Below, in pieces: positions 1 to 64,000 of a stretch of DNA of 64,000 bases; the first letter of the stretch is position 1, and every line of letters starts with the position of its first letter. The DNA is from Lepidodermella squamata. Lineage: Eukaryota > Animalia > Gastrotricha. The translations under genes and the position numbers were made by a program. Location: contig JBLDXI010000018.1 of NCBI GenBank assembly GCA_047495785.1, forward strand, positions 372,001 through 436,000. The letters run 5' to 3'. The notes below the pieces were generated by a model that had not been told where the DNA came from, ran no database searches, and worked only from the letters and a program-made list of their open reading frames with translations.

Positions 1-3000
1 CCTTCGAAAACCCGTACTCGATGGACATTCACGACTCTGAGGTCACATTCAACGGCTTTTTCGTCGATGTATCGCCCGACATCATCCCGGCGTTGTACAA
101 GGCCGGCATGCGGCAGCGGCAGAACGCCTTCTCGCCGAAAGATTGGCCAGTCAAGGGCGGAACAGCCGGCCAGTCGATGGGCAGCTACAGCCAGTTGATA
201 GTGACGGGCCACCGCAATGGCATCGTCAAATTCTGGGACGCATCCGGGGTGCAGCTTCAGATTTTGTACCTGTTGAACGTGTCCAAGTTGTTTCAAACGG
301 TCGCTGAGTCGAAGCGGCGCCTCGGTCGGGTGAACAGCAAACAGAGTACGGTTCAGTCGAGCGAATCTGCGGCGACTGACCAGGCGGCCGAGTCACCACT
401 AAATACAGAAGCTTCTTCGCCTTCTACAGCACAATCACCTGGTTCGTTAATCATATAATTTTATTTGCACATTTTCGATAACAATTTCAGGTTAAAAGTT
501 CAAATTGCCAATTTCGAATAATTTTCAGTTTTTGAAATCATTTGAGTTTTAACTTGAAAATATGCGAAAACTGAACAGAAATAGATTCTAACTAGCTGAC
601 TAAAAGATCAGTTTTCAAATTTTTGACAAATTAATTTTGAATTTTTTTAAATGAAATTTGATTGGAATGAATCTTTTCATTATCGAGAATTTTAATTTTG
701 AAATTTTGTTCAGGGCTCGAAGAATCAGCTCCTAGTACAGAGAAACACCCGCCTCTTGCGCAAACAGCGACGATCCAAACACAGAGCTCGATGGATCAAG
801 GCACCGGCGTGGTGGGCCTTAGTCAGCTCATCGCAGCCGGTACCTTCGCCGTCACCCAGGTGAAGCTGTCCGAGGACGGGCAAATGCTGCTCGTTGGCGG
901 GGCTGGTTTCGCCGTGCTGTACCGGCTCAACGAATCAGCGGCTGAGACTAATTTGGCTGTAGTCGAAGCGCGGTTTTCTTACAACAGCAATAGCCAACAA
1001 GCTGCGTCGCAAAATTCAGCTCCTAGTCAGCAGCAAGCGCAGGAAGGAGCCGCTCAAGTAGGCCAGGAATCGCAACGGCTGTCGTCGAATTCAGCCAACC
1101 CCTCGCCAGCAGCTGGGCCTCAGGTGAGAATCAATCAGCTGATCAGCGTGGGAGTTTGACATTTTTCGAAAACGCCCGAAATTTCAATGACATAATTTTT
1201 TTGAAATTTTCAAAATTTATGAAATTTCGGTTTTTTCGGAAATTGAAATGCGTTAATTTTTGGGTGATTTATTTTGAAATTGATTATTAGCTTGTGACCC
1301 GTTTTTTAGCTGCACATTTTAAAAATTAGCTGACGTGTTTTTTTCGATAGCCGAATGATGAAGTAGTCAACTAATACTTCGCTGACATGTAGACTACGCA
1401 CCCTTTGCTGCTCTCATACTATAACTGAACTCCATGAACCGCTCTTCTGTTGACGTGCCCCGCCTTTTTTGTCTTGACAGTACACTTTAAAGCATTTCCT
1501 GGATTAGCCAATCAAATCGGGCACAGATTTCGACAGCTCAGTTGACTTACATTAAATCGAATTTAAATTTAAATTTCAATAATTATCGATTTAAATTACC
1601 TTGAAATTTGGAATTGATTAACATCAAGTTTCCAGCACTCAGCTTACTTTTTGAGCGTTTTACTGCAGTATTTTGTCAATTTTTTGCGATTTTGGCTATT
1701 TTAATCCTAGGCTACTACTATTTTAGCTACTTGGTACCCTCTGGTGTGTAGAAAAAACATTTAATAGGTATTCGTTTTAGAGACTTCTGGAATTGAAAAC
1801 TCAGTCTCCAGATAGCCTCATTTAAGTATTTAATTTACGAAGTCATGAGTTGTTGAAAGCGAAAGCCGTTGATTTGATGTAACAAAACGCTTATAAATGC
1901 CGCTGTGTAATTGGCAACTGCAATAGTGACCCCGTTATGTATGTTTGACTTCGATGATGAGTTTTGTTTTGACTGCCAAATGAAGTTTTTGAAACTCCTG
2001 CACCGCCAAGCGACGAACGACTCACTGTTACCGCCACCGGCCGCGCCGGCGCCACCCGGCTCGAAACCGCCCCTGCCAGCGCCGGAACCGCCCACCGCGT
2101 TCCACCACCACTTCACGTCGCCGTTCTCGAAACGAGCCGCGTTTTCGTCGCGCACCAACTCGGCCGCCTCGTCGTCGGCCGACGGCGCGAAAACGCTGCC
2201 GGCGAGACGCGCGACGCTGCTCGAACTGCCGACCGGTCCGCCAAAGACCGGCACGGCCGAGAGCCCGATCGCCTCGTCGCCGTCGTCGCCGTCGCCGGTG
2301 GCGCCGCGGTCCTTTTCGACCTCCTTCTCACTGTCGACCGCCGATAGCCACACCAGCACGGTAGTACCTAGTAGTAGAAGTAGTACTAGTCGATTGCGGA
2401 TGGTTCATACATGTCGTTGCTTGCCCATTTTTGATACATTTTTGATCATCAACTGTCATTTTGAGTTGCCTCTCGATATTTATTTACATCAAGCCAAATG
2501 TCACGCTATCACTTCTCTCTTGTTTTTATTGGGATGACCTGTAATTTTTTGGCAAAAAAATGACACTTGAACCAACAAACCAACAACACTACCACCACCC
2601 ACAAACCACACTTGTAACGCCGGATCTGCTTCTTTCCGCCTTGCTTAATTTATTCATCATCATCTGATTGATCTATCTTGTCGATGTTGTGACTTTCACC
2701 TATTTTTGGCATTCACTCAAATTTGAACGAAAAAATTGTGCGCTTCTTGCGAGCACTTTCTAAATGTTGTCGCTTGGTTATTTTCGGGTGAGCTTCTACA
2801 TTACTATTATAGCAGAATTAATTTCGAGACGGAAAATTATTTGTTGCAAAGATTTCAACTCGAAAATCTGTCTTCGTGAGTTTTGCTATTGGCATGAGAA
2901 AATATAATTTTTTCCAAAATTTCAAAAAGAAAATTTAAGTTTGCAATTTTCAAAAAATCTTCTGTTCAAATATCAACATTAAGTTTCGAATACAAACTGT

Positions 3001-6000
3001 TTTTTTCTAACTACATTTGCCTAGGTTGGGGTTGTTAGTCCAGGGATGATTTTTTGTCAAAATCAGAAGAAACATGTCTAAATAGTTGGAAAATGTAAAA
3101 TAATCATGTCTCATGTCTCATCATATACAAATTTGAAAAAATCGCAACAATTTTCTATTGGCAAGGGTGTTTTGCTCTAGATTTAAGACAAACTTGCAGT
3201 CATCTTTCTGCGCATTGAAATAATAGTTTCGCAATGAAATCGTTGCATGAATAATTTCCGTCTCCTCGTAACTACGTGCTAATTTTTACTGAAGTTTGGG
3301 TTTTGCTTCAAATATGTTTTCTATATTTTTGATCGAGGAAGCGATTGCTGTGTTACAATTTTTTATAACCTGCAATTTTGGTAGCTTTTGTTAATGATTT
3401 TTTAATTTTTTAAATTCTAGGGTTGTCTACTACGACAAGGCCCGAGGCGGTGGAATGCCGGCTACCAGCCTGATCTAGCCGTAGCGATCGGCTGGCTGGC
3501 GCCGCCGAGCGGCAACGCGAACGACCTGCCGCAAGCTCCGCCCAGCGTCACGTGCCTGGACGTGCAGCCGGGCGCGGGCGTCATCTTCGTCGGCACCAAC
3601 TGCGGCGTGGTGGTGGTCGACGCCGTGCAGAAGGCGTGCGTCATGAAGCTGACGACGCCCGAGCTGTACGCCTGCATCGACCCGGCGACGCTGAAGAGCG
3701 TGCTCAAGAAGGCGCTCAAGGACCAGCGAGCGGCGGCCGCCGATGCCGGCGCCACCAGTGACGACGAAACACTGGCGAGTGACGTGCCGGTTTCGGCTTC
3801 TTCCGCCGGCTCGGCGCCGAACAGTGCCTCGAATAAGGTAAAATTTCGTACATACTAGTAGCCAAGATTTGAAAATAATTTTAGCCAAGCCTAACAAGTT
3901 TCGATTGTAGTTTTAGTTGGAATAAAACTGAGTAGTCTCGGGGAAAAGCGCGATTTTCATGATCGACGAATTCAAATTTCAACAATAATTTATTACTCCC
4001 AGAACCATCTAAACAACCTAATGACGGTTGATATCGAAAAATCACTGCTCTCTAAAACCGAGACTCGGAATCGATATCGAAGACGTGAAAATCGAAAAAT
4101 CACAGAATAGGGAATTAAGTCCTCAATTTAATGCTGGATCCCGAAATGCGGCTTTGACATTGAAATAATTTTTTTTAATTATCACTCTAAGATTGAATTA
4201 ATTTTCAGATTTTTGAACTGACCAAAAGAAACGTAGGTTGATTTTATAAATATTTCCCCCATTATTTTCCATTGGAATGTTTAATCTGAAATTTGAATGA
4301 TCGTCATGGAGTCGCGTTAAATTTCCCCGATTATTTCTTTAATTTTCTTGAATGATCCGAACTGACCTGAAATAATTGCGTTGAACTTGCAAAAATGTGA
4401 AAAATCGAAAAGGACATAGCGGCGTTGTTATCACCTGGGACTTCGCCGAAATCCCAACGGAAACACCATCCGATGCTCGGATCAACGACCTCGGCGAAAC
4501 GTCGGAACCTATCGCTAGCCCCAGGCCTTCTTAGCCACAAAGCTCTAGTCGAATCGCGAGGCAAATTCAACAGCGCAGAGAACAATCGAAATTCCAAGTC
4601 ATCGCCGCTTCTAATCGAAGAACCGAGTCAAGAACCGCCTAGTAGCGAACAGCTGAAATTGCCACAGCGACAGCACAAAAGTGGCTCACTTGTGCCTGAT
4701 CGAGTTGTTGAGGAGGAAGAAGAAGAGGACGAAGAGCCACGAGTCGATTCGCCGAAAATCGACTCAAATCGCAATAATTTGGGCCAAGACACGGCCGATG
4801 ACAGCGACGACCAAGTCGTGCCGGCTGTTCGAGTTCGCAAAATGTCAGTGTTTCAACGCATTTCCAGCGCGATTTCCGGCCCGCCGAAACACCACAGCCA
4901 GCACCACCGGCCGAGCATCGACGTCGGCCATTTGCTGAATCGCCGCTTCTCAGCCGCCATTCCGTCGATCAGCGGCGTGCCCAGCGATCAGTTGGCTGAA
5001 ATTCAGTTGTCGCTCGAAGAAGGCGGCTCATTCTCGAAGCAGAGCAGTGCGAATTCGGTCGACTACATCGACTTGCGGGGTAATTGCCGTGGCTGAAAAC
5101 TCGACTTTTGCACAACCTACTAGTCTTTCCGCGTGGATATTCTGGACTAAACTAACAACACTTGAGCCTTTAATTTCAACGAAATCAAAACAACGCCGCT
5201 TATTACTGCAATTTTTCAATTTCTGATTGAAAAATTTCCTCACGAAAATAATAATTGCACCCCGCTTTTTTCACTTCCTAACTTGAACTAACATTTTAAC
5301 ATTTTTATTAGAAATTGGAGTTTTCAAACGTAAGTTTGGCATTCGAAGGTGGACATTTTCAGTTTGGAAATTGAATTTGGACGATGGTATTTTTTTGAAA
5401 ATGAGGAGAATTTCGACAAAAATTTGCCAAATGTTAGATTTTTATGCGGAAAATCCATGTTTCGAGTGCCAAATTTTAATTTTTTTTATTACAATCCAGG
5501 TTTTGAATCCATTTTTTCGGAAAAATTTTCAGCTAATAATTAACTAATAGCACTCGACCTATAATTATTATAATATTACTATTGAACTAACAAGAAAACA
5601 ACATTGTGACCCTATCCTGTCGCACTTTGTCTAGGCTGGCACGGCCTCATCCCTGACCTCGTCGATGAACTCACCTCTAACAACTTCCACCACTAACACC
5701 ATCAACAGCAACAACACCACTCTGTCGGCCGCCGCCGCAGGAAACCCGCCTAGCTTAACGTCACCCGTGTCTCCCAACAGCCTGCTAGCGGCGAACCAGC
5801 AGCAAGCAGCCGCGGTGCCGCCGATGAGCCCGAACCAGCCTAACCAGCTGATCGACTCGGGCGCGTCGGCGGCGGCGGAGGGCAAACGCGACTCGAAGGG
5901 CGCCAAGTCGAAAGGTGCGGCCTTGAAGGCGGTTTTTCGTTTTGGGTCCACCAAATCGTCCAAGTCATCGCTAGAACGCGATGCTAATGAGTTGCCAACT

Positions 6001-9000
6001 AGGAGTGCCAAGTTCCACCTGCCTGTAGGCAGCCCCCCGCCCCTGTCGTCGAACAGCTTCCACGCCGGCTCCACCCTGCCGGCCGAGCACCCGAGCGCGG
6101 GTGACCCGGCCGACCAGGGTGAGGCGGGCGGCGGTGGCGGCGGCGAGGACGGGCGGGCGAGCTTGACGCGGTCGTTGTCGGTGTTGCCGAGCGGTGGCAA
6201 GCCGCTGCTAGCGGTGCCGAGTGGCCTTAGCGCGACCGTGCCGCCGTCGCCCATGTCGCCCTTGCTATCATCGCCTGGTATACATTAGATCGCGAGCGTA
6301 GTTGACCGCGCACGGCTAAGCTATAATTTTCTGTGTTTTTTTCATCCGGTGACAGTTGGTGATAGTTTGCCTATGACATTGCCTATGACTGCAAAAGCAG
6401 GCAGTGCCAGCTCGCTGTTGTTGCAAAAGCGGAAAGGTTATAATACTTCGTGATCATTTTTAGACACCCTGTGCGCTGCTCGTCATTTTTTATTGTCAAC
6501 TTGATATACTGGAAGCTAGCGCTAATTTAAATCATGCAGAATCACGCTTTTAAATTATTCAATAGTTCAATAGACTTCGGAGCATTTTAGAATTAGAGAA
6601 ATTATATTGCTTTGACGCTTGCCTCGATAGAAAAAATGGTCTCATAAATTTCGGAAATTTTTATTCTAAAATGCTCCGATCTAAACGATCGATTCCTTGG
6701 CTTCTCTGAGGAAATTTTCCAGCTTTTCAGTTCGAGAAACTTTTTCATCAGCGTTGTGAAGAATTCCAAATTTTAGTTCGAACCCGAGCTAATTTTTGTG
6801 ATACCCTTTGCTTTATTCGCTGTGAAGTCAACTTATTTCTAAACAGTCGTAAACTCATACTCGCCGGAATAGGATTAGTATTTGGCTTCCTTCATTTCAG
6901 AATTCTGTAAGACAATTGTTATTTCAAAGATCTTATTTATTTTCAGAGGTTTTATTTGATTTTTTTTACAATTGCCTTCTCATAAACTGGATATTTTTTA
7001 AAAATATGTCATATGCTAACTTGGTTTTTTTACGCCTCATTGATTTTCCGAAAGTTTAAAATTGAAGCGATAGATCAGTATTTTTAATAAAGCGCTGCTG
7101 CGTGCCTAGAATTTGATGTTTGTCAACCCGGTCAGCTTTCGCTTTGCCTACTTACTAATTATTACTAATGATGACTAACTGTGAGGCAATTGGAAGCACA
7201 CTCCGCTAGCGCACTGCTTCTGTAAAACAGCAAAATGTCCACTTACATCGGCCATCATCCATCGGTTATTTCTGCCCCCATCAAGTCATCTATCTCTCTT
7301 GTTTTCGAATTTCCGTCTCATTTGTCGCTAATTTTTTCTGCATTTTGTGTTGTTGAAAATATAGAATCAGTCTCGGACAGTGGAGTTGCGACAGGTCGCG
7401 ACTCGCCCGAGCCGGCGCCGAGCAGTGCAGCGCTTGGCCAGTCGCAGCCGCTGGTCGCCTCAGCGGACACGATCACGTGCGCGGTGTTCGCCGACTCGTT
7501 CGCGAACAAGGTGAAGCCGGACCCGAAGCAGACGATGCCGCTGGCGACGGCGCCGACGCTGTGGCTGGGCACGCAGACGGGCGCGGTGTTCATCGCCGGC
7601 GTGTCGCTGCCGCCGTCGGACGACGAGCGCGCGACGTCGCCGGTGATCGTCTCCGTGTCGCAGACTGTCTACCAGATGGCTGGGCCTGTGCTAACTCTCG
7701 CCATCCTGCCCACGTCCGAATTCATCACAGCCGAGCGGAAAGCTTCTCATCAGGTATCGTATAACAATTCTTTAAATAAGGCCTAAATTTAGGGTTCCAG
7801 CACTTAATCTGAGACAATTAGGATTTTTCGAATTTCACGGCTCTCGTAGAATCTCAATTTTTCAAATCATGCTTATAGATCTCCCTATTACATGGATTTT
7901 GCGCTTCAAGTGCCCAGTTTTTGGGTTCGGTCTCCAGAGCCGATATCGATTCCAAGTATCGATTTCACAAATACTTGTGAATTTCACAAAATCAGTGATT
8001 TTTCGATTTCAAATGTGCTGGAGCCCAATATCAATAATTTGACTACATAGTTTGAGGAATCATGTAGCTAAAAAAACCCAGGCCTAGAGAAGGCCTTGGC
8101 ATCGATTAAAACACGAAAAGGAGAAAAGGAGAGTCCGAAAATTTAGATTCAGGTGCTTATTTTAACGGTGGAACCTCATTTTCGCATGGCAATAAATTGA
8201 AAAATTAAATAAATAATTGGGAAAGATTATTTGCTATTAAGCCTCTCTTATGCGATTCTTAAATCTGCCTTGACAACAAAATTTAAATTTTTTAAATTTC
8301 CTAAATTATGTTTGAATTTCTAAATTTTTCTAAATTTTTAAACAACTTTTCCGAATTGTTCTTAGTTATAAATTATTCTAATTAATTATGTCATTGTTTC
8401 AATTTTTCTCATATTTGCGTGTGTTACTCAGCCATCTGTACCACCGGAGCCGATGCCGAAGCTGAAATCGAAGCAGAGCGCGCCGGGCGGCGGGCTGCCG
8501 GTGTACCCGGGCCAGGCGCTGCCGGACTCGAACACGCTGATGGCGCAGAACGCGGCGAGCCAGCTCGGCGTCATGGTCTCGCGCGACCAGCTCGTCGTTG
8601 TCGTGTTGCCGGCGCAAACGGTCGCGAGTCGTGCGCGGCCCCCGGCGCCGGCCGACGGCGAGCCTCGCCGCCAGCTCGCCCGTGCCGCTGTCATCCGGCC
8701 GAAGGAGAGCCACACGCAGCACTGCGTCGCGTGCCTCGCCGTCGACGGCCACGTCTCGTTCTTCAGTCTTCCGCGCCTGCGCCCGCTCTTCGAGGTCGAC
8801 CAGTGCTGCGACCCTGTTACGCCTAGGTAAAACCATAAACCATAATAATCAGATACTTTGATTTTTCACCCTCTTACAAGTATTCAGAATTAGGACAAAA
8901 CGCTGTTTCGGACTTTGAAATTCAGTGATTTTTCGAAAATTTTGAAATATTTATCACGATTGATCAAAACTGGTTAATTTTTTTTTAAATTGACGGAATC

Positions 9001-10312
9001 AAATTGGTAGGCTGGGTATCGAATACTAGAATTTGCTTCAGTCCAGTTCCAACTTTTTATTTGTCGAAAATTGTGAGATTTTGTGAAAGATTTTCCGATG
9101 TTTTCTAATTGGAAAAATTGTGAATTGAACTTCCAATTTGTTTCATTTGCAGATCTCTAAACACATTCCGCTTCTCGCACTACGGCCACGCAGTATTCTT
9201 CGACTCGCCTTCTGAAATCAACAAGCTGTCTTTCTGGGCTGAAAACAAGTACGTTTTTGTATTTTTCTTAACATTCATTCAAAATTATACCAACAAATAT
9301 CTTGTTCGTGTGATTCAAATTTGCATCAGTCTTCAGCTTAATCTAGCTCCATTCGCTTCCACTAGGTATTTGGCTTTTGGAAGTTTAGTAACTGTGACCG
9401 GGACGTGAATGTTAACTGTGACTGTGATCTGTTGATTTTCCAGATTACTATCAGTCTTCTGCTTGGGTCTGATTTATGCGCTCTCATAGTTACAGCTTAA
9501 GAATTGCTTGGGAATTTCCATATAAACGCAAAATTGTCCTTAGAGTTGATCCCATTCTCGGATTCAGATAGAAAATTTCATGAGAATTAACTTTGAATAC
9601 GCAATATTTACCGAGTTGGAAACCTTCAATTTCAGGCCCGATTGCAAAGTTACGTTACCTAAAATTTGGAAAAACTTCCTGTGAGTTGTACAATGGCTCG
9701 CCACCTTGCCACTTCCGCTTGCTCATTGCCTCCACGAGGGCCATTCAGTGTTCCTCATTAGCTTCGGGGGAGGGGGAAGAGAAAAATTGCACGAATTTCG
9801 ATGCCATTCAATTTCGAACATAAAATAAGTAATAGTGCTCAAATCTTTTAAAATATTTGAAATTTCGAAATGAAATGTAATTGTTTCTTGAATTTCCTTG
9901 CAACAGTGACAAAATGGAGTATACGCAAGGCAGCGTGTTCGTGGAGACGGTGATGCCGGAGCGGCCGAAGGCGTCCTTCCTGAAGACGCTGTTCACGTCG
10001 GCGGCGAAAGACACGGCGTTGTCGGAGCGCGAAGAGCTGTTCGGCGACCCGAATCTGAAGCCATCCGTGAACGTGGCGCGGCCGATCAGCAACAAGTTGC
10101 AGCAGCTGCAGGGCGACCTCAGCTCGGCGACGTCGTCGTCCAACTCGCCGTACGGCAAGATGTTGGAGGGCGCGAAGGAGCGCGGCGAGAAGCTGGGCCA
10201 GGTCGACGAGGCGACGCAGCGCATGATGCTGAACGCGTCCGAGTTTGCGAAGCGCGCGCACGAGATGGCGGAGAAGGAGAAAAACAAAAAGTGGTACAAC
10301 GTGTTTTCTTAG
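1..10312 (+). CDS. STXBP5: Tomosyn / syntaxin-binding protein 5 (5'-partial). Exons <1-441, 714-1123, 3421-3837, 5635-6277, 7365-7753, 8432-8826, 9153-9248, 9907-10312
   Basis: Lgl/tomosyn motifs FENPYSMDIHDS, KDWPVKGG, LIVTGHRNGIVKFWDASG, PTLWLGTQTG, SPSEINKL. C-terminal R-SNARE ERGEKLGQVDEATQRMMLNASEF...KNKKWY. All junctions are GT-AG and phase-compatible. Confidence 0.93.
1351..1362 (+). CDS. Candidate 12-nt in-frame microexon of tomosyn (PNDE)
   Basis: gctgac-gtg-T-rich-gatAG acceptor, 12 nt ccgaatgatgaa, GTAGTC donor; phase 0/0 between exons ending 1123 and starting 3421. Confidence 0.4.
1980..2360 (+). CDS. Candidate alternative internal first coding exon of tomosyn (Pro/Ser-rich, MKFLKLLHRQ...)
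   Basis: GC-rich coding-like island inside an AT-rich intron; ATG 1980, 127 codons, GTAGTA donor in phase 0 matching the acceptor at 3421. Confidence 0.6.
4029..4142 (-). repeat. Inverted partial copy of the GGGTTCCAGCAC MITE-like family
   Basis: Reverse complement resembles 7941-8012 (gatatcgattcc...cagtgatttttcgat) and ends in tgctggatccc. Confidence 0.5.
4473..5079 (+). CDS. Second candidate alternative internal first coding exon of tomosyn (MLGSTTSAKRR...)
   Basis: Open, coding-like frame of about 200 codons in an intron; phase-1 donor (cggg|gtaatt) compatible with the phase-1 acceptor at 7365. Confidence 0.5.
6577..6679. repeat. Short foldback element with perfect 17-bp inverted repeats (MITE-like)
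   Basis: tcggagcattttagaat (6577-6593) and attctaaaatgctccga (6663-6679) are exact reverse complements. Confidence 0.7.
7792..8026. mobile_element. Non-autonomous DNA transposon (MITE-like), about 235 bp
   Basis: TIR-like GGGTTCCAGCAC (7792-7803) / GTGCTGGAGCCC (8015-8026); 5' part shared with 63359-63470. Confidence 0.6.
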
Positions 10313-12784
10313 CCTACCTAAACGACTTGAACGAATTGAATGATCACATCGCCAAGTGCCTGTTTCTCCGGTGTCTGTGCCACTGTTAACTATACGACTA
10401 CGACTACTACGACAAAAATGATAGCGTTTTAATTATTATTATGCATTCCTTTTAATTGTTAAAAGAAATAACTACTACTTATATGTGGAAGAAGCGATTC
10501 TGTGCAATTTTTCTTCGTGTCGCAGCACTTCAATCATTTTTTGTACTGATGTTTGGTCGTCGATCGAATATTTTATTGTTATTTTACCTGCATTGCCTGC
10601 TTTTTTATGACAAACCTGCCTGCCTACCGATGTTATTATTATTATTGCTAAACCACTACCTATTCTACTAAAAATCGAAAAAAATCGAAGTTCATGACGT
10701 GTCTTCATAAATGTTGACCAGAAATAACCTATTTATTTACGTGTGTTATCGCATTATTTTCTGGAAAAATTGACAAAAATTATATTATTATATTTATTAT
10801 ATAAATATTTTTTGAGAAGAAAAATTCACCAGTGAAGAAGAGAAAGAAACAACGCATCATTTTTTTGCGGATATTTTGAAAGCGAGAGAGAGAGAGAGCG
10901 AGTCGGAATATTATCATCGATTGTGTATTCATGTTATATTCGTATATACTATTCTCTACTTGTTATACCAACCTTATTACATACCCGTCTACCTTCACCG
11001 AACGCGGCTACGCGAAAACGAACGAGCAGGATGAGGATGATGATGATATACCGTACCAAACCAACCAATGTCATTATTATTTATTTTGAAAATATGGCTG
11101 AAATAAAAATAAAAAAGCAACGAGGGAATATATTGCCAATTTTCTCTTTTCACATTTTTAGAGTTCTAAATAGCAGGTGACGAATTGGAGAATTTTACCA
11201 ATATTTTGGTTGTTTTTCGGAATTACTACCGCAACAAATTGCTGGGACTTGGGGCAATTTTTTCGTGACCTTACTTTTCATTCATTTCCGCCTACTGTGC
11301 GATTATTATAGTGGCCAGTGTTAAATGAATGAGGTCACATGGCTACGCCTTGGGTCATGCGGCCACGTGCTGCAAGTAATAATATGAAAAAACGCTTTTA
11401 TTGCTTTCTTATATGTGACCTATCTGTCAGTGTGTGCTCATCAATTCGGGTTAAAAACGACGTCGTTTTAAGCTTAACATGTTACGAAGGGAACTGCTTG
11501 TGGGCGGAAAGATCAAACGAAAAATAAGAGCGAAACGCGATAAGAGCAACGGCTAAAGTTAAGTTATTCAATCAGGGTCAATTATAACCAGCGTGAGTTA
11601 ACCAGCGTGCTTATCTGGTTATGTTCTAATATCATTGCTCGATTCTCATTGCCCTTATTTCGCTTGCTCTTTTCGCACACAACAGGAAACTGCGTACACG
11701 AAAACAGCAGATAACCTGTATAGAATGAATCGAGCTATCATTAATCATTGTAGAATCGATGGCGGCCTTTTAGTTTCATTTTTCGTTGGATTCGAAGAGT
11801 CGACTTCTATTATTTCTATTATTGGACCCAACGAAAGCTTGAGTTCGATTGTTACAATCAGAAACATTTCATGAGTTTTCTTGAGAAATTTCATTTTTCA
11901 TTTCTGATCTTTGTTTTCAGATGTTTCCATAAGTAGAGTTTCGATAACAAAACACGCTTGAAGGCTTCAATTGCATTTGATTATTATTTATCGACGTTTC
12001 AACGCTTTCTACGCTTTCTCGCGGTTTTATATAACCAATAATATAATGTCCTCTCTGCTCTTCTCAGTTTGCTCAGTTTACTCATTTTAAATTGAATTTT
12101 TTCATTTCTATTTTGAACTTCGCCTCATTCTTTTGCTTTGCCAACTGTTGAATAGTGCGCGCGTTTTATGCGTGAACCAAATGGCCCATTACACTAAAAA
12201 ATTCACCTGAATCTTTAATACGAGAGAGAGAGCCATATACCTACGGCGTTTCGTTGTAATTTCACGCATCATCTACTGCGCGTATCCCATCATACAAGCA
12301 ATAAGCAAAAAACACGCAGGCATAGTAGCCGTTGAATAGCTACTACCTACTACTACGGCTGGTTGTCGACTCGAAAAATTCGAGCACGATGAAAACAAGC
12401 CTGTATAAAAATCTAGTCACATGCCCAGGTGTTATATACCTTGGAATAGCCGTTGTTTTGGCGGCCATTATTAACCTGGCATTTTTTACCTGGTCACCCT
12501 GCATCATCTCAAATTTGAGTAATAATTCAATTGGTAATCACAAAATTTAATTTTTTAATTATTTTAAGGTGAATGAATGAGAAAATGACGTCAAAAACTA
12601 CAACATATTCTTGTTCTGAATGTAGTAACACGTGTGTAGTAGAAAAATGCTTATCAGCTTGGCTGCATGTGCGTGTTTGCTCTCAGCTCAAAGTGCTTTT
12701 TACGCATAATATTTATTTACTCGACCTACCTATATACATAATATCTATCAACATAGGCTGCGCATTTCGCTATATTTTTTACAC

Positions 12785-15399
12785 ATGGAAAAAGAACCTG
12801 CTGATGATAATACCAATGGAAATCCGTTTGCGGGCGAGGAAGAAAACGAACCAGATACGCCAACTTCAGGTAGGCAATGAATTTGAACAGAAAAATTGCA
12901 TGAAGCTTGTCTTAGGATGTTTAGGCTGTTCGATTTCATCGAATAAAAAAGACGATGAAGAAAAGGCGGTGCTGACTAAAAAATCGCCTCCACCTCGACC
13001 TCCTCCGCCGCGCCCTCCGCCTCCCGTCAGCCCACCCGTCGCCTCAGTCACCGATACCAGCAATCCCTTCGAAGAAGAGGAAGATTTCGAATTGGTTGAA
13101 GTTGCCGAGGAGGCACTGCCAGAAGACGACGAGAAGAATCCTTTCAAAGAGCCTGAAAATCCGTTCCTAGACGAGGATTGCGATGATGAGAATCCGTTCG
13201 AGTCATCAGATCCGGCTGTGGATCCGCAGGTCAACCGGTCACCGTTACCTAGTCGTAGTGATAACAATAATAAGGAAACTACCCCGTCGTCATCAGCTGC
13301 CTCTCCTCCAGCTGCTGCTGCTACGCCGGCTTCGTTAGCTGAACCGAGCAGGTCGGCATCGGAGACATCGCCCCTACCGTCGCCCAAGCTGACTAAAAGC
13401 CACTCGGCTAAGGCGGGGTTTTTCAAAATTTTCCGGAAAAGCGGCTCTTCATCTTCGTCGTCGAAAAAGGTAACAATATGCATCATTTTTTAATTGCAAA
13501 ATTTAGTAGGTTAATTAAAATTCAGATCAAGCATTTGAAACCCCATTAGATTCTATTATTTTTCTATCAATAATTGCTTTAAAAATGACTCGAAATTTAT
13601 ATGAATTTAACGAATTATTTCATGGGATTTCTTAGACATTTTTAACCTGACGGTTTACCAAATTTTTCCACTTGTTACATGAAATCAAGAAACATTTTTT
13701 GAATTAGATTTTACTTTAGGCAAGTGAAAGATGTCATTTGTCAACTTTTTTCCTGTCGATACCGCTAATAATAATCGAATATTAACTCGTAAGACTAGCG
13801 TTAAAATTAACATTTCGAAATTCCAATTTTTCGCTGGAACCCAATTGGAATCCTGATGGCAACGAGGTTCGTTTCAATAAAAAGCATTTCATTGGTCTTG
13901 AAAGTGGCATCATTATCATACGATAACAAAATGCGTTAGATCCCCAATTTTTCTCATGTCTTATAGGCGATTTGGTAGATAATACCTAAATACACCATTT
14001 AGCTGTAATCTCCAGCTTATAACTTATCAGTTGATGAAAGATCATGTTAACAAGAAGGGTTGCTAATCTGTAGCCATTTACGACAGTTGGGTGGGGGGTT
14101 GAGATGAATAACCAGACAATGAATCAGGATGAGCTGCGATGATTCGCGAGATAAGGTTAGCAATACAATTTAAGAAGTGAAGGTTCCATTTCAAATTGGG
14201 CGATTTCCGACGACAGCGAGCGGGTGTGTGATGAAGCAACCGCTTCTTATAGTCTGTCTAAGTAACTTGATCGAGTGGCTGCAAGTCCTTCAAGCCACGC
14301 AGCGCAAGATTTCAGAGCTTTTTCTTCACCAGCTAGGCGACAAATCGATTATCCTGTGGCAAATAGCTTAGCTTGATTATTAAATGCGGTGAACGATTCC
14401 GGGGAGCACATTTCATAGCACGTCATGAGGCTGACTGCTGACTATGAGAACAGTGCGGCCAGTCTCGTCCGTGGCAACGAGGCAGGCGCCTTTATTCGTT
14501 AGCAGCGTATCCATGTCATATTGATTTGCTACGGTTGTTTCTATCCATGTAATGTCTCCATCAATATCCCGATCCAGTCATTTGAAAGTGGCATTCTTCC
14601 CTTTAAGAACCACCGAGAAAACAAGCGACTTGTCAGTATCTAAGGCCGTGGTTTCGATCCAACAATGTCACGATCAATATCCGAATAATATTCGTCACTA
14701 TCTGTTGCCCATCTGTGGTTGATTTTGACTCCTGGGCGTGCGTCCCTGGGTCCCGCCTGGCCTCTGTTTTGTTCGTTTCTCCTCGCATTCGAGACAATTT
14801 ACTCGACTTATCAGGATTATTCATTGATTAAAGGAGCCTAGTAGAAACAACTCAGGAAAACGTTTGAAAAGGGAGAAAAAGCAAGTCGCTTCTGAAACAA
14901 AAATGTTGTACTAAATTTCATAGTTTACTTTATCTCGTTGATGTCTCGATTAATTGTAATTTCCTCTTGTAATTTTTAGGAACAGCCCGCTCGGCCCTCG
15001 ACACCACCCCCGGCGCCTCCTGAAACAGTGCCCCAACCCCGTACAACAACAACGACTACTCGTCCCTCATCCTCAGCTGCCCACACCGCTCCAGCGTCGA
15101 CGTCAAGCGGTCCCATCGAATTCGACCCGTCCCGATACCGGTCGCCCCTCGCCCAACTCCTGCACGAACGCTACGGCATACAGCCGACGACGAAGCCGGC
15201 GCACGAAGTGGCGGCAGCGCGGCAGGCCTCTGCGCAGAGTGCCATGCACAAAATGGTGGCTCAGGCGCACGAACGCGGCGAACGGCTGGGCGAACTCGAA
15301 GACTCGAGCGCGAGACTGCGCAACTCGGCCGAGCAGTTCGGCTCATCGGCGAAAGCACTCTCTGATCATTATAAAAACAAGAAATGGTGGCAATTATAG
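12785..15399 (+). CDS. NPF-repeat, proline-rich protein with C-terminal tomosyn-type soluble R-SNARE (about 350 aa). Exons 12785-12869, 12916 (or 12925)-13469, 14980-15399
   Basis: Phase-compatible GT-AG junctions; five NPF motifs; PPPRPPPPRPPPP; C-terminus AHERGERLGELEDSSARLRNSAEQFGSSAKALSDHYKNKKWWQL is a tomosyn-type R-SNARE with no TM segment; AATAAA at about 15516. Confidence 0.82.
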
Positions 15400-16288
15400 C
15401 GATAAATATACCTGCTGATTTATTGATTTTATTATAATATCATATTATTATTAAAACGACCGCATTTCGATCAAACTTTTTCAGTGGTACACAGGACTTT
15501 CATTGCAAGATAAAATAATAAAGTGATTATTATTCATCAATCATTGTTGTTCATTTAATCAATTCAAACCGAGTTAGGATAACGCCTTACTGATAGGCTT
15601 TACGATGGAGCCTTACAATTCAACCTGGACATTGTTGGCAGATTAACGGTCATCGGTGACACGGCGTGGAAAATTCAATAAACAGCACGAACAATTAGTC
15701 ATTATCACAGGCATACTTTATTATCCACTGACTCACGAGAAAGCTGATTCATCAGCGGCCCACGACAGAATACTCGTTTCGTTGTTTGGTGATACAACGG
15801 TGCAAGTCTTTCTCCGGTTTCTCCTGCTTGGCGATTCCATCTAGAAATCGTTACGATGTACACATTGGCGATGTTTCCGGAATTTTCGGCGGCGAATCGG
15901 ATAGATCCACGCAAAATGACTGAGATTGTCCATCGTTTTAGGTTAGCTGTTTCCCAAGAAATTTGTCGGGAATGTTGCAACCACTGATTCTGGGTGATAT
16001 TCATTGTTCGATGTGCATGCACCTATTATTCTTCGTTTCTGGAACATCTGATTTTCGCTTCCATACCTATGCGGTCGATTAAATCGATTTAATTTCTGCG
16101 AGGCATTACACGGAGAAACATACTAATGATTACTATATAACCAAGTGTTGTTAAGGGTTGTACTCCAACGCACTCAACGTTGTTCACCAATTCATTCATG
16201 AGTGCGTGAACAACAATTCAACAGTACAATGAAGCAACAATTCTTACAATTTTACCTGCATGTTGTGTAGCAATGCTGGCTCGACATC

Positions 16289-18263
16289 ATGATAAAAATC
16301 CCAACATTTTCACGCTCGTATCTCATACCCGTGATAGCCATTGCAATAATCGTCCTGGTTCTGGTATTAGAGAGGATACCTGACAAGACCCTCGGAGATT
16401 CTCGCCTGGAGCTGAATAATCAATCATCATTGCAGGATAGGCCAACACTAGCAAATGAAGCGCGGAAGAAGTTTAAATTTCAGGGCTGCGGTACAGTGCA
16501 AAAATGGTCGCAAAACATCACTATTACACGCCCAGTAGATACCTATGAGGCCAACAAGATTTACAGCAACTTCAGCATTCAGCGGGTGGTTCACTTCGTG
16601 TCGGCTGAACGTCACTGGATATTCACTTTCAAAGTAACTCTTGAATTATTTTGCACGAAAATGACACCAAATATATCTTAAAACAATAGAGCTTTCTCAG
16701 CATTTTAAGCGCCTTGAAGTTTTTGGAACCCGATCAAATCTTAGTGCATCTGGTCTCGGAACCGGAACCGGATGAGTACTGCTATCATCACTGGTGGCAG
16801 GAGGCTTTGGAAACTATACCCTTTCTAAAGGTATTCTACGAACATGAAAGCAGTATAGAGCGGCAAATTGCGGCTATAAATGCCACTGGCGGAGGGATAA
16901 TCGTCAAGCTTGGCGGCATAATCTTTACAGGAGAGGAACTGCCAACTTCAAGGAAATCATCTCTCAATGTTTCAGATGTAACGTTAATCGATAAAGGAAA
17001 ATCTTTCAGCTATGTTGACTGCTCAGTTGTGGAATCAGTGCCAAGTGCAGATATCGGCAAGAAACCGTTTTGCTATCGAATTCCGAACGGTCTTAAAATG
17101 TACCCAAAGGATTTTTTCAAAGGCTCCGACAATCTGTCCCAGCTCGTGCGCTATCTTTTCTACGGTTCAAAAGAGAAAATCGCGGCGAAGCCACTGAATG
17201 AACAATCTCTAATTCCGCTGATTTGTCATTACATCTGGATAGAAGGCACCCCGTTGGAATTCGAAGCCTTCCTAAGCATGTTGAGCTGTCTTTACATTCT
17301 CAAGTAAGATCCGAAGTTTTCGTTTTAATATAATATCTCATTGGATTCTGATAGGGCTGATGTTTACGTGCATGGCAGTAAGCCGCCATCTGGGAAGAGA
17401 TGGGGCAAACTTCAGAGAATAGCCGGTAGTCGGCTGAGATACGTTGAGACACAGCTACCGACCACGGTTTTCGGACACCCTGTCAAAGAAAGGGCCCACA
17501 TCAGTGACGTGTGGCGAGTTGAAGCTCTTCTAAGGTAGTGATTGAAATATCGAAAATTGGGCGCAGATGCTTATTTTTTTTTAAGGTACGGCGGTATATA
17601 CCTCGACTGGGACGCTATCTTCATCAAACCTCTTGACGACGAAATCCGGCGATACGAGGCCGTGTTGAGCTTCGACGTGATGCGACTGGTGGACTATCCC
17701 GACATTATTAGCAACGGCGTTATACTTGCTCAACCAAACGCCCCTTACTTTCAAGAAGTCCAAGTGAGTATCCTAAAGTCGCAAAATACTTGAATTTGAT
17801 TTCCTCTCTTTAACAGCGATCAATGCGTTTCTTCCAAGCAGAGAGCAATGATTTATTGGGATCGCTGCCGTATTTTTATAACTCCCTGCTTTTGACATAC
17901 AAAATTTATGAATGCATGCCACAACATGTGCGCATTGAACCGCATCTTCAGGGCATCTGCAACAAAGGCCGGTGTCACCCAACTTGGAAACCTGGATATG
18001 CTGAAGACTGGAGAGATGTTCCAATCGATTGGATGAAGGGTGAAGCCTACGCACTGCATAACACATACCCAACACCTGACGAGTTCCAGACCGAGGTCAA
18101 TCTTCTGCGATCGACTATCAACACGTTTCATAGGGTGATCGCTCTGAAAGTTCTCGACATTGCCGGCATCAATTTGGCGGCATTAATTAGGGAATTGGCA
18201 CCGGTAGATGAAACTGCGGCTGCTTTCGGAGAGTATTACGACGCACCACGTTTGTCGCAATGA
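16289..18263 (+). CDS. Type II membrane glycosyltransferase, GT32/A4GALT-A4GNT-like DXD family. Exons 16289-16633, 16690-17303, 17355-17534, 17586-17763, 17817-18263
   Basis: N-terminal signal anchor; IPLICHYIW, AHISDVWRVEALLRYGGIYLDWD, ISNGVILA motifs; four introns of about 50-56 nt in phase. Confidence 0.85.
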
Positions 18264-18616
18264 GATAACGAAAATATCTGACAGCGGCGATCATTATTGT
18301 TACTCGAAAAACGCGTTACCATATGTCTTACAGCCGAGTGGGTTTGCCATTAATTTTGTTTACCATGCAGGTATAATCTTATCTGCGAGAAGAAACAATA
18401 AATAGCCACGTGTGTTTTTTGTATTTTGTTGTGTGTGTTTTTTAGCTGAATCGTAAAAAATTTATGTCAAAACAACAGTTTAACGCAGCGCTTTGTTTAC
18501 ATGTGCCCGATGTATTGTTTTGATTGATGCGCGAGGTCATTTTTGCTTGCGACGAATAAAAAAGCGAGTGACAATACGTAATGACACCTTTTTTCTCTGA
18601 TGCGTTTCGCCGTTCG

Positions 18617-19139
18617 ATGAACAACAACAACGGCTACTTCCATTTCGCAGCAGCGTTTTGCCTGATTTCGGTCTTCCTTTTGCACGGTAATGAATTCTCA
18701 CAGTACCAACCGATAGTTATAGCTTTAGCCTCCTTAAACACCAGGTGCTTCTGCGTTGACATGCTTCGGGTGCTCGAGTGGCAGCTGCTACGCTAGAGAC
18801 GTAGTCAGAGTAAACTGTACAGCAGCCGAGACCTTCTGCGTCGTAAGTTTCTTTCTATCCTGAGATATAGTTGCTTAGACGTTTTATGCTTAGAAAATTG
18901 GTCCCTCGCCGGCTGCAGTTGTTACGGAAACAGAGCAGACTGCTTACAGATACTGCGCGATATCTTGCATTGCTGGAAACTTCAACACAACAGGCTCCGC
19001 TAGCACGATCGTTTCTTGCTGCAGAACTAATTTATGCAACGCAGCTTCCCCGAGCTTTCCGATTCGAGATGCCCAAAATGCTCAATATTTGAACCTGCTA
19101 GTATCTCTACTCGTGGTATCCGCTTTCGAGCTTTACTAA
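18617..19139 (+). CDS. GPI-anchored Ly6/uPAR (three-finger) protein, 137 aa. Exons 18617-18686, 18745-18842, 18894-19139
   Basis: Spliced translation gives a signal peptide, then ALTCFGCSSGSC...NC...FCVK...RYCAISC...SCCRTNLCN (10 Cys), then hydrophobic tail LNLLVSLLVVSAFELY*; AATAAA 19145-19150. Confidence 0.88.
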
Positions 19140-19180
19140 TTACGAATAAACTGGGATTTTTCAGTCAAAACAATTTTATT

Positions 19181-20260
19181 TCAAATAATTTCTTCGCAAA
19201 ACGTGGTTAGTAAAATTAGAGTTTTTACAAAAGTTGGCACACTGTTGGCTACATTGCCTCGCTGCAACAAGCTCTTCTTGGCAGCTAAAATTTGATCACG
19301 AATCTTCTTGCGGAACGCTAGGGAGATTTCAAAAAATGTCCTGCGTTTCGAGAGGAGGATGTACATTGCCAGGCAAATCCAACCGTTAGAATCGAGAGCT
19401 TCGCAAATTTTAGAGCAGGTCGTTTCATGTGATGGAGACGTTAGCAACTCAGTCAGTTCTGGCACGCAAATTTCGTTCAATACATCAACCATTGCTTCGA
19501 GTAGACTGCAAACTAAAGCCGGGCATCTTGTAGTTCGACAAATCTCGAATGCCAGTTTCCGGCCGAGTTTATGCGTTGCTTTGTTCTCTCGCCGTTTATG
19601 CGCAATGCTCGCGTGATTTCGAAAATTTCGAGGTGAATCCGGCAGAAGGTCAGACTCGGTGACCAATGTAGATTTTATTAAGCACTTCAAAAAATTAGAG
19701 ATAACGCCAGACAAAATTGGATCCTGGCTAGGAAGTGATTCCAAAAGCACGATCAATTCAGTGAACACAGCTTCAACGCAATCCCAATCTGCCGACGCTA
19801 TTTTGGCTTGCACAATGCCTAAATTTTGGCTCAATTCATCGGCAAGACTGGGACCTGTGCTGATCCAGCTTGATGCCGTCATTAAGCTGATCAGGTCCGA
19901 TAGTCGCATGCCTTCACGGATGGCTAAAAACAACTCAAGGCGAGCTTCGTTTCGCCGAACTGTGCTGCGCAACCTTCCCTGAGCTTCTGCGTCGTTTTCG
20001 AAGGGATTCATAACCAGCTGTTCAGTTGGTGAATACTGAGTTTCCTCTTCTTCATCCGAACTTCCGCCAACAGTTGACTTGGTTCCATTAGGGTCATCAT
20101 CTTCGGCTGGTTCTATTTGATGCGAAGTTTCAAGATTCGGCAGAGGTTCAGCACAATCTCGAACAGAAGCTTCCTTTTCAGGTGTGGTTGGCTTATTTTT
20201 TGAATCAGCAACTGTCGAAGCGCCTATAGTTCTGCCCGAACGTGTAACACGAGTTCCCAT
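19181..20260 (-). CDS. Uncharacterised 359-aa protein (disordered basic/acidic N-terminus, Leu-rich helical C-terminus)
   Basis: Single long ORF with real ATG, ttgtAG just upstream and AATAAA right after the stop; family not recognised. Confidence 0.7.
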   Translation of the reverse strand: MGTRVTRSGRTIGASTVADSKNKPTTPEKEASVRDCAEPLPNLETSHQIEPAEDDDPNGTKSTVGGSSDEEEETQYSPTEQLVMNPFENDAEAQGRLRSTVRRNEARLELFLAIREGMRLSDLISLMTASSWISTGPSLADELSQNLGIVQAKIASADWDCVEAVFTELIVLLESLPSQDPILSGVISNFLKCLIKSTLVTESDLLPDSPRNFRNHASIAHKRRENKATHKLGRKLAFEICRTTRCPALVCSLLEAMVDVLNEICVPELTELLTSPSHETTCSKICEALDSNGWICLAMYILLSKRRTFFEISLAFRKKIRDQILAAKKSLLQRGNVANSVPTFVKTLILLTTFCEEII

Positions 20261-20376
20261 TCACTTTTATTGCTCTACAACACTATAATCACAAAAATCC
20301 GAGTTATTTAAATTTCCTTCGTCGATTTTTTATTCTCTGGCGAGTCACGATCATATATTGCAAAAATGATAAAATT

Positions 20377-23300
20377 TCAAGGAATATGAGCGAATTGTGA
20401 TTCGAAGGCTTCGAAATGAGGCCGGATGAAATCACCGTTGCCGTAGTCGAGTTCCATTCTCACGACTGCGGTTCGAATGGCCATCAAAAATGGCTGCAAG
20501 CTGGTCGCAGTTGCTCCGTTTCGATGAGCGATTTGAAGAAATCGCGTCAACGAGGCAAACGTCAATTTCGGATGCGCAGTCGCAGTTCGATCGACAAAAT
20601 TGCCGACCCCTGAAAGAAGGACATTGTTCCTGAAAATGAAAATAAATTTAATGGAATATTTCAAAAAATCTCAAAACTTACTCCCAAAGTTGGCCAGTTG
20701 TCATCAAATTGCTGACAGCTTTGAACAGCCGATCAATAACCTCAGCATACCCAGCAACGTCGAGCCTTCTCTCTTCATTGGAACAGTGAAGATCGAGCAA
20801 ACGCGGAAGAATCGACTCACAAGCGGCTTCAATCTCCTGGACAGACTTCAAATTCGCCAGATACAGCTCGAGCAGACCTGAAACAAGCTGCCAATTACCG
20901 AAATTCGACTCCAAACAGTCGGAAATCAATTTCGCTACTACTAATTTCCTGATAGCACCAGGCGAGTCTTGTTCTTTCAGCGGACGCAGGGTCGGCTCGA
21001 GTTTTGCCTGGTTCGGCGAAGAAATTAGACCCAAAACGCCACTCGTCAGCAAAGGATGGGCCTCCAGAACTTGGGGCGAGTAGTTTGGCCGAGAATTCCC
21101 TTTCGACAGCGATTCAACGATGCAATCATTGACATATCGTCTCAGCACCGCGTCTTCGCCGCCCTGGTATTGCATCAACTTCGCCAGACCGATCAACAGC
21201 CCGGGCAGGGTCCATTTGTGCAGAGACACGAAAACGTAAGGCGGAGGGGTGTTTTTCCTCGCACTAGTCACACGATGCAAATACAACATGACGGCTTTGT
21301 TCAAGAAACAATCCGGTCGAAAGGCCTTGTACAGATTAGGCGATGCGTAGCAGAATAACGATCCACTCAAGCGGAACAGGGCTTTGACTAAATTCGGGTT
21401 CAACTGGTCGAAACTTGGCCTGAACGCTTCTTCTGTCGTGCTGAGGAAAGATTCGAGAATCGCAGCTGTTTCGGGGTTATTAGATTGACCTAGATCGATC
21501 AGAAAGTAGGTCAGTGCCTCGAGTAGGTTTCCCGTGGTGAGACTTGTGTTTGAAAGGCCTTGTGGCGGTTTCCACGTTGAAGCCAAATCCCCACAACGAT
21601 GGCAACTTTCGTGAAATTTCACGTAGCTTGCTAAACTTGGGAATAGCCCTGATTGATTTTTCGAACTCTCAGCAGTGAATAACAATCGAAAACTGAGGCA
21701 AAACAACAGGGTGAGACACTGGTTTGGGCTAATCACTCCGCATGAGATGAGTTGACTTGCGATTCTTGACGAGTGCAGGCAGTCGGTTAGGAAAATTATG
21801 CCGAGTTTCGGGTTGCTCGAACTTCCTGTGAAATGATCCAGCAGATCTTGCGGTCGAACAAGCGATGTGATTGGCAGCTGAGAAACGTCCAGGTACAGAA
21901 GTAGGAAGCCGCGCAAAAACCCAACGAATCTTTCAATTGAAACTGGGTAAAGAAATAAAAAAATATCAGAATTTTATCAAAGATTGATTAATCGGGGAAA
22001 TTTTGATGGATCCAAAAACTAAATGAATAACTTACCATCAGGAGACTTTTGAACCGCCTGTTCGCAAGCTTGCACGATCGGGTAGAAGGAATTGTGGACA
22101 TTTACGACAAGTGAGCACAACAACGTGTTGCACTCGGAGTCAATGTGCCCGAAATCGTTCAAACTGTTCGACCCTTGCGAATCACTTGCAGCTAGAACCA
22201 ACTGCCGAACCCTATTAGTAATTGTATAATCTCATCATTTACAAAATGTGGTCCTTAATGCTTACGATAGCAAAATAGCGCCAATAACGTCGAGAATTTG
22301 GTTGAAAAACTCATAGTCAATATTCTGCTTCGAAATCTCAGCCGCGAAAATTTTCGAAAAGCTCGGCAAATTGACCAAGTTCACGATTTCAGCATCAAGT
22401 AACGTCGGGCTGGTCATGTTACTCAACAAAACCTCCACACAATGAAAATAATGGCAATAAATCGGCGTCGATTTAGCGTTAAATTTGCCCAAAGCTTCAA
22501 TTATATCGCTTTGAGCACATTTTGCCGGATGAAACTCGTCCGCGTTCCATCTTTGCTTCAATTTCATCAAATAAAACAGGCTTGTGATTATTGAAAGCTG
22601 GCCAAATCGTGGCAATTCGTTGAATGAAACACGCTGGATGATTTCGCCGATTCGAAGCAAGTCGTCGCTTTGAATGCGAGAAGCCACGAAAGCAGCAGCA
22701 TTCAGCATAAATGTCAAATTCAACCAGCCGTCCTCTGTCAAACTCCTAAGCCATCGCTCGTGGAATCGGCGAAATAGCGCGCCTTTCAGCTTTTGCCACG
22801 TCGAAGACATATCTCGATCACTCCCGGCGAATAAACGAACGAACAACTTGATAAAGCCAACAAGAGGAAACAAAGGCTCATCAGCAGCTGGATTAGACGC
22901 GATAGATTCAAAGTAATCTACGAGATCTCCATTACAGTCCGAGCCGATCAATAAGTCATTCACGTTTTTCGGGACGTTGAATTTGTTGAGATTGATGGCG
23001 AAAAAGTCCCACATGCAGCGCAGTGTATTGTCATCCATCGCTTTTAAGCGTTCAAATAAGCTTGAAACGGCATTTACAGCCTTGTTTAACGTGTTATCAG
23101 ATAGCGGGTTTGACGAGAAGCATGAAGCGTTCAGATGTTGGAGGCACCTAACGTAGAACGGCTGGAAATCTTGTGTGGACTGGACAATAGCGTTGATTGG
23201 TTCGAACGACGGGAAAACTGATTGATCCAGTTCTAACATGAAATCGATTGAGCGCAATGGATCAACTGTTTTCTTGAGCCAGTCAAAGAAAACGGCAGCT

Positions 23301-24061
23301 GCTGGGGAAGAACCAGCCAGAAAATAAATTAAAACAGCGCGGAATTCGCCCAAGCAGATGCAGCAGCCCCTGCTTAGCTCTTCACTCAATTCAAAAATAT
23401 CGAAAAGAACAGCCAGAATGTAATTTTCCAACGGTGTCAGAGAAATGCTGCTGTCCGAAGCATGAGCCAAGTTGAATTTCCAATCTTTCGAAGACGATTT
23501 CGTTTGAGCCCACAAGAAGAATGCTAGCAAATGATAGCGAAGCTCAAGGTGTATATGTACGAAGGATGTTGCGTTTATTTCATTAGAATCGCAACTCAGT
23601 AAGGCTGATTGTGAACTGATTTTCCCGGCGAAATTAAGAACAGATTCCACAGCTTGAGCAACCTCGGCAAAATGATTCCTTGAGAAGCAATCTGACAACT
23701 GACCGCAGAAAATCAATAAAGTCTCGTTGAAGTCCTTTTTTAACGATTCAGGAATACTCGATGATTCTAGCAGCAAAGGCGCGGCACAGAGACATTGATT
23801 CAAGCGGCATTTTGCGTAATCCAAAGACTCGCATCGTTTTGGTAAAAGTGAAACTTCAAATGATTTTATGTATTTTTGCAAATCAGTCTTTGACGACATC
23901 AGATTTGAAATCAACGAGCTTCCATTCCATTTGAAAGACGCCAAGTTTCCGCGAATTCCTCGGCAATTCTGCAGCTGAGAATTAGCCAAACTGTCTTCGT
24001 CAGGAAATACGAAAGTACATCGGGTTGGCGAGACCGGTGGAGTTATTGGTGGACTAGACAT
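20377..24061 (-). CDS. MMS22L: MMS22-like DNA repair protein (about 1161 aa). Exons 24061-22266, 22211-22036, 21942-20682, 20629-20377
   Basis: Motifs HIHLELRY, CCICLGEF and WQKLKGALFRRFHERWLRSLTEDGWLN match recalled MMS22L motifs (HLHLDIHW; WKQVKGRIYSKF...ELTEVGLQNF); exon lengths sum to 3486 nt in frame. Confidence 0.8.
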
Positions 24062-24166
24062 ACTGGAAAAGACTTGGTTATTTGCGGGGCTTGACCTATC
24101 CGGAATCCGATCAGATTCGATTCGATCGGTTCTCAGCTGATTTTCAAAATTCCCGCATCTAACCAT

Positions 24167-24580
24167 TGTTTTTGAAACATATTCCTAATAAATAAGACGA
24201 TCATATGTCTGCTTATTATGCATTTCGTACAATCTATCCGAAAAAATATTTTTCGAAAATTTGCCCGCGTTTTCTTCTAGTCGGCAAAACCTCGCGGTCT
24301 CTGCGAGAGACTTTGACCCTCTTTCTTGAGACAAATCGCTTGATTGATTATCGGTTTTGCTGTATAACGAGGTAACTTCGATCGAATGTTCATGGCTTTA
24401 CTTATGAGCACTGAATTGCCAACTTCTTAGACGCCGGGATCTTGGATCTTGAATGGAATACCGCTCTTTTAGCTAATCCGACGTCAAGTCATCATCGCTC
24501 ACTTTTGTCATATAAGTATCTTCCACTTTTCTTCGAAATTCAAAGAGATTCTGACTCCACTGCCTTGATATTGCCTTGGT
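24167..24580. promoter_or_regulatory. Putative bidirectional promoter region
   Basis: Only about 0.5 kb between the divergent starts of MMS22L (-) and the first EXPERA gene (+); positional inference only. Confidence 0.45.
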
Positions 24581-24594
24581 CAATAGATTTTCCC

Positions 24595-25191
24595 ATGGAT
24601 CTCAATTATTTATTGCTTGAATGTGGCCTTCCAAGCTTTTATGTGCTTGCGCTCTTCGCCGGATTCACATCACTCAGAAGAGCTGCCAGATTGAGCCACA
24701 GTCTTTCAAACAGTGATTATTGTGTGGCTCTGTGGAATCTTGCTGCCTTTCTTATGCATTTTACCGTTGACACGTATTTCTTGCTGGAAGAGCGCGTTCC
24801 ACTTGATAGACCTAAGCTACAGAATGGAGAGATGCCAACTTACAAGCAGATGATGGAATCAGCATGGCATAAATTCGGAGATGCCGATCAACGTTTGTAT
24901 CTGGATGCTTTCCAGCCAGAAGTCAAAACAACAGCTTTTGCTACGACAATTGCTAGCTTTTTATGTCTTCTTGTTTTCATTGGGCATCTTCAGAACTGCA
25001 GATGGACGTATCCAGTCACAATTGTTACATCAGTGTGGCACATTTGCATGGTTTACTTCTGCTGCATGCCAGAGGTTCATGTCAACTACAGAAACGCAGC
25101 TCCAGTCAGTGCAGTCGGATTTTTCGCATTCAATGCTCCGTTTGCCTTGATACCGATATTCGCCCTTGTCCATGCTTTTCTACATTTGTAA
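24595..25191 (+). CDS. EXPERA-domain (emopamil-binding protein-like) membrane protein, copy 1
   Basis: Intronless 198 aa with about 5 TM segments; motifs LMHFTVDTYF, WHKFGDADQR, FFAFNAPFALIP. Confidence 0.78.
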   Translation: MDLNYLLLECGLPSFYVLALFAGFTSLRRAARLSHSLSNSDYCVALWNLAAFLMHFTVDTYFLLEERVPLDRPKLQNGEMPTYKQMMESAWHKFGDADQRLYLDAFQPEVKTTAFATTIASFLCLLVFIGHLQNCRWTYPVTIVTSVWHICMVYFCCMPEVHVNYRNAAPVSAVGFFAFNAPFALIPIFALVHAFLHL

Positions 25192-25243
25192 AATGTTAAT
25201 GCACTGACTAGAATTTTGCTATTATAGTTTACATTTGAAAGAC

Positions 25244-25831
25244 ATGGACGTTGGCGACGTAGTGCTTGAATTCGGCTTACTTGGAATATATATATTATCT
25301 CTTGGCATTGGATACGCCGTTCTTCGTTTTGCTGGTAAACATCGGCTGTGCATGAGCGACTATGTATTCGCAATGTGGAACTTGACGGCTTTCCTCATGC
25401 ACATAACTGTCGACACGTACTATCTCTACTCAGATCGTCTTCCTTTAGAAAAACCCAAAGTAGATTCGGGTGCCATGCCTGCATTTCATCAAATGGTAGA
25501 ATCAGCGTGGCATCAATACGGCTTATGCGATCGTCGGATGTTCTTAGACAATTATCAGCCCTTGGTCAGAGCGACAACCGTAGGCGCTAGTTTCGGCTCT
25601 TTGCCCCTCTGCTTCCTGGTCTACATCGGCCACTTAACTAAAGGTCGTTGGACTTATCCCATCCAAATCATGTCAGCTGTTTGGCACATAGCTTTGGTGC
25701 ACGCTTTTTGCTACCCTGAATATTTTATCGGCTTCAGTAACATCGAAATAATGGCAGGATTCTACGCATTCAACGCTCCTTTTGTTATTATTCCACTCTT
25801 TGCGATTATTTACGCTTTGAAGCGACTGTGA
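25244..25831 (+). CDS. EXPERA-domain (emopamil-binding protein-like) membrane protein, copy 2
   Basis: Tandem paralog of 24595-25191; LMHITVDTYY, WHQYGLCDRR, FYAFNAPFVIIP. Confidence 0.78.
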   Translation: MDVGDVVLEFGLLGIYILSLGIGYAVLRFAGKHRLCMSDYVFAMWNLTAFLMHITVDTYYLYSDRLPLEKPKVDSGAMPAFHQMVESAWHQYGLCDRRMFLDNYQPLVRATTVGASFGSLPLCFLVYIGHLTKGRWTYPIQIMSAVWHIALVHAFCYPEYFIGFSNIEIMAGFYAFNAPFVIIPLFAIIYALKRL

Positions 25832-25913
25832 CGCGTATCACTGTGATTCACGCTTTGACTCGTATCGTTGATATTTTGATTGATTATTTTGAATTAAATG
25901 ATTAGGTTTTAAA

Positions 25914-28900
25914 ATGTCTCAAGAAAACGACTTGGATGATGATGATTTCGGACCAGCTCTGCCTGGATCAGAGACCAGTAATGCCGTGCAGTCTTTGAAA
26001 AGAGACGCCAGCAATGATGATATCGACGCGATGAAAGTCGTAGTGAAAAAGCAGAAATTGCTGGATTTCCCGGATTCGCCCTACCCAGAATCGCTGCCAA
26101 ATGCCGAATCTTACGAGCGGAGTTACATGCATCGCGATCTTGTGACGCATGTCGCTTCATCTCACCGCTGTGATTTCGTGCTGACGGCGTCTAATGATGG
26201 CTTCATCAAATTCTGGCGGCGTACGACTCAACAAGAGGACGATGCCTCAGCGACGACCGGGGGCGCAACAGGCATGACGTCGTGTCTGGTAGAATTCATT
26301 AAACAATACAAGGTAGGCTTTGATCTGAAGATTCATTTTCTTATAGATCGAACGAAGCCCAACTAAAACTCGGGAATTAGGAATTATCGCGTCATTTGAT
26401 ACATTAGAAAACTTGATGTTCTAGGCCTGATTTGAGGCTCCTCTGTCGATTTCACTCAAAGAACCCGTGGAAGTACAGAATCTATTTGTTGTCGAGGGGT
26501 TTTAGTCATCTTTAATTTTCAATTTTGAAGCGTACGGTTTGATGGTATAGCGAAATCATTAGATTTAGATTGCAACTAAACGCAGAATTTAGATTGAAAT
26601 ACGCCAGAACGTCACCTCTGAAACTCTATTTAAGAAGTTACAATCTAAACCTTTAATTTTCACTTAGAAAAAGTAATTCTTCATAATATTTGGGGAAAGT
26701 TCCGCTAATTCTATATTTTTTTTCACATTTCTAGGCTCACATGTGTGCGATTCAAGAGCTCGTGATTTCAAGCGACGGCGAGTTGGCGTTAACAATCGGC
26801 GCCGAAGACGGTCTGCTCAATCTGTTCGACGTGCCCAGTTTCGACCTAATCAACCGGCTAAAACTCGGCTTTCAACCGCAATGCGCCGCGTTTTTAACCA
26901 CCAGCGCCGCGGCTGACACCAGCCAGACGTACGTGGCACTGGCTGAAGGCTCGAAAATCGTGATAATCGACGCGAGAGGCACCTCAGTCAACCAGCAGCA
27001 CCTCGTCAAAACGTTCGATTCACTGCACCGGTCGCCGATCACCCTCATTCGATACAACGCCCCGTTCGGCTGTGCCATGTCATGCGACGAAGCTGGGTTC
27101 GTCGAGTTCTGGTCGGGGCCGAAATACGACTTCGCGAAACACCCACCCTCCCTCAAATGGGAGTACAAAACCGACACGGACTGGTATGAAACTGCCAAGT
27201 CGAAAACCCCGGTTCTGGCGGTCGCCTTCAGCCCGCGCGATGGCAAAACCGCGGCGTTGTACGGCCGTGATCGCATAGTTCGGCTGTTCGATTTTGCGAC
27301 TGGCAAGCTGCTGGTGACGATGGACGAGTCGCCGGAGAACTACAAGAACCAGTCGGCGCTGATTGACGCGCTGGAGGCGGGCGATAAAACCGCGCCGGCT
27401 GATTTGATGGCGCTGAAAGCCATCAATTCGATGGAACTCGGCCGGCGATTGGCGGTAACTTGATTTTTATAATATTATTCAAAATAGAAAAGGAAACCAG
27501 AATTTTTTCGAGTTATAGAACGCTCCTAAATTAGGTACCCTCTTTGAAAAGTAGCTTGGAAAATGGCTCTTTTTATACTTGATTCTAACAACAGGTCGAG
27601 CGTGACATTGACTCGATGCCGATGAGCCAGCTAGCGACCCGGTGTTCCATCGTATTCGACGACTCGGGCCAATACCTGCTGTACCCGACCATGCTAGGCG
27701 TGCACGTCGTCGACGTGTCGAAAGCCCGCTCGTTGAAACGCGTCAAGTGCATCCGAATTCTGGGCAGGCTCGAAAACCTGCGCTTCTTGTCAATCGACGT
27801 GTTGCAAGGCGTGCCGATTCGACGCGGTGTGGCCGCTGCGTTGACCCTGGAACAACACGCGAGTGCGAACCCGGCTATCGAAGCGGCGACTGCTGCTGCG
27901 GCGAGTCTATCGGCCCGGCCGCTGCTCATTGCGAACGCACTCAGGCGAAACCGGTTCTATTTGCTGACGAGGAAAGAAGCGCCCGAGGACGAGCGCGACA
28001 TTTTCAACGAGAAACCGACGCGAGAGGACGCGTTGGTTGGCAACAGTCTAGCGGCTGGTGGAGCAGCTGGTGGCAAGGACGGTGGGGCGGCGCGGTTGGC
28101 GTCTCTCGCCACCCTCCACACGTCGTTCGGTGACATTTCGTTCGAGTTGTACGGCAAGGAGTGTCCGAAGACGGTTGAGAACTTCACGGCCCTGGCGCGG
28201 TCTGGCTACTACGACGGCAATATTTTCCACAGAGGTGAGCCCAAATCTTCGATCTAACCAAAATTTTGTCCTGAAAGTGAATGAATCTTGAGTTTTTCGT
28301 GTAATTGGGAATTTTTATCTAACCGTGACTTTGACTACTTCTGTAAATCTGCAAAAATTCCTTCCGCTTTAAGTTCTCAATTGTTGTTCTAAAATATCAC
28401 CCAAGCACTCAAAGATGTCATTTGTATCAATCCAGGTTTCACCATTTTAGTGTGCTACCCTGATACTAACTTGCTCGGGTCTCCTACTGGAGCGAAAACG
28501 CTTAAAAAAATGACTCTGAAGGTTGTGAAGGTTGGCATGTGCATAGTGAGAGTAAGATACACAAGGCCAAGCGAATGTAGTCGGAAAAACGAGTTGAGCC
28601 TTGATCCTGATCGATTGATTTATGCAATCCCTGCATTGTTAGAGGAGAAAAGATTATCCCATAAAGCTCCTTCATTGCCATTGCTGCAGTCGAGCTTTCT
28701 AAAATAAAAATAATAAATACATAATTAGGGCATATTTTATTTTTATTAGCAATAACGTAAATACTGTCGCGTAGTATTAGTTAGATTTGATTGAAGTTCA
28801 ATTTCATTGTCTTTTGATCTCAAAAATAACCAATTCACTAAATTATTCGCTCAACCAAAAACTGTAACTTCAAAACTCGTCCAAAAATCGATTTATTTTT

Positions 28901-29257
28901 ATAAATTTCAATTTGCTTTTAGTTATCCGCGGTTTCATGATCCAGACGGGCGATCCGCAGGGCACTGGCGCCGGCGGTCAGTCGATCTGGGGCCACGACT
29001 TTGACGACGAGATCGTGCCGTCGCTGAAGCACGACCGCCCGTTCACGGTCAGCATGGCGAACGCGGGCCCGAATACGAACGGCAGCCAGTTTTTCGTGAC
29101 GGTGCGCCCGGCGCCGTGGCTCGACGGCAAGCACACGGTGTTCGGCCGCGTCGTCAAGGGCATGGACACGGCGCTGCGCATCTCGAACGTCAAGTGCAAC
29201 GAGAAGACGGACAAGCCGCTCGAGGACATTCGCATCGTTGGTGTCACGCTTCGATAA
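25914..29257 (+). CDS. PPWD1: Peptidylprolyl isomerase domain and WD repeat-containing protein 1. Exons 25914-26312, 26735-27454, 27595-28234, 28923-29257
   Basis: [35 protein letters not shown], and cyclophilin domain [15 protein letters not shown]...[15 protein letters not shown]. Confidence 0.96.
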
Positions 29258-30017
29258 TACGTAGTCAGTCGCTCAATCAATCAATCAATCGAATGGACTG
29301 CTGTTGGGTGTTTTCTAAAAATCAGTTCTTTCATCATCATCTGAATTTTGTTTTCATGTTTCTTTGACAATTTCATTGGCTTTAAAATAGTAAAAACGAT
29401 CAAGGAAATTTTGCATTCTCAAAGCCGTTAATTTTAATTGAATAAGTATATTAGTATCATTCGGAATATGATGTTTTCGTCGAATGTTTGCCCGTTCTTA
29501 TCAAGCATTCTAATTAGCGGCCCCGTTGAAATTTGACATAAAAAAGGAGAGCAAGAGCAATCAAGTGCTAAAGTTTGCGATGCCTGCTTTAATATATTTG
29601 CGAAATATTCATCTATTTTCCCTCATATTGAAGCCACTAGGAGCATTTTCAATCGATTATCCGCTCTTTCCTTGGAAAATTAGCATTTACTTGGGTAAAT
29701 CCGTAAAAGCCCCATAGTAGATGGTTCGGTAATTTTCGGAATTTACCTGGTAAGAACAATTTTTTTAGAACAATAAGCGGATTTCTTCTGACCTAATGAC
29801 GTATTTTCTGTTAGAAAAAGACAGATTTTTCAGGGTGGATCCTGCAATTCAGAAAATGTGTTGATTTTCCAGCCAAAATGGGCGACAAATTTTTTTCTTT
29901 CAATCAAGTCTCTTTGGATGTACTCTTTCTGAATACGGTTTTATGACTGATTCTTGATTTATTTAAATTTTCCATAATTTTCATTTTTATAGAGGTTTAT
30001 TGTTGAATTTTTGTGAC

Positions 30018-32233
30018 ATGCTGACTACGATTTCGAGGCGATTCGTCGCTATCCCAGCGCGTCGACTGCTATCTACCGAGGCGCAACCAGCCGAATCAGC
30101 CTCCGACGAGTCATCTAACAAAGAAGAGCAACCGATCGCGAAACCAACTGCAAATGAAGATGGTTCATTCCGCGTGCTGGAAATTCCCGGGCTGAAGAAG
30201 CGCGAATTCGGCGCTCGCTTCGACTCGCCCACGTACAACGCGGCCGCCGAGGGCATGAAGAAGCGGCTGTTCCCGCCGGGCGGCGAGCCGCGGTCGAAGC
30301 GCATGTCGCCGACGACGAACAACTGGACGGCGGTGTGGCCGGCGGCGCAGTCGTTCAAGTGGTCGGTGGTGCCGCTGCCGGTGCGCCAGGGCTACGTGAA
30401 GCGCGGCCATGGCGTTGTGCCCGGCAAGTACGCCAATGCGGAGCTCATGAAAATTCCCAATTTCTTCCACTTGACGCCGGAACACATTCGCAAACACTGC
30501 AAGGCCATCAAACGTGAGTTGACTCGATCATGTTTATTCTTGGAAATATGAAGCATATTTGCTAGCCGAAAAAGTTAATAACGAAGGCTTCACTTTTTAA
30601 AGGCCTTCGCGGGAAAATGTATAAATTTCAACTTTTTCAATCAAATAAAACTTCGGGTAAAGCGAATTCTGAATTTCTGGCGATTTTTAGAATTTAGAAT
30701 TAATATTGGAATTTTTCAATTTATTTACCGAATTTACAATTTCAGAATTTACGACCGCATGGCCAGCTGAGCTGGACAGCGATGCGAAGGTGCAGGAGCA
30801 GTTTCCGCTCGAGGTGTCGTCGAGCACGTACTGCCAGGCCGGGCCGTCGGTGCGGCACCCGAACGCGCGACGCGTGACGCTGCGAGTGGCGCTGTCGAGC
30901 CTCGGCGAGCTCGACTACCACGCCAAGGACAAGCTGCTGCGCCTGCTCGGCCACCGCTACGACCCGGCCACCGGCCTCGTCACCATCACGGCCGACCGCT
31001 GCCCGACGTCGCGCCAGAACGAAGAATACGCCAAATACCTGCTCACAGCCGTCTACTACGAATCATGGGTGAGTTGAACATCTTCCTCTGGGTAACGGAA
31101 GAAAAATGAAAATTCCTTGTTATTTTTGAGACGTCCTTTTCGTTGAATGGATGGGCCGAGGCCATGGGTCCCGAATGAGCGCTCTTAGGGTCGCTTATTG
31201 GGGTCTCATGAGGAGACTTCAGGCTTTGCAAGGGGTTGACTTTTTAGGGTTGCCAGTTTGAAAGTAGGATTTTTGCATAAAATCGCCCGCCTCGTCTGCT
31301 TTTTGAAAATCAGGTGAAAATTGGGTAATTTTAGGGTGTAAAAATATGCGGCCAGAAACATTTTTGCTTTGAATGTAGTCGCCAAAAATATCATTTAATT
31401 TCCTAACGGTCCAGGAAAACTTTGTCAATCGGGTAATAGTGAAACCTCGGGTGGCGAACGTATAATTTTACACTATTAATAGCTTGAGAATAATATTGCT
31501 TATTGCTTTGAAATTATTTATTTTAGAAAACGGAAGAATGGGAGCGCAAAAAGACACCGGCGGACCTCGACAAGTTCTACTGGCACCTGAGCGCATCGAG
31601 GCGCCACGCTGTCGACTACGTCAAGGCACAGTGTAACAACAAAGCTGCTACTTCATCAAATTCACAACAGGTACCTATTATTATTACCACCACTATTTCC
31701 CGCGTGATATGTTCGACTGGCGATGAGTCATAGTTCTTGTATTCTAACGACATGATAATACTATGTAAGTATGTGTAAAAAATGTAGCATATAGAGTCGT
31801 GGTGTGTTTTTTCAGTCCACGCGTGTGACGGCAGATTAGCGTACCTGTATACACGTGCGCACATAAAGCCATTGTTCGCATCATTTTCAAGCAATACAGG
31901 CGTTTGTAGCACAGTTGCCAGGTCTTGTTGCAGACACTTTTCACCTTGTTCCAACAGACACTGATCTCATCAAGTAGTTGCTAGTTCATTTTTCACCTTA
32001 TCAGAGACTCCTTGCTCATCTTATCTGCATATTTTTTCTAGAATCGATTCAGTGGTCTGAGTGCGGAAGCAGCCGAGGTTGATATCGTTCGCCATCCGAC
32101 TGTGACAGCCTATCGTGACGCTGTTACCCAGCTTTATAACCACGGCGAGAGCGAAGAATCACTGCTCAACTATCGCAAATCAGTCGAGAAATTGTTGGGC
32201 CTGCCCGCTTCAAAATTCGCTGCTCAATCTTAA
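30018..32233 (+). CDS. MRPS35: Mitochondrial ribosomal protein S35 (mS35). Exons 30018-30513, 30746-31068, 31527-31670, 32042-32233
   Basis: Mitochondrial targeting peptide; WTAVWPAAQSFKWSVVPLPVRQG, NAELMKIPNFFHLTP, YLLTAVYYESWKTEEWE. Confidence 0.94.
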
Positions 32234-32574
32234 TCATAGAGATGAAATCGGTCAAATCGAAACCGATGCGGTTGAGCTTCGTCATTTCTCATGCCAATTT
32301 TTAGAAAATTTTCGTAAATTCCTCGTATAAAGTTTCAGTAACGATGATTTTTCCGAATTCAGGATCATTTACATGAATTTTTCCTGAAGTTTGGAATAAT
32401 CGTAAATTTGAAAAAAAATTGGTTGAATTTTGGAAATTTTTAGAAAATTGGCTTCGAGAAATGCTAGTAGCTCGATTCTAGCTTTAATAATATTTTCTAG
32501 TCAACAGCCGTCGAATTTTCTGACAATTTCAAATTTTTTCTGTAGTAGGGTTTTAAGTCACGTGGTGTTGAATC

Positions 32575-35500
32575 ATGGGGCGCAGACCCTCGCCGACGTA
32601 TTCGGCCCTTCACTCGCTAGCAGATCGGAATACAGGCGCCACACCGGGCGAGTTGCTGCATTTCCGCGAGCAGCACGCCGTCACGCGGTCGACCATCAGC
32701 CGACTGGGGCTGTCTTCGGAACTCGACGGCCACGATGGCTGCGTCAATTGCCTGGAGTGGAACGAAACAGGCTCGCTGCTCGTGTCCGGGTCCGACGACT
32801 TGTGCCTCTGCGTTTGGCAGCCGTTCGGCAAGCGCAAGCTGCTGCGGCGGATCAAAACGCATCACAGTGGCAATATTTTCTCGGTCAAATTCGTGGCAGG
32901 GCACAGCGATAACCTACTCGCTTCCGGGGCGGCTGATTGCCGAGTTCAATTACATGACATCGAACAAGGTATTTTGCTTGAACTTTTGATTCTATGAAAA
33001 TATTGACAGAAAATGACGAAGAAATCTGCCTCTCTGTATCCACGGGGTATTTAAGGGGGGTTAGGGGCAAAGCGGAGTGTTTAAGGTCGATTTCGCTTTT
33101 TACATCTCCCAATATTCGGAATCGCACGGTAATTTACCCAGAATTCATGGGATTTTGGACTCTTGGTCTGCTATTCTATCGAAAAAAATTGAAAATTACC
33201 GCAGATTATTCGAGAAACCCAAAAATGACTGGATCGGTGATTTTTCGGTATTTTACCTATTTCGACCGAGTTCCTACGGATTATTGAAAGCTGCATATTT
33301 ACTTTAATTAGCTGACCTGATATATTCAAAGCTGCGCTGTGATTGATAAGAGGATGAAAAAATCTTTTGATAGGTTTTAATTATGTCGTTCCAGAATTTG
33401 ACCCACTTCATCTGATACTTGGCGCTGTCCAAAAATTGTGGTTGATTAAATCTAACCTCAAATCTAATATCCAATCATTTACAAATTTCTTAGCATTAAT
33501 TTAATTGTGTTCAAATTCATTATTCGTGATTCGAGTTTATTAAAAGTGCTCTTGGTTAATTTTAGGCACAACCCTTCGAACTTTCGCGAACAACGGCGGT
33601 CGCGTGAAGCGGCTCGCAACCACGCCGTCGGTCGCCGACGTGTTCTGGGTGGGCGCCGAGGACGGCACCGTCATGCAGTACGACCTGCGCGATCCGAGCG
33701 TGTCGGCCGGCGCCCGAAACCCACCCATCGTACTCCTGAATCTGAACGCCCACTGCGGACCGCACGTCGAGGTGAAATGCGTCGCGGTCAATCACCAACG
33801 GCCTGAACTGCTCGCTGTTGGCTGCAACGACCCGTACGTGCGCGTGTACGACCGGCGAAGTCTCACGACTCGGCCTTTGTCGATGCCGTCAATGGCGGTG
33901 GCGGCTGGTGGGGCGCCGCTGTCTGGCGTCGAGGAGGAGGAGGTCGCTAAGAAATGGGCGTCGCCTGCCGAGTGGTCCATACCCGACTGCGCGGCGACTT
34001 ACTACGCTGCTGGTGAGTGGTTTTTTCTGATTTTCCTATTACACTCGACCTTATGCTTGGAATGAATATTTTAGCAATTGGTTGAATTTTTGAGAATTTT
34101 AAATTGAAAATAGGATGTCTATCCTGAACATTTCTTTAACCCGGATAGTGAGATTCATTCCAAGCCTGGCGAGTGGTAGAAGTTGCACATAACACAACCA
34201 CAGCTGTGTTGCCTATCTCAATAACCAACCTGTTGTGGGAAACGTGTGCATATAATGAAGCCCAGAACCGAGGCTCGGTAATTCCAGCCTCCAGCTATAT
34301 CAAGATCCATTACAAAACGCGGCTGCTTTGAGTCTCGGTCTCACATTTTTGTCTCATTTTCAACCCATTCAGGTCATCTTCCAAGTAAAGAAGCAACTTA
34401 CCGCCGGCAATTTCGGCAACTGTCAGTCACTTATCTCACATTCAGCCCGGATGGCACCGAGCTGTTGGCGAACTGCGGGGGAGAACAAATTTACCTGTTC
34501 GACATTCGTGAACCTCGTCACGTCGAACGATTCCGGCCGCCGTCAGTTTCTCCAAGCATCGACTCACAAAATCGATTCCGCCTCGCGTCGGCGTCGAATT
34601 TCCACGACGTGGCGCATTTCGCTGAGCCGTTCAACGGCTCGGTCATGGCCTCGCCGAGATCGCTCGATCTCAACCGGTTGGCCGAGCTCATCAAAGAGCG
34701 GGCGAATATGTATTATTCAGAGAAGAAATTTCCACTATCAATCCAGGCGTATAACCAAGCGCTGGCCATCAACCCTCGATCGGCTGTTATTTGGGCCAAT
34801 CGAGCCGCGGCTTTGCTCAAACGCAACTGGTGCGGCGACACTTACCTGGTACGTTCATTTTGGAATTTTTTATAAGTTTCCAATTTAGGGTACAGAAATC
34901 CAATTTTTCACAAATTGGTTTTTTGATAATTGAATTGGGTTTTTGATAATTGAATTTCTTTGAATATTTCATCGATTTTCGGTCATTTTATTTGCATTTT
35001 TCGTTTGATTTCAGGCCGCACGTGACTGCCAACTGGCGATCGAAATCGACCCTGACTATTTCAAAGCCTACTGCCGTTTAGCGCGGTGTCTCTACGACCT
35101 CGACTGGGCGTCGGACGCGCTCAAAGTGCTCGATTACGTCAAATCAAAATTCTCAGACGATCAAATCGCTCAAATTGAGTCTTTCTACACTACAGTCGTA
35201 AGTTTTGGGATTTTATGTCAAAAATATGCCAATTTTATAAATTACATAGAAATCTGCCTCGGATCTGAACTTATCTGAGGATTCGTCGCCGTCGCGTCGC
35301 CGGACTCGCATGAGTTCATCGTCGACGCGGTCGAACGAATCCGACTCGGCTGATACGTCGGCGTCGGATGCGGGGCGAGATGCGCGGCCGTTTCGATCGA
35401 GGCGGCTCGACAACTTGTCTTCGACTGAAAAGCAATTCCGAAATGGGGCTTTCGACTACAGTGTCATGTTTTCCGGCCATTGTAACACTACGACGGATAT

Positions 35501-36677
35501 CAAGGAGGCGAATTTCTTCGGCACGAATTACATCGTCGCCGGTTCAGATGACGGCCACTTTTTCTGCTGGGAACGCAGCACGCAAAACGTCGTCAAAGTA
35601 CGTTTGTATAAACTTCTTTTATTCATTTCAGGGTAAGTTTTAGTCATAGTCTTGCAAGGAAGAAAGAGATTCCTCGAGATCAGTTGCGCTATTGTCCAGA
35701 TTTCAAGGATCAACTTCGTATGCATTCGTAGTGTTCGTATTCCTCAGATTTGTTAGCAGTCTCATTCAATTGAGCGAGTGCTCAAAATTGTAATAGCAAA
35801 CACTCCCGATATATTCATTAGATTGTAAGATGGATAAAAAATGGGATTAAATGCAAGAAATTTCGGTTCCATTAACTAGCAACGTGAGAAGCCAATTTTG
35901 GTCATATATCTTCAGTTGCTTGTAGCTGGTTATAAGGTCGAATGATAACGTCGTCGCCACAGAGTTGGTCGAAATACGAACTTTGAGCGACAATCGATAC
36001 GAAGGTAGGACGGACGCATTGAACTCTCAGATTAGCCGGAGTAAGGAAAAACGGATGGCTATTATAAGTTGTAATTTGAAACTGATTCATTCATCAACTG
36101 AGAGTAATAGTGGATCAATTTAGCTTGAAACCTCCTAAGTATGAATGAGTAATGAAAATAACAAGAAAATGAATAATTATGACATAGGTATGGCATGGGT
36201 ATTATAGTCGCTTCACCTAAAAAATGATAATTCTTACTCATAACTTTTGCTTAGATTTTGAATGGCGACGATTCGATCGTGAATTGCCTGCAGCCGGCGC
36301 CGAACTCGTGTCTGCTGGCGACGAGCGGCATCGACAAGGTGGTGCGGCTGTGGTCGCCGCTGGCGGAGGACGGCCGGCCGAACCCGCGTCTCGTCTCGGC
36401 CGCGTGGAACAAGGTGGCGGAGGAGAACCAGCGGCGCATGAACGCCGACCCGCTCGAGGTCATGCTGCAGTCGATGGGCTACCGCATCGTGTCAACCGAG
36501 GACGAGAACGAAAATAGCAATAACAATGATGGCCACAATGACAATTCAGACGGAGATTCCGATGACGGGGATAATAACGATGGCGATGGGGATGACCCGA
36601 GGAGGCGGCCTAGGGGAGGCGGCGGCGGCGGCAGCAGTCGACCTGGCCCGGGTCGAGTCGCTTGTGCTCAGAGTTGA
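32575..36677 (+). CDS. WDTC1: WD and tetratricopeptide repeats protein 1 (adipose/DCAF9). Exons 32575-32968, 33566-34012, 34373-34848, 35015-35197, 35250-35597, 36255-36677
   Basis: LDGHDGCVNCLEWN, HSGNIFSVKF, TPR NRAAALLKRNWCGD, GHCNTTTDIKEANFFG, NQRRMNADPLEVML. Confidence 0.95.
34182..34348 (+). ncRNA. Intronic H/ACA-like RNA, copy 1 (WDTC1 intron 2)
   Basis: Hairpin, ANANNA (ATATAA 34250-34255), hairpin, ACA (34343-34345); 165/166 nt identical to 37627-37792. Confidence 0.65.
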
Positions 36678-36974
36678 GTCAACGATGAATGAACAATCTG
36701 CTCAGATTCTCAACAAGTCAACTAAAACTTGTGTCCATATTGACCTATATTATAAAGATTATCATGTTACTTTTGGTGATTGAACACTTGTTAGAAGCAA
36801 GAAAAAATATATTTACTACCAAGTAATAACACGGCTTGATGTATAACCATATATATATTATAATGGGTTCTTTTTTATAAAATTTTCCAGCGATTGTTGC
36901 TATTATTTGATTGCATTTTTTTTAAATGCTCTAGTATTTATTGAATGAGTTGTTGTCGATTGGCGTGCTGAGAT

Positions 36975-39900
36975 ATGCGGCTGAAGTTGATTCAGCTTGG
37001 CCTGTTAGTGTGGAAGTGCTGGAAGACCGAGTCGCGCAATCGAATTCGACTCATCGCGCAGATAGTATGGCCCCTGTTCATGTTCCTCATCCTACTGATC
37101 GTCCGCAAAACGCGAAGTCTTCGATTCCCCATGGACGAATGTGAGTCGCTGCTGAAAAGAAAACGCGAATTTGAATGAACCAAATTTTGATATCATAGGC
37201 CATTTTGATGCGAGACCCCTACCCTCGGCGGGCATTCTGCCCTTTGCTCAGGGCTTCGTGTGTGCCTTCAACAACACGTGCTACAACTATTCGACTCTGA
37301 GTGAAAATTCAACATATCCATTCCGCCAAGTGCCGTAAGTTGCCTAGATTTTGTTTTCGAAAATCGCCAACCAGGTCAAATTCGCTGACATTGCCTAAAA
37401 TCCTCAGAACAGAACATACTTCATTTTTGCCAAAAATGTCATATTTTTTAATCATTATTGAAATATTGAACCAAATGTTGAAATTGTTATGAAATTGGGT
37501 TTCTTGAAGTTCTAAACTCATTTCAAGGCAATTTTCAATTTGGCTTTCCAAATCGTTATATGGTGATTACCCCGAGATTTCAAATCGGTTTTCGTAGGCA
37601 ATGTCGTCTTAATTTGACTTGACTAGGTTGCACATAACACAACCACAGCTGTGTTGCCTATCTCAATAACCAACCTGTTGTGGGAAACGTGTGCATATAA
37701 TGAAGCCCAGAACCGAGGCTCGGTAATTCCAGCCTCCAGCTATATCAAGATCCATTACAAAACGCGGCAGCTTTGAGTCTCGGTCTCACATTGTTTTTCC
37801 GTATAATTTCTAGTTTGGTCGGGTTGCTAAAAGAAACTGGCGACGTGCTGCGGCTGGCTAATGACACCGGTCTGTTCGAAACGCTGACGAACGACGCCAA
37901 GGTTATGCAAGACTTCCTGGTGATACTTCTCAACGACTCGGCCGTTTCGCACATGAACTTTTCGGATTTGTACGACCCGGCGCGCATGGACGAAATGGAA
38001 CTCGAGCTGCTGAATGCCGGGCTGTCGCAGCAGGCCGTCAACACGCTGCTCGACGCGAAAATCAACGGCCCTGGGCTGGCCGGGGTGATCACGGCTCGCG
38101 GCCAGAAATCGGCTGAAAAAGACTCGGAAGCGCTGGACCGGTTGTTCGAAATCGCGCAGGGCAACGACGAGTTGACACGTGACGAAGTGTGCGACACGGA
38201 CATTATCACGCTGTTTCTGCGCCGATCCGAAGACCCTTTGGACGGCTCGCTCGACTACTTGCAGCAGGAGTTGTGCAACCTGGAGCCCGATCAGCTGCAA
38301 GAGGTCGGCGATGTGCTGCGGCGCCACTTGTCCCTTCGCGATTTCGTGCCCAAATTGCGCAGGTTTGTTATCACCTTAATTATAAAATGTTCAATTCATG
38401 TCTAATTTTCGGTTTTAGTTACATATCGTTCGAGACTGGCCTGGAGCTGTTGACGGAAGCGAGTCAACTGCGGTCGTTTTTCCGCGGCTCGAATGACATA
38501 TTCTCGAGTGGGTCGACGATCGCGTTTTTGAACGACCTGCAGCAAACAATCAATTTGACGGAGACGAACCTTGACCCGACGAGTCCGTTGGCGCAAATCG
38601 CGCCCTTTTGGTACCCGCTGTGCAACCGCCCGTTCCCCGTCACCGAAATGTCGGACGCGTTCAAGAGCTACACGCGCAACACGGACATCGACTCGTCGTT
38701 TGACGTGCGAGCCGACAACACGACCGGCAAGAACGAGACGGTCATTTGCAAGGAGATGCGCCGAAATGAGTCCTACGACAACTCGTTGTCGTGTTCTTGC
38801 AACGCTTTTCTGGTAAGCTCAAATTTCAGATTCTTTGTCTAAGAAAATTCATTTGAATAGCCGTTTTTCGATATTTTTACTGAGTAATTAATTGAAGTTT
38901 TCAAATTTATTATTGAATTTGAAGCCGGATTCAAAAACGGGTACGATTCGGAAAGCTAGTGAACCAATTTTTTCGGTTTTCCGATCGATTCCCTATTTTT
39001 AATATTTGCTCTGGTAAGGACAGCAGCAAATCACAAATCAATCAATCGTTTTCTCCTATCGAACTTGGAGCCATTTTTCTGAAGTAGTAGATTTATAAGA
39101 CTCGGTGGCATTTTAGAAGATGGGGTTTTGAACCAATGAAGGATTTTGCTTGAACTAACAAAGCTAAATTGCTAAATGACTTTTAATTCGGAAATTTACA
39201 GTTGTGTCAAATGTGTCAATTTTTTGCAGTTGCCGTTCCAAAAAGCGAACTTCCTGTGGCGGATCGTGAAGCCGCTGCTGCGCGGCAAGGTGCTGTACTA
39301 CCCGAACACGCCGCTGACGCACCGCATCATCCGCGACGTGCGCACCCGCGTCGACCTGGCCGGACAACTGGCGTCCAGCATATCGCTCGTCATCGAGTTT
39401 GGCCGGTTCGTGCGCGAGACCTACGCCGACAACTTCCGCGCGCTCGCCAAGCTCGAGTCGGTGTACATGCTGATCGACGAGCTGGCGGAGGCGGACCTCA
39501 ACGACACGGCCGAGCTGCTGCCGCCGAATCTGCGCGACGGCGTCGTCGTCGGCCAGAAAAACGCGACTCGCGTGCTGCGCCGCGCCGTCGAGATGTTCGA
39601 CGCCTTCGACTGGCAGAAACTGTTCGACGTCACGCTGCCGCGCCTCAAAAGCCGCGTCGACTGCTTCGTGCGCCCGGATCGCTTCCAGCCGGTCTCCAGC
39701 GTCGACGAACTCGTCACCAAGGGCATGAATCTAACCCTCGAAGATGACCTCTGGGCTGCCATCCAGTTCTACGACGCCGAGTCGCTGAACAACACGAACG
39801 GCTCGAATGGCTCGTTCGTGGTGCCGCCGCTGATAAAATACGCCATTCGCATGGACCCGGACCTGGTCGATCAGACGGACGTGTTCAAGGACAGGCCGAG

Positions 39901-42900
39901 TCGGCTGTCGGTGCGGCGCGATCCGTTTCGCGATTTGAAGTACTTCTCCAGCGGGTTCATCTACTTGCAGGACTCGATTGAGAAGGCCATCATCCGCATG
40001 CACGTTCGGCAGGTGCGGGCGGCGAATGCGACCAGCAGTTTGCATCCGTTGGAACGATTCCCCAGCCCGTTTTTGGCGCGGCCGTCCAACATCGGCACGA
40101 TTATGCAACAATTCCCGTACCCGTGCTACGTTGAAGACTTTTTCTTGCAAACGCTGGGCCGACAGCTCACCATGTGTAAGTCAAATTAATTATCGTGAAA
40201 AAATAGAATGAAACTTGAAAATGTATTGATTGAAAAATTGCAGTTTAATTTGATGCGCAATTTCGAATTTCGAAAATTTGATGTAAAAAAAATTTCAATT
40301 AATTGAATACTTATTCATGAATTATTTGGCTATACTTCAACCTAAATTTCTTATTTCCATTGGTTTTTAATTGTTTTATCATTTTTTCAGACATTGTGAT
40401 CGGTTGGATCTACCAAGCGGCGATGATTGTCAAGTCGGTCGTGTTGGAGAAGGAGCGAAAACTGCGAGAAGTTGCGCGCATCATGGGCGTCTCGCCTGGT
40501 CTGCATTTCGCGTCGTGGAACATTTTCTGGTGGTGCCTCAGCTGCATCACCGTCCTGCTGTTCATCCTCATTTTGAAAGCTGGCGAAATTCTCATTTACT
40601 CCAACGGTTTCCCACTGTAAGTTTCGTGTAATGTTCGTGTTTAGTATAAATACAATTCGGAGTCTAGAGAATTTGAAACCATTTTGAAATTACTCTTTAA
40701 ACCGAAAATTACGATTATTGTGCACGCTCGCAAGCTGAAGACTGATCGGAACGTCGAGCGGCAAAAGGATGTTAACGAAAGAGATACACGAATTGATGGG
40801 GCGTTATCCCTCAATCCATTCAATGAGATGTTCTCAAGACAAGTTATTACTCTCATTGAAAGCAACTTCACCAAGTCCAGTCATAACCGCCAGAGGATCG
40901 CCGAGGACGGTTAGCTTTGTAACGTGCAGTTTACTGAAGTAGCTAGCTCCTCCCTTGACAAACGCGACGGGCTAAAGTCTTGGAAGCGGAAGCCTCGGTT
41001 TGCAGCTCTCCGAATTATATAGCAGAAAGCACCAGGGCGAACAAATCATTAACGGCGTCCACCTTTGACACTGAAACCTCGCCAGGTATCGGTAGGGATC
41101 ACGTCATCTATACAGGAAAAAACCTTACGCTTTAGCGGTTACCGTCCTTCGGATGAGTATTTCAACTAGGACTAAGGTAAATAGCTGCTGAGTGGCGGAG
41201 GTAAAGTCACGTCGTCATGTCCGGGCTGATCAGGGTAGAAAATGGGTTGAAAATCGCCGTAACCGCCGATGATGACATCAGCGCCCAGCAAATTGCCAAT
41301 GATTTGTTGCTGGCCAGAGATTTCGGAGTTGATTCAGCAGCAACACCATCGTACACCATTTCATTTGTTGATATGAAAATAGCTTACTTGGCGAATTCCG
41401 GGTAAAACTCGTAAGCGTGCTTACGGGCGTTTGGCGTCGAATATCTTCCGAGAAAGAAAATTCTCGTTCCGAGGTGCGGAATTGGGTTCAGGGTGGGGTA
41501 GGGCGTTGCAGATAGCGCAGAAGATGAACGTAGATGAAGTCACCCGTAGGTTCGGCGACGTTATTTTTCATTGAAAATTGCTTAATGAACAATATCATTG
41601 AAAAATTGAAACAAAATCTCAGACGAGAAGAGCGATGAGTGGAAAACAATATAAGCCGGTTTTCAATTCGTGAAACAGGCCACGGATAATGAATTGAATT
41701 GGGTTCGAGGATAGTGCCCGATTCATTTGCAATCCCATGAATTTCGTACTCGAAAGTGGAAAGCTGAAATCGATGATCGAGTTATTAGAGTATTTCTTAG
41801 GTTAAAGCAATGAAAATAACTAATTTTTTCTCTTGAAAAATGTAGTTTCCTGGTGATGATGGCTTATGCAATGGCGACGATATCGTTCTGCTTCTTCCTG
41901 TCGTCGTTCTTCAACCGCGCCAACATCGCGGCCGTCGTCGGCGGGCTCGTCTACTTCCTGTCGTTCATCGCCTACGGCGCCATGTCGTCGTTCGCCGAGT
42001 CGTACCAGGTGACGCGCATGACCATTGCCTCGCTGATCCCGAACATCGCGCTCGGCTTCGCGTGGGAGGTGGTCGGCGAGTGGGAACTCAAAACCGAGGG
42101 CTCGACCATCGCCAACTTCGGCAAGCCGATCACGAACCAGGCGGCGGACCTGTACACGCTGCGCCACGCCTTCTTCATGCTGCTCTTCGACTCGGCCCTG
42201 TACTACTTCGCCGCCTGGTACATCGACCACGTGTTCCCCGGCGAGTACGGCGTGCCCCGCCCGTGGTACTTCGTCTTCCAGCCGTCGTTCTGGTGCGACA
42301 GCCGGGCGCCCACCAAGGAAGACCTGTACGAGGTGACGATGGACGAGGTTGACAACAACACGACGGTTAACGGCGGCGGCGGTGGCGGCGACTCGCCACG
42401 ATCGGCTTTCCCGGAAAACGGACATTTGCGAATGTCGAAGTCAGCGCAACGCATTGAACCGGAGCCGAAACATCTGCCGATTGGCTGTGCTATTCGCAAC
42501 TTGGTCAAAGTCTACAAGCCAGGTTAGTTCTCTTCTAGATGTTGAAGCATTGAAATTTTCTCCTGTGAACCGAGAAATTGTTCGAAAATTTTCCAGAAAT
42601 TCAAAATCTTTAATTATTCGTGATATTCGCGAATCCGAGTGTCAAAGATATTACTTCAAAATTACGAAAAAGTAAAGCGGAAATCCGCGTAGTTCCGATT
42701 TATCTGAAACTAGGAGCAAACATTGGATGGATTTTTTGAGATTGAGATAATATTGAGATGAAATTTTGAATTTGTTATAGGACTTTTCACTCGCATGGTA
42801 GCCCGGGTGAAGCAGGTGATGATGCAGTGTTGGTATGCAGTGAAGCGCGACGGTCGGTACCACGACACGTCGCCTCCGCGAATCCGCCCCGCCGTCGACC

Positions 42901-45900
42901 ATCTGACTGTCAACATGTACGAGGGCCAAATCACCGCCCTGCTCGGGCATAACGGCGCCGGCAAAACGACGACCATGTCAATTATGACCGGCCTGCTACC
43001 CGCCTCGAGCGGCCAAGTGCTGATCAGCGGGCTCGATGTCGCGAAACAGGTCGACGAGGTGCGCAGTCTCACTGGGTTCTGCCCGCAATTCAACGTACTC
43101 TACGACGACATGACCGTCCGTGAGCACTTGTGGTTCTACGGCAAAATGCGGGCGAATGCGAATGCGAAAATCAGCCTCGATGAGGAAATCGATACGCTGT
43201 TGAAGGACACGAATTTGGTGAATAAGAGGAACGAACTGGCGCGAACGCTGTCCGGTGGCATGAAGCGACGTTTGAGCATTGCTGTTGCTTTCATTGGCAA
43301 TTCAAAGTGCGTCATTTTGGACGAGCCAACGGCTGGAGTTGACCCATATGCTAGGGTAAGTTACTTTTGACACTGCGGGGAAATGACGTTCTGACCCAAC
43401 TCAGATACCGAAAATTCCGAAAAATTCTCCAAGTAGCCTAAATTCAATTCAGAATTCAGAATTTTGCAGCATATCGTTCAGTCAGCAATAATAATTATTC
43501 CATTATTTTTCTAGCGTCAAATCTGGGATTTGGTGAGCAAGTTCCGTAAAGACCGAACAATCATTCTGTCGACTCACCACATGGACGAGGCTGAAATTCT
43601 GTCGGACCGAATCGCCGTGATCTCTCAGGGCCGCCTGCAAACCTGCGGAACGCCGTTGTTCCTGAAACAGACCTTCGGCGACGGTTACGGCCTTGTCATC
43701 GTCCGCGATGCAATGGCCTTCGTGCACAAGTCGAGTCGGCCAGCGTCGACCGCGGCGCCTAGCGAGGCCGACAGCGGCATCGAACACTCGCAAGTCGAAA
43801 TCGACGAGGAAGATTCGGTGCGGTTCAGCACGGCGGCGTCGTCCGTGCTCAGCGATGCGGATCGGCGGCACGAGGAGTTGATCACCCGGTTCGTGGCTCG
43901 TTATTTCGAGGGTGCCTATACGCTGGCGGAACATGTCGGCCACGAGGTGCACTACCGCATTGCGTACAGCGGCGTGCCGAGCTTTGCTGACTTCTTCCGT
44001 GCGCTCGATGCGAACCTCGCCGACCTTTGCATCAGCAGCTACGGCCTGTCGGACACGAGCTTGGAGGAGATTTTCATCAAAATCGCCGATGAAGCGGATA
44101 TCAACGAAGAGCAGGTCGAAACTTTCACCGAAGGTTTGTTACTCGCTTAATTTCGTTAAAATTACAAGTCTCTTCACAAAATGGTTGTGCGATGTATAAA
44201 AAGGTCCAGTAAGGTACAGCAGTGTGTTTGCTAGCTCGACTTCTCGGGCTGATTTGGCGCGGTTTCCATCAGACACTGAACCCATTTTACCTGGTTTGTG
44301 CAAGTGTATGAGGAAGGGCTTGCTTGTGCTTACATTTCGGCTTGCGTGGTATTTGTGCATCTTTACGGGTAATTTCACGTTCGTAAGACTTCTGAAGGGT
44401 TAAGCCAGGCCGGGTAGACCAATGGCGGATAAGATGGAAATTTGAAGAAGGCGTGCTAAACCGGAGATCTATCGTAATGGGGAACGCCAAAAAACTGCTG
44501 TTCCGTGAATGCGGCTCAACTTCGCCGCTCGCGGATTTAAAAATCTAGGCTCCGTGTTGTTGGGCGACGAGCTTGTTACCATTTATTTTGTAGTTCAGAT
44601 CGGGTGAGTCATTGTTATTTTCCGCTATGATCTTGTTGAGTTGCTCATGCAAAGCCTTGCGAATCACTTGTTTGTGTGGCGGTAGATACCGCGAGACCCA
44701 TATTCCTGGGGCTAGGAACCTGGCGGTTGTCGAATCTCAAGGCCTCGTATACCAGCCCGATCGCATCGGATGTCAAGGTGACGTGGATCTGTCGGGTAAC
44801 CACTCCTTCAGCTGCGTTTCTTCGAGGTGGCCCGAATTGCTGTCATAACACCGGCACGCCGCACAGCATTGGCGCACACTCGAGGATCGTGTCAATCAGG
44901 TGCTGCTCGGTTTCCCGTGCCACTTTGGGGATGATTGTTTCGCCTTTTTCGAGTTTGAATGCGAATATTCTTGTTGTAAGGCCTGGAGAAAAGTGCCTGT
45001 ATAAGGAGTTGATGCTATACGTATCTCGATTCATTTCATGAAGAAAAGGTTTCGGGACTTCATAAGTCTAAGTCTATCAAAGCAGCGCTTGCTAAAAATT
45101 TCTAAATTTCAAGCTACAATGTTTTCTTGTCTTTTTTAGCTGGTACTTTGCCCCGTCCGGTGACTCGGCTCAGCTTCAAAGGCCGCCTCCGCAAGACAGC
45201 CATGCGCATGCTGCGGGGCAAGAAATTCTCGCAGAGCCTCGACACGCTCGATGCGGAGAACATCGACGCCCGCAGCCTCGGCGCGCAGTCCGAGGTCGCC
45301 TCAGTCGCCGGCAACCTGCCGTTCCAGCTGCCGAAATACGAACCGGTGACCGGCGGTTGGCTGCTCGCCCTGCAATTCTACGCCCTCGTCATGAAACGCA
45401 CCCACCGAACCCGCCGCAACTGGAAAGGTTTCTTCACCGAAATCGTCCTGCCAGCCGGTTTCGTCCTACTCGGCGTCATTCTGCTAAAACTCGCCGGATT
45501 CAAGTCGATCAACCCGCCCCCGCTCGAGTTGTCACCCTGGGTGCTGACCCCGAGTTGGGCCATCGCGCAAGACCCTCGCCTGTACACCTTCTTCGCGGCC
45601 GTCAACCAGTCGGATCGGCTGACCCGAGACCTCAACACCGCTGCCTCCATGTCAGAGTACGCCGGCACGCGCTGCATGGCGAACAACTACACGGTGGATG
45701 GGTACGCGTGCCCGGCCGATGCGAAAAACGACTCGCAGTGGTCGTTTGTCGAGAAGTACCGAATGCGGCAGTGCGAGTGCCACAACGTGAGCGGGCAACA
45801 GGAGTGCACCGACCCGCCCATGGTCTCGTCGACCATGCTGAAAGCCCCGTCCAACGAACCGGACTACTCGAAATGGCCGTGGCCGCCGACTCGCCGCCTC

Positions 45901-48900
45901 AGAACATCGGACGACTTGCTGAATCTGACGAGTCTCAACGTGTCGCAGTACATTTTGAACGAGTTCTATCTGTTCCGACACAACTTTTTCGGCGGGTTGA
46001 CGTTTGTCGTGCAGCAGTTTGCGTTGAATCGATCTGAAGCCGAGGCGTTCTACGGCGTCCTCTACGACCTGTCCCTATCGACGCGTGATACGTTGAATCG
46101 GACGTTCGGCAACAACACGCGGCCGTTTGATGGCATCAAATTCCGAAATATCTCCGGAATCGTCAACAATCTGCAGAACCGGACGAATCGACTCGTCAAT
46201 GATACTGCGGAACGGTTGCGTAATTTCACGCTGCCAGCTGCGCTGCGAAACGTCTCGTTGCCATTCACACTGCCGGCTAATTTGCGAAATGTGACTCTGC
46301 CGTTCAATTTGCCTCAGTTGAGGACAACAACGCTGGCTAGGCCGAAACGACAGGCGGTGGTGATATCAACGCGGCGGCCTATGGTGATTTCGTTGAGAAA
46401 CGCGACTCTGCTGCCAGCTAGGCTGCGGAATATCACGGCGCCGAATGTCAACGTGACTCGTATCGTCAATGGGGCGAATGCCACGGTGGATAAACTGCGG
46501 CGAAATTCGAATATCACGAGCGCAGTTCGAGACATTGCGGAACGGCTGCGGAATTTGACGACGTTTGGCAACCGAACTCGCACGCCGATTTGGGCGAATT
46601 TGACGGCGAATTCGAGCCTCGAGACCGCGGCGCTGATGGAGCTGTTGACGACGGGCCTGTTCGCCCCGGCCTCCGTCCAGGTGTGGTTCAACAACAAGGG
46701 CTGGCCGTCGAGCGTGGCGTACAACAACTACGCGAACAACATGCTGCTGCGACTGGCGGTGTCGCGCGACGTCAACCAGCCCGACAGCCGGTACGGCATT
46801 GTGGCGGTCAACCACCCGTTGAATTACACCAAGGAGGAGTTCGCCCAGCAGCTGCAACGCGCCGTTTTCGTCGACGTTCTCATGGCCATTATGCTTGTAG
46901 GTTCATCTTTCATATTCCTGAACTTGGAATTTGGATTAAAAAAAGAATAACCAAATTGACTTTTAGCTTGGGTATTTTCGCGTAAACCCAGTTGTAACTG
47001 AGATTTGAATCGCATTGGAATTGAATAATTCAAATTGTTATAATGTATGCCATGTAAATTGCCTGCTTTTTGTAGATTTTGGCAATGTCATTCGTGCCGG
47101 CTAGCTTTGTGATTTTCCTGATCGAAGACCGGCAGTCGGACTCGAAGCACGTGCAAATCGTGAGCGGGCTGAAGCCGTTCGTGTACTGGCTGGCGAACTA
47201 CACGTGGGACTGCGTCAACTACGCCATCCCGTGCCTCATCTGCCTCGCCATCTTCGCCATTTTCAACATCGAGGCGTACATCAGCGAGAAGTCGGCCAGC
47301 GCCCTGCTGCTCCTCCTTCTGCTCTACGGCTTCGCAGTCACGCCGATGCTGTACCCGACCTCGCTGTTCCTGTCCACGCCGTCGACCGCCTTCGTCATCC
47401 TGGCGTGCGCGAACCTGATCATCGGCTCGGCGACCACCATCGCCACGTACATGCTCGACCTGCTGCAGATGAACGACGAGACGCTGCGCCCGGTCAACGA
47501 CATCCTCAAGGTGCTCTTCTTCATCTTCCCGCAGTACTGCCTCGGCCGCGGCCTCCTCAACATGGCCATGTCGTACCGACGCGCCCAGTCGATCGCCTTC
47601 CTACTCGGCACCGGCATCGGCAGCCACGACCCGTCCCGCTGGGACGTCTGCGGCCAGTTCTACTTCGCCCTGTTACTCCACGCCGCCGGGTGGCTGCTCG
47701 TGAATCTCCTGATCGAATACGGCTCCATGCTGTGGGCGCGGCTCAAGCAGGCGCTCGGTGCTAAACGGTCGATTTCGCTGCCCGGTGCTACGTACGAGCC
47801 GGCGAACGACGCGCACATTGCCGAGGACGATGACGTGGCGAAGGAGCGGCTGGCGGTCAAGAACAGCCCCGCCCAGTTCACCATGGTTGTGCGCGATTTG
47901 ACGAAGCGTTTCTCGACGAGTCGTGGCAAGCTCACGGCCGTTGATCAACTCAGCTTCGGCGTACCCTCCGGCCAGTGTTTCGGCCTGTTGGGCGTCAATG
48001 GCGCCGGCAAAACTACGACCTTCCGCATGCTGACCGGGCACATTCCGCCGAGTGGCGGCGCGGCGACTATCAACGGCTTCGACACAGCTTCTCAGGTGAG
48101 TAAAACGCAAAACATTTGAAACAATCGTTATTCTTCGACAACTTCGAGGCAGTTGTCATACATGAGAGCGAATCATCCCTTGAATTTCTTAAATTCGTAT
48201 ATAATTTTGAAAATGATTGAAATTTAACAACTTTTTGTGAATAATTTCGTTCATCTTAATTTGTAGCGAACTGAGGCGAACAAGCTGATCGGGTACTGCC
48301 CACAGGCGGACTGCATCACGCCGCTGCTGTCGGGCCGCGAGAACCTCGAGTTCTTCGCGCGGCTGCGCGGCGTGCCCGAGTCGCTGGTGCGGCAGGTCGC
48401 CGAGTTCAACATCCGGCGCATGGACCTGCGCCGCCACGCCGACAAGCCGGCGCGCCACTACTCGGGCGGCAACAAGCGCAAGCTGTCCGTCGCCATTTCG
48501 ATGACGGGCGAGCCGCCGCTCGTCTTCCTCGACGAACCCACGGCCGGCATCGACCCGCGCGCTCGCCGGTTCCTGTGGCGCGCCATCTCGCAGCTGCTGC
48601 TCAACGGCCAGTCGGTCGTGCTGACGACGCACTCGATGGACGAGTGCGAGGCCCTGTGCACCCGACTCGCCATCATGGTCAGTTTTTTCTCTCACGATCT
48701 CATGGGATTTCGGGTTGTCACTACACGATCAGATCGGCCTTGTATTCGTCTCTAGAAATAATTTGACAAGCGTAAAATTGCTTCGTAGTTCCTAATGTTT
48801 GCCTTCATTTGATTTGATGCGAAAATAGGAACGAGTCATGTCAATTTTAGTTTGAACAGCTGATAAGTGGAAAAATGAACAGTTTCAATCTTTTTGAAAA

Positions 48901-49976
48901 TGCGAATTTTCAAGTGTTACGAGTTTCTTCTATTTTTATTTTTTACCTGTCAAAAATCGGAGAGGCTCGAATTATTGAAGTTCAAACTTTGGGGCAAGCT
49001 ATTTTCAACTCACCTCTGGAACAAAATTGAAATTTCGCGAAATGGCTGTTTTCAAGGTTGGGTTCGCAATTTGAAAAGAACCTCTCATTCGATAATTGAT
49101 GATTGACTTCGATGATAAATCGATGTTAAGACCAAGGCTCATCGACGAGATGAAAATGAACTTTTTCGCTCAGATGTGCCTAATTTGTTGGTCCTATTTC
49201 GCTTTTATGTGAAGTTTCAATTCGTACGATTCGAAGTATAGTTTTGCCTCAATTGTGAAGTTTCGACGAATTTGCCCTTGGAATTTTTGTTGAAATGTGA
49301 ATGTGATTCCTTGTCTGGTAATCTTGGGGGTTTTAGAGTTCGAATTTTATCGAAAGAGTTTTTGCGTTTCGAACTCGGGCCATTTTCAAGCCTGGGTTTT
49401 AAACATCTTTGAACCAACTGCACCATATACGAATTCAACGTGATTAATTCGTATTTTTTCACGTTGTAGGTGAACGGTCGTTTCCGGTGTATGGGCAGCC
49501 CGCAGCACCTGAAGGCGCGGTTCGGCGAGGGCTACTTCGTGTCGATGCGGTTCGCGTTGGACGCGGTCGACGCGGCGCGGGTGGCGAAGACGGCGGAGGC
49601 GCTGCGGGCGCGCTTCCCGGACGCGGTGCTGAAGGAGTGGCACGACGCGGTGGCGACCTTCTCGATCGGCGCCACGGCCGCGTACCGCCTCGACCTGGGC
49701 GCGCTGTTCGCGTTCCTGAACGACGGCGCGTTCGTGGCCGAGTCGCGCGTGGTCGACTACTCGGTGACGCAGTCGTCGCTCGACGCCGTCTTCGTCACGT
49801 TCGCCAAGTCGCAGTCGACGGAGATGGCGGACGAGGACCGCGACCTCGCGCACGACACCCACCAGCAGCCGCGGCCCGTCCTCTACAAGATGCCGAACGA
49901 CGCGGCGCTGCACTTGAACGGCGACGTCGGCTTTTCGAACCCGATGTTCAACGGCGGCGAAATGTCGATAGCGTGA
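36975..49976 (+). CDS. ABC transporter subfamily A (ABCA1/2/4/7-like). Exons 36975-37140, 37199-37334, 37814-38362, 38419-38812, 39230-40175, 40391-40616, 41846-42522, 42781-43355, 43515-44133, 45140-46896, 47076-48095, 48267-48677, 49470-49976
   Basis: [44 protein letters not shown]; NBD1 GHNGAGKTT / LSGGMKRRL / [10 protein letters not shown]; NBD2 GVNGAGKTT / YSGGNKRKL. Confidence 0.96.
37627..37793 (+). ncRNA. Intronic H/ACA-like RNA, copy 2 (ABCA intron 2)
   Basis: Same structure as copy 1; ACA at 37788-37790; single T>A difference at 37769. Confidence 0.65.
44545..45034 (-). mobile_element. Decayed non-LTR retrotransposon ORF1-like remnant in ABCA intron 9
   Basis: Reading through one stop and one frameshift gives ...[11 protein letters not shown]...[27 protein letters not shown]...[11 protein letters not shown], resembling the CR1/L2-type ORF1 C-terminus. 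Confidence 0.5.
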
Positions 49977-52013
49977 ACTAATTCATTTCCAATTTTATGA
50001 TATAGAAAATTATCTAATATTATTATTATTATCTAATCTTCTTTCTCTCGACGAGTCTCTCATCAGCATTGAAAATTTATTTACGAAGCGAAAAACCGGT
50101 TTAAAAATGATTAATTGTACAATAAAAAAATTCTTGCCGGATGATTTGTACAAACGTTGACCCTGCAAATTTAATCCGGAATCTTCTACGACCCCGCGTC
50201 CACTCTTCTCTCTACATCTCTCTCTTGTGTTGTGTCTTTCCGGTGCAGACTTCAGAATCAATCGGTTGAAAGAGCACGAAAAATGTAATTGGTGGTACAA
50301 TTAACATAATATAGCGAGATTTCCGACTCAACTTAAATTGCTTTACTTTTCACTTTTTCCCATGAAAATTGATAATTATTTTTCAATGTCGTTGTGCCTC
50401 TGCCTGGTGTCAAGTGCTAAAAACTCACGTACATATTAATTTGGTGACATTATTTTACCTGCTGGGTAGCTTTTTTGTATAGCCTCATGTTGCGATATAA
50501 TTTCAATTTAAGCTGAATGAAAATGGTCTGTTATTTCTTCGAATCCTCTTTGTTTTGCTGCAAATGTTTTTATCGACTGCGAGAATTGTTGTAATATTAT
50601 TTTGAAAATGCGTTACTATTTTTCATTCGGCGAAAACTTGTTGTTTCTTACTTTACTATGTGGCATGCACTTTTATTGCTGCGCTTCGTATGGCAAAAAA
50701 AACATTGTTGGAATAAAATTCTGAGTTCGACTTGACAGTTCAAGCGCGTTTTTTCAAGCGAGTCTATTAGCTGGGCAGAATTATGAATGAGAGGAAATAA
50801 GATCCGGATGAGTGCTGAAGCTACATGTATTGATTGCCTGATTACGTGAAGGGAGAGGCTCGCAGAATTACGAGCTCAACAAAGAGAAATCTCCATTCGA
50901 AAAGCTGGAAGAGACATTCATAAAATCGATAAAAGTGTGGGATTTCCTCTGCCTAAATGTTGCGCGACTCTTTGGCTTGACCATTCACGTCCGCTGCGAT
51001 TACAGAATGTAAAAAGAACTCCCTCCTCCGGAAACTCGAAATTTCGAGAATAAAAAACAACATGACTTGTGGAATTTCCGCCTTTCAGTCGAATCGCTTT
51101 TATAGCTGAAATCTGCGGTCTTCGGATTCAGCATTGAACAAAACAACTGAAGGCATGATTCCCCAGGGACCTCGCGAATCTATCGCGTGCGTCAAGAGCG
51201 CTTGAAAAAACGGCAACGTCATTTAAATCACGGCTAATCTCCCTCGGCGGTTATAAATAATAATAATAACAAGCCAAAATTACCACGCATTGAAATAAAA
51301 CACCCGCGACACATGATTCGTCCATTTTTTATTTCCGATTTTTTCAATAATTATATAATAATATTCATTATAGAAGATGATCGCGCACTTCCAAGTATAT
51401 ATAATAATCGATCGATCGATAAAACCTGATTGATTTAAAGATTTTCCAAACGTAACCAAAATCGATGTATTATTATATTACGTAATCGTACATGACAACT
51501 TGATGATGCGAGAATGAATGCTTGTTGTTTTGTATGTTTGGACACGTAAATTTTTACGAAAAAACGACGCACGAAGGCACGAAAACGGCGACTATGGACA
51601 CTCGCAGACAAATCACAACAATGATTCATTTTTCAACCTCATCCTAAGCTCTATTATCATCATATTTATCATGGACGGCGTTCGCTTCATCATCAAGTTT
51701 TTGTCATCATCTCATCACCTAGTTTAACAGACGTTGAAAAAAAGACGCGACTAAAAGACGTCAATTATAGCTTGTTAAGTAGCTTTTGGATACAAGAATA
51801 GATGAATATAGGTATTAATCTGGAGCCGCGCGCAGCATCATCGGACGATCGAAAAAGACTAGAACGCAACGCGAGTGAGAAAAATAAAAACAGCCGCGAT
51901 TGATTTGAAAATTATGTAAAAATCGAAGTTCGCTCGCCAACGCATTCGCTAGAATAGCAATAATAATAATAATAATAGTTATAATATTAATGGGAGACGT
52001 GTGTTAGAGTTGT

Positions 52014-52015
52014 CA

Positions 52016-52047
<32 letters not shown>

Positions 52048-52250
52048 TTGCCTCTATCAGACTAATCAGCCGCGTTTTAATGAAAACGCGAACGTGGGCG
52101 GGGATGCCCGACAGGTGCGCATCGCGAACGAATGGTTTTAGCATTATTTTCTTATTAAACAGTATCATTATGCAAAAAATTGCGCAGGTAAAACAGGATA
52201 ACAACTCAAGCGATGATGATGATGAATAGAAGAGAGAGAGAGAGAGAGAG
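52014..52250. repeat. Microsatellites: (TCG)n at about 52017-52046 and (GA)n at about 52231-52250, in the inferred synaptotagmin 3' UTR
   Basis: Directly visible tandem repeats. Confidence 0.9.
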
Positions 52251-53151
52251 AATTTCACGTAGCTATGAAGATGATGATGATTAGTCGCAAAAATATAAAA
52301 GAGAATACGTGATTACACCAGGTACATTCAGTATGTATGTGTTGTAGGGTCAAAACTCAGGGGTTCATGATGTTTAAGAGTTATCGATAATACACAAAAG
52401 GAGCTTCAGATTCTTCATCCGTCAATTATGACAAAATGCCGACGTAAAAACCGGGCTTTCACTTTTTACGTATTACATGATGTGATGTATAATATTCTTC
52501 TTCATGCTGAAGAACCTCGCTGCTGAAGTAGGGCGGGGCGGCGACGAGTACTTCTTAAGTGCTGATGTCTATCTCGCGAGAGAGGAAAAAACGGAGAGAG
52601 AGCGTGAGAATAATAATAATCCGATAGGCGACATCGCGCAGGGAAAAAACCGAAATCGATTGTGATGATGATTTTTTTCTAAAAGCACACAACAAAAGGA
52701 TTAGCGAGTCTCTTTTACAGTTTAGTAATATATAGGTTTAGTAGTATATATTCAAGGTAAATCGATCACAGGATGCTGCTCCTTCCCAATCAGTGATGTG
52801 AAAAGGTCAACGCAGAGTTATTCGATGTAATAATATGATAATGATAATAGCATGAGATCATGATGATGATGATGTGTTGTCACCTTCGGAATGGCGCGAG
52901 AAAAATCATCGTAAAAACCGGCTAGGCCCTAGTGTCTTAAATCGATTGACTGATTGATTCATAGATAGATCGTTTTTTTATACACAACAATTCAGACAAG
53001 AAATAGAACGAGTTTTGTATGTATGTATAACGAGAAGCTCAAAAAAGAATAAAACGCGAAGTTGGACGCGTAATAGTACTTGTTGTATGAGGCGGCGATG
53101 AAAGAGGGTTATGATAGGAGGAGGGTGTGCGGCGGTGGCGACGCGTCCCCG

Positions 53152-54519
53152 CTAGTCACCGCCCTCCTTCTCCTCGACCTCCTGCAGCGTGTGCCACTGC
53201 GCGATCGGGCGGCGCGGGTTCGCGAGCATGTCCTGCCAGTGGCGCAGCTCGGCACCCTGCGCGCCGTTGCCGACGACGATGCGGCCGATGGGGTCGGAGG
53301 TGCCGATGCGGTCGTAGTCGACGACGGTGATGATGAGCTGCGTGCGGTGGATCTGCTCGAAGGGCACTTCGAACGTGAACGACTCGTTGTAGTACGGGTT
53401 CAGCGTGCACATCTTGATGGTGGTCTTCTTTTTCTTCACCCGCTTGCCGTTTTGCATCAGGTAGATCTTGACGTACGGGTCTGACAGCCCGCCGACGTCC
53501 ATCTTCTTGAGGTTCTTCGCCTCGAGAATCACCACCGTCAGCTTACCGGATGTAGGGACGTAGCGCAGCGAGAAGCACAGGTCGCCCAGCTTCTGCTCCT
53601 GCTTGTCGAGGTCGGGCGGCCCGACGTCGCGCCACTCCTCGATCGTCGAGCCGAGGTCGACCGAGTTGAGGGCGACGTGCACCTGCCCGATCTGGTCGTG
53701 CTTCGAGAAGCGGTCAAAGTCGTAGATGGCCATGACGAGCGTTTTCGACGCCACCTCGTTGAACGGGATCTTGAACACGAACGTCTCGTCGAAGACGGGG
53801 TTCAGCGTTTTGCGGTGCACCTTCGTCTCGAACTTTTTCTTCTTGTCCGGCAGGATGTAGAGCTTGACGTATGGGTCCGACGTGCCGCCCATGTCCATGG
53901 CGGGCAGGTCCTGCGCCTGCACGACCGTCACCGACAGCTCGCCCTTCTGGATGTCGTAGTCCATCTTGAAGTTGAGCTTGCCGAGGTACTCCTGCTCCTT
54001 CTTCTCGCCCTCGGCCTCGCCCGTCTCGTTCGTCTCCATGTTGGCGGTGAGCAGCTGCGTGTCGGCGGCGCCCTTGCCGCCCATCGCAAGCGGGCCCATG
54101 TCCTTCATGTCCTTGTCGCCCTTCTTCTTGTCCTTCTTGAACAGCTTCGTGAAGAAGCGCTTGCACAAACAGAATATCACCAGCAGGATGAGCACGACCA
54201 CGCCGAGCACGATGGCGACGATCGCCCACATTGGAAGCGGAATTTTCTTCGCCACGTTCATCAGCTCCTTCTTCATTTTGTCGCCGGCGCCGGCGGCCGC
54301 CGACGTTGTCGCGCCCTTGCCGCCCTTACCGCCCGCCGACGGCTCCGGCCCTCCGTCGTCGCCCTCCTCGTCGTCGTCCATCGGCATCGTGGTCGTGAAG
54401 CGAGCGCCCGGCGCCCCCACCATGCGCGCCGTCGTCGCCGAGTTGTGCAGCACCCGCGCGCCCATGCCCGCCGAGCGGCGCACGATGTTCAGAAACACGG
54501 CCTCGTCGTCGACGCTCAT
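53152..54519 (-). CDS. SYT1: Synaptotagmin-1 (intronless CDS, 455 aa)
   Basis: Single TM; C2[12 protein letters not shown]...[10 protein letters not shown]; C2[21 protein letters not shown]; C-terminus [12 protein letters not shown]. Confidence 0.96.
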
Positions 54520-57519
54520 TGCTGCTGCGGGCTCGATAGAAGCATAAAAGGTCGGTATAACAAAACCAAAACGTAGGTAGTAGGTAGTAGGTAGAAGGTA
54601 GGAAGGTATCTAAAAACGGCACGCGCTAGTTTCGATGTTCACACACTCGAAACGCGCTATTCACATAAAATTACAACCTAGAAAATACAAGAAGTAAAAA
54701 CAATGATATAACTATAGCGAAAATGTCAATAAAAAAGATTCGATGACAAAAAAACGCAGCAATCACGTGTTCGAACAAAGGCCTAATATTTACCCAGCAG
54801 CAGCAGCAGCAGGCTGAATAGGTATAATTTATTTATAATCAATAAAATGCGGTCACACGGACAAAAAGAGACAATTTTTTGAGCTAGAAGCCAAAATTTT
54901 CCAGTTCGGGTTTTAGATTGATGCTGCGATTGCGAACAAATCGAACTAATCGAAATTTTCCGATAAAATTGAAAGTTCAGTAAAAGATAGGAGGGTGGTT
55001 AAAAACCGGGGTTTCAATCAATTCGGGATTCTTCTAGTTTAAATTAGATAAAATTGGATTTGAAAAAGCGTTCCTGCTACCCAGAAACCGACGCCTGGCT
55101 TCCCGGTCAAAATTATGATCAACTTGATTGCTTACAAAACAGCCTAAAACAAGGTCAAACTGCCGTAGTATCGAGGTGAGGAATGCATTCTCGAGGAGCC
55201 AAGGACACAAAATTAATCGCAGACAACTAATTACGCATGACGACGTCTGAATGACTCATCGCGATCAAAAAAATCATGCTGGTGGTTGAAAATGATACCG
55301 GAAATTCGAATTTTTTCTGCTGAAGCGATGGCGATGAAAATTGCGGTATATGAATTTGTTTAATTATTTACGGGCGTTGGTGGCATTGCGTAATAAGGAG
55401 GGTCGCCATCAAAACGAACAGATGTGGGGGTGACAATAATAATAGCTGCTAGTTGGGCGACAACGGCGCCGGGAAGGCAGCCGGAAGGCGCGAAACTTGA
55501 AACGCTACAGGCTAGGCAAGCGTCGGAAACACCAAACAAGCAATCATCGTCGTCGTAATAAAACAATAACAACAACTACTCTCAGTTATTAAAGCGTTGC
55601 GTCGAGAAGTGGTCATCGTCATCGTCGTCATCTATCAGCAGTCATCATCGACTGATTTGATTTTCAGCCGAAATCTCGCGTTCTATCTCTCTCTATGCGT
55701 ATGCGTATGTGATAAAGTCAGAAAGCAGTCAGAGGAGTAAGAACCTATAAATATTGGCGATAATGATGATGAGTGTGGCGCGATTGTCGAAAAATAGCGA
55801 GTCGTCGTCGTCGTCATTTTCAGGCATATAAAAATGGGCTTATTTATAACTATACTATACTATTATTATTGTAGCGAGTATGAGATTCGATGCCTGCTGC
55901 AGCACGAGTGACATGGCGCTGCATGCCTGCATAAATTGACGACGACGACGACGGCGGCGAGGAAGAAGACGGGAAGAAATAAGACGAGCGAGCGAGCGAG
56001 TGAGCCAGCTGAGCCGAGCTGACTGCCTGCCGCCACACGACTAATATTAACGGAAAATAATAATGGCGCTAATAATATAATGGTAATAAAATGCTGCTGC
56101 TGCTGCCGAACCATGACTGCTGACTGACTGCAAAGAACGCGAGCGACATTTTCTGAAGAGCCGAGCCCGTGTTTGAAATGCAATAACGAAAAATGCAATA
56201 AGCGATATCGATCGATTGCTCGCATATACTCGCGTTTTTATTAGTATCGGCGCGCGAACCAACGAGCGAGCGAGCGGCTCAAAGTTGTAAATGCGCGCGC
56301 CTACTCGGCTATGCGTAAAGCAAATGCGACGGCGGTGAAAAAATCGATCACCCGCCACACACTAATAATAACAATAAATTATAGTACCGTGTGTGTGTGT
56401 GAGCGCGCGCGCGGGCGAGCGGTCGGCTGCTGTAATAATAATAATAATAATATATAAATTCCGCGCGAGCAGTGCAAATGCGGAAAAAATTCGTCGAGTG
56501 ATGAACCGGCGAAGAAAAAATTCGTAAATTGTAGCCGTCGTCTTATCGATCGATAGGCGCGCGCGCGCATAGAGGATATTACATCGCGATCGATGCGTGA
56601 CGAAAAACAAGCACTGGCGAAAAAAAGCTGATGTGACATCGATCGGCGGGCGCGGCTTTTCAGAATCAAACGCGCGCGCGCAGGTCTCATCGATTATTTG
56701 CAATTTATTTAATGCTATTAACACAGCCGCCCCTCATACATATAGCCGTTGTTATATTAGGAATACAGAAAATCCACCGAAAAATGAGTGCCGTTGTGCT
56801 TCGATTTTTTTTCATGCAACTTCTTAATCACAAATCGGCCCCCACTGAGACAGAGCGGAAGTCGATTATTATGACGAGTGGAGTTTCGAGGCCCAGGCGA
56901 AAAAAATTGCGACAAAGGTGGAGGAAAAACAAAGCACTCTTATCGCCTCTGCACACCTTGTCCCGATAAGGAAAACAACACACTTTAGTCAACTCATTAG
57001 TTAGTTGCCAGCGCACGGACACACTTGATGCATAAGTCAATAGAGGTTATCGAAATAATTGCGATAAAAACAGGTTTTTTTATAGCATCGTTTAAAAAAT
57101 AATGTAAGCCAAATCTGGATTCGAGGAATTTACGTGGCCTGCCCACAATATAAGAGTACTTTTTGAAGTAATGGGTAGGGCTGATCCAATTGATCGTTTT
57201 GCGATGCATAAACTGCTTAGGTAAATCAAGTTCTAGCTAATCTGATCCTGATTGACTAATGAGCTGCTGAAAATAACTGCCGAGCTGAAATCGATTTGTG
57301 ATCATCCTGCAGATTTCTATCTAATGTATGACTTCTAATTGTGAAAACAGAAGCCATCAGGCCAAATGATTAACGGAATTCTCGGGCTCGTGGATCGAAT
57401 CATGAATCAAAATGTCCAACTTCATCAGCAAAACACTACGAAAAAGCACCCCAAAATTGAACAAGAATTTTATTCGAATGCGAAACTGATAAACTGTATA
57501 AAAACACAACAAAAGCGTT

Positions 57520-58038
57520 TCACGTTGGCTCTGGCGGCGGTGCTCGACGTTTGACACCTGGCTTCAGGAAACTGTGGCCCGGCAAACGCCTCGGAATTTG
57601 AGACCCTGCGCCAGCTTTGCTCGCAACATTCATTGGCGACGAAGTAACCGGTCGATTTATAAGAGCTCGCGTCGATTCCTCGAGGCTGGTTAGCCGGTTC
57701 ATTTCACTCTTCGCTAGCACGTTCAATGCTCTCGACAGAACGTCGATCTTCACATTCGTATCGCCCACTTCCGCACATGAAAAACTGCAGATTTTCGGTT
57801 TTGTCAAGTTAAGTTCCTGTTTCGAATCAATTTCAACGAGGCAACCTTCGCCTAGTTTGATTTCGTTGTCATTATTTATGACTGAATCAGGCCCGGTCAA
57901 CGAGTAAGTCGACGCATCCTTTGTCAGGTATAATGAACCGGAATGCTTTAAAAGCACACAAATGCCGTCATCTATGCGTACGACGATAGCCATGTAGGCG
58001 GCACTGGCAAACAACAACAAAAATAATAACAGAATGAC
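57520..58038 (-). CDS. Possible terminal exon of an unknown membrane protein (upstream exons unresolved; may be a pseudogene)
   Basis: tttttAG acceptor at 58039-58040, then an open frame starting with hydrophobic VILLLFLLLFASAAYMAIVV; no clean upstream frame could be assembled. Confidence 0.35.
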   Translation of the reverse strand, partial: VILLLFLLLFASAAYMAIVVRIDDGICVLLKHSGSLYLTKDASTYSLTGPDSVINNDNEIKLGEGCLVEIDSKQELNLTKPKICSFSCAEVGDTNVKIDVLSRALNVLAKSEMNRLTSLEESTRALINRPVTSSPMNVASKAGAGSQIPRRLPGHSFLKPGVKRRAPPPEPT

Positions 58039-60433
58039 CTAAAAATTAGGGGGAAATTCAACGTTAATTATTAATCAGGCGTGAATTACACGTGCGCAGT
58101 AAACAATCCGATTGTGTGTGTCAATCAACTTTTGTTTTCACTTCGCTCTTTTCGGATATGTATAAGCTATTTGTACGCAATTTCATCAGACACTGACAGC
58201 TTAAAAAGCATCGAACTATGATCGAGGTCTCTGCCGTGCTCTTTCATGCACATAAAATAAACAAGTCGAACCGGCATAGAGCAGTTGAGGCATGGACAGA
58301 CTCATGAGAAGCTGAGCAGCTGAAGTAAAAATGACAGCGCTATTTTTGAAAACTAACTGACGTGAAGCCGATAGTCCGAGTATCCCAAAGGTAACAAAAA
58401 ATATTGAGACAAGATCATCTTTTGTTAACTGTGATGCTTTGGCCACTACAGACTATAATTGAGTAGCCATTGAAGCGAAGTCGAGTTACCGATTTCGTAC
58501 ATCCGTCATTAGTTATAAAGCCATTTGATGCAGCAAAATTTAGGCCATTAGGGAAATAAATTATAGATTATAGGTACTGAGTTCCCATAATTTGACGGTA
58601 AAAAAATAGGTAGTGCTCACATACACGTGGGTACATGCTAATGCGCGAATACATCGGTACGAGGTCCAAACGGCAACGTATTTTGACTATTTTTTAAATT
58701 CAACTTCTGAGGTGATGGCCGGCAAATAAACCGGCAAACATCGGGAGTTAGCCTAATAACAGAAGGCCTTCACCTCAGCCTGATGCCTTCAGCTAAACTA
58801 GACTACAAAGCGACAACGCGCTTCATAGGAAATAGCCATTGAGTGGGTTGCTGAGGCATGGACGGCTACTGATTCCGAAAGGATGCGCTTGGCATTAGAT
58901 CAACTTATTCAATTTCATCAACTGCTATCAAAGATCTAAGAAGCTGGCTACCCACTCTCGATTCCTCCCACTCTAATGAAGACCCGACACCATCTGAGAC
59001 CGACATGTGGTGCCGAATCCCGCTCGAGTTTATCCAAGTTTTTCGCAAAAGGCTTTCAATCGACCTGTGGGTTTCCCCACCTCTCAACCATTGAGAGACA
59101 ACCATTGAGAGTCATGGCGGCCCACGTGTGCATCCTTTAGCGGCCTCTGCGGATACAACCGTGTCGTCTGCTCAGGTCAACGACGGTGTCACTACTTCAG
59201 CTTGTTAAGATATCCCACCAGAGGCTTCATGCTTATCAAGCCAAGAAGCAGAAGCCAAGAAGCAATAGTAAAACTAAGAAGGTTCAACAACTTTCCCTAA
59301 TGCCGCTTCTGAATCACTGCACATCTGATAAAAGAAAATCTGTCTTTAATAATGCTTGATGTACCCAAAAACATGTAGTTTTTGCGACCATTGCGACCAT
59401 AAAAGGAAAGGTACTTACATGCAATTATCATGAAGCGGTATATAAAACCTATTCTTCATTCTTCACCCAAACAGCCATGTCTTTTTGGAATATTTTTGCA
59501 TCGACGATGACTGCGGGCTCCAATTCTCATCAAGGGCTGGTATGAGATACGAGGCTGTAATGCATGGAGATATCATAGTTATCAGCCGCGAATGTGGAAA
59601 ACGGCGCCGCGACATATAAGAAATTCGAATTTACCGCCACATCCCATTAATTTTTCACCACCAACAAAGCATACAGTTATACCAAGAGCATTAATTGTTA
59701 AATAAAAACTAATTTGAGCAATTCATATTTAATTTTGAAATTCTTAATTTAATGAAGGGCTAGGCGGATGATGTCTCAGAGGGCTGATGATTTGTTTCCA
59801 CGATCATGACTCTCTGCCTCGCTGGAAGAAGGCACGAAACCAAGAAGATGGTTTTTCAGTGCCCCTGTTCCCATGCCCCTAATGACGAAGCGTCCGTTGA
59901 TCTAATCGAGCTTTTCGAGCAAAAAACGACGGTGAACCCCGGACACCCCACTCCGACAGTGTCACCCAAGATCGAACTCCCCTCCTTCCTCATCCGTGGC
60001 TCTAATACCGAACCGTCTGCGCGTAACCTCAAATTATCTGTGACATGCCTTCAACTTCATTCCAAGCCCAGTCCTTACGGCCTGCGGATTCCAAGCCCAG
60101 TTAAATCACCAGAATTGGTGTCAGGGTCTAACATCCATATATTTTATCCCTCGCTCTTCATCTCACCCACAGTGGATCCTTTTGCTTGGCAGGCACCAGC
60201 TCTTTTCTGTCTGCCTGACGCGAACGCAGGTCACGTCTGCGGAATGCGGAATCGATATCCTGGTTTTGCGTTTTGCTTAGTCTTATGTATATGTTATATT
60301 TCGAATGCATTAATCCTTCGCACTTCGCTTTATGCGCCCTGTGCCGCTCTTGCAACTTGCGATAATTCCATTTTACCCTCATAGTATTCATTTCCATTTT
60401 AGTGGTGTCACCTTCTTGTTTAAGGCCTTTGCA

Positions 60434-61084
60434 ATGACTGAAAAGCGTGCCGATCACATTGAATGGGACGAATACTTTATGGCCGTCGCTGTGTTATCAG
60501 CTCGTCGTAGCAAAGATCCTTCAACACAGGTGAATTAAACTCGTCGCAATACCTCTTATCCCCTGCAGCTCTTGTGTCTCGTCTCTTGATTGTTTCAGGT
60601 TGGGGCATGTATAGTCAACGATGATAAGAAAATCGTCGGCATCGGGTACAACGGTATGCCGATCGGCTGCAGTGATGATGCGCTGCCGTGGGGTAAATGC
60701 GACGGAAATTGGCTTAATACAAAATACCCTTACGTCTGCCACGCCGAAATGAACGCAATTATGAACCGCAACTCGGCCGAGTTGAAGGGCTGCATCATGT
60801 ACACTGCGCTGTTCCCCTGCAACGAATGCGCTAAGCTTATAATTCAATCTGGCATCAAACACGTTATTTTCCTGTCAGACAAGAACGCACACAAGCCTGA
60901 ATACGAAGCGTCGAGGAAGTTGTTGAATCTCGCCGGGGTAACCTGCGAGTTGTTTAAATCCGAACGATCTCACATCAATTTGTTGTTCAACGTGCCTGGT
61001 TCTTACATGGAGAAGAAGACCGAGGAGGAGGAGGCTGATCAGGAGAATCTTGTTCAAAAGATCAAAGAAATCTCACACAATTGA
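60434..61084 (+). CDS. DCTD: dCMP deaminase. Exons 60434-60529, 60599-61084
   Basis: [46 protein letters not shown] (Zn-binding motifs). Confidence 0.96.
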
Positions 61085-61167
61085 CACGTGTTGCTCATCT
61101 TTCCATTTTTGTTTTAATGAATTGTTTGACCGGTGCGAAACATTTGTAATGATAGATTGTTTTTAAT

Positions 61168-63046
61168 ATGACATCGAATCCGGTGCCTCAACAGCCCCAT
61201 CCTCAACAACCACACCATCCATTGCCGTTTTCAGCTCGTTACGAAGACTTGTTGTTCCCGTTTTGTGACGACGTCAACGAGAAATACGATAAATTGATAA
61301 AAATCGGCCATGGCACGTTCGGCGAGGTTCATAAGGCAAAGTGTAAAACCACCGGGAAACTGGTTGCGTTGAAAAAGGTGCTAATGGAAAACGAGAAGGA
61401 AGGCTTCCCTATAACTGCCCTTCGAGAGATAAAGCTGCTTCAGCAATTGAAGCACGAAAATGTTATCGAATTGATCGAAGTTTGCCGAACTAAGGCGACG
61501 TCGTACAATCGTTGGAAGTCAGTATTCTACCTGGTTTTCCCGTTTTGCGACCACGATCTCGCTGGGTTGTTGTCAAATAAAGCTGTAATATTCTCACTGG
61601 CGGCGTTAAAGTCGATAATGAAGCAGTTGTTCAACGGGCTGTTTTACCTACATGCGAATAAATGCCTGCATCGCGATATCAAAGCGGCGAATATGTTCTT
61701 GTTGCGAGATGGCATCGTCAAACTTGGCGATTTCGGTCTTGCCAGACCGTTTTCCCTGCCTAAACCAAATGCGCCCAACAGGTGAGTCCGTAAGCTTCAA
61801 TTTATTGAAATGTTCGCACGAATAACATGGTGTATTAGATTGCCGTGAAAGTTTTAAATTGCTGAAAATAAGGAAATCAAGAATCACTATGCCAGTCTTC
61901 GTTTTAAATTTCAGATTTTTTTCAGCCCAGGCTGATTTTTAAATGTTGAGTAACGTAGTTTTGTCCGCTCGTTACATTTGAGTTCAAAATAAGTAGTTGA
62001 TTTCGCCTGTCCACTATTACCCGAAACCCGAAAGAAACCGAATATTTTTGTCTTTCCAAGCATAGAGATTGCAATTTATTGGTTAACGATGTGAAATAAC
62101 TTGTGCTGTTTTGTGACGTAGATATACGAACCGCGTGGTGACGCTGTGGTACCGGCCGCCGGAGCTGTTGCTGGGCGAGCGCAACTACGGCCCGCCCGTC
62201 GACATGTGGGGTGCGGGCTGCGTGCTCGCGGAGCTGTACACGCGCTCGCCGATCATGCAGGGCAACGCGGAGGCGGAACAGCTCAACTACATCGTGAAGC
62301 TGTGCGGCTCGATCACGCCCGAGGTGTGGCCGGGCGTCGAGCAGCTGGAGCTGTACTCCAAGTTCGAGCTGCCGCGCACGAACAAGCGCATCGTCAAGGA
62401 CAAGCTGAAGCCGTACATCAAGGACCACCTCGCGCTCGACCTCGTCGACAAACTGCTCGTCCTCGACCCGAAGTTCCGCCTCGACGCCGATGGCGCGCTC
62501 TCGCACGACTTTTTCTACGAGGTACGAATAAATGATCAACGGTCTTGCTTTTAGCGGAACCAAATTTTGAATCCCAACCCAAATCAATTGAATTTCTCCG
62601 TGATTTTCAGTATTGGGCTTGGTCCTTGCTATTTGAACGCGACGATCTAAAAAATATTCGAAAAGGGCACTATTTAAGCTTGTTTGATGCCAAGTTTTGA
62701 AATTCAAGTCTTTTTTATCTTTATTCATCACCTAATCACCCGTATTTTAATATTTCGGGAATTTCTCCCCGATTTTCGATTCAGCCTGGTCAAGTGATTT
62801 TAATTCATGTTTTAAATATTTTAGGCGCCACTGCCAAATCCTGAGGAGTTGAAGAAGCTGTTGTCGCAGCACAAAATGTCCATGTTCGAGAGCACAGTGC
62901 GGCGGCGACCCGAAGGTCCGCCCGGGCAGATGATGCCGGGCCAGCCGGGTGGGCCGCGACCCGGCGCACCCGGAGCAGCCGGGGCCGGAGGTGCGCGGGC
63001 AGCCAGCAGCATGGTGGGCCAACATGTTTTCGACCGCGTCTACTGA
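61168..63046 (+). CDS. CDK9: Cyclin-dependent kinase 9. Exons 61168-61781, 62122-62521, 62825-63046
   Basis: PITALRE helix (EKEGFPITALREIKLL), NRYTNRVVTLWYRPPELLLGER, C-terminal FDRVY. Confidence 0.96.
62602..62658 (+). repeat. Dispersed repeat fragment shared with 63483-63548
   Basis: gattttcagtatt(g/a)ggcttggtcctt(g/a)ctatttgaacgcgacg...gatctaaaaaa at both sites. Confidence 0.8.
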
Positions 63047-63358
63047 TCGGTTGATCGATCGGTGTTTCATTCCATGCTCGATTCGGTGAATTAACGAATG
63101 ATCTTTCACTATATTGCACTACTACTGAAAATGTACTTTCTCGTCTGGTCGCCGGATGATGGATTATTATCCAAGTTTTTGATATATTTGAAGAAAAGAA
63201 TAAAATTGCTCCTGTTTTATGATGTTGATGTTTTGGCTAAACGGAAGAAAATAATAATTCAGAACCATCAGGTTCCAGTCAGCAGTCAACAATAATTTCG
63301 AACAAACTTCATCCGATTTCAAAATACAGCTTCGTGCTCGTGCCTGCAAGGTTGAACT

Positions 63359-63548
63359 CTAAATTTAGGGTTCCAGCACTGCATTTTCCCAAAATATGGT
63401 TTTCGAGTTTCACGCCTTCCGTGAAATCTAGGTTTTTGTCATCATGCCTAGCCGATAGATCTCCAATTTACGCGTAATTTGCGATTTTCAGTATTAGGCT
63501 TGGTCCTTACTATTTGAACGCGACGTGGTCGTGATCTAAAAAAATATT
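63359..63548 (+). mobile_element. Second copy of the GGGTTCCAGCAC MITE-like family
   Basis: ctaaatttagggttccagcact is identical to 7783-7804; downstream tttcacg / tcatgc / atagatctcc blocks are collinear. Confidence 0.6.
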
Positions 63549-63749
63549 GCCCCCTCTTCGAGTAACAAGGCAAGTATCACCGTGTCGAATTCCACCAAGT
63601 TTACAACGTTAGAAAAAATAATGTCCATCCATGGTCATTTTATTGAAAACGGAATCAGTCGAAGTCTCATTCAAAAAGCGACACGTTTTTTTACCGGTTT
63701 TAGAAAAGAAGCTAATAAAAACAACGAATATCAAATTGAGCCATCGATT

Positions 63750-63973
63750 TCATCTGGCAGTAACTTCCATTTGCGGAACGGTTGAAACGCCGAAAACCTC
63801 CTGGTTCGAGTGTTTCTCCACGCTTGGCCGAACAGGCCGCAGCCTTGTGATCAAGCAGTCGTAGAGTGACCCAGCCGACGCGAACGGGCCCACTTGCAGG
63901 GTGTACAGATCAGCCGGAGCGTGGCACACGAATTCCATCTGCTCGAGGGGTCGCGGATATTCTTCGCAAGGAC
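63750..63973 (-). CDS. Probable last exon of a gene entering from beyond the right edge (product unknown)
   Basis: Strong ttttttttcAG acceptor at 63974-63975 followed by a GC-rich open frame to TGA. Confidence 0.4.
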
Positions 63974-64000
63974 CTGAAAAAAAATCAAAATATAAATAAT

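Follow-up and report, generated by a model that had tools for sequence, protein, structure and literature searches.

Two tomosyn-type R-SNARE motifs lie on the same strand of this stretch of Lepidodermella squamata DNA, which raises the question of whether the second belongs to the tomosyn gene upstream or to a protein of its own, and what such a protein might do. Tomosyn, amisyn and other R-SNAREs without an anchor are built-in competitors of the vesicle SNAREs, with membrane targeting provided by a lipid-binding PH domain in amisyn and by the propellers in tomosyn. How these proteins reach the right membrane is a live question.

The window, the whole stretch of 64,000 nucleotides that was analysed, opens inside the tomosyn gene (3..10312, forward strand), whose last coding stretch and own tomosyn-type R-SNARE are found in the open reading frame at 9881-10312. 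Pfam gave a weak Synaptobrevin match on 9881-10309 and no match on individual tomosyn ORF pieces, and the gene was identified by tblastn. An earlier sequence-only reading of this DNA had placed tomosyn just upstream of the second SNARE, and the tblastn colinearity of three tomosyn-length proteins over 3-10303 agrees with this assignment. The gene is colinear with amino acids 376-1399 of a 1399-aa mollusc protein, named a hypothetical protein at NCBI, which has the length of tomosyn and a tomosyn-type tail. A cDNA-like contig runs through the tomosyn 3'UTR to 11128.

The downstream gene encodes a protein of 352 aa from three forward-strand exons (12785-12869, 12916-13469 and 14980-15399; 85, 554 and 420 nt), which translate as one frame without a stop. 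The introns, 46 nt (12870..12915) and 1510 nt (13470..14979), are both GT..AG. Exon 1 codes for 28 aa only and contains the start codon and the first NPF motif (NPFAGEEE, 12821-12844), while exon 2 encodes a disordered region and exon 3 a Pro/Thr-rich linker, a short conserved helix, the R-SNARE motif and the stop codon. In X1, a cDNA-like public run whose RNA label is a guess, the GT donor at 12870 is used at depth 50, contigs cover exon 2, and the splice joints fall at 12869|12916 and 13469|14980, exactly as modelled (contig joints 12867>12914 and 13467>14978, each with a cut of +2, the latter at depth 95). The three-exon model of about 350 aa proposed earlier therefore stands, with both introns spliced as drawn. 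The 3'UTR occupies 15400..15522 and carries AATAAA at 15517-15522, and 15522 is also the last position of the X1 contig that spans the joint of exons 2 and 3. One X1 contig carries a loose end, AAGCAGTGGTATCAACGCA, which we take to be the SMART cDNA adapter. The predicted ATG at 12785 is the first in-frame ATG past a stop at 12707. The X1 contig across the exon 1-exon 2 junction appears to begin near 12808, about 23 nt past this ATG, so that RNA covers the gene from there on and the start codon is predicted from the sequence.

That X1 contigs stop short of the mRNA 5' end leaves some room for a different explanation, in which these exons are alternative 3' exons of tomosyn, or read-through from it, and the R-SNARE exon is an alternative tomosyn tail. 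The two genes are about 2.5 kb apart on the same strand, and there is an AG 28 nt before the ATG. However, we consider this very improbable. A stop codon, an R-SNARE and a 3'UTR of its own close the tomosyn gene, where cDNA contigs reach 11128; X1 depth drops to 0 in two bins (11276-11472 and 12064-12260) between that 3'UTR and exon 1; and the ATG comes after an in-frame stop at 12707. Where joints have good support they connect the R-SNARE exon with the NPF exon, and among the X1 joints listed no well-supported one leads from a tomosyn exon to this gene. The independent transcript that the sequence-only reading had left to be checked is thus supported, with the R-SNARE exon joined to the NPF exons in X1 and not to those of tomosyn.

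Variation between related runs shows coding constraint on this gene. Their three exon indels (6, 3 and 3 nt) are all in frame, most of the nine intron indels listed are not multiples of three (1, 7 or 2 nt; two are of 3 nt), and four of the six exon substitutions listed are synonymous. X1 depth over the exons is similar to or above that at the tomosyn 3' end. Scans of the locus for Rfam families, tRNAs and repeats returned nothing relevant. We also considered whether the gene might be a duplicate in decay, or no more than functionless transcribed noise, as its low-complexity tail and the near absence of relatives in public data could suggest. This is hardly credible for a 352-codon frame that is intact over three exons, with in-frame indels, mostly synonymous substitutions and a depth in the cDNA-like run that matches or exceeds that of its neighbour; in addition, SNARE layers 0 to +8 are all kept and an orthologue at 44-50% identity is found on another organism's contig.

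The searches and folding described below were carried out per exon, with AlphaFold2 run on single sequences. The R-SNARE motif (15202..15360, forward strand) presents H A Q A M M A R L L S L A F A L in layers -7 to +8. Its 0-layer residue, Arg312 (15274-15276), aligns on the 0-layer Arg of the VAMP2 and VAMP4 chains and is invariant in alignment A1, and layers +1 to +8 (L L S L A F A L) are intact. In the N-terminal layers (H, A, Q, A, M, M, A) the residues are small or polar, which makes the stability of a complex uncertain. Pfam Synaptobrevin (PF00957) matches exon-3 residues 85-137 (E=8e-8; 32.4 bits, above the gathering cut-off of 26.4), and in the AlphaFold2 model exon-3 residues 74-133 form a helix, in which the mean pLDDT of ten-residue blocks over 81-130 is 81-96. 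The motif is followed by a basic and aromatic, juxtamembrane-like tail, SDHYKNKKWWQL (15361..15396), and the protein ends in KNKKWWQL directly before the stop. No transmembrane segment follows; the highest 19-residue Kyte-Doolittle mean is 0.37. The PF00957 match and the lack of a hydrophobic anchor together confirm the TM-less R-SNARE described in the earlier reading.

An exhaustive search of 1.84 billion protein representatives returned 96 matches, nearly all of them tomosyn-type tails, and most share the ending [KR]KW[WY]Q[LFM]; of those examined in full, P0069 alone ends in a transmembrane segment of the brevin kind. Scored with a profile of tomosyn tails from animals, aa 290-352 give 73 bits. 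Judged by its sequence, the SNARE is a tomosyn-type (regulatory) R-SNARE and is anchorless. Ahead of it sits a short conserved helix, YRSPLAQLLHERYGI (aa 266-280; 15136..15180, forward strand), in the region where AlphaFold2 places a helix at exon-3 residues 56-65. This helix is common to the sole orthologue found, being 80% identical over 15 aa to positions 10322-10366 of the orthologue's contig, L001.

The rest of the protein is of a different character. Pfam found no domain on exon 2, and its AlphaFold2 fold has no secondary structure (pTM 0.15, from a single sequence, an input that alone often gives low confidence). The N-terminal two-thirds of the protein is predicted to be intrinsically disordered, and the absence of a folded domain in the Pfam and AlphaFold2 results for this part matches the earlier claim that it has neither a WD40 propeller nor a PH domain. 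Net charge across aa 1-135 is -28. Within aa 13-123, a region without predicted structure, lie five NPF motifs, at aa 13, 78, 103, 110 and 121 (NPFAGEEE, NPFEEEED, NPFKEPE, NPFLDED and NPFESSD), of which the four encoded by exon 2 are read from the forward strand at 13062-13085, 13137-13160, 13158-13181 and 13191-13214. Shuffled sequences contain a mean of 0.09 NPFs and at most 3, and five or more occurred in none of 200,000 shuffles. Acidic residues follow NPF in four of the motifs and in part in NPFKEPE, so the five NPF-acidic motifs first picked out from the sequence are all present, with this one only partly acidic. EHD EH domains prefer NPF with acidic flanks, and the MICAL-L1 site for EHD1 binding is NPFEEEEED (2026 EHD review, PMC13282721). 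The second motif of our protein, NPFEEEED, matches the NPFEEEE core of that site.

Exon 2 also encodes a polyproline/Arg stretch, SPPPRPPPPRPPPPVSPP (aa 52-69; 12984-13037, forward strand). A proline-rich SH3-type segment had been proposed here on the basis of PxxPxR-type motifs; the segment is present and RPPPPRP at aa 56 fits the class I SH3 consensus RxxPxxP, but there is no literal PxxPxR. The translation of this exon further contains CLGC (12918-12929, forward strand), a Ser/Pro/Ala-rich stretch and KAGFFKIFRK (aa 194-203; 13410-13439, forward strand). The last of these was tried as a counterpart of the KQGFFKNLF box that precedes the tail in tomosyn and rejected; it is the best site by a 15-column matrix, yet 18% of shuffles score equally.

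We identified only one clear orthologue, P0003, a protein of 189 aa on the metagenome contig L001, at 44-50% identity. It lacks NPFs, the polyproline stretch and the KKWW tail, and shares the linker helix and the SNARE only. The NPFs are therefore not conserved across the family, and the motif-rich tail is lineage-specific and could be functionally neutral. Word-index protein searches with exon 3 alone, and with the exon 2 region in a longer ORF (accepted lengths about 170-535 aa), gave nothing new, and a profile of P0003 and exon 3 recovered P0003 itself only. Patterns of the linker helix gave 114 matches in JGI metagenome contigs, of which tblastn confirmed 0. None of the 96 matches from the exhaustive search has more than one NPF, and no described family that combines an NPF tail with an anchorless R-SNARE was found in the databases and literature searched. 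The architecture had not been recognised in the sequence-only reading, and the search for other NPF and R-SNARE proteins leaves it in that position.

The orthologue gives some weight to a simpler explanation, in which the protein is a plain mini-tomosyn. Here the short helix and the anchorless R-SNARE would compete with v-SNAREs in the manner of TOM-1B or amisyn, and the NPF and polyproline motifs would be by-products of a fast-evolving, acidic low-complexity tail that play no part in EH/SH3 recruitment. P0003 has just the two shared elements and no NPF, the in-frame indels fall in Ser/Ala/Thr runs, as expected of a plastic tail, and two NPF units are weakly alike at the nucleotide level (75% over 24 nt), which hints at a recent internal duplication. 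However, five NPFs against 0.09 expected is far above composition, four of them have EHD-type acidic flanks and one matches the MICAL-L1 core. The variants listed for X1 and X2 also spare the four NPFs checked, although these are near-identical strains. We regard the by-product explanation as rather doubtful, while still deserving to be taken seriously.

How the gene arose is a related question. The two SNARE motifs of the window are 37% identical over 49 aa (E=1e-11), in line with the paralogy to the neighbour's tomosyn end that had been noted earlier. The same reading went further and derived the gene from a partial duplication of the neighbour's last exon, a step that the comparisons do not establish. 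The SNARE is 54-57% identical to a mollusc tomosyn-like protein against 37% to the neighbouring tomosyn. A SNARE-motif tree (34 rows, 56 columns) has an unresolved backbone and says nothing on the donor; its nearest neighbour by path is P0003, and the tomosyn of the window sits on a long branch of 1.56. The P0003 gene lies between those for adenylate kinase and RNA polymerase II Rpb2, and does not adjoin tomosyn. Duplication of the neighbouring tomosyn exon is still a plausible origin, though not a recent one, as the identities, the tree and the position of the orthologue imply that any duplication is old. The adjacency to tomosyn may be a relic or a coincidence.

Taken together, we lean, if by a modest degree, towards a separate expressed gene for a soluble decoy R-SNARE, with an NPF/proline tail for recruitment to the endocytic or recycling machinery. 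In this mechanism the C-terminal 65 residues would zipper up a four-helix bundle with a syntaxin and a partner of the SNAP-25 type. As the R-helix is not tied to a vesicle, such a bundle would be unable to drive fusion, and the protein would therefore compete with synaptobrevin-type v-SNAREs, like tomosyn, amisyn and TOM-1B. The NPF and polyproline/Arg motifs could bind EH domains (EHD/RME-1, Eps15, intersectin) and SH3 domains, and the tail might then enrich the decoy SNARE on membranes of the endocytic or recycling pathway, or pass SNARE-bound Q-SNAREs on to the endocytic machinery. Judging from the motifs, recruitment is probably by EH-domain proteins. It is a reasonable inference from the same motifs that EHD/SH3 machinery is coupled to SNARE inhibition, as the sequence-only reading had suggested.

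It is also conceivable that the protein inhibits nothing and is a sorting adaptor, in which the R-SNARE grips acceptor complexes of the syntaxin/SNAP-25 type and the tail links them to Eps15, intersectin or EHD for retrieval and recycling of the Q-SNAREs. CALM, epsin and stonin are adaptors for vesicle proteins and offer an analogy, and papers on epsin, CALM/AP180 and stonin mention, by their titles and term counts, both SNARE and NPF motifs. The tail does resemble that of an endocytic adaptor, being disordered and strongly acidic (-28 over aa 1-135), with multiple NPFs and a candidate SH3 ligand. However, the 352-aa protein contains no clathrin-box, DPF/W or FxDxF motif and the tail is not conserved in P0003, and we think such a role unlikely.

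If the decoy reading is right, an array of EH and SH3 motifs in place of a PH domain or propellers would be a third way of targeting an anchorless R-SNARE. It would also point to SNARE inhibition or sorting being linked directly to endocytic recycling, for which the main precedent so far is the NPF-EHD1 interaction of SNAP29. Tentatively, and as a possibility we would not call probable, the protein may represent a third class of small decoy R-SNARE with an evolutionary origin of its own, next to the PH-targeted amisyn and the isoform TOM-1B, and be targeted wholly by EH/SH3 linear motifs. It would act as an adaptor with the R-SNARE as its cargo module, capturing syntaxin/SNAP-25 acceptors and coupling SNARE availability to EHD, Eps15 and intersectin, and would form with P0003 an undescribed family of 'linker-helix plus anchorless R-SNARE' proteins in small invertebrates. 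The gene itself shows that stand-alone tomosyn-type SNARE genes exist outside vertebrates. The practical weight of the finding is limited, as the organism is obscure, the motif tail is absent from the single orthologue and the function is deduced from sequence.

Among known proteins the SNARE itself is closest in kind to that of tomosyn (STXBP5/TOM-1), with which it shares ERGE[KR]L around the 0-layer Arg, the lack of an anchor and an ending in K-x-KKW[WY]Q[LF]. The remainder is very different. Tomosyn has 1100-1500 aa and a double WD40 propeller, whereas the protein described here has 352 aa, no such propeller and a disordered NPF/proline-rich N-terminus, and is encoded by a gene of its own, which follows that of the real tomosyn. 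Where tomosyn tails have the motif DREELFGE-SGK, it has YRSPLAQLLHERYGI. In its NPFs followed by acidic clusters the protein resembles MICAL-L1, rabenosyn-5 and Rab11-FIP2 (NPFEEEED here, NPFEEEEED in MICAL-L1), but the sequence homology is limited to the motifs, and a SNARE helix is absent from all three. SNAP29 takes part in fusion and is, like the protein described here, an anchorless SNARE with an NPF. Its NPF binds the EH domain of EHD1 (PMC13282721). However, SNAP29, as a Qbc SNARE, has two Q-SNARE helices, and it carries one NPF, in contrast to the one R-SNARE helix with a 0-layer Arg and the five NPFs found here.

The closest parallels are among the small R-SNAREs. TOM-1B of Caenorhabditis elegans is small and WD40-less, consists essentially of the tomosyn R-SNARE and is genetically inhibitory (10.1101/2022.06.16.496459). 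Our protein is likewise a small WD40-less R-SNARE protein, but TOM-1B is a product of the tomosyn gene itself, in which an alternative 5' exon within an intron is spliced to tomosyn's own SNARE exons, whereas here a second SNARE exon (14980-15399) lies past the tomosyn stop and 3'UTR and is joined to upstream exons of its own in a transcript apart from that of tomosyn. TOM-1B is not described as having an NPF tail. Amisyn (STXBP6) is, again like our protein, small and soluble with a C-terminal tomosyn/VAMP-like coiled coil; its N-terminal PH domain reportedly binds PI(4,5)P2, and the title of Kondratiuk et al. 2020 calls it vertebrate-specific. Amisyn competes with synaptobrevin-2 and, being anchorless, forms fusion-incompetent complexes (PMC9715400). 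The N-terminus here differs in being disordered, with no PH domain found by Pfam or AlphaFold2, and among those of the 96 matches with E<1e-3 that were examined in full, none of about the length of amisyn looks like it, the top ones being tomosyn tails. The protein can be regarded as a variant of the small fusion-incompetent R-SNAREs, such as amisyn and TOM-1B, and looks like an independent solution analogous to amisyn, in which linear motifs would take over the targeting role of the lipid-binding domain.

The NPF-SNARE gene, three exons directly downstream of the tomosyn gene, is real, expressed and architecturally unusual, with a function that is predicted. Its model, rebuilt by script, places exons of 85, 554 and 420 nt on the forward strand at 12785-12869, 12916-13469 and 14980-15399 (stop TAG 15397-15399), which join in frame to encode 352 aa. 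The frame is closed upstream by a stop at 12707, and no in-frame ATG other than 12785 occurs before aa 302. Both introns are of the GT..AG type and are skipped exactly in contigs of X1, one of two public sequencing runs compared with the window: intron 1 (12870-12915, + strand, 46 nt) at depth 50 and intron 2 (13470-14979, + strand, 1510 nt) at depth 95. Our guess that X1 is an RNA run is supported by its spliced contigs, by deep coverage on exons with zero or near zero on intergenic DNA, and by the loose end of one contig, AAGCAGTGGTATCAACGCA, which we take to be the SMART cDNA adapter. The contig with the intron 2 joint stops at 15522, the final base of an AATAAA hexamer, and from the record figures the junction contig apparently begins near 12808, after the predicted ATG, although the contigs carry no information on transcript ends or expression levels.

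X1 coverage of the tomosyn end and 3'UTR reaches 11128, and beyond this 3'UTR the depth is 0 at 11276-11472 and at 12064-12260. None of the listed splice joints connects a tomosyn exon to the NPF-SNARE gene. The sequence-only reading had proposed an independent three-exon transcript, at risk if the SNARE exon were spliced only to tomosyn or were not expressed with the NPF exons; since X1 joins the NPF exons to the R-SNARE exon and no listed joint leads to tomosyn, the transcript stands. That these are alternative tomosyn exons is, on the same joints, very improbable. In the two runs, which come from near-identical strains, the exon indels measure 6, 3 and 3 nt, every one in low-complexity stretches, and of six exon substitutions listed, four leave the amino acid unchanged. 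Intron indels, of which nine are listed, are mostly out of frame (1 nt five times, 7 nt and 2 nt once each, 3 nt twice). The pattern is that of coding sequence under constraint, and a non-functional duplicate is the reading to which we give least credence. Low-depth X1 contigs (4-25), many with 'opposite strands' joints, also occur in intron 2 and in intergenic DNA; their likeliest source is carried-over genomic DNA or a library artefact, not an intronic transcript.

The N-terminal part of the protein contains all five of the NPF motifs first reported, at aa 13, 78, 103, 110 and 121 (NPFAGEEE, NPFEEEED, NPFKEPE, NPFLDED and NPFESSD). When the first 213 residues were shuffled, NPF averaged 0.09 and peaked at 3, with five reached in 0 of 200,000 shuffles. 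Residues 1-135 have a net charge of -28, and aa 52-69, SPPPRPPPPRPPPPVSPP, fit the class I SH3 consensus RxxPxxP; the PxxPxR-type motif of the first reading needs this small correction, as no literal PxxPxR is present. The predicted lack of a WD40 propeller or PH domain agrees with Pfam, which finds no domain in exon 2, and with AlphaFold2, which gives exon 2 no secondary structure (pTM 0.15), searches and folds having been run exon by exon, not on the whole spliced 352-aa protein. Over 24 nt, the coding DNA of GNPFAGEE (12817-12840) and that of ENPFLDED (13154-13177) share 75% identity, which weakly suggests internal duplication as the origin of the NPF units.

The C-terminus is a TM-less R-SNARE, as originally read. 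Pfam Synaptobrevin (PF00957) matches exon-3 residues 85-137 over its gathering score (E=8e-8), and Arg312 takes the position of the 0-layer arginine when the sequence is aligned to the solved chains of VAMP4 and VAMP2. From -7 to +8 the layer residues are H A Q A M M A R L L S L A F A L, canonical in the C-terminal half, which lies nearer the membrane, and small or polar in the N-terminal half. AlphaFold2 models exon 3 as a single long helix at residues 74-133 (pLDDT averaging 81-96 in ten-residue blocks over 81-130), preceded by a short helix at residues 56-65. The protein ends in SDHYKNKKWWQL, and because the 19-residue hydropathy mean peaks at only 0.37 over its entire length, a transmembrane segment is absent. 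The tomosyn type that had been suggested for the SNARE is clear: an animal tomosyn-tail profile matches aa 290-352 at 73 bits, and when exon 3 was compared exhaustively by phmmer with 1.84 billion protein representatives, 96 proteins were returned at E<1e-3 (0 below 1e-10), almost all with a [KR]KW[WY]Q[LFM] ending and no anchor.

Upstream, three tomosyn-length proteins align by tblastn colinearly with window positions 3-10303 on the + strand; one of them, from the mollusc Nucella lapillus, is 1399 aa long and carries only the NCBI name 'hypothetical protein'. The neighbour is thus tomosyn, and the window begins inside the gene. A tomosyn-type SNARE on the same strand right behind tomosyn makes an old tandem partial duplication a fair hypothesis, in line with the proposed duplication of tomosyn's last exon. 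Several results give it no support: the NPF-SNARE helix shares 37% identity over 49 aa with the neighbouring tomosyn R-SNARE, lower than the 54-57% (aligner-dependent) with the Nucella tail, its orthologue is not linked to tomosyn, and homology to tomosyn is demonstrable only within the SNARE. The SNARE phylogeny that had been suggested gave a 56-column tree without resolution, with the resident tomosyn on a long branch. We therefore rate duplication as possible, and in any case it would not be recent. A GFFK-like box at aa 194-203 was considered as a second tomosyn match and rejected, as 18% of shuffles score equally well. The resident tomosyn R-SNARE (9881-10312) is itself unusually divergent: its branch in the SNARE tree measures 1.56, no other tail exceeds 45% identity to it, and it has KNKKWYNVFS in place of the usual KKWYQL ending. 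In the spacer between the genes, depth in X2, the genomic run, rises from ~62 to 600-1100 at 11473-11866, and at 11644-11687 numerous contigs are interrupted and have loose ends; the spacer carries a short high-copy repeat, probably a mobile-element fragment.

The 96 matches include tomosyn-length proteins, fragments, and short algal proteins under the UniRef name 'V-SNARE coiled-coil homology domain-containing'. None has more than one NPF. Nothing new came from word-index protein searches, for which the queries were exon 3, the region of exon 2 and a profile of two sequences. One match, P0003, a 189-aa single-exon protein encoded on a metagenome contig from ENA whose genome is compact and animal-like, is on sequence grounds a true orthologue, sharing the linker helix YRSPLAQ[LI]L-E-[RK]YGI (80% over 15 aa) and the SNARE (50% over 48 aa). 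Its locus (L001 10001-10570, also in L002) lies between adenylate kinase and RNA polymerase II Rpb2 genes, not beside tomosyn, and scanning JGI metagenome contigs with linker-helix patterns found no further family members. P0003 lacks both NPF motifs and a polyproline stretch, and in place of the KKWW tail its last residues are ...ANKYS. The NPF array is the most striking feature of the protein, yet it is missing from the single orthologue found, which speaks for a plain mini-tomosyn with only incidental motifs in its tail, a reading that we consider rather unlikely. SGCLGCS near the N-terminus of the NPF-SNARE protein and the basic-hydrophobic, Cys-containing start of P0003, MKAFRRFIKWVGMC, could, speculatively, both be palmitoylation-type membrane anchors.

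Two groups stand out among the matches. P0047, P0053 and P0054 (with fragment P0045) form an unnamed metagenome family of 532-584 aa, with an acidic N-terminus, a central region unrelated to tomosyn and ankyrin-repeat-like by eye, and an anchorless tomosyn-type R-SNARE ending KNKKWYQL; by sequence, the family joins the same SNARE type to a second undescribed architecture. The algal proteins P0005, P0008, P0033, P0046 and P0068 (199-308 aa) bear the names Prototheca and Tetraselmis or resemble those that do. Their R-SNARE is likewise anchorless and of the tomosyn type, and ahead of it stands a conserved R-x-x-x-[EQ]IK-x-x-YG that recalls the HERYG helix of the NPF-SNARE protein. Long tomosyn-like proteins may be the source of some of these sequences, which would then be fragments.

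An anchorless R-SNARE helix can join a syntaxin/SNAP-25 complex and cannot draw membranes together, and NPF is bound by all EH domains. Amisyn is described as an anchorless R-SNARE that enters the syntaxin/SNAP-25 complex without driving fusion (PMC9715400), and the same anchorless mechanism is the presumed one for inhibition by TOM-1B, an isoform lacking WD40 (10.1101/2022.06.16.496459). EHD-type EH domains favour NPF followed by acidic residues, the functional site of MICAL-L1 is NPFEEEEED, and SNAP29, an anchorless SNARE, binds EHD1 via an NPF (PMC13282721). The NPF-SNARE protein has NPFEEEED and three further NPFs with acidic flanks, all within an acidic tail that is disordered, together with the class I SH3 ligand. 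By analogy we lean modestly towards a model in which its helix would enter the syntaxin/SNAP-25 complex as a fusion-incompetent R-SNARE competitor, and EH- and SH3-domain proteins would bring this competitor to endocytic or recycling membranes. A Q-SNARE sorting adaptor, as opposed to an inhibitor, seems improbable.

The architecture had been called unfamiliar, and full-text literature searches brought up no described protein built in this way. By its sequence the NPF-SNARE protein is placed with the small anchorless regulatory R-SNAREs. It differs from tomosyn in having no propellers, and from amisyn in having no PH domain, with no amisyn-like protein among the matches read. Unlike a TOM-1B-type isoform, the gene has its own SNARE exon and its own transcript, and whereas SNAP29 contains two Q helices, the NPF-SNARE protein contains one R helix.

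Follow-up and report, generated by a model that had tools for sequence, protein, structure and literature searches.

We identified a 166-nt unit that occurs almost unchanged in introns of two adjacent genes of the gastrotrich Lepidodermella squamata and that, judged from its sequence and predicted fold, is probably (at a probability of roughly 0.7) an orphan intronic snoRNA gene of the box H/ACA class, with either one copy having arisen from the other or gene conversion having kept both alike. The unit was found in a 64,000-nt stretch of contig JBLDXI010000018.1 (the window), in which copy A lies in a gene encoding WD40 and TPR domains (WDTC1-like) and copy B in an ABCA-type transporter gene (Table 1). 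The two copies are direct repeats on the same strand, 3.4 kb apart, and each is in the sense orientation relative to its host gene. In an ungapped alignment, 165 of the 166 positions are identical, the sole mismatch being a T at 34324 in copy A versus an A at 37769 in copy B (RNA position 143). At the 5' limit of identity, the base preceding 34182/37627 already differs; at the 3' limit, both copies read ACATT and then diverge, with T versus G as the third base after ACA. No collinear similarity was detected between the flanks (60 to 300 nt compared), and the one comparison scoring above shuffles reflected a gapped AT-rich stretch at unequal distances from the element. The duplicated unit opens 2 nt ahead of a 5' hairpin, takes in the ANANNA hinge and the 3' hairpin that follow, and closes 2 nt beyond ACA; it matches the predicted mature RNA. 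These results bear out a sequence-only reading of the window, which had described the near identity between unrelated flanks, its halt just past ACA, and, in agreement with the intron coordinates, the sense orientation of both copies and the short interval between ACA and the acceptor.

Table 1. Features of the two copies of the 166-nt unit (positions in the window)
Feature	Position	Strand	Remarks
Copy A, 166-nt H/ACA-like RNA	34182..34347	+	In 360-nt intron (34013-34372) of WDTC1-like gene
5' hairpin, copy A	34184..34250	+	MFE -22.4 kcal/mol, z = -2.7
H box candidate ATATAA (ANANNA)	34250..34255 (copy A), 37695-37700 (copy B)	+	Shares 1 nt with last pair of 5' hairpin
3' hairpin, copy A	34265..34342	+	MFE -23.7 kcal/mol, z = -2.8
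Sense match to 18S rRNA of this genome	34276..34293	+	13/13 to 18S 571-583; 17/18 when extended to 587 (one C inserted)
Antisense match, 10 nt	34318..34327	+	Sequence match to 18S 563-572 (530-loop region)
ACA box, copy A	34343..34345	+	27 nt ahead of acceptor G at 34372
Copy B, 165/166 identical	37627..37792	+	In 479-nt intron (37335-37813) of ABCA-type gene
ACA box, copy B	37788..37790	+	23 nt ahead of acceptor G at 37813

The predicted fold has the layout of a box H/ACA RNA. Minimum free energy (MFE) and centroid predictions, made for the full RNA and for each half, agree and give two hairpins, a single-stranded hinge, and a short tail. The stems named in the sequence-only reading (i.e., TGCACAT/GTGTGCA, CCACAGC/GTTGTGG, and ACCGAGGCTCGG/TTGAGTCTCGGT) were located in both copies, together with the ANANNA box and the ACA. 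The 5' hairpin consists of a lower stem of 7 bp, an internal loop (AACACAA/GAAAC), and an upper stem of 7 bp with an apical extension. The 3' hairpin has a basal stem of 12 to 14 bp with three G-U pairs in its upper half, followed by a small internal loop, a 5-bp CAGCC/GGCTG stem, and a 31-nt A/U-rich loop with little structure; the substitution in copy B disrupts one pair of the 5-bp stem. The ACA sits 3 nt past this hairpin. Compared with shuffled sequences, the fold was favored on the sense strand only (z = -2.7; antisense, z = -0.47). A layout test required both hairpins to measure 45 nt or more, the hinge to contain ANANNA, and the ACA to lie 0 to 4 nt past the last pair. Of the 1781 ACA-anchored 166-nt windows examined across the two strands, 4 passed, two of which were copies A and B. 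The other two were weak, and the one at 48695+ was rejected as a second candidate, its fold (z = -0.05) being no better than shuffles. The H/ACA-like architecture that had been claimed is thus real and rare against the local background.

Box H/ACA intronic snoRNAs share with the unit the hairpin-hinge(ANANNA)-hairpin-ACA order, a length of about 130 to 170 nt, a sense location in an intron of a protein-coding gene, and the match between the unit and the predicted mature RNA. The unit differs from them in its long basal stem, its large unstructured loop, its pocket-to-box spacings, and its lack of a guide-target fit and of an Rfam family. The Rfam comparison proposed in the sequence-only reading was run with gathering thresholds on the whole window and at E <= 10 on positions 33900 to 38100; nothing relevant was returned, and no family matched the 166-nt RNA even at the relaxed threshold. 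No relatives were recovered outside this genome among metagenome contigs, where a pattern of both 18S-related motifs (described below) spaced by 15 to 45 nt gave 29 matches, all GC-rich and bacterial, none of which fitted our covariance model R1. The closest relative of the WDTC1 exon was P0001 (62% identity).

Several more specific assignments were considered. The orphan H/ACA RNA U17/snR30 (SNORA73) base-pairs with 18S rRNA via the internal loop in its 3' hairpin (PMC2664660), and the present RNA resembles it in being of the orphan H/ACA type with short 18S-related sequences in the 3' hairpin. Identity with U17 was ruled out: the m1 (AUAUUCCUA-like) and m2 (AAACCAU) motifs are absent, and there was no Rfam SNORA73 match. 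The genome has its own U17-like RNA at G000:C21:2178646-2178839, which carries ATATTCCAT and AAACCAT ahead of its ACA. An assignment to scaRNAs was rejected, as neither apical loop contains UGAG (the CAB box), the sole UGAG lies in the basal stem, and no snRNA target was found. A box C/D snoRNA was also rejected, since direct reading of either strand gave no RUGAUGA/CUGA box pair and Rfam gave no match.

The pockets of the two hairpins depart from those of standard guides. The top of the pocket usually lies about 14 to 16 nt from the H or ACA box, with about 13 to 15 nt between the upper stem and the box; this feature defines guides and not all box H/ACA RNAs. In the MFE folds, the distance from the upper stem is 11 nt to the H box and 17 nt to the ACA, each about 2 nt off. 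Scans with several alternative pocket definitions found no canonical pseudouridylation target scoring above shuffled guides or targets in 18S, 5.8S, 28S, and 5S rRNAs, in U1, U2, U4, U5, and U6, or in the rDNA spacer. Whole-RNA duplex predictions against rRNA and the ITS were equaled by shuffles. Because of the missing canonical target and the off-spacing of both pockets, the putative RNA counts as an orphan H/ACA RNA. The sequence-only reading had cautioned that the 3' hairpin may not be a standard guide, and this caution proved apt for both pockets. As neither pocket fits a canonical site in the tested RNAs, a non-guide or non-canonical role appears more likely.

By analogy with known box H/ACA RNAs, the transcript would bind dyskerin/Cbf5, Nop10, Nhp2, and Gar1 during synthesis of the host pre-mRNA; splicing and debranching would then free it, and exonucleases would trim it back to the protected hairpin-H-hairpin-ACA core. 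One copy would have given rise to the other in the neighboring gene, through either of two routes: (i) a mature-sized unit may have been copied (trans-duplication), or (ii) two older copies may have been kept alike by gene conversion confined to the selected unit. Transfer of snoRNA copies to new hosts has been described before (PMC2653536; PMC1687206), and the case here shares with trans-duplication and mammalian snoRNA retroposons (snoRTs) a mature-sized, sense-oriented copy inside an intron of another host gene. In contrast to those, whose hallmarks are an A-rich tail and a target-site duplication (PMC1687206), neither copy is flanked by either feature, and the sites lie close together. A type-1 snoRT was rejected on these grounds, the flanks showing only chance repeats of 5 to 6 nt and no A-rich tail. 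Given that just 3.4 kb separates the sites, retroposition and local gene conversion or repair are equally likely. Of the earlier proposal that a functional intronic RNA had moved as a precise unit, the precise unit and its correspondence to the predicted mature RNA hold, and the retroposition hallmarks are absent. If confirmed, the pair would enlarge by one orphan H/ACA RNA the snoRNA repertoire of gastrotrichs, which is almost undescribed, and would represent a very recent (0.6% divergence) copying of a snoRNA into a neighboring host without the hallmarks of mammalian retroposons, a case that could help to distinguish, in invertebrates, snoRNA duplications mediated by RNA from those mediated by DNA.

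Other readings of the unit appear less probable to differing degrees. It is unlikely that the unit is a non-functional patch, i.e., a 166-nt piece of intron copied by DNA repair or template switching whose H/ACA appearance is a coincidence. Such a patch would suit the short distance and shared strand of the copies, the off-canonical pocket geometry, and the want of a target, homolog, or Rfam match. However, the boundaries of the copied piece would both need to match, to within 2 nt, those of a layout found in about 0.1% of ACA-anchored windows; a strand-specific fold would also be needed; and both copies would have to fall in the sense orientation at a similarly short distance from the acceptor, as do the genome's recognized H/ACA RNAs. 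It is quite unlikely that the unit is another structured intronic RNA or a cis element, for example one close to the branch point that influences how the 3' splice site is used. Here, the CUCAC overlapping the ACA box, 30 and 26 nt ahead of the AG, agrees with the yUnAy branch consensus, both copies end 20 to 25 nt ahead of the acceptor, and inspection by eye revealed no other yUnAy between the element and the AG in copy B. Against this, copy A has a separate CUCAU downstream of the element, no other sign of a splicing role was seen, and two unrelated, independently recognized H/ACA RNAs of the same genome have the same orientation and position, with acceptor distances of 19 nt (U17-like) and 33 nt (SNORA13-like); the position therefore fits ordinary snoRNA processing in this genome. 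A SNORA63 model found no match in the genome.

Precise ends at two insertion sites with unrelated flanks might also be expected of a small non-autonomous mobile element or a fragment of a longer transposon. The copy-number check by BLAST that the sequence-only reading had suggested speaks against this: only two copies, both sense, were found in 121 Mb, whether the search used the whole unit, each half alone, or covariance model R1 (E <= 10), and the pattern of many randomly oriented copies expected of a transposon was not seen. With two genomic copies only, the unit is not a dispersed repeat, and a multicopy element was ruled out. Since the copies also lie in the same orientation 3.4 kb apart, lack terminal repeats, target-site duplications, and A-rich tails, and resemble each other over 166 nt only, a mobile origin of any kind is very unlikely. 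An artefact of assembly or amplification is extremely unlikely. The probable source assembly derives from multiple-displacement-amplified (MDA) DNA (PMC11660948), MDA yields chimeras, and one rDNA contig of the assembly contains a palindromic 18S junction. However, the intron and exon sequence on either side of each copy is intact and consistent with coding, the copies differ by one base and form direct rather than inverted repeats, and HiFi reads (mean, 13 kb; 83x) would cover both.

The 3' hairpin bears a twofold relation to helix 18 of 18S rRNA (the 530 loop, in the decoding center), combining the 13-nt sense match with the adjacent 10-nt antisense match listed in Table 1; such a combination was shown by 28 of 200,000 shuffles. 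An interaction with helix 18 is one possibility for the role of the RNA. In such an interaction, the antisense element would hold 18S 563-572, while the sense copy of 13 to 17 nt, corresponding to 18S 571-587, would replace the 3' strand of the helix. This chaperone role would be comparable to that of U17/snR30 on ES6, and would differ from it in the site and in the use of a strand mimic, one of the two elements being sense. That an orphan H/ACA RNA acts on helix 18 in small-subunit assembly is, as a specific proposal, doubtful and decidedly improbable; this sense-plus-antisense relation is nevertheless the only part of the analysis that could lead to something new. The single difference between copies A and B falls within both the 10-nt antisense match and the 5-bp upper stem of the 3' hairpin.

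Two introns in the window hold copies of a 166-nt H/ACA-like unit (copies A and B; see the table), which are identical at 165 of 166 positions in an ungapped alignment, the sole mismatch (RNA position 143) being T in copy A (34324) but A in copy B (37769). Identity starts 2 nt before the first stem, the preceding base already belonging to unrelated sequence, and ends 2 nt past the ACA. Comparison of 60 to 300 nt of flank revealed no collinear similarity; the only flank score above those of shuffles came from a gapped AT-rich stretch at unequal distances from the two copies. The near identity and unrelated flanks described in the sequence-only reading are thereby borne out, and its account of the two copies was right in all details checked. 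BLAST searches of this 121-Mb animal genome (151 contigs) recovered exactly two copies of the whole unit, both sense to their hosts and with no longer repeat around them, and again two when each half was the query. A covariance model built on copies A and B matched only these two at E <= 10, and neither the half-unit searches nor this model found further relatives of either hairpin in the genome. With two copies genome-wide, the unit is therefore not a dispersed repeat.

Coordinates and structure of the duplicated unit, its host introns (donor to acceptor), and other features of the same genome (L, other loci; C, contigs of genome G000; bare numbers, positions in the window, G000:C18:372001-436000)
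Feature	Position	Details
Copy A	34182-34347 (+)	WDTC1-like host
Copy B	37627-37792 (+)	ABCA-type host
Intron A	34013-34372	360 nt
Intron B	37335-37813	479 nt
5' hairpin of unit		lower stem 7 bp; internal loop AACACAA/GAAAC; upper stem 7 bp
3' hairpin of unit		basal stem 12-14 bp, three G-U pairs in upper half; small internal loop; 5-bp stem; 31-nt A/U-rich loop
U17/SNORA73-like H/ACA RNA	L038:1501-1694 = G000:C21:2178646-2178839	Rfam 35 bits, below cut-off
SNORA13-like H/ACA RNA	L045:1501-1637 = G000:C24:4756113-4756249	Rfam 40 bits, below cut-off
Possible box C/D snoRNA	L058:40-120 = G000:C36:1259420-1259500	ATGAAGA, internal CTGA, GCTGGAATTAC directly 5' of CTGA
U3 snoRNA gene	L044:978-1216 (-)	104 bits; adjoins tRNA and U6 gene

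The host exons were searched singly, without joining into a spliced model. Those of host A encode WD40 and TPR domains; the exon 3' of the intron has 62% identity to a relative, and other matches are labelled WD and tetratricopeptide repeat protein 1 in their source records. Host B has one ABC2_membrane_3 and two ABC_tran domains (i.e., the ABCA layout). Donor and acceptor positions agree with the earlier claim that both copies are sense to their hosts, with the ACA 27 nt (copy A) and 23 nt (copy B) from the acceptor G. Noncoding stretches near the hosts share an AT-rich motif of 26 nt (AATTGGTTGAATTTTTGAGAATTTTA-like), located at 32417-32442, at 34076-34101 (inside intron A), and at four weaker sites; its best two copies are 88% alike, and it may be merely compositional.

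The sense strand of the unit folds into two hairpins (-46.1 kcal/mol; z = -2.7), each of which has z of about -2.7 when folded singly. The antisense fold is no better than shuffles (z = -0.47) because several of the pairs are G-U. ATATAA, which fits ANANNA, lies directly 3' of the 5' hairpin, and the basal stem of the 3' hairpin ends 3 nt from the ACA. The two strands of the 64 kb together contain 1781 ACA-anchored 166-nt windows, all of which were folded and screened for two hairpins (each 45 nt or longer), ANANNA in the hinge, and ACA 0 to 4 nt past the last pair; four passed, namely copies A and B and two weak ones. Window 48695-48860 (+), in an ABCA intron, was the only one beyond the two copies to pass at moderate energy; as an H/ACA RNA it is probably a false positive, its fold being no better than shuffles (z = -0.05). 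The hairpin-H-hairpin-ACA architecture noticed from the sequence is thus upheld by the sense-strand fold and by local rarity: the layout occurs in about 0.1% of ACA-anchored windows and matches the duplication limits within 2 nt at both ends. This coincidence is the main argument that the unit is an H/ACA-class RNA gene, and on the best reading copies A and B, a real and precisely duplicated pair, would be intronic genes of that class.

The genome carries other H/ACA-like RNAs. The U17/SNORA73-like RNA has the diagnostic motifs m1 (ATATTCCAT) and m2 (AAACCAT) and lies in an intron, 19 nt separating its ACA from the acceptor AG downstream; the distance is 33 nt for the SNORA13-like RNA. Copies A and B are sited as these are, an indication from two comparators and not a rule, so their placement agrees with the way such RNAs are carried in this animal. 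The possibility that the unit is itself U17 is ruled out, as the RNA bearing m1 and m2 sits at a separate locus. The snRNA genes are highly multicopy in this genome (>30-48 matches each for U1, U2, U5, and U6).

The suggested Infernal/Rfam check recovered no family for the unit, even at E <= 10. Neither terminal loop contains a CAB box, the unit has no C/D box pair, and one scan of metagenome contigs for relatives returned only bacterial chance matches. Bipartite targets were sought with several pocket definitions, including ones with the lowest upper-stem pairs or the G-U-rich top of the basal stem opened; none scored above shuffled guides or shuffled targets in the genome's own 18S, 5.8S, 28S, and 5S rRNAs, U1, U2, U4, U5, U6, or the rDNA spacer. 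The upper stems lie 11 nt from the H box and 17 nt from the ACA, whereas about 13 to 15 nt is usual. The spacings and the target scans favor the earlier suspicion that the unit is not a standard guide. By these tests, the unit would belong to the H/ACA class by shape without being a demonstrable pseudouridylation guide, and hence be an orphan.

Mammalian type-1 snoRNA retroposons have an A-rich tail and a target-site duplication (PMC1687206); copies A and B differ from them, as neither hallmark was found in their flanks. The proposal that a functional RNA moved as a precise unit therefore draws support from the precise limits and rare layout but not from retroposition marks. Trans-duplication, in which snoRNA copies are inserted into new host genes, is a described process (PMC2653536). 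Because 3.4 kb separates the copies, which share a strand, two routes remain: a mature-sized unit may have been copied recently, e.g., at a DNA break, without endonuclease marks, or an older duplication may have decayed in its flanks while gene conversion kept a selected 166 nt alike. Either route implies selection on the 166 nt as one unit.

A neutral repair patch with an accidental H/ACA look is unlikely, since its ends would need to hit the rare layout by chance, along with sense orientation and the usual acceptor distance. Slightly less probable is a cis-acting splicing element near the branch point: CUCAC, which overlaps the ACA box, matches the branch consensus and by eye is the sole sequence to do so within the final 30 nt of intron B, but nothing else supports this reading. 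That the unit is a small mobile element is very improbable given only two copies genome-wide. The probable source assembly was built from MDA DNA and HiFi reads (PMC11660948), and an assembly or amplification artefact is the most improbable explanation, as intact gene structure surrounds both copies, which differ at one base, are direct repeats, and fit together within one 13-kb read (PMC11660948).

As an H/ACA-class RNA, the unit would be an ordinary kind of feature, distinctive solely as an orphan whose 3' hairpin is noncanonical and whose relation to helix 18 of 18S rRNA is unexplained. RNA positions 95-107 match 18S 571-583 in sense at 13/13, extending to 587 at 17/18 with one C inserted, and positions 137-146 are antisense to 18S 563-572 (10/10). 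Taken singly, the antisense 10-mer is not unusual against shuffles, and the sense match was equalled in 1 of 300. A sense 13-mer and an antisense 10-mer within 15 nt of each other, for any rRNA, arose in 28 of 200,000 shuffles, a figure that flatters the case because the test was framed post hoc; chance is an unlikely source of the combination. The elements misfit a canonical pocket, given the 25 nt between the ACA and the start of the antisense element and a partner strand that is sense, and the copy B substitution (37769 A) falls within the antisense 10-mer. A helix-18 chaperone role is a guess. On a 52-kb rDNA contig, a partial 18S (minus; L006:1-1001) lies head-to-head with a full 18S (plus; L006:886-2702), overlapping by about 116 nt (G000:C130:44000-46701); a chimera from MDA or assembly may account for this palindrome. 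In the possible box C/D snoRNA, GCTGGAATTAC forms a guide of 11 nt for 18S 573-583, which would direct methylation of the first U of AAUU; this guide also has a complement within the H/ACA-like unit, in its sense copy of 18S.
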